64,000 nt of DNA from Adineta vaga (lineage: Eukaryota > Animalia > Rotifera). The stretch covers positions 12,276,001-12,340,000 of the forward strand of contig CP075495.1 in assembly GCA_021613535.1 (NCBI GenBank), written 5' to 3'. Under the pieces are notes generated by a model. It worked only from the letters and a program-made list of their open reading frames with translations. It was not told the origin of the DNA and made no database searches. Below, in pieces: positions 1 to 64,000 of the stretch. The translations under genes were made by a program, and so were the position numbers. Position 1 is the first letter of the stretch. Every line of letters starts with the position of its first letter.

Positions 1-49
1 GTATTCGATAGATTGAAAATATATTCTCTGTTTATTGAAATTATTTTAG

Positions 50-825
50 ACCCGTGTTATGGCGTCTTTCATCTCGACCAACATTGAAAGACTCGTATCG
101 TCTTCATTCGTATTTGACAGTTAAAGATCATACAATGTCATTAGCACATCATTATCATTCGAAATCATCAGTAAATTCATCCATTCATTTCAATGATTCA
201 CTCTACGATGTAAATAATTCTTTATCGTTGAATACTGGTGGTAAACAACCTCCGTCGTTATCATTGTCATCCTCTATTGAACTTGATCATCCATATTCAT
301 GTTCATCACGACGTGTCAGTCAAGCTTTGCGTACATTAGCTGAACCGCAACCTCCATCACCCTCATCACCACCACCATTATCATCATCCAATTCAATTTC
401 GACAACACAACAGATGATGCTCATGTCAACACCACCTACACCACCACCGTCATCAACGATAAATAATAATGATATAGATATTTCGCAACAAGACCAATCC
501 GAACAGCAACAATTTTATACAAAATCATCGACAATATCATCATTTGTTCTGTCTCCGGGGACACAATTTTTCTCTTCACATCATCAGTCATATGTTATTC
601 CGTCAACACTACCGCCTCCGTCGTCGTCGTCGTCATCACCATCGACAGCATCTCAGCAAACATCATCATCATCATCTTCGACTATTCAACCATCATCACC
701 AATATCAGCAAAACAAGCACCATCTTCATGTGGTCTTGTCCAATTAGTTCAGCTACATCGTATACATCCTCCAGCTAACACGCATAAATTTGCATCATCA
801 ACACCGGTGACTACATCCGATTCTT

Positions 826-827
<2 letters not shown>
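50..827 (+). CDS. Terminal exon of a gene that starts upstream of the window; Ser/Pro/Gln/His-rich low-complexity C-terminal tail, family unknown
   Basis: Acceptor ttattttag ends at 49; ~258-codon open frame with host-like codon use (tca/cca/caa) to TGA at 825-827; no recognisable domain. Confidence 0.65.
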
Positions 828-857
<30 letters not shown>

Positions 858-862
858 AATAT
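827..862. repeat. (AT)n microsatellite immediately after the stop codon
   Basis: atatatatataaatatatatatatatatataaatat. Confidence 0.9.
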
Positions 863-2989
863 GTGTTTCTCTGGTTTTTATCATCATTATGGGCTTGTAT
901 CCCTTTAATGTGTATGCGCGCGTGTGCGTATGTATATTTGTTCTTGTGTTTTCTTGCCCATTATTTTGGTTTGTTTGTTGTTTCATTCATTCATGCTCCT
1001 TCATTTTTTTTCTTTTTCCTTCTTTTTTTATGTCTGTTTGTTTGTTTGTTTGTGTGTATGTGTGATCATTATCTCTTGTTGTTCGAACAGATGAATCTCG
1101 AGAAGATCAAAGCTCGACGTTTTGTTTTCCTCGATTAACAAAGTATACATGATCACACACAAAAAAAGTAACTATAACAAAAAAAAACTTAGGAAAAAAA
1201 CCATTTCTTTGTATCTCTTTTTTTTGTTCTTTTGTGCGCGTGCGTCTATACACATTTCTTGGGTAAAACATTTCTTTCGTTTATGAAAGCAATTGAATGA
1301 TGATAGTGAATAAAAACCAGTCACACATCATACACTTATATTTCATGGTTGAGATGAAGAAAAACTACCGAGAATCAATTTAGTTTTTATATGATCAAAA
1401 AGCGAACAATTATAATTTCATATTTGAAAAAAGAAACTATGACTAATAGTCAAAAAAGAAATAGTTTTGTAATTGTTCATAGAATTGATGCGGTTCATCG
1501 TCATAGAAACTAATAGATCTTCGAGTTTCTTTTCTTAACTACAACTTTTAACAATGCATAATGACCTTTATATTTTAAATATACTCAATCAAAAATAATA
1601 TTGATTATTGTTTCATTGCAACTAGTGCACAAGAAGCCATAAAAATGCAAAAATTCATTTTTTAATGTACACTATACGATCTATCATGTCAAGATATAAT
1701 TACTAAAATATGATTTTGTTCGTTAGAAAACCTATTATTTACATTCATCATTGTATTGTCACTTTCTTCTGTTTATAATAATGAAATGATCACACATGAT
1801 CTTTCTTTTTGTTGTTGACAAAGAACAGATCGTAACGATTTCGATTAGTTGTGTTATTATCTGATGACAAATTACTTGATAGAAGTTTAAGTCAATATAA
1901 TCGAATATTTGAAATTTGTTTAAGAATTTAAAATCATTTCAAACACTTCCTCTAACAGTTGAAAATGAAACAAACTGTTGTACGATAATAAATTGATATA
2001 GGCTAAATATATCAATCATCTGTGTCCTAAAACACCGATAAAATAAAATAAACAGATGATACTTAACAGTATATATATATATATATATATAGATTGCATG
2101 TTGTAATCATAAAAACAACTTGTTCTGTCAGCACGATTCATACAATCTTTTTATCATGTTGCTAATGCAATAAGTCAGACCATAGAACATGCGTAACTTA
2201 TGTATTCAATGCAATCCTGTCTCTATAGGGCAGATTATTTAATGTAAGAAGTATTTATCAATGACATATTCAAAAGAATGAAGAGATCTATGAAAGATAG
2301 ACCAATAGAAAAAAGAACTACTAATAAAAAGATGATAGAATTATGATTAATCAGCAAAGAATTGAATATAGATAAAGTGAGATATAAAACAATTTTTAGT
2401 TATTTATTTCATCTCTACGAAGTATCGTATCATCGATTTGTAGAACATTTGCTCATATTTAAAGCAATTTAAAAATTACAGGAAGAGATTGTATTTATAT
2501 TAATAAGTGTTTATCCAAAGTTATTCTGTAGGATCATTTCTCAATCTTACTATCTTTTCATCTATTTAGATAAAACATTTGTTTTTAATAAATCAACGTT
2601 CACCATGAAAGCTTGTCTTAAGATAATCAATATCGATTAAAGAAATACTTCATATAACTTTGTTAGTAGCAGTTTTCATTTTTAAATTGGAAGTTCACAT
2701 TGGTTTAAAACATATTATCGATTGTTCTATCATTATAGAAAGATACAATTGATGTTCTTATATTTTGATGCTTTCTTTCAAAAACGATCACTCTCACGCA
2801 CAGAAAGTAATGAAGAAAACCTGAATTAGATGCTTTTCCTTAACTATAACATATGGCGAAAATCGTTCAAAGAAGTTTTAAATAAGACAAAAGAAAAACA
2901 GAGAACATCGAGCAAAAAAAACGAAAGAATGTCGTATGTATAACGGCTGTGCTAGAGAAGACAAAGAAAACGTTAAAGTTCGTAAATGT

Positions 2990-3517
2990 TTATGAAACAT
3001 ATGAAAAGGCAGCAGTTGCTGTATTATTCGTATCTTGTTTTTGACCAAAACTGAAAAGTCGATGTTGTTTCGATTGATCTTTATGAACACTATCATGTGT
3101 ATATCTTACGAAAGTATCATATTGTTCAGTAAGTTTCGTCGATAGAAGTTGTTCATACTGTTCACGTATAGATCGATCTTGTTCGCGTAAAAGACGAGCA
3201 CACATTTGAGCAGTTTGTGTATAAGTAAACATAGGAATATCATCGGTTGTTGCTGTTGTTGATGATGTTGAATTTAAAGCAGTGAGTGAACAGGGCTTTT
3301 TCAAAACTAATGATGCATTTTTCGATGGAGATGAAGTAAATATCGATTGTTGTTGTTTTGATGGTGAAGATGGATTGGTATTATTTGTAAATGTTGTTGA
3401 TGAAGATGATACTGGTGATGATGGTGGTGATAATTTCATTTCGGCTCGTTTTCTTTTAACACCTTGTTCAACAGGATCGAATTCCAATGAACGTTTAAGT
3501 GATGCAACGGCTAACAT
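2990..3517 (-). CDS. AKIRIN: Akirin (nuclear adaptor in NF-kB signalling and proteasome import); intronless CDS
   Basis: N-terminal LKRSLEFDP..KRKR NLS; FTYTQTAQMCARLLREQDRSIREQYEQLLSTKLTEQYDTFVRYTHD core; C-terminal SYVS motif. Confidence 0.96.
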   Translation of the reverse strand: MLAVASLKRSLEFDPVEQGVKRKRAEMKLSPPSSPVSSSSTTFTNNTNPSSPSKQQQSIFTSSPSKNASLVLKKPCSLTALNSTSSTTATTDDIPMFTYTQTAQMCARLLREQDRSIREQYEQLLSTKLTEQYDTFVRYTHDSVHKDQSKQHRLFSFGQKQDTNNTATAAFSYVS

Positions 3518-5473
3518 TGTTTTTTAATATTAATTAAGAGGAACTCGAAAAGACGAAAAGAAGAACAGAGTCCTAAAAGTGAAAAAAATATAGTTATTAA
3601 TATCTGAAGATAAAACTTATCATTCGTATGGGAATATAATCGAATGAGAAATATGTCTGTATTAGATTATTATTTTTTCTTCTGTGGAGGAGATGCTATA
3701 AACACTTATGCTTTGTCTCATGTTTACTAACCAATCATATGACCTAAATAATTTGAATGAGAAAGAGAAAATATTTGTTTATCTATTTTTCTAAGAAAAA
3801 GCTGTTAGGATCTAATAAAAAACAAAATTTAAGAAAAACTAATAGTTTTTTCTTAATTTCATTTTTATAGTAAGCAAAAAATAAATAGATGGCAGTGTTA
3901 CTTCAAGTATTTCTATTGGTTATATTATAATATCATAATGAAACGAAATGAAAAAAGAGAAAGAGGAAAATGGAATGGAGATCCTTCTTAGCAATTATTT
4001 AAGAAAATATCAGAAATATGTATTGAGCTATAGAAAGTGTAAATTAGAAAATTATGTTCGATAACGATAGACAAATGTTTGTGATTGATGATGAAGAAGA
4101 ATGAGAATATATTTCTTCCTACTGATCAATTTCTATACTGGAAGGTTATTTTATTATTTGGAACATCAGACTGTTTGTATATCCTGGAACTGGTTGATTT
4201 TGTCTCGTATACTCTTTAACCTGAGACAATATATCCTATTCAGAAAAAAAGTTCTTCTTATTCCATCTCGATGAATATCATTTTATTAAAAAATCAAGGT
4301 CTTTCTACTTTTATTTATTTGATGTGATCTTCAACGATCGCAATACTTAAATCCATTTGATTCAGTAGCATACTGTTCATCTTGTTCAGATTTGAAATCA
4401 AAAGTATTATCTTCGAAGAAAAGAGAAAAATCGTGTATAATTTTTGAGAAAGTTTGATAAAAAATAAAGATACATTTTTACCAAAAGAAAGGTAATTTAT
4501 TCCTTATAAGTTGATGGAAGAATTTTTTATGAAGATATGATTGTCGATAAGTATAATTTATCTTTCTCTTACATCTGTATTCCATTGTATTATCGTACGT
4601 TGTCATTTATGGTTCGATTGATGAAATCCCATAGCGCTGGATAGATAACAAGTAATGTCACTATTATAAATCTACGCCTGAAGAGAAGAAAGACAGGTTT
4701 TATCGGTTTATACTTCAATATGACCTTTAAAATTTATTAATGTCTGGCTTAGTTCTTTTCTCTGATAATTAAACTTGAAAAAAAGGTTTTTGCCAGTTTA
4801 TAATAAATCTACTTCGTAATAAATGTCATCTGAGAAGTGAGCAACTAAATAACGCCATCTATATCCCAATTGATTGTCATTCGATCATGTGTCGTATCCA
4901 TTGAAAAATGTATGTTTTCCTTTTCTTTTCTTTATCTTTCCTTTTGATGCATGCATACATACATGCCGTCATTCGGTTCGGCAATGATCATCATCTGATC
5001 CTCGACTTGCAAGTAGAAACGAGTGATGTTTATGTTTAACTATGTCGTTCGATGTATTTTTTCCTTGTTTCCTGAGAAATTTTTCGCTTTAAGATAAATA
5101 AATATTTTTTCCACGTCTAATCCCTTTCATTTTTATCTGTATCATTCTTCTTTTCCTTTCCTATATAAAGCCATCTGACTCTTTAAATCGAAATGACACC
5201 TATTACTACTTTTTTCTTCTATTTCATTGTGTACTTCGCTTATAGCGATACTCCTAAAGTACGACATTAAAGTATCGATCGATATTAAACACTCAATAAT
5301 ATTCTCTTTTGCATATATGAATATAAAAAAGGAAAAAGAAGAGAAAAAAGCTTTCTATTTACACAAAATACATTTTGAGAAGTTCTTGAACTTCTCTTTT
5401 TTTCTCCTTCTCTACATGTTGACATTCTTTTTTTTTGTTTTTTCTCATAGATTCAATTTTTTTCGTCCAACTG

Positions 5474-8400
5474 ATGACATCATCAGATTGTTTATCTTCG
5501 AATAACCATCATCCTCGTCTGTCAACTATACCACGTTTTAATTTATCTGTACCATCGACTGTAAATAGCAATGATGAATTGAAAAAATCTTCATCATGTG
5601 CCACAACTCCGACATCGACATCACCGGCTAATTTTTATACTCCATCTCCTTTACTTCAATCTCGTTTTCCTCAACCAAGTCCATTTGCTTTTCCGCGATT
5701 TCCACTACCACCACCACCACCAACATCACAAGCTCCACAATTGTTGAGGAGAACAATTCATTTCAAACCTCCTGAACAAGATGTACTTGATAAGAACTTT
5801 TTTCAGACATTTAACATGGAGGAGAAAGAAGAGAAACCAGTAAATCAGACTTCAGACAAAATTACGACCGGTAATGATGTTTTTTCAACGAAAGAAATTA
5901 TTTCATTGTTGCTTCTCTTGAAAAGGTCTAACAGCTTCTACTCGTCTGCCTAGTGATAATCCGAATCTGATTGATATGAACATAGATCCACCATCTGCTG
6001 AGTTATTGAATGGTAATGTATTTGAACTATTTGATCCATTACAACAACCAAATCGACCTCATTCTTGGCCAGCAAAATTAAATGAAGCTGGAACAACAAC
6101 AACAACGAACACCCCACCATTTGTGACGCCAACGAGTGAAATATCACCCACATCTACAGGAGGTCTACCAAAATCACCAGGAATGTCATCCCCATCTTCA
6201 TATCCCTATCCAATTAAATTACGATTAAAACTAGCGACATTTCCTGAAATGAAACCTTTTAGTCATCTTGTTCAACAAATTCGAGATGAACATCAAATAG
6301 AACAGGTATATAACAACTCATTTAATTCTTTCTATTTCATATTTTATCAACCAACAGTTTTACAGATAGTTTTATAAGTATTTGTCAATATTATTTTGAC
6401 ACAATACTAATGAATAATATTGTTCCAATCGTAAAAAGATCGACGAATAAGAGTAAATTTTAGTATACAAAAAAGTAAATGATATTGATACCTCGCAGAA
6501 TATAAATGAAAACTTGACCTTGATGATGAAATATACAAGCTACCTAATCGAATACTTATATCCAAATACAAGAATAAATTAGTTCTTGAATACGCTTGGA
6601 ATATAAAAATAAAATTAAAAAACAATAATCACCCGTGATCTACATAATAATTTCAATTTTTACTACCATTAGATTATGTACTAAAATGTTGCTTTATTTT
6701 TCATCATTAGACATCAGTAGAAGAAATCTTTTATTGTAAACGTGTTCAACGTTTAACGCCTCAACATCTTGAACAAAAACAATTACCTGTTACATTACAT
6801 ATATTTGTGGATGGTGCAAAAGAACCTTTTCGTTTAACAAAAATAAGTTTACAATCAACAGTTGCACATATTCTCTATCAATTACTTGAAATTACACAAT
6901 TTGATTATGATCAATCTATACTTAAATTACGTTCACGAGAAGAATATCTACGTAATGAAGATGTTCTATGTGATATTGAATATGTTTATAATTGTATTAA
7001 TTCTTTAAAACAGTTACAATTTGTACTTGTACAAAAGCCAACTTATACATCACAAGAGCAACAACAAACAAGTTCTATTAGTTTTGAACAATTCTGTTTA
7101 GATCAACAAGCAAAAACTTATTATACATTGACATCATCACTTGATACATCTACTAAATCACCAGCAATCAAAAAATCGAGGTCTGTTTTAGTTATACGTG
7201 AACTTCCTTTAAAGTGTGTTTCTTCATCTTTTTTTCTTAGATCTCCGCATGGATTATCAAGTTTACATCGAACAAAATCTTTGAATGTGAACAAACAAGC
7301 TTCAATTCTCATCAAGCACATATCGCACATTCATCAACTGCACCATTTCTTGCATCTGATCCTCGTTGGTTAGATGAATTTCGAAAAGATATTAATCTCA
7401 TACTTTCACAGATTGAACAACGTTTCAATCGTCTTGTGATATCTCATCAACCACAACCATCTATAAATGAACAAATCAAACTTATCAATGAATTAATTGG
7501 TTTCATACGAAATATTCAAGTCACATGTTCATATATACAATCATCATTAATTGTTGAAAAACAACGTGAATTAAAAATTTATGCTGATCAATTAATAAGA
7601 AAATCTCAAACTGATCATGAACAACAAATCTCACCACAAATACATCAAACTCTACAAAGATTATTATATGATTTTCTTGTTACACTGGTGAATTATATTC
7701 AAACATATTGTCATGCATATTTAATTCCCTACGAAGTAGAACTATATGATACGGAAAATAAAATAATAGATATTGATCGATTGAAATATTCTGTAAGTAT
7801 ATTTTAATGATTGAATGGAATTCATTCTATTGATCTTCTTTTATAGACAATAACAAAACCTGTAATTTCACATCCAATAACAGAGTCATTCGATCCATTT
7901 AGTGTGTATATTGATAGTCTATTTTCTATACCATCCGATTCGAATATAAAATCGATTCGTATTATTGTTCGTCTTTGTTATGGAAACGAAACAAAAGCAC
8001 GAGGAATGAGTGAATCAATGGCAATTTTACGTAATAATTATCATAGTGATACTGTTTCATTAAAACCACAAGTTCGCTTTAATCAATGGATTTCATTTGA
8101 TGATGCACGTCATTGTGCATTACAACGTGAAGCACTTCTTCTGTTTGAAATCTATGCAAGTTTCATTGATGAAATGGATCTATCATCATCACCTTTATAC
8201 GAAGTTTTCGATGGTATTCCAATGCGTATGATTGGTTGGTGTTCTCAAGCATTATTTGATGATAAACAGCATCTTATAACTGGTGAACGTTATCTAGGTA
8301 TTTTCGATGCAACAACAACGATTCGAACGGGTTTTTATTCATTAAGAAATGTTTTTGAACGTAATTGTCCAGTGTTAAGTGTTTCATTTCTTGATCAAGC

Positions 8401-11400
8401 ATTTATTTTACCTGAAATACAAGCGAGAAATGATATGCATGCAGTAAATTTTACTGAAATAAGTCGAGATAAACAAGAAACATTATCTCGATTACTTAAA
8501 CGACCAAGTTTATTATTAGTAGATCATAGTGCTATGACAACAAGTGATAATCGAAAATCACAGTTCGCATTGAATACATCCGATGAAGGTATGATTTTGA
8601 ACTTTTAATTGAATAATCTCAATAGTTTTGTTTTTCTAGAACGTGAATTTTCCATGGACGAATGTCATTTTCTTTGGTCTCATCGTCACATTGTTCTTCG
8701 TAAATCCTATGCTTTACCTAAGTTACTCAAATCTCGTTCAGTATGGGATTATCCAAGTTTAATCGATATCTATGCACTTCTCAATGAAGTGACACAAAAT
8801 CGTACTATTGATGAAATTGAAGCATTAGAACTACTTCTTCCAGCTTTCCCTGATATGTATATTCGTGAATATGCATATAAATCATTAATATCATGTTTAA
8901 AATCTTCTGATCTTCTCATTTATTTACCACAATTATTACAAATAATTAAATTTGATTATAGCCATTCATCTATCCTTATCGAATATTTACTTAAACAATC
9001 TCTTCTCGATCATCGTTTAGCACATAAACTATATTGGCATTTGAGACAATTACTTATTACAGAACATTTACATTATATACGTTATTATTATTTCTTTCTT
9101 TCATTACTTTATGTATTAGATGAAAATTTTCGTAATGAATTACAACATGAATATAACTTATGTTTAAATTTGAAAAGTATTGGTTTAAAATTGAAATCCT
9201 ATAAAGCAAATAATAAAGGCAATTTTCTCTTTGAACAATTAAAAGAAATTAATAGTGGTTTTTTTCAATCAAATAAATTAACATGTCGTTTACCATGTCA
9301 ATTTAATTTTATGACAAATAGTTTGGATGTTAATTCATGTTCATTCTACAATTCATTGACAGTACCAATAAAACTTGTTTTTAATCCACTGGATTCATCA
9401 TGTGAAAAATATTATTCGATTTATAAGATCGGAGATGATTTACGAGTAAATTTTATATTTAAGATGAAAAAAATTTCTTTTCTTTTTTTTTAAAATCGTT
9501 TAGCAAGATCAAATTGTTCTTCAATTATTTTCATGTATGGATAGAATTTGGAAAGCAAATGATTTTGATTTTCGTTTAAGTTTATTTAATGTTGTTCAAA
9601 CACAAGAACGATGTGGATTTATTGAAATGATTACAGAAAGTGAAACATTAAGAGAAATTGAATCACGTTCAGGAACAATAAAAGGTTCATTTGGTGAATC
9701 GGCTCTATATGATTGGTTACGTTTACATAATACTACTGAACGAGAATTTCGTACTGCTCTAGAAAATTTAACATATTCATGTGCAGCATATTGTGTGGCA
9801 ACATATATCTTAGGTATTGGTGATAGACATAATGATAATATTATGGTTAAACAATCAGGACATTTATTTCATATTGATTTTGGAAAATATCTAGGAGATA
9901 CACAGAAATTTGGTTGGTTTAATCGGTAAGTTTAAATTGAAAGAACTTTGTTTTTGCATTGGAAACATATTTGTAGTGATCGTGCTCCATTTGTATTTAC
10001 GAAACAAATGCTCTATGCGATGTCAGATGGTGGTACATCGAATGATGCTTTACATCGTTTCGTTGATTTATGTTGTAATGCATTTTGTACAATCCGTCAA
10101 AATTCGTCATTACTTCTCTTACTTCTTTCACATCTATGTTCATCAAATGTATCCAATCTTAATTATGATGCTGTTCGATTTGTCTATGATCGTCTATCAC
10201 CTTCAACAAACTATGCTGATAGTATCACACATTTTACTGAATTAATCGTTGATAGTTTAAATTCGACTTGGACAACATTAAATTTTCTTATTCATACATT
10301 TGCACAAACAACAAGTTTAACTGGTTCATCCAATGTCATTCCTATGGGAACAACTTTATCGTTTGTACCGAAAACGTATACAATTGCAACGGATGGAAAA
10401 ATCAAATCCGCTCAAGTTGTTAGTTATGAAAAACGATCTCATCCAACAAAACACTATGTATATAAAGTTAAAGTTGAACGTGAAAATATCAATGATTCCA
10501 CAATGATACATTATCAAAATAGTAAAAGTTTATATAGTACATATCATTATCGTACTTATAACGAATGTTATGAATTTTTCGAACGTTTAAACAAACAATT
10601 TCCATTGGTTAATTTGGACTTGAAATTTTCTCGTCAAACTGAAGATAAAATTGTTGCCCAACGACGTGTTAGTGATATTAATGATTTTCTCAGGAAATTA
10701 TTTCAATTAACAATCGAAGTTATCGAAGTAAGTCATGTCGTTATTTTTCAATGAACGAACTTGTTTCTCTTCGATTATTCTAGTCTGATCTTGTCATTAC
10801 ATTCTTTCATAAAATTCAACAAGATCAACAAATCAATGATACGAAAGAAAAATCTCATGATGGTAAACTTTATTAGATAGTACTTTCCATATCATTTCTC
10901 CTCTTTCTTTACAGATTTTTCATCTCGTTCATCCTATGAGAATTCATCGAATAATCAAGCGAAAATTCGTATACAATTAAAATATGATAATGGTAAACTA
11001 TTTGTCATGGTTCGTTATGCAAATAATTTGGTATGATAGAAAGACTGAAAACTTTTATAAAAACAAAAACGGTTTTATTTTAGCCATTGATCAGTGGTAA
11101 TGATCCAAATCCATATTGTAAATGTTATCTATTTCCAGATGAATGTAAATCAACAAAACAGAAAGGTAAAACAGTTATGAATACAAGAAATCCAATTTTT
11201 AATGATACGGTAAAATAGATAAACTTCGTAAATATTTAGTTATCCTTTCGTTGTTTTAGTTTACCTATCAAATGGATTTATCAGAAATACAAAAGTAAGA
11301 TTGGCTATTGAATGAATCATTAAGAATTTGTATGTTTGTATTTAGACGTCTTCTGCGTGTCAGTATATGGAATAATGTTCTAACGAGTGGTAACCGTGGC

Positions 11401-11490
11401 TTAGGTGAAGTCGATATTGTTCTTTCTCAAATCGATTGGTCGAAAGAAAATGCTCGTGATTATACATTTTCATCTTCAATTGACACATGA
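5474..11490 (+). CDS. PIK3C2: Class II phosphatidylinositol 3-kinase (RBD, C2, helical, kinase, PX, C2); multi-exon
   Basis: KIGDDLR|QDQ, GIGDRHNDNIM and HIDFGKYLG catalytic motifs; PIK helical LPKLL..YLPQLLQ; PX (YEKR..YVYKVKV..YRTYNE) and C-terminal C2 (PNPYCKCYLFPD, NPIFNDT) are diagnostic of class II; ATG 5474, TGA 11488-11490. Confidence 0.95.
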
Positions 11491-11835
11491 ACAGAATATT
11501 TTTTTTCTCTGGTGCTCTTTGTCTACTAGAAATTGAAACCGGTAAATTGAATGAAAACAATTTGACGGTTTTTCTCTCTCTCTCTTTTATCTTTTCGAAT
11601 TCTTATTTAGTTCTATTCTTTTTGTCTGCTTACTTCCAGTGTATTTGTATATACGTATAACTTTCAGTTGTCAAATTGTCATTTTAGTCACTTTTTCTCT
11701 TACTCTCTCTTCTCTTTCCCGTTTAATGTGATTCTATATGGCAACAAAGAAGAAAAAAAAAACTAATTATGGAAAAAATAACAAAATAAAATCTTCAGGA
11801 ATTGAATAATTGTTTCTTTTTCTTTCAGATATTTC

Positions 11836-13289
11836 ATGTCGAATAGTCGTTATACACGAACAACAACTGATGTTCTCAGTTTACGTTTCAATCAAGACTC
11901 AAGTATGAAATTTCTAATCGAAGAAAACTTACTAAATAACTTTCTTGAATTTATAGGTTGTTTTATTTGTGCTACATGTGATGGTATTCGAATATTTAAT
12001 GTTGAACCATTTGCTCAAAAAAGTTTTCTCGGTAAAAGAAAATACGATTTATTAAAAATTGAATATATTTATCTTGTTATTCTATTAGATGTTGGTCGTG
12101 TTACCTATGCGGAAATGCTCTATCGTACAAATTTAATTGCATATGTACCTGCTGATCATGTTACTGGCTTACCATCAAATGTTGGTAAGACGAAATGATT
12201 TATAAGTTTGATTTTTTTTGTATAAAGTTATTTTAATCATTTTAGTGAATGTATATGATGATGAACGAAAAACACATGTACTCGAACTTTGTTTTAGTCT
12301 ATCTGTGGTTTCTATCCGAATGTCAAGAACAAGGTTTGATTATATAACATAGAATTTTTTATCGATATCAATTAGTTTAATTTTTATAGACTTATTGTTG
12401 TACTTGTTAGCAAGATTCATATCTTCTCTTTTCCTAATCAATGTCGACTTTTACATACGATTGAAACAAAAGATAATCCAAGAGGTATGTATTACATACA
12501 ATTCTATTCAATAACAAGTCTCTATATTTTAATTGTATGTATATAGGACTTTGTGAATTATCAAATAATGATGGATCATTATTGGTATTTCCTTTTAATG
12601 CAAAGACAAAAGGTGGTTTTGTCCAATTTTTAGTAAGTTAAATTGAATTTAAAGTTGATATTATTATGCAAATAAACTATTGTCAATTTTCTATTGATAT
12701 TTAGAATATGAATGGAATTGAAAATGATATGTCTTATAATCCACGTATAATTCAAGCTCATACAAGTGAATTAGCAGCTATTGCACTTAATCAAATGGGA
12801 ACATTATTAGCTACTGCTTCTAAACGTGTATGTTAAAAGAAGAAAAAAAAGGATGTTAACGACGAATCCTTTCTTCTTTTCTAGGGTACATTGATACGTG
12901 TGTTTTCAACGACAGGTTTATGTGAAAAATTATATGAATTTCGTCGTGGATCCGATACCGCTGATATACATAGTATTGCCTTTAGTTTTGATTCCAGTTT
13001 TCTCTGTGTTTCAAGTGATAAAGGTACTGTTCATTTATATGGAATACGAGATCCAAAATTGAATCGAATGGTTTCAATTCACCATGCATTGAACGAAGCA
13101 TTTGGTGATCTATGTAATTTTAAAGTCGCAATTGAATGGCCATGTATATGTGCCTTTTCCGGTCCAAGCCATGTTATTGCCGCAAGTTTTGATGGTACAT
13201 TTCATAAACATATATTTACAACAGATGGAAAATGTAACCGAGAAGAATTTGAACTGTATCTAGACGGAATAGACGGATGTGATTTTTAA
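11836..13289 (+). CDS. WDR45: WIPI4/WDR45-type PROPPIN (PI3P-binding autophagy beta-propeller); multi-exon
   Basis: VLSLRFNQDS.CF..GIRIFNVEP; AHTSELAAIALNQMGTLLATASKRGTLIRVF; EFRRG; SSDKGTVHLY; C-terminal GKCNREEFELYLD..DF resembles WDR45. Confidence 0.88.
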
Positions 13290-13990
13290 TATTGATACTT
13301 TTCTGTTTGCTTTTTTTCTTCTGTATATTTTTTTGTATATATGTATGATATGATCTTTTTTTTTCACGAATATCAGACATACAGTGCGATATAAAGAAAG
13401 CAATAAGTAAGACACTTTTTTGTATCATTTCATAGTCGATACAGAATACATTTTACACTATGCTTTGATCTATCAGGCAATTATAAATAGAAAATGAAAC
13501 TTTGATTTGTAGTTACAAAAAAAAAAGATTAATATATCGTTTCACATTTGATTTATTCTGTAATGGTTGTTATTAACGACGAGATTTCAATTGAGTTTAT
13601 ATCCATCTATCAAATATCATCTTAAGAAACACTTCGTCAGATAGAGTATATATGTAATCAAAATCGTTCTTATCTGACTAAAAGTGACCTCTATCAGTCA
13701 TCACTCTTACAATGTTTATCACCATGGTAAACGATACAAAATGAATTAAAAGTATGGTTTAAAAAAATGAATAGTACAAGTAATGAGAGGGTATTAAGAA
13801 AGAAGCAAATAAAGCACTAGTAAAAAAAGACAACCATGCTGCTATCGACGAAATTATAAATCGGGGCTTCAGACTTTTAATAGTCAGATATAAAAAAAAG
13901 GCATCGAAACACATCGATCAATTATTTATAAGAATTCTTTCGTAAAAATCATTTTTTCTTAACAAAATTCAAAAAAAAATATTATTAACA

Positions 13991-16900
13991 ATGAAACATA
14001 TACCAACAAATGTCAAAAATAAGTATGAAATACTTGGAAGAATTGGTGAAGGTATGCTCTTTTTTTATCATTATTAATACTCTTTTTTTTTGTAATCATG
14101 ATTATCATTAAGGTTCTTATGGTGTGGTCCTTAAAGCTCGAAAAAAAGTATAATATCCAATGAATTCTAAGAAAGAAAGAATAAATTCATGTTCTATTTA
14201 GGATACAAATAGAATTGTTGCTATCAAACATTTCAAACAAGCACCAATAGGTTTGAAAAGAAGAATGTTTTCTAATTGAAAAAGATTTGTTTTTCATCTT
14301 GAATAATAGGACAATGTACGGATATGGATATCATTGAACGAGAATTAAAAGTTCTTCAATCACTTCGATTTGAAAATGTTGTTGAATTGATCGAATGGTT
14401 TCGTCATAAAAAACAATGTTTTCTTGTATTTGAATATGTTGAATGGAATATGTTACAAGTTCTTCAAGATCATCCAAATGGTTTACCATTAGAACAAGTT
14501 CGTCAATTATCTTATCAATTATTTAGTGCTATTCATTGGTGTCATACGCATGAAATAATACATCGAGATATCAAACCAGAAAATCTTTTGATTTCAAAAA
14601 ATTTTGTTTTAAAACTATGTGATTTTGGTTTTGCAAGATTTTGTAATAGTCAAACAACAGCTGATTTCTATACTGATTATGTAAGAAATATCTATTTGTA
14701 AAGAAAAACAGAAGTTGATTGATTTTTTTTCTCTTCATTCAAATTCAAGGTTGCAACAAGATGGTATCGATCACCAGAATTACTTATCGGGTAGGAGAAT
14801 ATCGAACATTTTTTCAGAGACTATTCGAAAATATCTTACGATAGAACATTCATTGAAGTATAGAAGATAAGTTTTAATAAAAGAACATATGTCTCTTTAT
14901 CATTTGCATATCAATTAAATGATATGAACAGAAAGAAAAAGTCTGACGAATCGTATAGAGATACTTGTGCCAAAAGCGACGTTGTTCACTTTAATGGTGT
15001 CCATCGGTAGACATTCGATTGCTTCTTGTCTTTTGTTTTTTAATAAAATGTCATTATCATTTCAATTCAAAGAGTAAAATGATTGTCTTCTTTAATCTCA
15101 TTGCATTTTTTTGTTCTTGTATAAATATATATATACATAAGTATGTGATGTAAGAATAATATTTACTTTTAAAGATTGCTTTCGACAAAAGTTAACTTAA
15201 CTATCAATTTACGAATTTAATGTTTGCGTTAATCTCATTTTGTATAGAAATAAGTTCACACTTTTTTTCTAATATCTGGTCGATATTTAGATCACCCTAT
15301 GGAAAACCAGTTGATATATGGGCGTGTGGATGTATGTTGTCAACTTTTCGTTTTTTAATACATTAATAAGACTCATCTTTCAGGTATTATGGCAGAACTT
15401 ACAACTGGTCAAGCATTATTCAGTAATATCATTTGAAATCTTCTTCTATGTTCTTAATTTGTTTTTTGTTTTTCTTCTTACCTTTTATATTTTCAGCCGG
15501 TGAAAGTGATATTGATCAACTTTATCGTATCCAAAAATGTTTAGGACCATTACCATCGAAATATGTTGAAGCTATGAAAATAAATCCAAAATTTGATGGT
15601 TTAAAAGTATTTTGAAATTCTATTCTATCTAATTCATACAACAAATAAATATTCTTCTATTTTAGTTTCCAACTATTCATCATCTGGATACATTAGAACG
15701 ACAATATGGTCATTTATTTCCACCTGATATCATGTCTTTATTTGAAGTAAAATAGTTTCTTTTCTCAGAAATACTGATAATAAACGAATACTATAATGAT
15801 TTGATAGGGAACTTTACGTTTATATGCACCTGAACGTTTAACATCTGAAGCATGTGTTCAACATGCCGCATTTACTTATTTAAATCAAAAACAGCAACAA
15901 AAACGTTTACGTCACCAACGTCCGTATGTAAATTTAAACATATGTTGTCCTAAATGATATATTCCATATCTTTAGGAAAACGGTTGGCACTGTTGATACA
16001 TTTCAACCAGAATATGATAATAATAGTTCTGACTTAGTCAGTTTCACTGTACCTTATGGTGATAGTCGTATAAGTAGATGGTACGTTGAATAAAAGACTA
16101 TGCTATCTAATTAAAATACTTTGTTTTTCTTTTAAATTTAAAGGCAAGATGATGTTAGTGATATTCAAATTCGTCCACGATCTCCAGCGTCATTTGTGAA
16201 TAATGGTATTGATAATACTACTGAAATATCTGTTACAGTTCCTTCATCATTAATTTTACAACCACAAAAATATCGTAGCAATACACAGATAACCGATCGA
16301 TCTTTTGCATCGCATCATCAACAATCAAAAACGATTTTAACACCAGCAAGTCCTTATTCTTCATCAAGTGAAGAACGTGTTCAACCAGCTCCTGTCAATT
16401 TAATCAGTTTTAATGATTCGAGTGATGAAAATGATGATAACGATGATGATCCTAATAATATCCTTCTAAATCATAGTCGTTTACGAAGAAAATATGTTAA
16501 AAATTCACAAGAACCTCCATTATCACTACTATTAAATCAAACTCAAGCACTACTTGAACAATCACAACCATTACTATCAACATCTTCGACAATGAAAGGA
16601 GTCTTATTAAGACCTAAACAACAGCATCAAAAACAATCAGTTCGCGTTTTGCAAACGTCATCAAAAGATATGGGTAAAAGATTGAAACGATTTACTGGTG
16701 ATACAACAGACAATCGTTGGCATCAAACAATTCCTGAATCGAACACTCATCGTTCGTCCATGGCTATAGTACCAAATTTGAATACCAATGCATATGGTAT
16801 TCCTATAAATAATAATAATCATAATTTATCACAATTAAAATTTTCACAACACAAAGATGATACTCATAGTGATATTCAACAAAGACCTAGAGTAAATATT

Positions 16901-17914
16901 TAATTCAGATCGAGTATTTTTATTAGATCAATGATCTTTGTTTTTTGCTTAGACACGAGATTTAGTTCGTAGTCGAACAGTTGAATGTCATCCATCTTTA
17001 GAAACAACATCACATGCTCAACGAGCACCTTCAAGACAAACTGTTATTTCTGTAAGATTATTTCCTTTTTATTCAATGGATTCTCTTTCAATAATCAGAG
17101 GTATATTTTGTAGAACTATCAAATTGTACCTGATCTCATGGATCAAACCGATGTTGAGACTACGAGTGAGTCATTGATCTATCCATTTTCAATTGAACTT
17201 AAATTTCTTCCTATGTATATAGTATCAGCTACATATCCCTGTACTCGTAATGGCGATCAATCACAGCAACAAAATGTCAATAAATATCCCGGGTAAGAAT
17301 GTTGACCAATGAATAAACTTTCTTAATAAGATGCTTCGTTATTTTTTCTTTATAGCATTTCAGAACCACGGAAATCAATCTATGCTAGTGATAGTCATTT
17401 AATAAATACGAATACATATAATTCATCTTTCTGTCGACCACATGTAAGTATTCATTGTCTTTAATAGTACTATTCTATTTCACTAATTCTATTCTCTTTA
17501 GCATCCGCCAACTAAAGGCGATTTCGCTCATGTAAGCAAAATTATATTAGGACCTCAACGAGTAGGTGATCGATGAATATCATTATCTATTGTCTACTTA
17601 TTTCTATTTGAATATGAAAAGGAATCCAGTCATGATTTAATTAAATCAACTAAAGCATTAATCAAACAAACTAAAACTACTTACCCAAAACCAACACTTG
17701 AAACGAATCGAGTAAATCAAAATTGATTTTATTTCGATTTTATGTGATATATTCCCTTGTTTAGAGACAACAATCAAGTTTTAATCTTTTCGGTGTCTAT
17801 CCATATACTCGAACAGGGATACGTTATGCTCAAGACTCTACTACTCTCACATCTTATCAACGTCAACAATCAATTCGTTTACCAAGTACAAAATCTCGTC
17901 TTCATGATCGTTGA
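13991..17914 (+). CDS. CDKL5: Cyclin-dependent kinase-like 5-type kinase with a long disordered C-terminal tail; multi-exon
   Basis: [19 protein letters not shown]; VAIK; [16 protein letters not shown]; [19 protein letters not shown]; KLCDFGFAR; [16 protein letters not shown]; GESDIDQL; TGA 17912-17914. Confidence 0.85.
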
Positions 17915-18242
17915 AAATGACGAAATCTTCTTTTAAAAACAACTATTTTTCTTTCTTTTATTTGATTGTTCGTTTAATTGATCACATCTTTGTGCACATT
18001 TGTTGTATTATAAATGAAATTCTGGATACGTCTAACTGATAACTGTTTGAAAGAAAGTGAAATGACAGATCATTTTTTTTGATAAAACTACGCGTTCTTT
18101 TTCCTTCTTTTCGATTTATTATTTCTTTTAGTTTCTATTTGATAATATTAAGTTATTCTTACCTTTTTATGACATGATTGATTAACAAGAATCTTTCCTT
18201 TTCTGTCAATGTTCATTTTTTTAAAATTATTATTATTCGTAG

Positions 18243-19926
18243 ATGAATGCGAAATCAACAAGTCGAACGACAAGTCAACAATCAGCGTCATCACGACCAA
18301 GTACACGAACACCGAAACCACAAACAGATTATACAGATCAAGAAGAAGAATACAAGTAAATCGAATAGAGAAAGAAATATGATAAGAAAAACAGTCTGTT
18401 TACCTTTTTTGTTTCCTAGACGCTTGAATGCACAATTGGAAGCAAAAACACAGGCACTTGTCGAAGAAGCAGAACAAGTCTTAGTGAGTATTAACTGAAT
18501 AATTTTATGATTAACTTTAACTTTTTCTTTTTTGTTTCAAGAGAAATCAAGATCGATTTCTTTCAGCAGGTACTAATAATGATCGAACTTATAGTTTACT
18601 TGATCAAGTTGATACAGACGATCAATTGTATAGGTAAGAATGTTGAACTACGTACTGATATGGATTTGAATTTGTTGTTTTTTTTCTTCAAATAGAGATA
18701 TGCAGAGTGTAGCAATGAAACCAACTGATCATAAAGTTAAGATTTCATTAAATGTTGATAATGAAAACTTGTTTTTGTTTTCTATGTAGAAAAGTTTACC
18801 ACCGTCACAACAACCGAGTCTATCGGCTAGAAACAGAAAATCATCGGCTACGTATGTTTAACAAGAAATAAATTCATTTTGCTCTCTTCTCTCTCTGGAT
18901 AATTCGAATGAATTTTTCTGTCTTTCAGAAGACCTCAATCAAAAATTGGTGATGAAGTTGCTCTTGTTGAAGATAATCGATATGACCAATCGATTGATCA
19001 TACTGCTTTACAAGATAAAGCTCGTAGTACGTTCGATAAGGCAGTAGCAGATATTGAAACGAAAATAAATCGAACTAAAATGAGTATGAATGCAAATGCT
19101 CTTGATGCAGATGATGATGATATCTTTCCGACGGCGGCTAAAGATATGGGCTCTGGTATGATTAAAATAGATGGATACTGTTCATTGCAGTAAAGAAATA
19201 ATTGATCATTTTAGAGGCTAAAATTCGATTTCTCAAGGCACGTCTTCGTGTTATGCAAGAAGAACTGGATCGAATGCATACAGAATGTGTCAAACGAGTA
19301 AGTGCTTTTTCATTATCTAATCAAAGAATACTGTTTCGTTTGTAGGAAGAAGAAAATGAACGTGTCCATTTAAAAGTCAAAGAATCTGATGATGATCGAA
19401 CACGTTTAAATCGTGTGATAACTACTTTACAAGATCAATTAGAGAAATATAAGAAATTGAGTAGTGATACAAAATCTAAACTCGATACAACTGAAGTTGA
19501 ATTGAATTCCTTACGAAAAGAATATGAACAAACAAAACGTCAAACAAAGAAACAACAACAAGATCAAACACAAGTAGATACGAAATTAAATCGTGCTTTA
19601 GAAGAAGCTGAACGATATAAACAACAATTAAATAAAATGCAACAAACAACAAAAGATCTTAGTGAACAAGAGAAGAAAAAAATCGAACAATTAACAAATG
19701 AAAATCGTCGATTAGACAAGCAACGATTAGAATTAATGAATGCATTTAAACGTCAATTAAAATTAATCGATATATTAAAAAAACAAAAGGTAATTTGCTA
19801 AGAAGTTCTTTCGAAGATTCGTAATTACAAATTCTTCCTTTTTAGCTTCATCTGGAAGCATCTAAAATGCTTCAATTTGCTGAAGAAGATTTTTGTAAAG
19901 CAATTGAATGGAATACCACATCATAA
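18243..19926 (+). CDS. TEX9: Testis-expressed protein 9 (coiled-coil centriolar/ciliary protein); multi-exon
   Basis: [84 protein letters not shown]. Confidence 0.9.
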
Positions 19927-21035
19927 CTTTCGTTTGAATTCCTGTATTTTACTTGTATACAATAAAAAGAAATATACATATTCTTATATTCATACGTGTT
20001 TCATAGACAAACATTGATTGTCAATCGAATTGAGAAAAAGAATTAGAATTAAAAGCATTTCAAACATGGAAAATACAAGGTTATATATTGTATTTTATGA
20101 AATAACATTGTTAATGTTATATTGTCAGTCGTCTGGCAAAAGATTTAAAATAATACAGGAAATTGTTTTATGCAGACATAGATGTGGTGATTTTGACGGG
20201 TTATTTCAATAGAATAACATATGAACCTTGATGTATCGTTCATATTTAATTGATATTTGCTTCGATTGAACATTCATCTCTCATTCACGCAAATATCCTA
20301 CTAAATTTACCTTGATTCTACTATACAAAAAAAAACTTTCAGGAAATCTTTCATCGTTAATTATATATAATTGATCTTTCATTAGAATAAAAGAAACAAT
20401 CTATTAAATCAGTATTAATTCGATCGAAGAAAAATGATTACTATCGGATAATACGCGTTAATTTTAATTAAATATTTGTATTCACTACCATTTCCTTGGA
20501 AATATATCTACATAATGAATATTTTCAGTTTTTCTTTACGTTTTTTTTCTTCTTCTTTCTCAGATCGGAGAAATTTTTATTTCTTTCTACTTCAAATTTT
20601 AAGAAAGTAATTCGTATCTAAGCAATACTCGTCGTCAGTTACTTTCCATCTATATATATAGTTTTTTTTTTATTTCAATGAAAAAAGAAAACAAATTGTT
20701 CTTGCTTTTATTTTATTCTGTGCGCTCTGAACAAAATAATCGTTGGTAGATGAAATCAAGAGAAAAGAAAAACTGAGAGAAAAATGAAAAGCAACTTGAG
20801 AACTATAATAGCATACTTCATTCTCCTTTGTGTGCAGCTTCCTTTTTCTTTACCGATGTGTATTTCTTAGTGAGTCGAAGAGAGAGAGAGAGAGAGAAAA
20901 TGAAACGGTAAAAGAAATTTTCTTTTTTGTATATGTTTTACAAAAAGATTTTTGTCAATTGACAAAAGAAAAGAAAAAAACAGAACATTATCAGCTGCTA
21001 AAAACATCGTTTTCTTTAAGAAAGAATATTCAACA

Positions 21036-23254
21036 ATGAATGATTTGCATAAAGTAATCGAATGTGTGCCGAACTTTTCTGAAGGTCAACGAAAAGAAGT
21101 ATGTAGGAAAAAAAATGATGTTGTCAATCAACTGAAATGAATGGACTTTTCAGGTTATTGATACAATTGCACATGCAATTGCTGGTGTGGAAGGTGTTGC
21201 TCTCTTGGATATTGATCCAGGATTGTCAACAAATCGAACAATTTATAGTAAAATCAATGGATTTGTTTTTCAATTGTATTTCAAAAATGTTATGTACTTT
21301 TAGCATTTGTTGGACATCCACAAGCGGTTATTGAAGCAGCTTTAGCAGGTGCTCGAGCAGCATATAATCTAATTGATATGACAAGACATACTGGTGAACA
21401 TCCTCGTATTGGTGCAATGGTATGTAAAAATCTAATTAGAAAATAGAGAATGAAAGTATTTCTTTTGAAGGATGTTGTACCATTTGTACCCGTTCAAAAT
21501 GCAACTATGGCTGATTGTATTGAAATAGCACGTGAATTTGCAGATCGATTAGCAATAGAATTAAATGTACCTGTTTATTTATATGGTGAAGCACAAGAAC
21601 GAGAATATCGTCAAGATTTATCACAAATTCGTGAAGGAGAATATGAAGCACTTTATAGCAAAGTGATTAATAATAAAAATATATGAAAATTCTCATCATA
21701 ATTTTCATTTGATTTAGATAAGAAAACAAGAATGGAAACCGGATTTTGGTAAGAATATTTATTTCATTATTTTTATTTTGTTTATCAATATATTGATATT
21801 TATAGGACCAACAGAATTTATTCCATCATGGGGTGCGACATGTGTTGGTGCACGAAAATTTCTTATTGCATATAATATTAATTTACTGGGTACAAAAGAA
21901 CAAGCACATCGAATTGCATTGAATGTTCGTGAACAAGGAAGAAGCAAAGATGAAGTAAAATATTTTCTAATCGATCAAGTTTAAAAATATATTAAATTTC
22001 TTATAGCCCGGTAAATTAAAATGTGTTCGGGGTCTTGGTTGGTGGCTTGAAGAATCGAATTTAGCACAGATTTCATTGAATTTAACTGATTTTGAGATAA
22101 CCAATATTCATATTGCTTACAATCAATGCGTTACTGAAGCTGAATCACTCAATATCGGTATATGTGGTTCACAAATAGTTGGTTTAATTCCATTGAAACC
22201 AGTACTCATGGCTGCCGAATATTTGATTCAAAAAGAAAATTTATTTATTCTTGATGAAGATCAAAAAATTCGTTTAGTTATTCAACGTTTAGGTTTAAAT
22301 TCGATAACACCATTTATACCTAAAGAACGAATTATTGAATATATTATTCGTGAACGTGAAGGACATGACGATAGTATTAATTCCATGGAAATTAAAGATT
22401 TAATCAAACATATTAGTGCACGATCATTAGTTCCTGGTGGAAGTTGTGTGACATCACTTGTTGCTACACTCGGTACGGCACTTAGTTCAATGTGTGCACT
22501 ATTAACATATGGAATGAAAAAAGTAATATAATTGATAAGATAAAATGAATCTCATGTTTTTGTTTTTCAGTGGGAATCATTAGAACAAGAAATGCGAATT
22601 ATTATTGCACCAATACATGGAACAACAAAAAAATTGATGAATACATTGGATACAGATACTGAAACTTTAAATGCTTTTCTAACCGTTCAAAAAATGACTG
22701 AAACAAATGAAGAAGAAAAACGTTTGTAAGTTGAATATGCAGAGATATAGATTTTGGAAATTTCTTTGTTTCATTGACTTTAGTAAGCAAATTACAGAAC
22801 ATCGTTGTTTACAACGATATCTTGATGTTTCACTAGATATCATGCGACAAATAAATGATTTATGGGAACCACTGCAACGCTTAGCTCCATTATTTAACAT
22901 AAATACAAAAGCTGATTTTCTTGTAAGTTTTCCAAATTTCAAACAAAATCAATTTTTTCATTTACAATCTCTCAGATTGGTGTTAAATGTTTGGAAACTG
23001 CTGTTTACGGTGCATGTAAACGTATTGAAATCTTTTCGTCATCATTAATTGATATAACTGAAAATAATACAACAGATGATACAGATTCCCAATCAAAAGT
23101 AATAGATTTTAATTATATATATTTTTTCTTTTCTTCTATTTCAAATCTTTAGATTTCACAAAAAACTTATCAAGAACAAGCTCATACATATTTGCAAACA
23201 GCACAAAAATCTGTTTCAACAATTCTATCCATAGCTGAATCACGAAAAGAATAG
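21036..23254 (+). CDS. FTCD: Formimidoyltransferase-cyclodeaminase; multi-exon
   Basis: [10 protein letters not shown]; [23 protein letters not shown]; VPVYLYGEA; IREGEYEAL; [19 protein letters not shown]; C-terminal cyclodeaminase domain (PGGS..LTYG.KW). Confidence 0.97.
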
Positions 23255-23336
23255 AAATATATGTGATATAGTCTGTGCACTTACTAGTCTTATTTTGTTT
23301 TTCAATAAATACACATGTCACATAATATATTTCATT

Positions 23337-24830
23337 CTAATTTGTTGTTGATTGTGTTATATTAATCATTTGTACTAAATCCATTTGAATAAGTTTAAAT
23401 ACACTTGTTGTCATTTGTTGAGCTAATTGATCTGGTCGATAATCGATGAATGTCAATGGTAGACGAACAATATCATCACGATGAAAATCACTAAATAATG
23501 GTTTCCATTGTTGATTCCAAAAATTAATTAGATTTTCTTTATCATCGTCTTCTAAAAATGATAAATGACAAAGTATACTACACATTTCTTCTAGTGAACA
23601 ATTCGCTGAAGGAAACTGTGATTTAATACAAACATTATAAATCATTTTCATTTTAAATGCTAAAACAGATTGAGTTTGAAAATATTTTACTAAACGTTTC
23701 ATTCGATCATTATATTGATGAACATATGAAAAAATAAGATTATCTTTCAGTTTATCAACAAATAAATCAATATTTCTATAATCAATTTGATTGAGTATAT
23801 CATATAAACCTTTATGTTCTTCGTAAATATTCGTATTTTCAAGAAAATAATGTGATAAATATCGTTTCTGACAAATATCACGCATAAATGATACCCAAAC
23901 TTCAAAAATATGATGATAATTTTCTAAATCATGTATTTCACATATCCATAAAACACTTGTTCGAAGAAAATAATTATCCAATGTACAACGTAAATATTTC
24001 ATAGCAAATCGTTTTACTAATGTATTCAATTGCCATTCACTTGCATTAAATTGACTGATAATACGATATTCCATAAGTGAAAAATCATATTGAAATGACG
24101 AATTCTTTGATCCAGATGCTGATAAACAAATATGATTATAATTACTAAATTTTTTCAAACGTTTATGTGTTTGAATACGTTTATCAAACCATTGAAGTAT
24201 TTTTGGTCGAAAGGATAATTGTATTAAAGGAAGTACATGATTTACTGTTGATAATAAACTTGATGAAGATGAGAATTGACGAATAATAGAAAATAAACAT
24301 CCTTTAAATATTTCATAGAATTTTATTAAACAAACTGTTTGTTGTGCTAATTGTTTTGGTAATGGAATATTAAATGCCGGTGCACAGAGAATTTCAATTT
24401 GTTTTTCATTCATATCATCCGGTATATTTGGTATTAAAGTCTTATAAATTGTCCACCAATCATTAATCGATATTGATTTATGTACTATACGTGTTGATAT
24501 GATAGACAAATCAAATGAATTGATGGGATAATGTTTGAAAACATCAATATATGATTGTTCACGAATTGGTTCAGTTATTTCAATCAGACGATCTTGTTCT
24601 TTCGTAAATGTTGTCATGTGTTTCGATTTAATAAAACGACATTTCATTTGAAAACCATCAATATATTCGCTTTTATTCGTGTCATCTTCAGAATATATTT
24701 CTGGAAATGTTTTTAATTGTCCATTAAGACGAATTTTGTACTCATGTGGTTTCTTTGTTGTTGATTCAATTGATTGTTCGTCATCGAGATGAGCTACAAT
24801 TACAAAACGTATATCACGTTCAAGTTCCAT
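23337..24830 (-). CDS. Intronless Mab-21/cGAS-like (cGLR) nucleotidyltransferase-fold protein, divergent
   Basis: 497-aa ORF; Mab-21 C-lobe motifs FQYDFSLME (WRxSFSxxE), NYFLRTSVLW (SYxLKTxxLW) and LSHYFLENTNIY (LxHYFxPxxNL); N-terminal ERDIRFV resembles the DhD motif. Confidence 0.75.
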   Translation of the reverse strand: MELERDIRFVIVAHLDDEQSIESTTKKPHEYKIRLNGQLKTFPEIYSEDDTNKSEYIDGFQMKCRFIKSKHMTTFTKEQDRLIEITEPIREQSYIDVFKHYPINSFDLSIISTRIVHKSISINDWWTIYKTLIPNIPDDMNEKQIEILCAPAFNIPLPKQLAQQTVCLIKFYEIFKGCLFSIIRQFSSSSSLLSTVNHVLPLIQLSFRPKILQWFDKRIQTHKRLKKFSNYNHICLSASGSKNSSFQYDFSLMEYRIISQFNASEWQLNTLVKRFAMKYLRCTLDNYFLRTSVLWICEIHDLENYHHIFEVWVSFMRDICQKRYLSHYFLENTNIYEEHKGLYDILNQIDYRNIDLFVDKLKDNLIFSYVHQYNDRMKRLVKYFQTQSVLAFKMKMIYNVCIKSQFPSANCSLEEMCSILCHLSFLEDDDKENLINFWNQQWKPLFSDFHRDDIVRLPLTFIDYRPDQLAQQMTTSVFKLIQMDLVQMINITQSTTN

Positions 24831-25912
24831 ATTAAATACACCAATCGTTGTTTGACAAAATGATATGTAAATGACTCAAGGTTATATTTTATGTATATTT
24901 GATATGCACATTAGATATAATATACATAATAAGCATGAAAAGATGAAAGAGAAAAACCTTGAGAAAAAAAAGAACTTTTCGAAAGTTAATTAATAATGAA
25001 ACATTTTCATTCGTAAAATTTTATTTTTAAGAAGTGAATTATGATGTAGATATTGAGTACATTATATTTTATCTTGTTTATTCTATTTTGAAAGAATTCT
25101 TCTATTTATACAAAGTTTTCTTCGAGATAAATGTGCTTAGTGTTTGATGAGTGACAGATTGAATTAATTCAAAATGAATAGAAAATGATTTTTGCTCGTA
25201 TGTCTCTTACATTACATCACATACTATAATTATATCATAAAAAAATTTCAATAATCTCTACTGTATGACCGTATTTTCGTATTAGTTTACGATTAATATC
25301 ATTGAAAAGATCGAAGAAGTCATATGGATCAATATGGTTTTCATCTTAAGTTTTTTTTTACAATGATTGATAATGACGTATAATCTGCAAATGCCTTTCT
25401 AAATAGATAATGTCGTGTTTAGAGAAGAAGAAAGCCCATAAAGGAAGTTCTATCTGTTAGACATTAACGAAAATTTTCTTTTAGATGCATTTCCTATTCA
25501 AAGATTATTTTCTTATAATTTCTAACAACAAGCATGCATGTTACTAATTCCAAATGAAGAGAAACATTTACTTAATAATCATAAAATCTCGAAATTAATA
25601 TCCATCTGTGAGTCTATCATAAAATAATTCATGTAGTGAAAAGTAATTAACATCACATATCATATTGATAATGTATTCTTTCCCTTTACTAATCGAATTC
25701 GGTTTCAGTTAGCTATAACTATGCTATCTTTAAAATCATTGTTTCTCCTGTTGTTTTCTGATTGATTCACATAAAAAAAGAAATATTTGTAATGAAAAAC
25801 AAACGAAACGAGACAACAATTAAAAAAGACATTATAACACAGTTGATCAAAGAGTTTTATTTAATATGAACATGTTAATAAAAATAAATTGAGCAGCAAT
25901 GAGAAAGAAAAA

Positions 25913-27751
25913 TCAATTTCCACTTGTATTTTTCCAATTTTCACTCGGATCAAGATGAATAATCGTATTCGTTGTTGTATTAGGTGTGCGAGATGGTGTC
26001 ATCAATCGAGGTGGATTTAGTAACGTTCGTGATTGCATATCAATTTGAGTATTTTCATAAATACTTAAAGATTGAGCACGACGCATTCCTGCTTGTTGAT
26101 CATTCTATAAAAACCATTCGAATTATTCTTATCATTCAGATCGAATAGAAGCAATTTCTTATCTTACAAATTGTTGAGTAGTTAGACTTGTTTTCGATGG
26201 TGATAAACCAGCTGGAATGATTGAAGCAGTAAACTCATTACTACCTTCCTCTTTTTCTAATTGATACATTCTATATTTTAAAAAACAAAAGAGACAAAGA
26301 TATAATATATTTAGTTTTTGTTTTACTTTGCTGATAATAATCGTTGATCATTCGATCTTAAAGAAATTTTTGATGCAACACTTGCCGAACGTAAACGTAC
26401 ACGAACATGCGGATCCATTTCATCTTCTTCATCACTTGGTATCATGCCTGATAATTCACACTGACGTTCTTGAAGTTTAATTAATAATTCACGAAATTCT
26501 CGTCGTAAATCTTCTAGTTTTGTTGTGATAATTAAACGTTGAGTTTGACTAGATGGATCTGTCATATCAACATTTTCAAATTGACTTTTTAAGGAAAGTA
26601 ATTCTTGTTGTAATGTTGTCATTTTAGCTTGAATCTAGAAGAGACGAATCTTATTTTAAACAAGAAAAACAATCTCATTTTACTTCTTCAATTGTCAAAT
26701 CATCGGAGATATCGGATATACTACTGATACTTTTTTTCGGTGGTTGTGATCTTGGTGGACGAATAATTCGACGAATTTCACCTGGTATTCGTCGATGAGC
26801 AAGAAGATCTTGAACAGTATTCAACTAGAAATCAAATTTTTCATTATGATAGAAAAAGAAAACAATGATATTTACTTGTTCAATGAAAGATTCAGTAAAA
26901 AATTGTAAATTAGGCACAAGATTGGGATCCGCAATAACAACAAGACGAATTTCATCCGCATATGTTGTGACACAAAGATTAATACTAGCTGTTCCGATAC
27001 TTGGACTAAGACATATTAAACTTCGAACATCTCGATCACATACAGACATTGTTGCTAATGCTGTACTACTTCCAGCAGCAATTGTTGTTAACCATAGACT
27101 AGCACTATTATAAATCCGAGCGATTATCTTATTAGCTAAGACAAGAAGAAAAAAAATTAGAATTTTTCGTAACTTTTTAGTTTCTTTACCTAGACACAAA
27201 GGAAATAATAGAGAAACGATATGTAAAAATAAATACATGGTAGCATATTCTCCATTTTCTTTAACTTGTTTTGTAATTTCGAAAAATGACCAGAGAAGTG
27301 GAATGTTTCCTTCGATATTCATTGGTAATTTTAAACAAAGATGAGCGATTTGATTACCCATAATTATATTCGGAGAATTTGGACGAAGATCACAAGGTAT
27401 TATACAATTCATATCTTCGGAATTAGATACACTAGAAAAAAGGATTAATGAAAAAGAAGAAAATTATCTTTGACATGACATCCGAGTTATTTTATATGAA
27501 GAATATTTTACCCTTTTCATTGAAATATTCTATCTAGTCATGTAACATTTATCCAGAAAATTTCATATTAACTTACCCATATCTGTCCATGTATAAACGA
27601 ACAGTTGAAATAACTAAAGTTGATAGAATATCATTCATACGTGTTCGAGTAACAAGTTTCATTCGATTGACTTGAGTTAAACTAAATGGAGCTGACCAGA
27701 TCACTCGACGTTGATCTTGATTGGGAGGAAATTGTGAATTGATTGTTGAGA

Positions 27752-27782
<31 letters not shown>

Positions 27783-29049
27783 TGTCGTATGATTAGGTTT
27801 ACAAAGTTTCCTTTTAAAAAATGTTTCTTTTGCAGAATTAAATAATAATTTACTAAAGATAAGTGTATATCCAAAAAGAAAAGCTTTAATATAATCAAAT
27901 AAATATTCATCATGTCGACCAACGAAACGTGGTTTAAGATCTAATTGTGTTGTACGATTATCAACAATATGTTTTAATAAAATTCTCAATAATGATATTC
28001 CATCGGAGAGAACTGGATGATAGAAAAATACAAGTATACTATCATTTGGACGTGATGATGAACGATTTTTATAATGTAATTGCCATAGAGGACGTGTAAG
28101 TGTCAATTCAGTTGATAGTATTGTTGATATATATGATTGAAGATCTTCATCAGATTGAATAGAACGTGGAATTTCTCGAACATGTTCATCAATAGAGAAG
28201 AGTGAATAATCAACCCACATTGCACCAGAAAAACGTGAAATAATGATTTGAGAAAATCGTGGAAATAATTTACGTCCAATATTTGAACCACGTCGAGCAC
28301 TATTTGTAATTAGACGATTAAGTAATAATTTCTTTAATGAATTTTCATTGATTATACCTACATAATTTCAAAGATAAAATTGTCATTAGATAAGAAATCG
28401 AGAAAAATTTACCGTCAAGGAAAAAAATAGCTGCTGCTATTGGTGAATTATTTGGAGAATTTAGTTTCGTTGTTTCATCATTTTTATTTCGATTCGATGA
28501 TATATAACTATTATAAAACCAAAATAGATCGCTCGCAGATAGATAACTACAAGTACATGGCGTGACAGTACAATGATGTCGACAAATGAATCGTATGAAG
28601 GTTTGAATTAACCAACAAATAGGTAATAATATTATTAGGAATAGAACACATGGCAATGAAATTAATAAAGTTAAACATACGGATGATGTACGTCGTAAAA
28701 AGACGATAATAGATGAACGATCAGCAGGATGTTGAACACGTTTTATAGGTCGATTTTGCATGTAGAATGTCGCCGTTGTTTGCTGTTGTTCATCAGTTGT
28801 TGCTGATTGTATGTAACCAGTTTTATTACGATTTTCTGTGGTTTGCCGATGAGAACGTGCCATATTAAGTGGTTCAACACGTTGTGACGGAAAAAAAATT
28901 GTCGTTATTAAAGGTGGTTGTAATGTTGATAGAGGCGGAGCGCGAACAGATAAATTCTGTTCAAGTTTATGTTGATATTGATGGCCGTCGAATGGGACAG
29001 AAGCTAAGTCAGACACGACCGGTTGAACCCATCGAGTGTCCACTTGCAT
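25913..29049 (-). CDS. Wax ester synthase/diacylglycerol acyltransferase (WS/DGAT)-family protein with an N-terminal TM helix and a C-terminal coiled coil; 8 coding exons
   Basis: LSASDLFW; WVD..FSIDEHV; RPLWQLH; YHPVLSDG (HHxxxDG variant); RMNDIL; DLRP..GNQ..LKLP; TTYADEIRLVVIADPNLVP. Exons 29049-28413, 28357-27577, 27431-27190, 27135-26876, 26824-26684, 26634-26327, 26270-26168, 26104-25913. Confidence 0.85.
27754..27782 (-). repeat. Coding (AAT)n repeat encoding poly-Asn in the WS/DGAT protein
   Basis: ttattattattattattattattattatt on the + strand; NNNNNNNNNN in the ORF. Confidence 0.9.
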
Positions 29050-30822
29050 TGTCTCCTAGATTGAACGAAAAACATTCTTTTTATTTAGGAAATAAAGTAA
29101 TGATTATGTATATATATATATATTCATGTCATGCAATATATTGCCGATGTGCCTCTCTCGTCTCGGAAAGAAAAATGATGAATTTGCAGTGTGTTTATTA
29201 CTTTTTCCTTCATAAAAACATGTCTTCCACTATTTAAACACATCTCAAAAGGATTTTCTGCCTTTTTTTTTGTTATTTTTTGTTAGCTTGTCGTCGATGT
29301 GTGTTTTTCACACTAATCTTTAGGCACAGATAATGATAATTAAAAAAGATGACGAGAAAAGTTTTCTCTTTCCTAGATTGAAAAACCTGTCTGATAAAGA
29401 AAAAAAAAGAGAAAGAATGACTGAGAAAATATATTCTTCAATCCACTTCTCTGACAAATACACTCACACATCTGAATAATGCCTGACAAAAAGAAAGTTT
29501 AGATCGAGAGAAAAAAGAAGAAAAAAAAAGAAGATTTATTAGACAAATAGAAGAACACTTTATGCATGGAGAGGTATCACACTATTATTTTTTTAAATTT
29601 TTAATTTCAAATATATCTATATGAATCTATTTTTTTGTTCTTTTCATTTTTCTCACCTTCAAAACGATTAAGAGTTATTTCCATCGGTATAAAACAACAA
29701 CCATAGTAAATTGTTTCGATGGAAGACAAACTGGCACGCATATTTCTTGTGACTAATCGATTAACATTGTCGTTGTCGTGTCATCATTCGTATCGACATA
29801 ATCCTGAAAAAAGTAGTGAGCACACAACTGAAACCATCATCCTTCGTTTTTCTATTTATAGATATATATAAATTTGTTCTCGTCGTATGAATCTGATAAT
29901 CGTACGATTCAAATGATGAAATAGAGTAATTGAGACATGTTGTCTTTTCTTCTTCTAGAAAAATAAACAATGTTAATATTCATTCTTTTCGTATGCGATT
30001 CTTTTTGTTTCACTAGCTACATTAAAAAGCGAAAAAAAAATAAACACATACGAATACATAGATAACTGTCAAGAATAAGTGATAGACAGAAATAGAAATG
30101 ACGGGAAAAAAAGCAAAATGATTATAACTAGAATAACACAAGTCTATATCGATCAAGGACATTTCAGCACATCAAATAACATGAGAATATTCACGGATGA
30201 TGTGATGTTTCGTGAGAGTAGAGACATACACATTATCATCTTGATTGTAAAATGCATCATGCTTGTTCTTGTCATCAAATGAAACAGAATGCGAGAATAT
30301 AGATGGCAGTTAGACAAGAAAAATGCAATATAGATTGACTCATAAATGAGGAAAATATGACTTGACTACATATGTTTGTCAGTCATCAGACATTAGCCTA
30401 TTCTAGCACACAATATCGCAATTCTATCAATCATAACACAATCTTTTTGCCGACTTTTCTTTTGTATATAGAATATGAACTGTTCCATTCCTTTGTTTTT
30501 AATTTCTTCTCATTGTCTACGAATATTATATTGAGTGTAACAACCGGATGTATATGTAGTACGCATTATATCATATGTATCTAGACTCTGATTTATTATC
30601 TGTATCAATGAAACTTGTCAAAACCTATCGACGTCTTCTTTTTTATTTAAATATCTCGTTTTCTCCCTTTCGCTTTTCTTACCTCGAATAATGTCGCTAA
30701 TGCAAAATATATGTCAAACGATAAGACATCACTGCTAACAGTAACAAACAATATCTATGTGCTTTTCTCGATGTGTATGTATGTATGTGTGTCTGTGTGC
30801 GTGTTTCATTCTTTTTCCTATT

Positions 30823-30830
30823 TCTCTCTC

Positions 30831-30860
<30 letters not shown>
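30823..30860. repeat. (CT)n microsatellite
   Basis: tctctctctctctatctctctctctctctctctctctc. Confidence 0.95.
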
Positions 30861-30861
<1 letters not shown>

Positions 30862-32754
30862 TTCCCTCGGTATCTCTGTTGAAGTAGAGAGCAAAGAAAT
30901 CGGAGATGTGGACGCCTTCTCGATGTCTAGTCTAACTGATGGTAGTTGTTCTACACAATTAAGCTGCTAACACTCGACCATCACCGTCAACAGCATCGCT
31001 TGCGCATTTGACATCGCTACATATTTTTTTCTTGCATTTTCTCTTCTCTTCTGTTACATCTTTGCGAAGCACTTGCGTGTTGGTTGCTCATCATTGCAAT
31101 TCTTAACAGCCGGTTGACGCTGCTGCCGGTGTGTTTGTAGCATCTCGTTTTTCACCCTCATCTTCAGTTAGACACATACGCACATGAAAAAAAAGAGAAG
31201 AAAGAAGAATCAGATCCTCTTCTTTCTTTTCTTTTTCTTCTTCTGCTTTTTGTTCTTTTCCAAAAACGCATTCAATGAACAGCACAGTAGAGAACGATAA
31301 CAAAACTCACTCTATCGAGAACACATCACCAAGAATAATAACAATAAACGCAAGACCGAAAGAGAGAAAAAGAAGAAGAAGAAGAAGAAGAAAAAATCAA
31401 CGTCATTTCTTTTCTTGACGTTTTCAGCCGTTTCATAAGGCGACTTATAGTCTCTTAATGATATCAATGGCTAGAGGAGAAAACTTCCTCAATGAGTCGT
31501 CAAATTTGACTCTTTTTTTCATTAGTTTTCTTTTTTCAAATGACGTACTTCAAGTTTTCTATTCTTTCTTATTTCAAATACAAATAGCAGTATTTTGATC
31601 GAACAATTATAATGTCGAGAAAATAGTTTCAAATAACAGTATTATCAAAAAGTTTCCTAAGAGGAAAAAAAAGAACGCGATCGTCAGATGATATCTTGTA
31701 TAATAACAGATGAATATATATGTAATGTATATATCATTATGTTCCACTATCATTATCCAAAAATATGCCAAGTATCATCAGAACATACGCAGTTAGATAT
31801 GTACCATGTGATGTGTGTTAGATAAAGCTAAACAAAATACGAGATAGTTATAGAAAAGATTATGGAAAGAAGAACTACAAATACTAAAAAAAACAAAGTT
31901 CTAAAAAACATATGCGTTTTAAGCATCAAAACATGTCGCATTAATACTTTCTCTTCAAACTACAATAATCATAAACGAGAAGATTATACATTATTTTTAT
32001 GAGAATATATATATATATATCTAGACTACATCATAAAACCAATTTCGTGGATAATCCCATTTGAAACTATTGCTCCCAGATGTACAACTAGATATCCCAT
32101 AATCAAATCAATGATAAACAGAAACGTAAAAAACATATTTAATTTCTATTACTGTTGAACAAGTAGAATCTTGTATTTTTATCGTTATATCTAAATATGA
32201 ATATTTCCTTCATTTTTACATCATATCGATATGCCTAAAGTTGACAGATAGGCAAATTAAATGTATTATCACATTATGAAACATCAACACCGAATGATTT
32301 ACAACCATCATTACATTAACTGAGATTTTTACTACAAGAGAATAATGTGCAAAAAGGAGAAACAAGATATTTTTATGATACTCTCCGTTTGACATAACAC
32401 ATAGTCATATATAAATCTATCGATTTTGGAATAAAAAAAGGATAAATTAAATTACATTTAGAATATTATACGAAAGATTGTATTAGAAAAGCGCACTATT
32501 ATCACATGTCATCCAAAAAACAATCTGTCATTATTATAATAAAGATTTAACAGAGAATGAATTGATCAATATAAAAAAAGAATTAACCTTGTCTAAAATA
32601 TCAATTTACTTTCCAATCCATAATGATTCTATTAATATAAGTTTCTTACCCTTGATTTTGTATGTATAAAGTATCATATGAAAACAGACAAGAGGACAAA
32701 AAAGTTTATCTAGGACTAAATAACAATTCAGATAAAAGAAAAACAAATCAAAGT

Positions 32755-33809
32755 TCATGAGATATTCTTTTTTAATTCTTCAGTATAGATCATTAATTCA
32801 TTTCGTAATGCCAGACCTATACGATTCTCTCGTGTGACCTAAATTAAATTTTCGAAAACAAAAGAAAAAATATTGATTATTAGTATTTGAAATCGAATAC
32901 ATACTGTCATTAAATGACAATCTTTTCGTCGACGAATATTATCAACAAATGCAACAGGTTTAATCGGTATGGTAGCAATCAAAATCATATTTGGTTTCTC
33001 TAATAATGTTTGAATTAATTGCTTGAATTTGTTTGATAATAATTCCATTTTTCCTATTTCATCGATGACACATATACATGGTGTTTGAATATTCTATTGA
33101 AACCAAGAAAACAGACGAAATGTGTTTCTTAGAAAAATTAAAGAGGAAAACTTACTGTTAATAATGGTAAAGCAACACGTTCGAATTCGTCAACTAAAAC
33201 ATTATACTGTCCAATACGTGGCAATGCTGCTGATGACGAAGTTGTGTATTCGCTGAAAAAATGCAAAAAATTTGTTTATAAATCAACGATAAAGACACAA
33301 TTTGATAGATAACAGAAAAAGTCTTACTTAGTTCGTGCTAAAGGAGTACGTGATTTGCCATCCAATGTAACTACATCAAAACCAATACGTGAGCGAGCAT
33401 TATTTCGAACTTCCTCTGTATAAAAACCATAACAAGGTATCTGTTGTGATTGTTCGAGTAATAATTCACATACACGTCGTACTAATGTTGTTTTACCTGC
33501 ACCTGAAATTATTCATTTCACAAAATAATATAACTTTCTCTTCCAGTCAGAATCAAATATAACTATGAAAAAAGAAAATCTTATAACAAAAGCTATACAT
33601 CAATTCAACGTTGGTCTCGTCGTCGACATTCTATTCTATATATTTATACATGTAATTCTTTGCAGTTTATCATTGAAAATAATCATATTGACCAAAGGAT
33701 TAATAGATGGTGGATGTTCACAAAAATTTATAACAATAAGGAAAAGCAACTGACCTGGTTCGCCAGTTACCAGGATATGGCGAATGGTTGACGATGCGGA
33801 TTTAGCCAT
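32755..33809 (-). CDS. NTPCR: Cancer-related nucleoside triphosphatase (THEP1/NTPase_1 family); multi-exon
   Basis: Spliced HILVTGEP|GAGKTT Walker A; GFYTEEVR; RIGFDVVTLDG; PRIGQYNV; CVIDEIGKMEL Walker B; ATG 33809, TGA 32755. Confidence 0.92.
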
Positions 33810-34708
33810 AATGAATAAAAAGATCTTAAACCAAACAGATATACCAGAATGATATGAATGAAATTCATGGATTATATTATATTCACTGATTTATTCTGAA
33901 AAGATGCTTATCCGTAAGCTTTGAAGTTGTCACTTTAGGATTTTATCAAAACTCCAAAGTCATATTAACATAATTACTGAAACTCAAATGTAATGAATTG
34001 AAATTTTCTTTACAAACGATCAATGTCTGAAAAAGACATTGTGTACGCAAGTAGGTACATTATTAACAGTCGGTGACATAGCGCATTCGATAACTTAAAT
34101 TGTCAGTTTTATAACTACTTCGAATAATCGTATAGATTTTGACAAAAGTTTATTATAAATATGTTGATTTTATTTCATAGAATATATCAGTCATCACTTA
34201 ATAAAGAGATTTTTATTAAGAACATTGCGATTATGTTCATTTTTGATAATGAAACATGACGAACAATTAAATATGAAGACATCTAGCTAAGATATATCTT
34301 TGTCAAATGTAAAAACAAAACAAAGAACTTGTTTTTCTTGATAAATAATTATGTATGTTTTAATATCGTCAATAAAAATCATTAATAAAGACGCTGGTTT
34401 GTTTTTCTCTTGAAATAACAAGAAGACGAAGAAGAAGAAGAGAATAAAAAGCGGCAGAAAACGAAGAACAATATGATATAAATAAACTAAAGTCATATTT
34501 ATGAAAAAAACGAAGAAGAAGAAAAGAAGAAAAGAAATAAACAGCACCAGAAAGAGAAATAAACAACCCAAACACAAAAAGTAACAACTAACAAGCAAAA
34601 TGATTTCTTTGCGGTTTGTATAAATATTTTGTTTTGTTCTAATCGAAGAAATGTATTCAAAATTAACACTATATAATAAGAGACAAGAACGTTTTCGCGT
34701 AGAAACAA

Positions 34709-37700
34709 TCAAGATTCTGATGGTGTTTGTTCTTGAATGGACGGAGATGAAGAAGACAATTCTGTTGGTTCATCAAGATTAGTAATTAATGTCTAAAGAG
34801 ATAAAGAAAGGAAATGATTAATCAATTAAACTTGTTTGTTTCAAAGTGTGTGCAAAACTTTGTAGTCGTGACAATATGAAACATCAAGTGCAGGTAGCAT
34901 GCAATGTTAGTTTTAACGAAAGGTCTTTTGTGCTCATTGAAAAAACTAAAACAAAGGGGATGGAAAATCGGAGTGTACCTCTCCGGTTCCACTTCGATGC
35001 ATGTCGTTTAAATGTTTGTCAAGTTGTTGAGCAATTGAATCTTGATTTTCAAGAGCTTCTTTGCCTGATCGAATTAATTCATGCAATTGATCAATACGTG
35101 TATTGCCCTCAATTGGTAGTGATGGTGAGTGTTTTATCAATTCAAATGATTCATCCTAGATTAATGATGAGTTAGAAAAGAAGCATAAATATTAGTGCAA
35201 AGATGCAAACAAAAGCAAAGGAAAACAAAATGTTTTTTTTTTTCGTCTAAGAATTAATCAAATCTAGTGAAACATGCAGTCAATTAACAATATTTACGAT
35301 AACTTACAGTATTCGATGATGAACTGTGATTATTAAGAAATGATCGTTCGTCTAATTGACGTTTTAACGATTGACTTTCTTCAATGGCTGTATTATGAGC
35401 TGATTGTAAACGTTCAATCTCAGCACGAAGTTGTTTCATTTCATCAGATAATTGATCATTCTCATGTTGAATATTTTCAAGTATTACATCTTTCTATAAA
35501 AATAATCAAATTTTAGATTGACAAAAGTAAATCTTTTCAAAATTCAATTACATTTTTAAGATCAGCAAGTAAAATTTCTTCTTTACTTCTTACTGTTTGT
35601 TCAATTTCTTTCAATTGATTTTCCTGAAAACAAAAGTAAATAGAAATTTCCGAGAATCTTTTCCTTATAACAAAACTAACCACATCATTCATATTTTTAT
35701 AAAGTTGATCATTTTCATGTTTGAGTTTGTTACATTCTTCTTGTAAAGTACGCTGAAAATAGAAAAAAAAAGAATAATTAATATTCAAATAAATAAAAAA
35801 GAATAGATACGATATCTTTTACTTATGTTCAGACGCCATCTTTTCGAATCTTAGCACGATTGATTTATCATGACGAGCCTTATAATGCGACTGGCCATGG
35901 GACAAAGTATATATCACTTTCTATACTGTAATCAAGAGAACCTTGATACTCGGAAAGGATATATAACAATGCATATAGGGTTGGCACGGGCAAGGCATTG
36001 ATGAAATAAATCAATAATGCATTCAGAGAATGGATTAAGGCTGTTCATCATGACATGAGAAGATATCTGTTTATACTTTCATAGAACGATATCAGTTAGA
36101 TTCGAACTCGAGTTCAAATGATTTCATTCGATTAAAACCACTAAACTAGAGAAATATTTACTTTGCTTGTTTCATTACTGGATACGAATATTTGTTGATA
36201 GGATGAAAGCCATTGATTGAAATCCTTTGAAAAAGAAAAATTCAAAAGTTCTTGTCTAAATTTAATTCTTGATATTCTTTCATTCGTTAATTACCTGATT
36301 CTCATTTGGTAATTGATTTCTCACGTCTTGTTCTAATAGATTACTAAGGAATTGTTTTTGTTTGTCATGTTCTTGTCGAAGACGTTCTTCCACTTGTGAA
36401 TTGGTTGTCTGGAATAAATGAAAAAAAGAACACAAATCATTTTATCATGCATACTAGTCTCAAATCACATTCACGATAACAAAGCAATATAGTGTTCATT
36501 CAAATAAATAAGCAAACCCATTGAAAAATATAACTCCTATGGGTAATGCAAAACCACAAGAAATTTATTTCACTAGATTGCGTTAGATATAAAAACCATT
36601 GAAATAGAAAACCCAGAGATAATAAAGATTAGTTTCAATTTTTTTTGATTATTCAAATTATCGTTCTATTGACTTTAGTTATTCGATCGAATTAAAGTCG
36701 CAAGTTTTTCTTCGGCTAAATTCAATTCGTTCATCACTTTCCAATTTCGTATACGAACTTTCTATGAGAAAAAAAAACCAAATAATGATTCAGATGTGTA
36801 TTCGCTCAGTGAGAAAATTAGAGTAAATATCAAGGAAAATTCAGCAGTAAATATGAATTTTCATCATAGCGAGTAGCACATAAGTTTCGTCTGTTTTCTC
36901 CGAATTAGAGAGTAGGAAAAAAATTTATATTTACATCATTTCTTGCTTTGACTTCTTCGAGTTCCTTTCGTAATGAATCGATTTGTGTATTTTTATCAGC
37001 TAATTCTTTGTTGAGAGATCTAAAAACGAAAGAAAATAGAAATGAAGAAAAAGATTCTTCGACAAGTTTTACTCTTCTTGTTGACCATTTGTTTTCAATT
37101 GTTCAATTTCTTTTCGTAATTCATTTTGTTGTGATTGATATTGAGACTAAATAATGGAAATTGATTGATCGAAATTACAAAACAACAAGAAGATATTTTA
37201 CTTGAATATCATCAAATTTCTTTTTATATTGTTCATTTTCTTGTGTTAATTGTTTAACTTCTTGTTCCAATTTCTGACGTTCTTCATTATTTGTTGGTTC
37301 AACACGAGCGATTTCTGCATGTTGTAATTGATCATTTTGTGATTCTAATTCTTCTATACGACGTTTATATTCATTCAATTGATTTACATGTAATGTTCGA
37401 TGATCATTTAATTCTTTCAAGATTTTTTCTTCATTATGTTTAAATTGTTTTTGAATTTCTTGAATTTTTTGAGATAATTGTTGATTTGAACTAAAAGAAA
37501 TGATGAATTTTTACATACGAAGATAAAATATTCATATCCTACCGAATTAATGTATCTTTTTCTTTTTGTATTTCTTGAAGTGTTAAGTCCTTTGATTCTA
37601 ATTGTTTTTCTAATTTACCATTATCAATTGATAATTTTTTAATTTGATCATTAACTACACGAGCTTGAACATTCGTCGAATCCGAATTATTATTGATTAA

Positions 37701-37827
37701 ATTCATTGATGAAAGATGTTGCTGTTGTTGAAAATGTTGTTGTTGTTGGGCTAAACGTTGTTTTAATTGCATATTCTCATCCGCAAGTCGTCGATATTCG
37801 ACTTCATATGTTTGAAATTGTTGTTGC

Positions 37828-37861
<34 letters not shown>

Positions 37862-39519
37862 GGGGATGTTGATGTTGAAGAGAATTCAATTGAGAACGAA
37901 GAACTTGAATGTTCATGTCTTTTTCATTTGTTTCTTTTAATAAATCATTTATACGACGTTTATCATTACTAAGTTCATCACTTAATTCTTTTATACGTTT
38001 TATAGCATTTGTTTTTAGATCTAGATAAATAAAATTGAATTCCTTCTGTATATTCAATGAGAAATCATACCTTCTTCATATGCTCGAGCAGATTCATTTA
38101 AAACTTGACCAATATGTGCTTGTGGATCAACTCGTTGACCATGTTGTAACTAAAATTCAGAAAAAGAAGAAAAAATGATAAATGAAAATTTAGAAAAAAT
38201 TCAATATATTCATACTTTTGACCAGTCTTGTTTGATTAAAGATTGTTTATTTGCAATTTTTTGCATGATTATATTTAATTCGTCAGTTGTTAAAGGAAAT
38301 GCATCAAGTGCTGACATGAGTTCAGTGACGACAACTTGTGAAGTTGGAAGAGCTAAACAAATGAATGAATGAATTCAATAAAAAAACTGAAAGATGAATT
38401 GATTGTATATTCACCTTTGACTAAATCAGCAAGTTTTGCTGGTGGAACCGAAGCAGTAGTTGATTGTTTGACAGGTAATGAAGACGGATTGTATCCGTTG
38501 GCCTGAACTGTTGTTTCCTTTTGTTGACGAATGGGTTGACGTTGAGCTAATTGTTCATGTTGAACTTGATTTGAAGCTTGTTGTTGAGCAGAAGGTGGAG
38601 CGACAGACGTTACAGTTGTAGACGATGCAACTGCTGATTTCGTTTGTTGTTGTTGTTGTTGTTGTTGTTGCTGTGGCAGTTGTTGTTGTTGATTTGATTG
38701 AGCTGGAGTTTTATGTCCTTTACCAACTACAGTTGTAAATGGTTGTTCCTGTTGTTGTTGTTGTTGTTGTTGTTTTTGAACGCTTAGATTGGCATTTGAT
38801 GCTGGTGGTGCTGTTGATCTTTTAACTGGTGCAATAGGACCTGGTGCAGGTTGCTTATTTGATGTTTGAGATGGTTTAATTTGCGTTTTAGGATGTTGGT
38901 GATGTTGTTTAGCTAATTCAACTTCATCTTTAGGTATTCCACTCACTAATTTTGGATGTGAAATTGGTTGAGGTCGATTCGTTACTGGACTCTTTTCATC
39001 CTTGTTGACTAAAATACCTTCAATTGGTGGTGTACCTGGCCGTGCTTTATTTTTACGTTTACGAGCTTTAGAAGAACTTTCAACAACTTGTGGTGCTGTT
39101 GCTACTGTTGTTGATGATTCCTAAAAATTATACAAATATATGTAGTTATAATGAAAAACATATCTTTTTAAATTTCAATTTACTTGTTCACTTTCTTCAC
39201 GTTCATTATCAGTTTCTTCACTTGTTTGTGTTGATGGTTCTTTAAATTTCACATGTTGTGAATCTTCATCATCTTTATTTTCACGTTTTGATTTCTTTTG
39301 AACACTACGTTTTTTCTTTTTTTGATCATTGGCATTTTTATCTTTTCGCTTCTTATCATTAACTGCATCAAAAATTGAATTGGTTTCATCCTTCTTTCCG
39401 CTTAAATTTCCTGCAGATAACGGATCGGACATATTTATTTTCCATGCCACGAAACCAAAACCACCAACTAATGCAGTAATGATGACCAAAGCAAGTAAAA
39501 TAGTTACCCAATCGATCAT
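34709..39519 (-). CDS. RRBP1: RRBP1(p180)/kinectin-like ER membrane coiled-coil protein; multi-exon snoRNA host gene
   Basis: N-terminal signal-anchor TM, Lys-rich segment, Q/P-rich linker, LTTDELNIIMQKIANKQ..W....RVDP motif, long heptad coiled coil, KARND/RNWK and DFNQWL motifs; spliced through to TGA at 34709. Confidence 0.75.
35825..36056 (-). ncRNA. SNORD17: Long intronic box C/D snoRNA, SNORD17(HBI-43)-like; predicted guide for 28S rRNA U in GAAUGGAUUAA
   Basis: C box ATGATGA 36051-36045; guide TTAATCCATTC 36038-36028; D' CTGA 36026-36023; C' ATGATAA 35871-35865; D CTGA 35832-35829; terminal stem ATGT/ACAT; 232 nt; ends ~72 nt upstream of the 3' splice site of intron 35753-36161. Confidence 0.85.
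36675..36761 (-). CDS. Alternative (probably terminal) exon of the RRBP1/kinectin-like gene: KVRIRNWKVMNELNLAEEKLATLIRSNN*
   Basis: Strong acceptor tttttttttctcatag in phase with the upstream exon ending KARND; resembles the kinectin/RRBP1 LREKNWKAMEAL motif; in-frame TAA; AATAAA at 36569-36564. Confidence 0.6.
   Translation of the reverse strand, partial: KVRIRNWKVMNELNLAEEKLATLIRSNN
36802..36872 (-). ncRNA. Intronic box C/D snoRNA (71 nt) with an 18S rRNA-complementary D-box guide
   Basis: Stem TCGC/GCGA; C ATGATGA 36867-36861; D' CTGA 36844-36841; C' TTGATAT 36833-36827; guide ACTCTAATTTTCTCA 36824-36810; D CTGA 36809-36806. Confidence 0.85.
37816..37862 (-). repeat. Coding (CAA)n poly-Gln tract in the kinectin-like gene; further tracts at ~38644-38690 and ~38750-38773
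   Basis: (gtt)n on the + strand; QQQQQQQQQQQQQQQ in the ORF. Confidence 0.9.
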
Positions 39520-40557
39520 GATTAATTCTTTTCAAGTTAATATTCCTTGATTTTTTTTGTCACGCGTTCACTCTCACTCTCACACAACACACGCACGTTA
39601 TTAATCTAAAAATATGTAAAGATTCTTTCTATTCTATAATCAAATTAGATAAAAAACAAGTGCCACGAAGGCGAACAAATGAAAAGGAGGTTACATATGT
39701 GTAATGTAAACTATCTCAACTAGATAAATAACAGCGAAAAGAGGATATAAAAATGATATTTAACACGTGTATGCATTTCAAATGAAATGTTTTCAAAAAC
39801 TTAAAATCATATTGATTTTTATTTGAAAGAAAAGGAAAGTCTATCTGGATAGAAAATAAATTATTAATAATGTTATTTATTGAGGAACATAGAAAATATG
39901 ATCATGGCGAATTTCAACCAATGAAAATCAATAGGACAGATCACCATAGAAATTTTTCTTCTTCAAATAATAATATTTTGTTCTATTCTATATATTTTTA
40001 AATAAAATGTATGTTTCTTGCGATTGGATTATGAATTGTAAACGAACATATTTTCAGAAGGCAACATACTTAATAAACTTAAAAGTATTACAAGTGTGAA
40101 TAAATATTCTATAAATAGATCTTCTCTCTCTCACTCTCTCGTACTTTGGTTTCAATAAAAATATTAAAAAACATCGAAGTTAAACAATGATATTTGCAGA
40201 ATACCCGTCTATGCTCGTTGACATTGATTGAAAAAATATTAAAGAACCTTTTTTATTTTGATGACATGAAAAATAGCAATAATTTAGTTTTATAAACAAA
40301 TAGCCTCGTTTTCTTCAACAAAAGCATGAACGATGTATACGAGATAAAAGTTCATATATTTTCATATTCATATGGAATCAACATATGATGAAAAAGATAA
40401 CAATAGAAAGAAACAGGTAAGGACAAATAAATCTTGGTTTATACTTATTTCATGCTATCATATCAAGAAATTGTTAGTATCTTTCATATATAACTGATAA
40501 AAAGTATAGGTTGTTATTATAATATTTCGTAACATAAATAGAAAACGTGAGAGAATT

Positions 40558-42796
40558 ATGTATGAAAGACGTTCTAGTATTCATTCAGATGCGAGAGATG
40601 ATGATGGTGATGATGATCCATTATTAACATTAACAACAGCATCTGATCAACAACATGAACGAATCAAATTGAATACCTTAGATGAACCAATAACTAGAAT
40701 TAATTCTGATTATACTAAAGATTCAGATACAGAACCTCTATTAGACGAAATTCTAATTGAACCACCTGTAGGCGGCACTTTCTTATGTACAAAGGCACCG
40801 GCACGTTATATTACTGCTATCTGGGCTTTTTTCGGTTTTTTCTGTCTCTATGCAATGCGAGTGAATCTATCTGTAGCCATTGTTGCAATGGTTTGTACTT
40901 TGATTGAATACATAAATTATATCAGATTATTCTCTTTAGGTAATACCACAAAGTGATTTAAATCAATCAGCTACATCATGTCCAGTTACAAGCAAAAATT
41001 CCACAACACCTCAGAAAGTATTAGAAAATTGATCGTAAAATTCGTATTGTATAAATCGCTTTTATTTCTTCTATTAGCATTACGATTTTGATTGGAGTCC
41101 AACTGTAGAAGGTGCTGTTCTTGGAGCATTCTTCTATGGTTATTTGTTAATGCAAGTGTAAGATAATTACCGAAAGAATGCTGCAATTTCTTGAAAATAA
41201 TTTTGTTTTTGTAGTATAGGAGGTAACAAAAAATCGTACGAACGTAAGTATTTCTATTGATAGTATTTTTTATAGGCAATTTGGCTGAAAAATTTGGTGC
41301 AAAATGGATCTTTGGTGGAGGAATATTAATATCTGGTTTATTAACTCTATTAACACCAACAGCAGCTCATATCGATTATCGATTATTTTTTCTTATACGA
41401 TTTATTACCGGTGTTGTTTCAAGTCCAGGATTTCCATCAGCAGCAGCTCTTTGGGGAAAATGGGTATCAATGATTTACCTATTCGAAAAATATTTCTTTT
41501 ACTACTAAGTATTGATTCTCCTTCTTTTTTAAGATACCACCATCAGAACGTAGTACAATACCACCAATTTCTCAAAGTGGTGCCAATTTTGGTATTATTA
41601 TATCTACTCCATTAATAAGTATTATGATTGAAAGAAATTTTCTGGGTGGATGGCCATCAGCATTCTATGTGTTTGGTAATTCAATAGAAATTTAATCTAT
41701 CATATGTACTGTATTCTTTCTGCTCAGGTACTTTGTCGTGTATATGGTTTATTGGTTGGTATTTCTTTGGTTTTAATTCACCAGATGAACATCCACGTAT
41801 AACAAACGAAGAACGTCTTTTTCTTGAACAACGTATAGCATCTCATACTCGTAAAGTAAATGAAAAGTTTTGTTTTGTCTATTCATTATTACTTGCTCTT
41901 TATGAAAGAAAATTAAAACACCATGGCGTAAAATATTTACTTGTCCAGCTGTATATGGCATTGCTATAATGCATCTTTGTAATAATTATATCTATTATAC
42001 TTTATTAACATCATTACCAACTTATTTTGCTACTGTACTTCATTTTAATTTACATGAGGTTTAATTCAATTTGAAATTGAATGTATTTGATTCTTATCAT
42101 TTAGAATGGTTTTATCTTTGCTCTTCCATATTTTGCACAATTTTTAATGACAATTATATTTGGAAATATAGTAGATCGTATTCGTGCACGAAAACTTTTA
42201 TCAATTACAAAACTTCGAAAAGGACAGACAATTATTGGTAATAATTATTCAAATATTTTCTCATATGTCTTTTGCTTGATGGAATTTAGGAACTGTTGGT
42301 ACATGTTCATTCTTAGTTGCTATTGGTTATACGGGTTGTGATCATACGGGTTCAGTTATTTGTTGTATATTTGCGGTAGCTTTTCTTGGTTTACATACAT
42401 GTGGTGCATTGATTTCACATCTTGATGTTGCATCGAATCATGCTGGTTAATTTCAACATTTGTCATTTGAAAAGTTTATCTTTTTTTCTATTGTAAATAG
42501 GTACATTAGTTGGTATGACAAATACATTAGCAACGATACCTGGTTTTATTGGACCTGCAGTTGTCGGTGCATTTACCAATAAAAATGTAAGATATTGTAT
42601 TTTAATAGCTAATAGATCAAAGATTAATTAATATGTATAGCAAACAATTGAAGCTTGGCGTTATATATTTAATATCTCTGCTGGTATGGGTGTAATTGGT
42701 TGTATTGCTTATTGTATTTTATTTGATGGTGAAGAACAAGAATGGAATCGAGTTAATTACGGAATCGATGAACAACATGAATCAACTCAAACATGA
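40558..42796 (+). CDS. SLC17A5: SLC17/sialin-like MFS anion transporter; multi-exon, including an 8-nt microexon at 41215-41222
   Basis: ARY..AIWAFFGFFCLYAMRVNLSVAIVAMV; FDWS..LGAFFYGY; WIPPSERS; GGWPSAFYVFG; SPDEHPRITNEE; LDVASNHAGTLVGMTN; FDGEEQEWN; TGA 42794-42796. The subfamily (sialin versus other SLC17) is tentative. Confidence 0.88.
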
Positions 42797-42831
42797 AAAT
42801 AATTATTGATATTCGTTATTTTGTTTTTTTT

Positions 42832-43355
42832 TCATTCATCTAAATCTTCAATAATTATAAAATTATTTGATGATGATAAGAGGTGATTAGTGTCGTTCGC
42901 CATTTCTTTCATATCACTGAAGAATCTATAGATTTCTTTTGCTACGACTAAAAAGTATTCCTTTTATATTATCAATTGATATCTAAAATATTTCATATAC
43001 CAACTGCATTTAAAATAATAGTTTGCTCATTGAATATACCGCTAAGTACTGCTTTGATTTTAGTTAATAATTTATATTTTTCTTCCATTGTTAATTGTTT
43101 AATAAGTTCATATAAAGATTTATAACGAATATTCGCTCCATAACTAATCATTGTTGCCGTTGTCGCACCAGCCAATGCCCCAATGGGTCCTCCAATGAGT
43201 GCTCCAAATGTCGTACCAATTGAAGTTATTGCAATACATTTAACTGTCAGAAGTAAATCATGACGATGAGATTTTTCTAAAACATTTTCAAAATCTTGTC
43301 GTTTTATTGTTTCTAATAAAAGATGCCATTCGTCACTCCAATTAATTAAATTCAT
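42832..43355 (-). CDS. C19orf12-like glycine-zipper membrane protein; 2 coding exons (intron 42948-43000)
   Basis: GALIGGPIGALAG glycine zipper followed by YKSLYELIKQLTMEEK, resembling C19orf12 GGLVGGPPGLAVG..FKPVPQILMELP..EQ. Confidence 0.6.
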
Positions 43356-43621
43356 TAGAAATAATTCTACAAAGAATTCATTTCTCGAAAATAAATAAAT
43401 AAAACTATTTCCTTAACAACAACATCATTTAGTTCATACCATGATTATATTACTTATTTTAAACTGTCATGTCTAAATGACTAACTTTGTCAAAAGTTTA
43501 TGAATGTTAAATTTACGTATATTTATTATTTCAAAATCATTCATCAACAGAAAAAAAAATATATAGTGTATGTAAAGAAGAAAAACGTTCGATTATCTTT
43601 TTTTTGTTTCTATTGAAAATT

Positions 43622-46515
43622 CTAATAACCATCTGGTAAATTACTGGACGATTGTTCGGAAAGTTGTAATTGAATAATTTGAGATGGAGGAATTTGTAAT
43701 TCTTGATTGACTTTCGATTGCATATATTTCGAAAGAAGTAAACGTAATTCATCATTTTGTCTCGCTAATGAATTGTTATCTTCAAGTAATTTCGCACGAG
43801 TCGTCAAAGTCGCACTAAACAATACGAAAAATAGAATAAATTTATTAGAATAAAAAAAGAAATTACTAATATTTTTGAAGGCCAACTGTTAATGCATCCC
43901 ACAGACGTTCACGTTGTCCATCGATAACATTCGGATATTTTGCCCAATGTTCTCCATCCAATGAATCATCTCGTTCATCAAGTGATGCAACTTGATATGC
44001 TACTTGTGATGTTAATCTAAAGATCGTAAACAGATTTATCATTTTCGTTTCTTGAAATAAGATATATATACTTTTGACGACCACGATATTCTTCGAGAAA
44101 ATCTTTCAATGCTTTAAGTACATGATTTGGATGAATTAATTCGACACAGTTACCATTACTATCAATAATTTGATGTGTACCACTCTAAAACAAATATATA
44201 TATATATATATATAACTTTAGATAGGAATTTCATTTTGATTTGATTTCAATTTAACCTCGGTTACTTCTTCTCGATCTTCTCGTTTCCTTTCTTGACCAT
44301 CACCATCTTCTTCTTCATCATCATCTTGTTCAGGTCCAGCACCACTAGAAACATATTTTTTTGCTTGTTGTTGTTTAAGTTGTTCAATATGATCAACAAA
44401 AAATTTTGCCATCAATTTAATATCGTCTTCATTTTCAACTTTTAGTGCTCGAAAAATGGCATCTAATTTAATCAAACTTTTTTCATTCTTGTCCAATGGT
44501 TCAAGTAATGCCAATAATTTTGGTTCGACAAGAAAATCCTTTGATTTAAAAAAAGAAACAAAGTATTTTATTTATGATTAATCGTATTTTATTTAGCAGT
44601 AGACTTACTCCTTCATCACAAAGTAATTCGAGAATAGCTTTCATTGATGTACCCGATAGAAAATTATCTGGTTGATCAGATGAATATTCATTTTGTTGAT
44701 CAGTTAACAAATCTCGAACGACATCAATCGATGGTTTGGGAAGTTTAGTAGCATCAATTGGACCAACATTATTCATAAATTCAGTATCCGATGATGTCCA
44801 AGGAAGACCAAGTTGCTGTTCAAAGATTAATCTATCAGCATCGAGTAATTTCTGTGTCATTTCTCGACAACGATCTTCATTCATGATCCATAATTTATGA
44901 AATTTTTCCATATCAGCTGTTAAGAAATGTCTAAATCAAAGTAAATTACAATAGTCGATATTTCAAAAGTACGATGTTGATGTTAAACTATCGTGTCATG
45001 TGGTAAACGAATTCTTACTTTGCTTGTCGTTTAATTTCTTGTGTATTTCCTAATGTTCTTTTATATTCTTCCGCTGCTTGAATACTTTGTGTTTTGTAAA
45101 GTTTTTCTTTTTCTGCTAATTTTTTCTTTAAATTTGTTAATAAATCATTCAATCGAATCTTTCGATTTTTTTGTACACTGATTGTTAAGAGATTTTCTTC
45201 ATCACGTTTTTTTAATACTTTATAATTATATTCATATTTCTCTTGACTTAATTGATAGATAGCTTTCATTTCTTCGATTTTACGTTGTTGTTCTTGAAGT
45301 TGATTTTCTAATTTCGCTTTTTTCGCATTATATTCTTCGGCATGTTTAATACGTAAACGATGTAGATCACGTTCAAATGATTCATGACGTTCAAAACGTG
45401 CAATAACAAATTGTTCCTAAAAAAATACAAATAAACTTATTTGTTTCGAATTAGAATTCAAAACTTCTACCTCTTTATGACGTCGTTCTTCTAATTTATC
45501 TGTCCATTCACGATTGTATTTATCTAATAATTCTTGTCGTTCTTTAATAAAGGCATCTTCAATAGCATGTAATTCTCGTGCGTAATACATTCGACGACTT
45601 TTCACTTGTTCATTCATACGTTCAACAAGAAGTTTTACATTTTCATCAAATTTATGTAACATTTTAACATAATAATCATCTTTAGCTTTTAAATCCTAAA
45701 GAAAACAATCAAAGGATAATAATAAGAATGGTTACTAATTCAAAAAACCTTTTCTAATTCTCCAATTAATTTGTTTTTTTCTTCTAACATTGTTCCACAC
45801 GCATGTTTTTGTGCCATAAGTAACTAAAAGTTGAAAAAGTAATGTACACTTTACAATAGAACAAAATTGTCATGATACTTCGTGCAATTCACGTGAAATG
45901 TCTTTTGTTCGAGCACCTTCCCAATTTCGAATAATCTATCAAGGTAAAAAAATCAAACAAAAGTTAATAAATTTTGATCAAATTTATGCTTTACTTCTTC
46001 AAATTTTTCCTTTGATGATTTGGAATCTTGCTCTAATCGATCTTTTCGTTTTCTCGACGCTTCTTCTTCTTCTAATCGATGTTGATGTTCAATTAAATCT
46101 TGTCCAACACGTATATTAGTTACCTATCATCAATAATAGAAAGAAAAACGATGTTTTCTTTTTTTTTGAAAAGAATATAATCTTATTTCATACAAATTCT
46201 AAACCATCTTCTTCAAGTTTGACTAAACGTTGTCGAGATTGTTCAATTTGATCACGAGCAAAACTAGCCCGTTCTTTTTGTTCATTTTCTCCTGCTGATC
46301 CACGAACTCCATCTTTACTACAAATGAATCAAATACTCAATTAGAAAAGAGTCAATCGAAGAAAATCAAATCAATTACTCTGTTTGTTGATTAAGTCGTT
46401 GTTGAACACGAGCACGACGAGCTGCAATTCTTTCCTCTTGATTTTCTGATGTTAACGATGGTCCTTGATTTTCATCCTCATTAACAAATTTTTGATTGAT
46501 AGCCAGCAAATCCAT
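43622..46515 (-). CDS. DRC1: Dynein regulatory complex subunit 1 (CCDC164); multi-exon
   Basis: GPSLTSENQEERIAARRARVQQRL; MKAIYQLSQEKYEYNYKVLKKRDEEN; ADRLIFEQQLGLPW; LELLCDEG.FL; LIKLDAIF.AL; LWDALTVGLQKY; QNDELRLLLSKYMQSKVNQELQIPP. Confidence 0.92.
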
Positions 46516-46749
46516 GAGAATGTTTACAACAACTAAAAACGTTCTTTTCTAACGAAACTCAATCTTCATCAGTTGCTTTTATTCTATCGCAATGCCTCCA
46601 TTCTTTTTTTTTCTTTCTTTTATTCAAATAAATAAGAAGAACAGAATAACAAGATAAAAAGAAAAATACGACATCTAACGAATGAATAAAGAGGGCGTTT
46701 CTTTTATTTATTTTTTTATAACATGAGATTATCACATAAGACGAAAATT

Positions 46750-49700
46750 TTATAAATGTCGCATTGTTCGTATTGTGGTAACCATTCGTGCAGGTTTTTC
46801 TCGAGCAAGTTCTTCAAATTTTGTTTCATCAGCTGCAAATAATTGAATCATATCTTCAAAATCTGCTACATCTTTTAGCCCAAAATCTTCCAAAACACTA
46901 CAAAGATATCCTAAGAGAACAAGATACTGTTTAATGAAGGGAATTTTATTATTATAGAATATATATATATATTTACGGAGATCCATAAGTAATTGCTTGA
47001 GACCTGTTGCTGTTAATGTTTGAATTTGTAATGTTTGTTCCATACATAAACGCATTGTAGCCATAGCAATTGAATCAAGCCAACAGGATGTCAAATCATT
47101 GAATAATTCTATACCAAATTGAATAGAAACTAATACATTTACATAGATATGCATGAAAAATAGTACCCTTATCTTCCAGAAAAGGTAATCTTCCTTTTTT
47201 GAACGCAATTCCTAATTGTTGATTATCTTGTAAATTGAATGGTTCAAAGTGTTGTGGGAGCATTAAAAGATATTGACCAATCTATGAAGTAACGAACAAC
47301 AAACTTCGGAAAAGAAAAGAAAAGAAAGATGATCTTTACTTTGGTAATATTTTCTTGAGGAACGAAACTAAGAGAAGGTAAATCAGCAACAATTGTACCT
47401 CGATTATCACTTGCCCAGACCTTTGGAAACAAAAGATTTCTTTTACAAATAGTAAAATCAAAACGATTGACTTACAGATAATTTCCAAAAGCCATTCAAA
47501 AGTGATTGAATTGGTAAAAAGACAACATCAAAACTAAATCGATGACATTCATCACTAAGTTTACTCAATTGTTTCGGTATATCTGGAAACAGTGTATACG
47601 TCGCATCTATTCAAATACAAATATCGCCAATTTTATCTCAATAAAAATGACATTTTCTTTACTTTCTAATCCTGCTACGATTGCTACAAAATCATATTTA
47701 TCTGATGATGTTATATTAGTAATGAATGATTCAATTGCAAGATCAAATACGTCTTCATGTTGTTTATATCTATTGATAAATTATTTGAAAGAGATTACTT
47801 TATTTTTGATTAAAACAAAAAAGAACATACTTCGTTGTTTTACTGTACCATTCGTTTATCATTTGTAACATTTGTTGTGCTAATGATGATTCAAATTGTT
47901 CATATGCAAGAATAAGTTCACCTTTAGATTTGAAAAGAAAAAGATAAATGAATCATCTTATCAAAATAGATTACCACAAATTTCCAAGATACGAATTGTT
48001 TGTCGAAATAATTCCCAATCTTCATTACCTAAAACTTTTGCATGTCGTTCACGAATATTATTCACTACACGTCGTAATTCTCCAATATATTCAATAAAAA
48101 ATGTCTAAAATAAATTCGTTTTTATCAATAGACGAACACAGAATTTCGTTTTTATATATCCATTCCATACTTGAAGAACATTGAGAAGACTAATGATTGT
48201 TCGACCATTGGTTAATTGTTTACATCGATCAACAGTCTATTTTAGAGATAACCGATAATTATTCATGATATTGTCTAAACAAATATGTTTTACTTCATTT
48301 GCAATGGAGAATACACTAGGAATTGATGATGCAAGTAACTGAATACTACTTGGTGTATCACTTGTATCCTTAAATACAAACGAAAATTAATATCAACTCA
48401 CTCTTGTAATTAAAATAACTAGTTTTCTAACATTCCCTATTTTCACTTGATCATTCATAAATTAAACTAGAAATTTTTTCTCCATGACTAAATTATTCTA
48501 TTAGATATTAGAACTTTAACCTTCGACTGACATTGATATTTGTTTTCAAAAGAGGTTACGTACAAATCGAACGGTATCAAGGGCATTCTTTAATTGTTCT
48601 TGTTCATAGGAGGCATAATTTTGAAAAACATTCGTATAAGGTGAATATAATTCAAAAACAAAGACTTCAATTGTTGATGATGGAATCGTTTCTAAAAAAT
48701 CGGATAAACATATAAATCTGGTCGTTTTCTTTTCGAAAAAGAAATTTATTTACCATTTGATGATATATTTCGATATAATGGTTGAATTTGATTTTGAATT
48801 GATTTACCAAATCTATCTGTAACCTAAAGAAGAAAGGAAACGACGTAATTATTTCATGTCAACAATTAATAAATGTCATCACTAGTTATTTGTTTCAACA
48901 GAAGTTACTAGTTGATGTTCTTTTGATTATCATGTTATTTCTTCTTATACAACCTTCCGATTGTCATCAAAGGATATGTTGATTAACTTTCAATATATAT
49001 TTAAAAGGTATCTCGACAAGAGGAAACAAAATGACCTATTCTCTATAAATTCTTTGAAAATTACGAAGATATATCTCCAGACATTATTAATAAGAATTGA
49101 TAGACTTCATACTTGAAATAGTTGTCGTTTTTCTTATTTTTTTTTGTATGTCTATTGGATATTAATTGAATAGATTTTGTCACGATGATGATACTAGTTA
49201 TCTACATCTTGTCTATCTTTTTTCTGTCATGACATTCTATTTGAATGTAGGATGTCTTGTCATGACGAGTTATGTTGATAGATTTTTATTTTGTTTTCTT
49301 TCTTCTTCTTCTGCACTATATTTATCAAACTAATAGACCAAGTATGAATCTACATATATCAGAAAAGACAATAATATATTAACTAGAGCTTAACTATTGT
49401 TACTTATACCAAAGAAGAAGACGAAGAAGAACATTCTTATTATTACCATGGAAAGCAACTTAACAAAACGTCGTCCGTCGATAGTACCAGGCTCTCTATC
49501 TGATCTATCCAGTACATGGACACCTTCGATAGATATTATCAAAGAAGATGAGGATCGTTCAAGTAAATATTCTTCATCAGCATTAATTTCTTCGTTACCA
49601 TCAATAACAAATTATGAAACAAAACCATATTTAACAATAAAAAAACTTCATTATCAAAATCCATCAACTGGTCAAACAACAACAACATCAATGGCCCATA

Positions 49701-52014
49701 CATATGGTATATGTGTTTTAAATACAGAAGCTGAAGAAATCATTGCATGTGATCATTATAATAATCGATTGTTAATGTTTGATTCGAATAAAGACGGAAA
49801 TTTATTACAAATCTTTCGTGGTGATTTAGCTACACCTGAATGTGTTACACCACGACCAAATTATCGACAACAAATCTATATAACAAAAGCTCATTCAATA
49901 TCTCTCTATGATTTAGAAAAGAAAATGATCATACAAAAATTAGGTACAGAAGAAAGTGGTCATGCTAATAATCGATTTAATTCACCAAGCGGCATTGTTG
50001 TTGATCCTAATAATGGGTATCTATATCTATCTGTGTACATATTAAACTTTAGAAAAAAATATCTTTTTTCAATATTATTTTTAGAGAAATTTATATGTGC
50101 GATACATGGAATCATCGTATTTGTGTTTTTTCACCGGATTTTCGTTATGTCAATCGTCGATGGTATTTAACACGATGGGAACAACCACAACATAAAATTA
50201 AACCAAATTTTATTGCTATCAATGAGAATAATGAATGTGTTGTAACATGTGATGATGCACCAAATTATCGTGGCGCTGTTTACATTTTCGATAAAATGGG
50301 TTATATACAAAAGATTTATGATCATGAATCACGAAAATATCCGAATTCTGAAGTAAAATTTCATGTACCACATGGAATTTTACTCGATAATGAAGGTAAT
50401 TGGTTAACAGTTTGTTATTCCGATCCGGAATCACGATTAGTCGAAAGACGAAACAAACCTCATCGAAGTGAAGAACATGAATTAATTACTTATTGGTGTT
50501 GTAAAGAATTGAAAGGTCCTAGTGCTCTGGCAATGAAACGTGATCAAACATTAATTATCGGTGATCGAGATGAAAATTCGATATATTTTTTCAGACAACA
50601 TGCACTTAAAAACGAAGACAAGAAATTAAATATTTAGAAATATATCTGTGCATATGCATATGCATCTGATGAATGCTTGATTTCTTTCAAAATAAAATCA
50701 GCAAATTTGAAAACTTACTTGTTTACATCCAAGTAAGATTTCTAATCTTTTCTTAACTGAGATTTGTTGTCGATGAAGTTCGGTATGAAATTGTGATTTG
50801 TATTTACTATGAAATATTTTTAGACCATTTAAAACAATTGAAAGTGTTACACGAGTTGGATGATTGAAAATTTTTGTACACCAACGTATCTAATGAAAGG
50901 CGAAAACGATTTCGAAATGATTATTCAATAGATTTACTTCATCTTGCCAAAGATTTGATAAATAATCATAGATTGTAAGAAAGATTGTTTGATGTTCACT
51001 TGTTGCATTATCAATCAATTCTCTTATACGTGCATCCAAACGAGTCTATATTCATGAGTAGATATTGAATTTATAGAAAAAATAAAAATCCATGAGGAGA
51101 TATTACTTTCACAGATGTAACATATAAATCTTCTAATTGATCGGCTCGATCCATTGATTGAAATACTTGAGCAAATGATCGTGCCATATCTATTGAGAAT
51201 TTGAAATTAAATAAAAGAAGAAAGAAATATGAATGTCTCGTCATACATACCAACATCTTGAGTATTAAATGTAGCAACAACTGTTGGACTTATCAATGCT
51301 TCTAAACGGTTCTTTAATGTTTCTAATTGATTAACTCGATCAGCAAAATCCGGTACATCAGTTAAGATTTTTAAGGATTGTTGCATAGCAATTAATTTGG
51401 TTGCAATCTATAGGATTAGGAAAGTGTTTATTCGTTATCTTATCTCAATGTATTGCTTTACTTGTATAAAATCTTTCGATTCAAATGTATCATCGATTTG
51501 AGCTGATAATGTTACCCAATTATCTGCTTCTTGTAATGCTTTTGATGCTGATTGAATACGATTTTTAACGGAATCTAATTGAATTAAATTACGCATGCCA
51601 TCAGCTGTATCTTGGTTAACTTTTTGAATATCTCCTCGTACTGTACGCATTTGTTCTTGTAATAAAGTTGCTTCATGTCGAAGTACATCGATCTCACGAA
51701 GAACTCTAGAAAATCATTTTCAAACAAAACAAAGATGATTTATTCATATCAAAAAGATATTCCTACCGAGGAAATTGTTGCACAGCTTGTTGACTTGTTT
51801 CTTCAATTGTATTATTCATTTCTTGAATATACATTTGTAATTTAGTTATTAAAATGCCTGTATAATTATCGATATTTTGATTCGATTCTTTTTGTAATCG
51901 AAATGCTTGATTAAGCCAGTCGATAACATTGAATTCATCATCAAAAAATTTCGAAAAATCATCCTTAAAACAGAAGAATGTTAATAATATCAAAAAAGGC
52001 AGTGAACTTACCAT
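46750..52014 (-). CDS. COG7: Conserved oligomeric Golgi complex subunit 7; multi-exon, first coding exon is ATG only, 1.9-kb intron at 48824-50718
   Basis: M|DDFSKFFDDEFNVIDWLN; KLQMYIQEMNNTIEETSQQ; ALQEADNW; LKNRLEAL; LPSLSFVPQENITKIGQYLLMLPQHFEPF; KQLLMDL.YLCSVLEDFGL. Confidence 0.93.
49448..50637 (+). CDS. NHL-repeat beta-propeller protein nested antisense in a COG7 intron; 2 coding exons (intron ~50017-50085)
   Basis: NHL blades: TYGICV..IIACDHYNNRLLMF; RFNSPSGIVVDPNNGEIYMCDTWNHRICVF; PNFIAIN; VPHGILLD; LKGPSALAM..LIIGDRDENSIYFF. Confidence 0.85.
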
Positions 52015-52344
52015 TGAAAACCAGTTTAAATATACTGAAAAATGACACGATTTAAGAACAGAACATCGATATTTCTAATGGATGTTAGTCTAACCAATCA
52101 GATAAGATTGAATTATTCTTTGATGACAGTGCAGTGCAATGCGGTTTGACATTAACTGTTTTTTGTATTGATACAAATTATTTTATATGGTAAATCAATT
52201 CTTAAGTATAGAAAAACTTATATTGACGATAAAAAAAGAAGAGAATAAAGATTTATGTACAAGATTGAAGTTTCGTGCCGCTTTCTATTTGAAGAAGACT
52301 TCTGATATTTTATCGCTTTGCAATTCGATTGAAGTGGTTTTTAA

Positions 52345-52614
52345 CCCTTTTAATCCAGAGATTTCCTTACGTTCTACACAAACACGAAAAAAATAAAATC
52401 TCTCTCTCCGGCGTTCAATCATCTGTAATTAAATCTAGTGTGATTATTGAGCCATTAGAAAAAAACAAGAAATTACTGTTATAGGCAGAACCACGTATGA
52501 TAATTCACTTGAACATCACATGATATTCGTCTTCTAAGACGACGAAAGAACGCAATAAAATCTTTTACGTTCTGTAAGACATGTACGAAATGTCATGCAA
52601 GAAGATTGAAAGGG
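52345..52614. mobile_element. Putative piggyBac-family MITE (270 bp)
   Basis: TTAA at 52341-52344 and 52615-52618 flanks 11-bp TIRs CCCTTTTAATC / CCCTTTCAATC (10/11 identical); CCC...GGG termini with a TTAA TSD are piggyBac hallmarks; no coding capacity. Confidence 0.6.
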
Positions 52615-52826
52615 TTAAACGTACACATATTTGATTGGTCATTCAGCAATGGTGAATAGTAGTGGATTCAAATGGACACTATGTCAGTTGATGAACAGTA
52701 ATAATAGACGTATTTAGTTCAAGAACTAATATTGATTTTCGTTCTCTTGTACAAAAAAACTCTGGATAGATTAGATTGTGAATTATCGAAATATAAATTA
52801 ATTAAATAGGATACTATTGAATCTGT

Positions 52827-53037
52827 TTAAGAGAAAGGTCGTTCGGTGTGAGTTTGATAATGACGATATTTGATCGGAATTGCTTGATGTTGATAGCCAC
52901 AAACAGCTGACATTTTCCTTCCAGTACTTAAAATATTATTTCTAGTGTCTGATGATGTTGTACCTTGATTTGAATCATCAAATATTACTTCATATTGTTC
53001 TGTAGCTGGAGATTGTATCATTAAATCATCTAATTCT
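52827..53037 (-). CDS. Possible small ORF or orphan terminal exon (..MIQSPATEQYEVIFDD..RPFS*)
   Basis: Acceptor-like ttatttcaag followed by ~70 codons with host-like codon use; no homology recognised. Confidence 0.3.
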
Positions 53038-53237
53038 TGAAATAAATTACAATTTGATAAAATGATAAAGATAATTTTTGAATTAGTAACATCGAGATGT
53101 TGATTCAAATCGATTGATAAAAATTTTTAAATTTCTCGAGATCTAAGTAACTAAGTATTGTAAGATGATTTATTTAAATGATAGACTTTTTGTAACTAAC
53201 AGAAAAAGATGACAAAATTTTGTTTTATTATGAATTT

Positions 53238-53627
53238 TTAAATTTTTTCAGAACGAATTTGATCATTTTCAACTATAAATTTCCAATTGCGTACATTACC
53301 ATGTGGAACATTATCAAATGGTGCTTGAATTTGTAATTTTGAACCATCAGCTTTGTGAACTTTAAGTAAATGAATAACTTTTGGAAACATATGTGATTGT
53401 GGTGAATCGCTTGCGTTTTTTGTCGACATTAAATGAACTTTTTCTTCACATTTTTCTTCGTCACCATTTCCATCAACATCAAATTCAATGACTTCATTAT
53501 CTGTACCCGTTGTTGTATGATATTCAACGAAACAATGAATTTTTTCTGACGTCTTATTTGTTATTGTCGCTGAATAAACATTACGTTGAGCTAAATCACC
53601 AGATACAACTGATCTATCCAAACTCAT
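53238..53627 (-). CDS. Uncharacterised 129-aa protein, probably all-beta; intronless CDS with a 5' UTR intron (~53636-53689)
   Basis: Clean ATG-TAA ORF with globular composition and alternating hydrophobic strands (VYSATITN, IHCFVEY, WKFIVE); GT-AG intron just upstream of the ATG. Confidence 0.75.
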   Translation of the reverse strand: MSLDRSVVSGDLAQRNVYSATITNKTSEKIHCFVEYHTTTGTDNEVIEFDVDGNGDEEKCEEKVHLMSTKNASDSPQSHMFPKVIHLLKVHKADGSKLQIQAPFDNVPHGNVRNWKFIVENDQIRSEKI

Positions 53628-54574
53628 TTTGTTGACTATATAAATATTAAGGAAATATAAACTTGAAAGTTAAATTTCTTGACTTATACCACGCCACAGA
53701 AAGAAGAAAATGAACTTGTCTATAAAATGTATGAATGATTGCAGTGTCAGTATGTTTACACCGATTTATAAATATATGCGTATAAACTGCTTGACACGCG
53801 ATTCGTTGTTATATTTTCTTTTTCGTTCTTTTTCTCGTTGTTATCAATGAGTCAATCTTTTTTCGAACAATCATTTTCTTTTCATTTACAATATACATGA
53901 GAATAGATGTACTTTTTGAAAACAAATCAGTATGTGAACTTTTATCAGAAATAAATCTGATAGTAATATCCTTCAACATTGTTATTTCTCTTTCTTGGAT
54001 ATTATTGCTTTTCCATCTACGTAGCTTCGCATTTATTCAAAGAAAGATAGCAATTCTTTTTTTTTCTTCTTCGTCTTCTTCTTCTTCTCTCCTTCTTATC
54101 GTTTATTAATGTTGATAAAAAGGAACAAACGAACAGTAATATTATTTTCTCAAAATGAAGAATACAATCAATACGTATATATAACGAGAGATGAATATCG
54201 TTTCTTTTCCTATATGCTGTTCTTTATCCGTCTGAAAATATCTGGAATACGACTGGTACAAATATATACAATGAAGAAGCATCAGTAGTAACAAAGTGGA
54301 TAGCATCTATCTATATTTTTTCTCCTTCGATCGTCCGTTGCCGTGACGATACAATGTGTTACCCGATTTGGTATTGACTGATGTATATATCCAAGGGGAA
54401 AAGGCAAAAAGCGAGATGAAGAAAACAGAAAAGAAAAGACTATTTTGGTATATTTTGTGCATATAGCTAAGAAGATATTGCGGTTCTCGTTCTTTTTACG
54501 GACAATCTCGGAAGAGGAGACATAACCACATACATTTTATTTATCATCTCAACTCGTTGTTTTAAGCAATAATC

Positions 54575-55885
<1,311 letters not shown>

Positions 55886-56226
55886 ATACCTTGAAAAAGA
55901 AAATAATGAAGAAGTCAATCAATCAAAAACAAAACAAACTATGTTTTTTTCTTTTCAACATCATTTTCTTCATTTTCTTATTAGAATTGCACGTCAACCA
56001 TATCCTCTTGTCCTCTCTTTCAATGATATATGATCATTGTCACCTCGTTTTTATCGTCTTTTTTTTTCTATTTGATTTTATTTATCCTTTTTAATTAACA
56101 AGTTTGTGCAATTACAATAGCATTTTTAAACTTTTTTTTTCTTTTCTTTTTAAATAAAGTTCAATATCCTCCCTTTCATAATATGAAATAAATAAGTCTT
56201 TTCTATTCACAATATTCAAAATGTTT

Positions 56227-58572
56227 TCAAGAAAGTTTTCGTTTGGTTTCAGTAACATTATGTTCGTATAGTTTCACATCAGAATGATCTGCTGATAAGG
56301 TTGTTATAGCAATAGAAAGTGCTTCATAATGATATAATAATGCTTCATCATATTGACCCATTTCATTTAAAACTCCACCTAAATTATTATATGTTCCAGC
56401 AATATCAGGATGTTCCGATGGTAAAACACGTAATTGTAATTCTAAACAACGTTGATATTCACGTTGTGCAGCTCGAAATTCACCTTTTGTTAAATATAAT
56501 GTTCCAAGTCCATCATGTATTAAGGCAATTGTTGGATGATTATTGATTAAATGACGTTTATAAATATCAAGTGCTTGTTCATAATGTTTTAATGATAATA
56601 ACCATTGTCGACGATCACAATGTAAAAGACCTAGATAAGAATGTATCATTGCTATATCTAATGGATGACGATCTTTAACATTTACTAATGCTTTTTCAAA
56701 AAAGATCAATGCTGTACTATATTCTTTACGTAATTGATGATAAAAACCTAAATTAATATAAGATATTGTTTCGGATTCTTTTTTAAATTCGTTTAATGCT
56801 TGTGGAAACATTCGTTGATGAATATAACAAAGTCCAATATTATTATAACATTTTGTTTGTTGATAATAATTGTGTGCTTTATTAAAATCTTCTAAATTAC
56901 GATATATTTCTCCTAAATAATTAATTACTTCTTCACCTTGTTTAATTGCTAATGTAAAATAATGAATGGCACTTATCATATCACCTAATTCTCGATAGAT
57001 AATACCTATTTGTATATATGTTTGATCAATTTCATTATTCATCGATGAATTAATTTGATTTTGTTTTTGATAGATTTGTAAAGCTTGTTGATGATAATTT
57101 AATGCTAATGTATGTTGACATTTTAATCGAGTAATTATTCCAATATAATTACAAATAATACCTGTTTCAATATCATCATTTGGTAAATGATCAATTAATA
57201 AACGATAAAAACGATCAGCTTTTGTTGATTGTTTAAGTTTATCCCATATTAAACCAATTGATAAATATTCATGTGGAAGAAAATCAATATCTTTCATATA
57301 CATTTCAATATGATTGTTAACTTCATTTTGTGTTAAAAGTTTTAAATGTACATGCCAAATACCATCGATTTCCATTCCAATATGTTCAATACGAAATGAA
57401 CTACCAATTGTTAAAAGAATTTTCTCATTAGATATTGATATGTACGAATGATTCAATGAAAAATGATATAGAACAGTTTCAAGTGTATTCGATGTTAAGG
57501 ATATTTCATTCATAGCTTGTTCACTTGTCTTACAGAGATCAAGATAACAATTTATGGACATAAATCCATGTAAATTCATTCGTAAACGATATAAATCATC
57601 TGCATTTAAATTTTGTGCTCGATAAAAGATTTCAATTTGTGATTCATCAATTAATCTCGTTGATTTTTCATTGATTATCTGTTGAATATCATGTAAAATA
57701 AAACTATAATCAAATAGAAGTGAAAAATTCATTATTTGACTAGCTTTATGTAAAAGACGTAAAAGAAATTTTGTTCGTAAATACCAATCAATAGCTGTTT
57801 GAGAACGATAATGTTCTTCGAAATGTTTGATTTCTTCCAAACGTTTATCATTATCACGATAATAATAAAGACATGAACGAAAAAGACGCGATCTTTCTTG
57901 ACTACTTCTAGGCTTTGTTAAACGAAATAGAATATTTTGAATAAATAATTGAAATATAAGAAATGGACTTGCTTGTCCAAGTGTCATCGATTTATTTTGT
58001 GGATTTAAATATGTGACAGGTATAGAATCATGATCACAAATATCATGAACATCTTTTGTTAATTGTACAAAACATTCTGTTGAATTTGTATATACACCAG
58101 TTATTAATGGTTCATTATCTCGTGCCCATGTTTCTAATTGTGTACGTCTTGTTGAAGAAGGATTTTCATCACAATAGACATAGATTGATGTAAGAAAACG
58201 AAGTTCTGATTTTACTAAACAAATCGATTGAATAAAATCACTAGAGAAATAAGGAAATAATTATTGAAATAGAAAATCTATTGAATCCTACTGTGAAACA
58301 ATTAAAAAGATCTTCTTATTGATCACCATTTTCATAAAATCAATACAATCATTAAGTTTATCAAATAATTTCAAATTATTGATTATTTCTCGTGCATGAT
58401 TTAGTTCATCTGTCCAATCATCATTATAGTTTATTGTTGAATCCAACCAAATTAGAATACATTCTTCAAAATCATCTTGAGTTTCAAGTATCGATCTTGT
58501 ACGTACTCTTTTTACCAAATTGGTCAATTCTAAACTTTCATTAGGACGTTGTTTCTTCAATGTCGAACCCAT
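56227..58572 (-). CDS. Receiver-like + degenerate ADP-ribosyltransferase + TPR-repeat protein; one intron (58241-58291)
   Basis: LIWLD..IFLIVS..SIYVYC N-terminal domain; AIDWY..FLLRLLHKA, FYRAQ and GSSFRI..WHVHLKL ART-like core; kinesin-light-chain-type TPRs (HPTIALIHDGLG, HPDIAGTYNNLG). Confidence 0.85.
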
Positions 58573-59104
58573 GGCGAAGATATTTACAACATATACTAAG
58601 TAACAAACAATATAATGTTTTCTTATCTACCTGGATCTTTCTTTAATCTGAATAGAATGTGTGAATACTTCAGCTTAGATTGTGTCTTGTTGACATTTGC
58701 TAAAGTAAAAGTACATTAAATACTGTTTTTCTCCCTCTGTAAATTAATCTCTTGAGTTCAATACCATATTTATGTTTGATGATATTGAAAAGCATGAGAA
58801 TGAATTCTATTGATCTTTATAAAAGAAATGAGAAAATATGCTAAAGTTGTTTGAAAAAAAGAATCGAATTATTTGTACGAGAGAATACTTTGCTGTTATC
58901 ATCATAGTCAAGTATAAATAGACATTGTTTTAGGATAAGGAATGTGCAGTATGATTGTATTTTTTCTTTTCATTCGTAATCTATATGTTGTTGACTGTTG
59001 AAATTCTTTGAACAATTTTATATTCATACTATGAAATTCTGTGCATACCATTTTTACTACCAAGTACTTTATTTTCTTTATAATTTCATCGATTATATTT
59101 CATC

Positions 59105-59422
59105 AGTCAGATCAATTTTCATGAATCGTATATTTTTCGAAGGACAAAATTTTTATATATACAAAAATAATCCTCGTAGAAATTCGACAGTATACTAATC
59201 TTTTCAACATTCCAGATTTCTATGAAAATGTACTCATAGCATATCATTGATAGTATGAATCATGAATATTTTGTCGTTTTTTTGAAGCTAGGTACATTTG
59301 TTTATCTACGAAAGTTGACCGAAATCAGCAGTTTTTGTGCATTATTCAATCTGCCATTTTCTTCGTTGACATGCAATAAAAATTCAATTGATAATTTCGA
59401 TCCAAGAAAATATCTTCTGACT
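59105..59422. mobile_element. Possible decayed MITE
   Basis: Degenerate inverted termini AGTCAGATCAATTTTCATGAATCG versus AGTCAGAAGATATTTTCTTGGATCG (reverse complement of the right end); no clear TSD. Confidence 0.3.
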
Positions 59423-60614
59423 ACAATGTCTACCTATAACAATTGATACTACAGATTATCGAATGAATAAAAAGTTACATAATCGATCATAAAACAACTG
59501 ATTCGTATTCATTGAGTATTGAAGTGCCAATATCACGTGAACTAATCGAGAATTACAAATGAAATTCGAAAGATTTTTTTTTCTTTCCATTATTTAATTA
59601 TATACATCTTGAAATAACTTGGTTGCATTGATTTTCTCTAAAATATACTTGTTCGACATCCACATGAAAAGAAAATGTGAGTAGAAGCTTTTTAAAACAT
59701 ATGTATTTAACCTCCTGTTGATTACTAGAATTCATTTTTGATGGAAAGAAAACAGAATCGTTTACGATAATCATTTTATTTTTTTTGTAAGTGCATAAAA
59801 TTGATCGGTTTGATAAGTAAAAAAAACCAACTTCTCTATATCTTAATCATGAACTGTGAATTGATCAATAGAAAAATAACATATCACAACAATTCTTAAT
59901 ATGTTGACATATACGTAATTCATCTCCTTGCTCTTTTGTTCTGTTTACAATAGCCAGATGTCTGATATAATTAAACATAACAATTGACGAATTACTACTG
60001 TGTGAATCGTCGGAAACAAAACGAGTTTACTGATACATATAATTACATTGAATATGTCTTACATTCTCCTATTACCCTTTTTTTTCTATATTGACGATAT
60101 TCATCCATAGAGAATGATTCCGTTCTTTTCATAACGCAGCTGTTAATAGTCGTATGGCAAACATAATAATCAAATACATTTTTTCTTTTCTGCATTTCTT
60201 TTTCTTCACTTCTTCTCATCGTACCTTTAAAGAATCATTGTAATCGAAGAAGATGAGGATGATGAAAAAGGAACGAAAATATGAATAAACTCAGGTATTT
60301 TATATTCAGCCATGATTGCGAACGATTATAAGGTGAGATGCATAAACGATTTTTTTTCTCTCTCTTAAATCAAAACAACATTAGTCGAACGAGCATACAT
60401 TTATTTTCATTGTCGATTGTAAGTTTTTTTTACATATTTAATCGAGTTGATGTTTTTCGATTCAAGTATGTTGAAAATATTTTGATATATTGTTTTTTTT
60501 CTCTTCTCTCTTCGTTAACAATATTGATTGAATTATATATCTCTTGAAATTTGAAAAAGAAACTATGATTTCTATTTTAGTTTTCTTGAGCAATCATTCA
60601 CCGGTGCTTTCTAA

Positions 60615-63580
60615 ATGGCTGGATTCATTCGTTATAAATTTTCATTTATGTCACTTGTATTTCATCGTACTCGTTTAAAATCTCGTTATATTCTCTCGAT
60701 ATTCGTTGGTCTTTCTCTTGGTTTTCTTTTAAGTCTAGCATGTTTACCACTGATGAGTGTTTGTGATAATCCACTTTCAATCTTTTCGGAACCATTTTCA
60801 TCGTCATTAAATCTTCATCTTCTCAATGAAACATTTTCATTTCGTGATCCATTTCGAATATTAAGTCGACAAGCACGTTCAGTTGTTGATGTTACACTTG
60901 TGGATTATGGAAGTCAAGATTATGAACCACGAATACAACCAGTACCATCGCGATATAACAATTTAACGAATCAATCTCTACCAACATCAACACAAACATT
61001 GAATACACCGAAAGTCACTCGACCACGTTATATAGCGGATGAATTAGGTATACGAGAAAAAGTTCTTGTAGCGATATTAACTGATACAAATCGTTTGAAT
61101 ACATTCGCGTTTTTTCTCAATCAAACATTACAAAATTACGTGAACCGTTTGTTATTTTTTGTTGATGAAGATATTCATGATTTTCCTCGAAGTATGGAAG
61201 TTATTTCAATACATGATAAAAAGACCTATTTAAAACCTTTCTATGTATTAAAATATCTCGCAGAAAAAATGATTAAATCATATGATTGGTTTGTTCTTAT
61301 GCCCGATAATACATACGTACGCGGTTTTAAAGTAGGTTCAAAGACAAAAAAATCATATAAATGCATTTGTCTATTTTGATATATTATTGTTCTAGTTAAA
61401 TGAATTATTAAATCATATTAGTATTAGTCAAGATTTATATATGGGACAATCATTCGATGATGTTCATGCTGTCTATTGTTATTTTGGTTCAGGAATAATT
61501 CTATCCGGTGTAAGTCATTTTGAACTTCTATTGAATAAGTATTATGTAGACGTTATTGTTTGTAAAGTATAGAATACGGAATATTTGTTCTCTAAGTAAA
61601 GAAAGAAATCGATATGAAAGAAAATGTTATTTGAGAAAAATGAATTGAATATCAAATTCATCGTTTTCTTTTCTTTTCTTTTCTAGACTGTACTTCGAAA
61701 AGTCCTTGATGAAATTGACTGGTGTACAAATAATGCATATTCACAGGATCAAACTGATAATATTGGAAGATGTATACTAAAAGCAGCGAAAATACCGTGT
61801 GTAAATACAGCAAGTGTAAGTCTAAATCAAAATATTATTTGAGAGTTTCGATGTTTTGTTTTGTTTTATTTTTTCAAAAAATAGAATTATAAATTTAATG
61901 CATATGTTAATTATCGTTTTGAATTCGATACGGATATTGAAAGATTATCAAGAAAAGAAGAATTTAATCAAACATTAACAGTACATCCAATAAATGATTT
62001 AGAAACAATGCTTAAACTTCAAAAGTAAAAGAAATTCTTTCTCGACATTGATTGAGAAGAATTCGAATTTGATTATTTAGATATTTTAATCAAGTTGAAA
62101 TCGATGAAATGACAAGAAGTATATCAAAATATGAAGAAAGTATTGATAATCTTTCATGTTATGCACCAGAAGGTTGTGGAAATATTCCCTGGCCAGTTGG
62201 TGTACCACCACCCTTCAAACCATCATCACGTTTTGATGTACTTCGTTGGGATTATTTCAATGAAACACATCTTTATTTAAAGACAGATTTAGATGTTATC
62301 GATCGAATGAAACGTAAATAGAAATTGAATAATCTTTTTCTTTTCATTATCTTTTCCTTTGAATTATTTCAGCGGATGATTATCAAGATGTTCATGAAGT
62401 GATTGAACATGCTATCGAACAACTACAAAAGAAATATGGAATTCAGTAGGATTGTTTTTCAAATCAATGAATCTATCATTCAACTTGCTTTTTTTATTTA
62501 TTTTTAATTAGATTGAAATTTCGAAAATTGCTTAATGGTTATCGACAATTTGATCCAACACGTGGTACACATTATATTATCGATCTGTCAGTTACTGATG
62601 CAAATAATATCGAATATATAAAACGTGCAGAATTAATGCGACCATTAGGTGAGATCTCTATTGTTCAATCTGTTCACTATATTGCATTCTTTTCTTCAGG
62701 TCTGGTAGAAATTGTTCCAATGCCATTTGTTACTGAATCAACTAAAATCTTTCTTATTCTACCGATTTATTCGGATGAACAATCAACGGCAATACGTTTT
62801 CTTCGTCATGCAAATAGAACATTATTTGATAAAGAAACGCCTGATAAATTCGAATTACTTCTTGTACATCTTGTTACGACAAAACAAGAATTTTCTCAAA
62901 CACAAAAATGGTTTCAAAATATCCGTCATGAAGTTGATTTAATACATCATTCAAGAAATCAATTACTCATTTCATATCATACGATTCTTCTTCCATCATC
63001 ATCAGTCAATTCTTATACACATTCAACATATGTTTTAGATTATTTCGAAACAAAACTTCGTGGAAATTCACTTGTCTTTCTAACAAATTCTTATGTGAAT
63101 ATTGAATCGGATTTTTTAAATCGTTGTCGTTTAAATGTTATTGAAAATGTACAAATCTTTTTCCCAATTGCTTTCTATCAATATCATCCACATATTATTG
63201 CACGAACACATCATTTAACAGATAATTCAACAATTGAATTACATAAATCACATGGTTGGTTTAATTCTTATGCCTTCAATCACATGGGTTTTTATATGAA
63301 TGATTATATCAAATTGAAAAAATTACTTCTATCGAGAAATATTTCATTAATATCAGAAAATCTCTATGATTTATTTATTGAATTTACTGATTTAAACATG
63401 TTACGTGCACCAGATCAATCATTACGTGTTCATTATCATCCAATCAAATGTGATTCAATAAAACAATCGAATACAAATGAATGGAATCGATGTTTAAAAC
63501 AGAAAGAAAAAGGTTTCGCATCACGTAGTCAATTAGCAATGATTATTATTGAAAATGAACAAAAGATTAAAGGAGAATGA
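60615..63580 (+). CDS. CHPF: Chondroitin polymerizing factor / chondroitin sulfate synthase 2; multi-exon
   Basis: Type II TM; RPRYIADELGIREKVLVAILT; YDWFVLMPDNTYVRG; WPVGVPPPFKPSSRFDVLRWDYFNETH; LLNGYRQFDPTRG; FLNRCRLNVI..IFFPIAF; SRSQLAM. Confidence 0.92.
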
Positions 63581-64000
63581 TCGAATTTTTCTAGCGTTTT
63601 ATATTTGTAATATTTATTATGTTTTATTGTTTATTAACTCTTTATAATAAGATATATAACGAGGTTTTCTGTTTGGAAGTTCTTTCGTGCTTACAGAAGA
63701 GATTGAATCATTGATCGAAAAATGCATTAATCTATTCCTGTGTTTATAAACAAATGTAAATCATGATCTAGTCAATGTGTAAAAAAGTTTTATAAAAATT
63801 TGTTTACAAAACAAAACGATGAGCGTAACAATAGAGAAGAAAAGAAAGGAAAATTTTTATCGGCAACAGACACATTTAGGAAATCGATAATTGAAAAGAA
63901 GAAGAAGAAATTTGTTCGAATGTTTGTTTTTGTTTTCTAGTCGTATTCTTTCTTCTTCAATTTATCATCAAATCAAATTTGAGCGTGAGAAGATAATAAA

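Follow-up and report, generated by a model that had tools for sequence, protein, structure and literature searches.

The window, a 64-kb stretch of the Adineta vaga genome, contains on its minus strand a gene that codes for a TM-anchored coiled-coil protein, and one intron of this gene hosts the RNA described here. The host intron occupies positions 35753–36161 (409 nt, GT..AG), and its joint, 35752/36162, is present in a spliced RNA contig from run X12. The introns adjoining it measure 53–70 nt. The first-pass annotation had likewise reported a 409-nt intron among short ones, with an RNA ending ~72 nt upstream of the 3′ splice site; by the spliced contig this distance is 72 nt. Its naming of the host gene as RRBP1/kinectin found no comparable support: the host protein was searched exon by exon, Pfam returned nothing above the cut-off for five host-gene exons, and an Atlas search with the host gene gave a weak lead (0.80). 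A second long intron of the gene (526 nt) contains another C/D RNA, and the neighbouring long intron carries a conserved alternative exon-like block. A paralogous or ohnologous copy of the snoRNA was sought in the genome and none was found; in the ohnologous host gene, on contig 5, the corresponding intron is short and without the element.

Within the host intron, positions 35825–36056 of the minus strand hold a predicted box C/D snoRNA of 232 nt, whose boxes, guide and terminal stem can be read directly and which is backed by a contig and by orthologues. RNA positions are given as p = 36057 − x, where x is the window position. The terminal stem joins AUGU (p1–4) to ACAU (p229–232) over 3–4 bp. 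Supporting it, a covarying external stem pairs GAUAUCUU in the flanking intron (36060–36067, 5′ arm) with AAGAUAUC (35811–35818, 3′ arm); this is helix 1 of the RNAalifold consensus, and two of its pairs have changes on both sides. Box C (AUGAUGA, 36045–36051, p6–12) is aligned with its counterpart in the Rfam SNORD17 consensus and is followed by the D′ guide UUAAUCCAUUC (36028–36038, p19–29) and by box D′ (CUGA, 36023–36026, p31–34), which is aligned to the CUGA at SNORD17 model positions ~30–33. Box D (CUGA, 35829–35832, p225–228) was also read directly, and CTGA occurs exactly twice in the 232 nt, as D′ and as D. The GCC between box C and the guide (36039–36041) is predicted to pair with GGC (35835–35837) just before box D, forming the invariant helix 4 of the RNAalifold consensus. 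The D′-to-D insert thus flanked by the two CUGA boxes comes to ~190 nt, and the guide to 11 nt. All of the C/D letters listed at first reading (AUGU-C-AUGAUGA ... CUGA-ACAU) were recovered here, on the minus strand.

In 300 block shuffles of the window, the combination of a C box, a perfect 10-nt rRNA complement and N-CTGA arose by chance 0.0067 times per window, versus one observed. An H/ACA or composite snoRNA was considered and rejected because the ACA that follows box D is not conserved, being ACC in the L026 group. We hold it very probable that 35825–36056 encodes a genuine box C/D methylation guide aimed at its predicted target uridine.

That target lies in the LSU rRNA. The complementarity proposed in the first-pass annotation is present, and its extent was corrected to an 11-bp Watson–Crick duplex between p19–29 and LSU 2675–2685 (GAAUGGAUUAA), a perfect match to the rRNA of this genome. 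The target sequence expected in the 28S, GCAUGAAUGGAUUAACGAG, is carried by the same LSU rRNA. The +5 rule points to U2678 (LSU numbering of this analysis), the partner of the fifth guide nucleotide counted back from D′; it is the U of GAAUGG and of GCAUGAAUGGAUUAAC and agrees with the uridine named earlier as the SNORD17 site. U2678 sits 94 nt 3′ of the A selected by the D′ guide of the Rfam SNORD36 consensus. In human 28S, SNORD36C acts on A3703 and SNORA48 on U3797 (PMC3511933), and SNORD17, with SNX5 as its host gene as stated at first reading, also acts on U3797 (PMC5025248). The human offset is equal (3797 − 3703 = 94), and U2678, mapped by this offset, is the predicted equivalent of human 28S U3797.

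In the 100.8-Mb genome, the 232-nt element is the only guide for U2678 that is preceded by a C box; the five other exact AATCCATTCNCTGA sites are all without one. The stretch upstream of box D shows no rRNA or spacer complement beyond chance, and its eighth position varies freely among G, A, C and U in the orthologues; on both counts we rejected a guide role for it. The 10-nt complementarity of p158–167 to SSU 672–681 was also discarded, since conservation extends over just 7 nt and no box comes after it.

Six distinct full-length orthologues of 229–231 nt were found in metagenome contigs, matching the rotifer RNA with nhmmer E values of 1e-75 to 2e-80 and lying in a collinear host gene wherever the contigs extend far enough. 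The orthologous snoRNAs are 84–88% identical to the rotifer RNA, versus 45–67% for the exons. Box C, D′, D and the guide, whose conservation in the orthologous intron had been put forward as a check, are invariant in the seven orthologous sequences. Compensatory changes affect 8 pairs, compared with 3.0 ± 1.2 in shuffles, and none of 500 shuffles reached 8; slid controls gave 0–2 pairs. In the seven-sequence alignment, some insert blocks are invariant beyond the needs of pairing.

The RNAalifold consensus comprises 71 pairs, with 97% of cells paired. Its helices 6–11 make up a long internal rod (35855–36020) that starts 2 nt after D′ and is supported by compensatory changes. The rod is capped by the apical hairpin AUCAAG-GUUCU-CUUGAU (35931–35947, loop 35937–35941), whose stem covaries from C-G to U-A. 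The three stems picked out at first reading (gcctt/aaggc, tatatatc-ctttc/gaaag-gatatata and atcaag/cttgat) all belong to this consensus, and the orthologues either preserve their pairs or compensate for changes in them. The C′ box suggested with them was not supported: AUGAUAA (ATGATAA in the DNA, 35865–35871, p186–192) reads AUGAGUAA in all orthologues and pairs with UGAUUUAUUUCAU in helix 6, and it is doubtful as C′ because it is base-paired in a helix and not conserved as such. A canonical C′ (UGAUGA) was not found in the 232-nt RNA. Directly 3′ of the rod, AAGAUU and UCGAAAA (35841–35852), with AAGAU invariant, are alternative candidates and could possibly be degenerate C′ boxes.

The loop together with the 3′ stem of the hairpin, GUUCUCUUG, can pair with CAAGGGAAC at LSU 2730–2738, which lies 52 nt beyond the target on its 3′ side. 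The duplex amounts to 9–10 bp in most bdelloid-like copies and in two copies from RPL10-like introns, to 8 bp in L035 and the L026 group, and to 5–7 bp in other lineages. Such accessory contacts between the insert and nearby rRNA do not stand out statistically, and we keep them as a hypothesis.

Expression was assessed from assembled contigs, from which strand, exact ends and abundance cannot be read. In one RNA run, a stand-alone contig of 231 nt (35834–36064) covers the element, overshooting the predicted 5′ end by 8 nt and stopping 9 nt before the 3′ end, without box D. Word depth was 22 over the element versus 1.6 and 4.1 in the flanking intron bins, and the host mRNA contig is spliced across the element. 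A separate RNA had been named as the expression test for the proposal, and this 231-nt contig with a nearly empty flanking intron answers to it. Element-only contigs of 196–231 nt were present in four runs, of which one is clearly RNA, two are metatranscriptomes and one is of uncertain type. The metatranscriptome contigs, of ~200 nt, derive from other organisms and differ in sequence, and their changes fall in the insert, where they are compensatory or pair-forming. The contig evidence indicates that the 232-nt element accumulates as a stable RNA apart from the host mRNA.

The closest counterpart by architecture is SNORD17 (HBI-43/MBI-43; RF00567), a vertebrate box C/D snoRNA from an SNX5 intron; the rotifer RNA is also intronic. 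The layout earlier ascribed to SNORD17, C–guide–D′–long insert, is indeed seen in the Rfam consensus, which spans 238 model positions (238 nt in mouse, 232 nt for the rotifer RNA). Its 5′ part reads AUGAUGA, 8 nt, AUCCAUUC, N and CUGA, and then a long helix; the rotifer layout and spacing are almost the same, and in both RNAs the long helix starts right after D′. Both also have CAG in the spacer between box C and the guide and RUGC after D′. The hairpins share a pentaloop, AUCAAG-GUUCU-CUUGAU in the rotifer and ccu-GUUCU-agg in the SNORD17 model, and the chance of this loop coincidence is 0.2%. Where vertebrates need C/U, the rotifer guide has A, matching a difference in the rRNA itself, which is GAUUAAC in the rotifer and GAUGAAC at this place in vertebrates. 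The inserts are built differently: the rotifer rod is continuous and AT-rich, while in the vertebrate consensus a GC-rich multi-branch structure holds two inner hairpins. The hosts differ as well, a TM-anchored coiled-coil gene in the rotifer versus SNX5 in vertebrates; as host switching is common for snoRNAs, the absence of an SNX5 intron in the rotifer carries little weight.

Searches with the Rfam SNORD17 model, recommended at the outset as a check, did not support the assignment. With either cut-off, gathering score or E ≤ 10, the model had no match on the 64-kb window or on stretches of 701 nt and 252 nt, and genome-wide it returned nothing at E ≤ 10. On the rotifer element it scored 7–10 bits (E 1.7–3), far below the 45-bit gathering score, while the 51-nt 5′ module gave 7.2 bits. 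Other weak Rfam matches (snoR160, SNORD98 and ceN109) reflect box-only similarity and were dismissed. Because the score is 7–10 rather than 45 bits, SNORD17 orthology rests on shared features and not on significant alignment. With this reservation, the first-pass reading of an orthologue is supported.

Long guides of this kind occur in other eukaryotes too, represented by metagenome contigs. Long C/D RNAs were found in introns next to RPS3A-like exons (L013, L058, L065 and L067) and next to RPL10-like exons (L023 and L035). Both groups carry the C-guide-U-CUGA module of the rotifer RNA and a GUUYU-tipped rod. The RPS3A-like-intron group also shares with the rotifer the GCC before the guide, its GGC partner and the 3′ end YGAAA-N4-5-GGC-N1-2-CUGA. 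In the RPL10-like-intron group, GUAUCAAGG(G)UUCUCUU(U)GAUU repeats the rotifer hairpin nearly letter for letter. These RNAs measure 145–227 nt, reside in different hosts and have no further sequence similarity to the rotifer RNA. A short candidate form of the guide, L038, has 94 nt. Rfam sn2417 (RF01222) has the consensus CUAAUCCAUUCUCUGA directly after box C, with the same guide and D′ geometry, and at 123 positions is about half the length of the rotifer RNA; sn2417 and the rotifer sequence gave no match at E ≤ 10. A literature search on sn2417, rotifer snoRNAs, invertebrate SNORD17 and the guide word yielded nothing useful.

The explanation that we favour as a whole, and consider reasonably probable, is that the rotifer RNA belongs to the SNORD17 lineage and guides U2678; common descent with vertebrate SNORD17 is argued from the features they share and is included in that judgement. 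The resemblance might instead be analogous, the guide having arisen or lengthened independently in rotifers, with its length and GUUCU loop convergent or coincidental. Any guide for the U3797 site must share the antisense element, the Rfam SNORD17 model stays far below threshold everywhere, the hosts are all different (SNX5, the rotifer coiled-coil gene, RPS3A-like and RPL10-like), and the 94-nt L038 offers a short candidate form. However, the likeness extends beyond the antisense element to the spacing of box C, guide and D′, to CAG and RUGC, to the helix after D′, to length (232 versus 238) and to a pentaloop improbable by chance, and GUUYU-tipped rods with covarying stems exist in at least four further lineage groups. 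We judge independent origin unlikely, though more probable than the rivals that follow.

Two other accounts would give the locus a different role. If the RNA acted mainly via its long insert, as a pre-rRNA chaperone relying on additional base pairs or as a protein scaffold, with methylation secondary or absent, the blocks invariant beyond pairing needs and the potential pairing of GUUCUCUUG with LSU 2730–2738 would find a ready place; in a human study, moreover, the SNORD17 segment recovered in chimeric reads was nt 58–71, the 5′ arm of the hairpin with the GUUCU loop, and roles other than methylation were discussed (bioRxiv 10.1101/037259). This is improbable in our estimate: the guide, D′ and +5 geometry are canonical and invariant, the loop–LSU pairing is not unique (the LSU has sites at −13.8, −13.2 and −12.7 kcal/mol) and shrinks to 5–7 bp in other lineages, and helices of 8–9 bp are common by chance when G-U is allowed. 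Hardly credible is the view that no stable RNA is made and that the conserved sequence in the intron has another role, for instance in regulating splicing or isoforms, with C/D-like motifs present by chance. In its favour, the same gene has the exon-like block in the neighbouring long intron, and all expression evidence comes from contigs. Yet contigs from four runs, two of them metatranscriptomes of other organisms, cover the element without flanking intron; C and D boxes occur together with both stems, terminal and external, and with a guide that matches rRNA perfectly; the element is far more conserved than the exons; and the ohnologous gene works with a short intron devoid of it.

Under the SNORD17-lineage reading, a box C/D RNA of ~232 nt would be released from the 409-nt intron of the membrane-anchored coiled-coil gene, and the short terminal stem, assisted by the external flanking stem, would juxtapose boxes C and D so that the snoRNP can assemble. 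The 11-nt guide would pair with LSU GAAUGGAUUAA and place fibrillarin on U2678, the presumed equivalent of human 28S U3797, for predicted 2′-O-methylation. The ~165 nt after D′ would fold into a rod tipped by the GUUCU pentaloop, linking D′ to a degenerate C′, and the short spacer left ahead of box D would not serve as a guide. The exact RNA ends, the position of C′ and the role of the loop are our inferences in this scheme.

The SNORD17 lineage appears to be widespread, consisting of long guides for one site that combine the 5′ module with a GUUYU-tipped rod. More tentatively, a family of long single-guide box C/D RNAs devoted to one LSU uridine may be both ancient and widespread, with SNORD17 as its vertebrate member. 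The GUUYU-tipped rod would be the family's defining extra part, kept from rotifers to vertebrates and in other lineages while stems and host genes turn over, and the loop would be a functional module needed to modify this site, either as a protein dock or by a kissing interaction with GGGAAC, an rRNA word close by.

To our knowledge, the length of vertebrate SNORD17, three times that of an ordinary methylation guide, has so far had no explanation. A rotifer counterpart and similar long guides elsewhere suggest an old insert that is under selection rather than padding added in one lineage. The loop and rod provide a small, concrete element to mutate, and a covariance model built on the natural variants could detect family members beyond vertebrates, which the Rfam model misses. 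The rotifer genome gains an unannotated snoRNA and one predicted rRNA methylation site. SNORA48 (ACA48), an H/ACA pseudouridylation guide, acts on the same human nucleotide, whereas the rotifer RNA is without H/ACA features; in humans, the SNORD17 target U3797 also receives pseudouridine.

The 232-nt element (window 35825–36056, minus strand; element position p = 36057 − x for window position x) is a real, expressed and strongly conserved box C/D snoRNA. With the boxes and guide that the first-pass annotation had described, it carries a terminal AUGU (p1–4) followed by C, box C AUGAUGA (p6–12) followed by ACAGCC, the guide UUAAUCCAUUC (p19–29) followed by U, box D' CUGA (p31–34), an insert of ~190 nt, and box D CUGA (p225–228) followed by ACAU; D' and D are the only two CTGA words in the 232 nt. 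When the window was block-shuffled 300 times, a C box with a perfect 10-nt complement to rRNA and N-CTGA behind it at the correct spacing turned up 0.0067 times per window. A spliced contig from sequencing run X12, joining 35752 to 36162, confirmed that the host intron is a 409-nt GT..AG intron (35753–36161), which puts the 3' end of the element 72 nt upstream of the 3' splice site. The remaining host introns in this contig measured 53–70 nt, with one exception of 526 nt that holds a second C/D RNA.

All runs were read as Logan contigs, from which RNA ends, strand and level are not readable. X12 is clearly RNA because it contains the spliced host mRNA, and it yielded a separate 231-nt contig at 35834–36064 with a word depth of 22, compared with 1.6 and 4.1 in the flanking intron bins. 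An identical 199-nt contig was found in X14 (a second labelled organism), and the metatranscriptomes X15 and X16 gave contigs of 196 and 203 nt with 6 and 10 differences, respectively, those listed falling within p77–158. Coverage by all four contigs was confined to the element, as expected for the stable RNA proposed in the first-pass annotation.

A one-pass scan of metagenome contigs with the pattern TGATGA-N3-12-TAATCCATTC-N-CTGA returned 60 loci, 14 of which represent six distinct full-length sequences of 229–231 nt plus one truncated copy. The entire host gene is collinear around these orthologues wherever the contigs reach, and the boxes and guide are conserved in the orthologous intron. 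The RNA is 84–88% identical in nucleotides (5' module 91–94%, 3' module 85–89%, centre 71–82%), whereas the host exons are 45–67% identical in amino acids. For the alignment of the element with its orthologues, RNAalifold predicted 71 pairs, including the three nested stems noticed earlier, with 97% of cells paired. Eight pairs changed on both sides, as against 3.0 ± 1.2 in shuffles (0/500 reached 8) and 0–2 in slid controls, in a test that favours the structure, as this was derived from the same alignment. The metatranscriptome variants, which are independent of the alignment, agreed in direction: in X16, A97U and U144A form a compensatory pair, A145G converts U-A into U-G, and U89A and U152A convert two U-U mismatches into pairs. 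A flanking-intron stem (36060–36067/35811–35818) also covaries, in keeping with a C/D RNA whose terminal stem is short.

The target search used one rDNA unit from the rDNA arrays of this genome (100.8 Mb in 6 contigs), with LSU, 5.8S and SSU delimited using Rfam. The guide is complementary to LSU 2675–2685 (GAAUGGAUUAA) over 11 Watson-Crick pairs, the longest complement of the element to LSU, SSU or 5.8S; an AT-only complement of equal length sits in the rDNA spacer. A26, the fifth nucleotide upstream of D', pairs with LSU U2678. The D' guide of the Rfam SNORD36 consensus would pick A2584 in this LSU (the A in GUGAAGAAAUUC), 94 nt upstream of U2678. In human, SNORD36C targets 28S A3703 and SNORA48 targets 28S U3797 (PMC3511933), the same offset, and SNORD17, hosted by SNX5, targets U3797 (PMC5025248). 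Assuming no indels in this highly conserved stretch, U2678 would be the equivalent of human U3797, a placement based on the offset. Given the 11-bp pairing, the matching offset and the published human guides, the target assigned in the first-pass annotation holds, including its double modification in humans. The element most likely guides the predicted 2'-O-methylation of this uridine. No second C box with this guide was found elsewhere in the 100.8-Mb genome.

The insert forms a rod that extends from 2 nt past D' to ~20 nt short of box D. AUGAUAA (p186–192), singled out earlier as a possible C' box, is probably not one, because it is base-paired with UGAUUUAUUUCAU; it reads AUGAGUAA in all orthologues. 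Invariant AAGAU and UCGAAAA lie directly 3' of the rod, and either could be a degenerate C'. The spacer before box D has no complement in LSU, SSU or 5.8S, orthologues differ at its eighth position (G, A, C or U), and its GGC pairs with the GCC preceding the guide; we therefore read the element as a single-guide RNA. GUUCUCUUG could pair with LSU 2730–2738, 52 nt downstream of the target. This pairing spans 9–10 bp in most bdelloid-like copies and two RPL10-like-intron copies but only 5–8 bp elsewhere, and equally good sites occur elsewhere in LSU, so such a contact is purely hypothetical. Separately, UUGAUUUAUUU (p43–53, window 36004–36014, minus strand) can pair with the guide's rRNA word if G-U is allowed and differs from the guide by transitions only, as does its partner CAUGA(G)UAAAUCA (window 35865–35878, minus strand) from the rRNA target CAUGAAUGGAUUA. 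This likeness may go back to an internal duplication, may serve to mask a guide-like stretch within the RNA itself, or may be due to chance in AT-rich sequence (a few percent by rough estimate).

The relation to SNORD17 was assessed with the Rfam model RF00567 (238 positions, gathering score 45). At E ≤ 10, neither the window, nor stretches of 701 and 252 nt spanning the element, nor related loci, nor the whole genome gave a match; the element thus lies outside the family as formally delimited. Very short query stretches give weak, truncated matches that display the consensus. With the 5' module (7.2 bits), the consensus GUGAA-AUGAUGA-uccAguuu-AUCCAUUC-g-CUGA-GUGC aligned with the rotifer line AUGUC-AUGAUGA-ACAGCCUUa-AUCCAUUC-U-CUGA-AUGC, and locus L013, discussed below, gave a weak match of 10.2 bits displaying model positions 1–203. 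The long closing helix of the model starts just after D', similar to the rotifer rod, and its first inner hairpin (...GuuCCu-GUUCU-aGGaaC...) resembles the rod tip AUCAAG-GUUCU-CUUGAU; 0.2% of insert shuffles produced a GUUCU loop closed by at least 5 pairs. Model positions 58–71 correspond to human AGCCUCAGUUCCUG, the SNORD17 part captured in chimeric reads in a CLIP study (bioRxiv 10.1101/037259). Mouse Snord17, in an Snx5 intron, is 238 nt long (PMC12955892), like the model, and the rotifer RNA 232 nt. Collectively, the element is best read as a rotifer member of the SNORD17 lineage. Several orthologues (L012, L027 and L039; alignment columns ~181–192) have UGUGUUCUAUGG in the 3' strand of the rod, a sequence similar to the second inner hairpin in the SNORD17 consensus (CaGugUUCuaCuG). 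The window copy reads UUUGUCCCAUGG, so the feature is not conserved and the likeness may be coincidence.

The 60 loci include further C/D candidates with the C-guide-U-CUGA module, from other eukaryotes: four of 145–168 nt in the intron preceding an RPS3A-like exon (L013, L058, L065, L067), three of 192–217 nt in introns beside an RPL10-like exon (two of them in L023, the third in L035), and others, among them L031, L046 and one in a trypanosomatid snoRNA cluster (L022). A hairpin with a GUUYU loop was present in 15/29 distinct sequences with U before D' and in 3/18 with another letter there, mostly not snoRNA-like (shuffle rate 4%). Its stems vary by lineage (UAG/CUA, GUUGG/CCAGC, UCGG/CCGA, GAG/CUC), and minimum-energy folds place the loop at the rod tip in L013, L058, L065, L031 and L035; the L035 sequence, GUAUCAAGGGUUCUCUUUGAUU, is nearly that of the rotifer. 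The RPS3A-like group and the rotifer RNA share GCC before the guide and the 3' end YGAAA-N4-5-GGC-N1-2-CUGA; beyond these modules, no sequence similarity of the rotifer RNA to the other candidates was found. Rfam sn2417, a 123-position model, has the same guide. The two diverged long-guide copies of L023 (750–1420; also L064) are separated by 474 nt and apparently occupy successive introns of a eukaryotic RPL10-like gene. L022 (898–1050 and 1840–1990) is a repeated cluster, trypanosomatid by its Rfam matches TB10Cs1H2 and TB11Cs4H3, with a ~150-nt C/D candidate that carries the same guide for the U3797-equivalent uridine and lacks the GUUYU hairpin.

The RRBP1/kinectin label of the host gene was not confirmed when its spliced model was searched exon by exon. 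Its ohnologue on contig 5 (G000:C5:7377920-7381240) has collinear exons with 31–85% amino-acid identity and no snoRNA; since the matching intron is ordinary, short and empty, the snoRNA has been kept by just one member of this old gene pair. The second intronic box C/D RNA (36801–36872, minus strand, within the 526-nt intron 36409–36934) matched Rfam SNORD36 marginally (34 bits, E 0.12). The D guide of this RNA pairs perfectly with SSU over 13 nt (761–773), which predicts SSU A764 as the site instead of the SNORD36 target; for the D' guide, no perfect match reached 9 nt. The orthologous locus L026 has conserved this RNA in the corresponding position (32.8 bits), and X12 gave no coverage of it, as expected for a 72-nt RNA. 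Just downstream, block 36678–36789 (minus strand) follows a polypyrimidine-AG and contains an open reading frame closed by a stop codon; its translation is 64–85% identical to the same place in orthologous loci. No contig covered the block in the one RNA run examined, and its features fit a candidate conserved alternative terminal exon. Additionally, a second X12 contig showed a joint at 35623/35685 with four extra letters (AATC; minus strand) beside the main 35622/35680 splice, either a minor alternative junction or an assembly variant.
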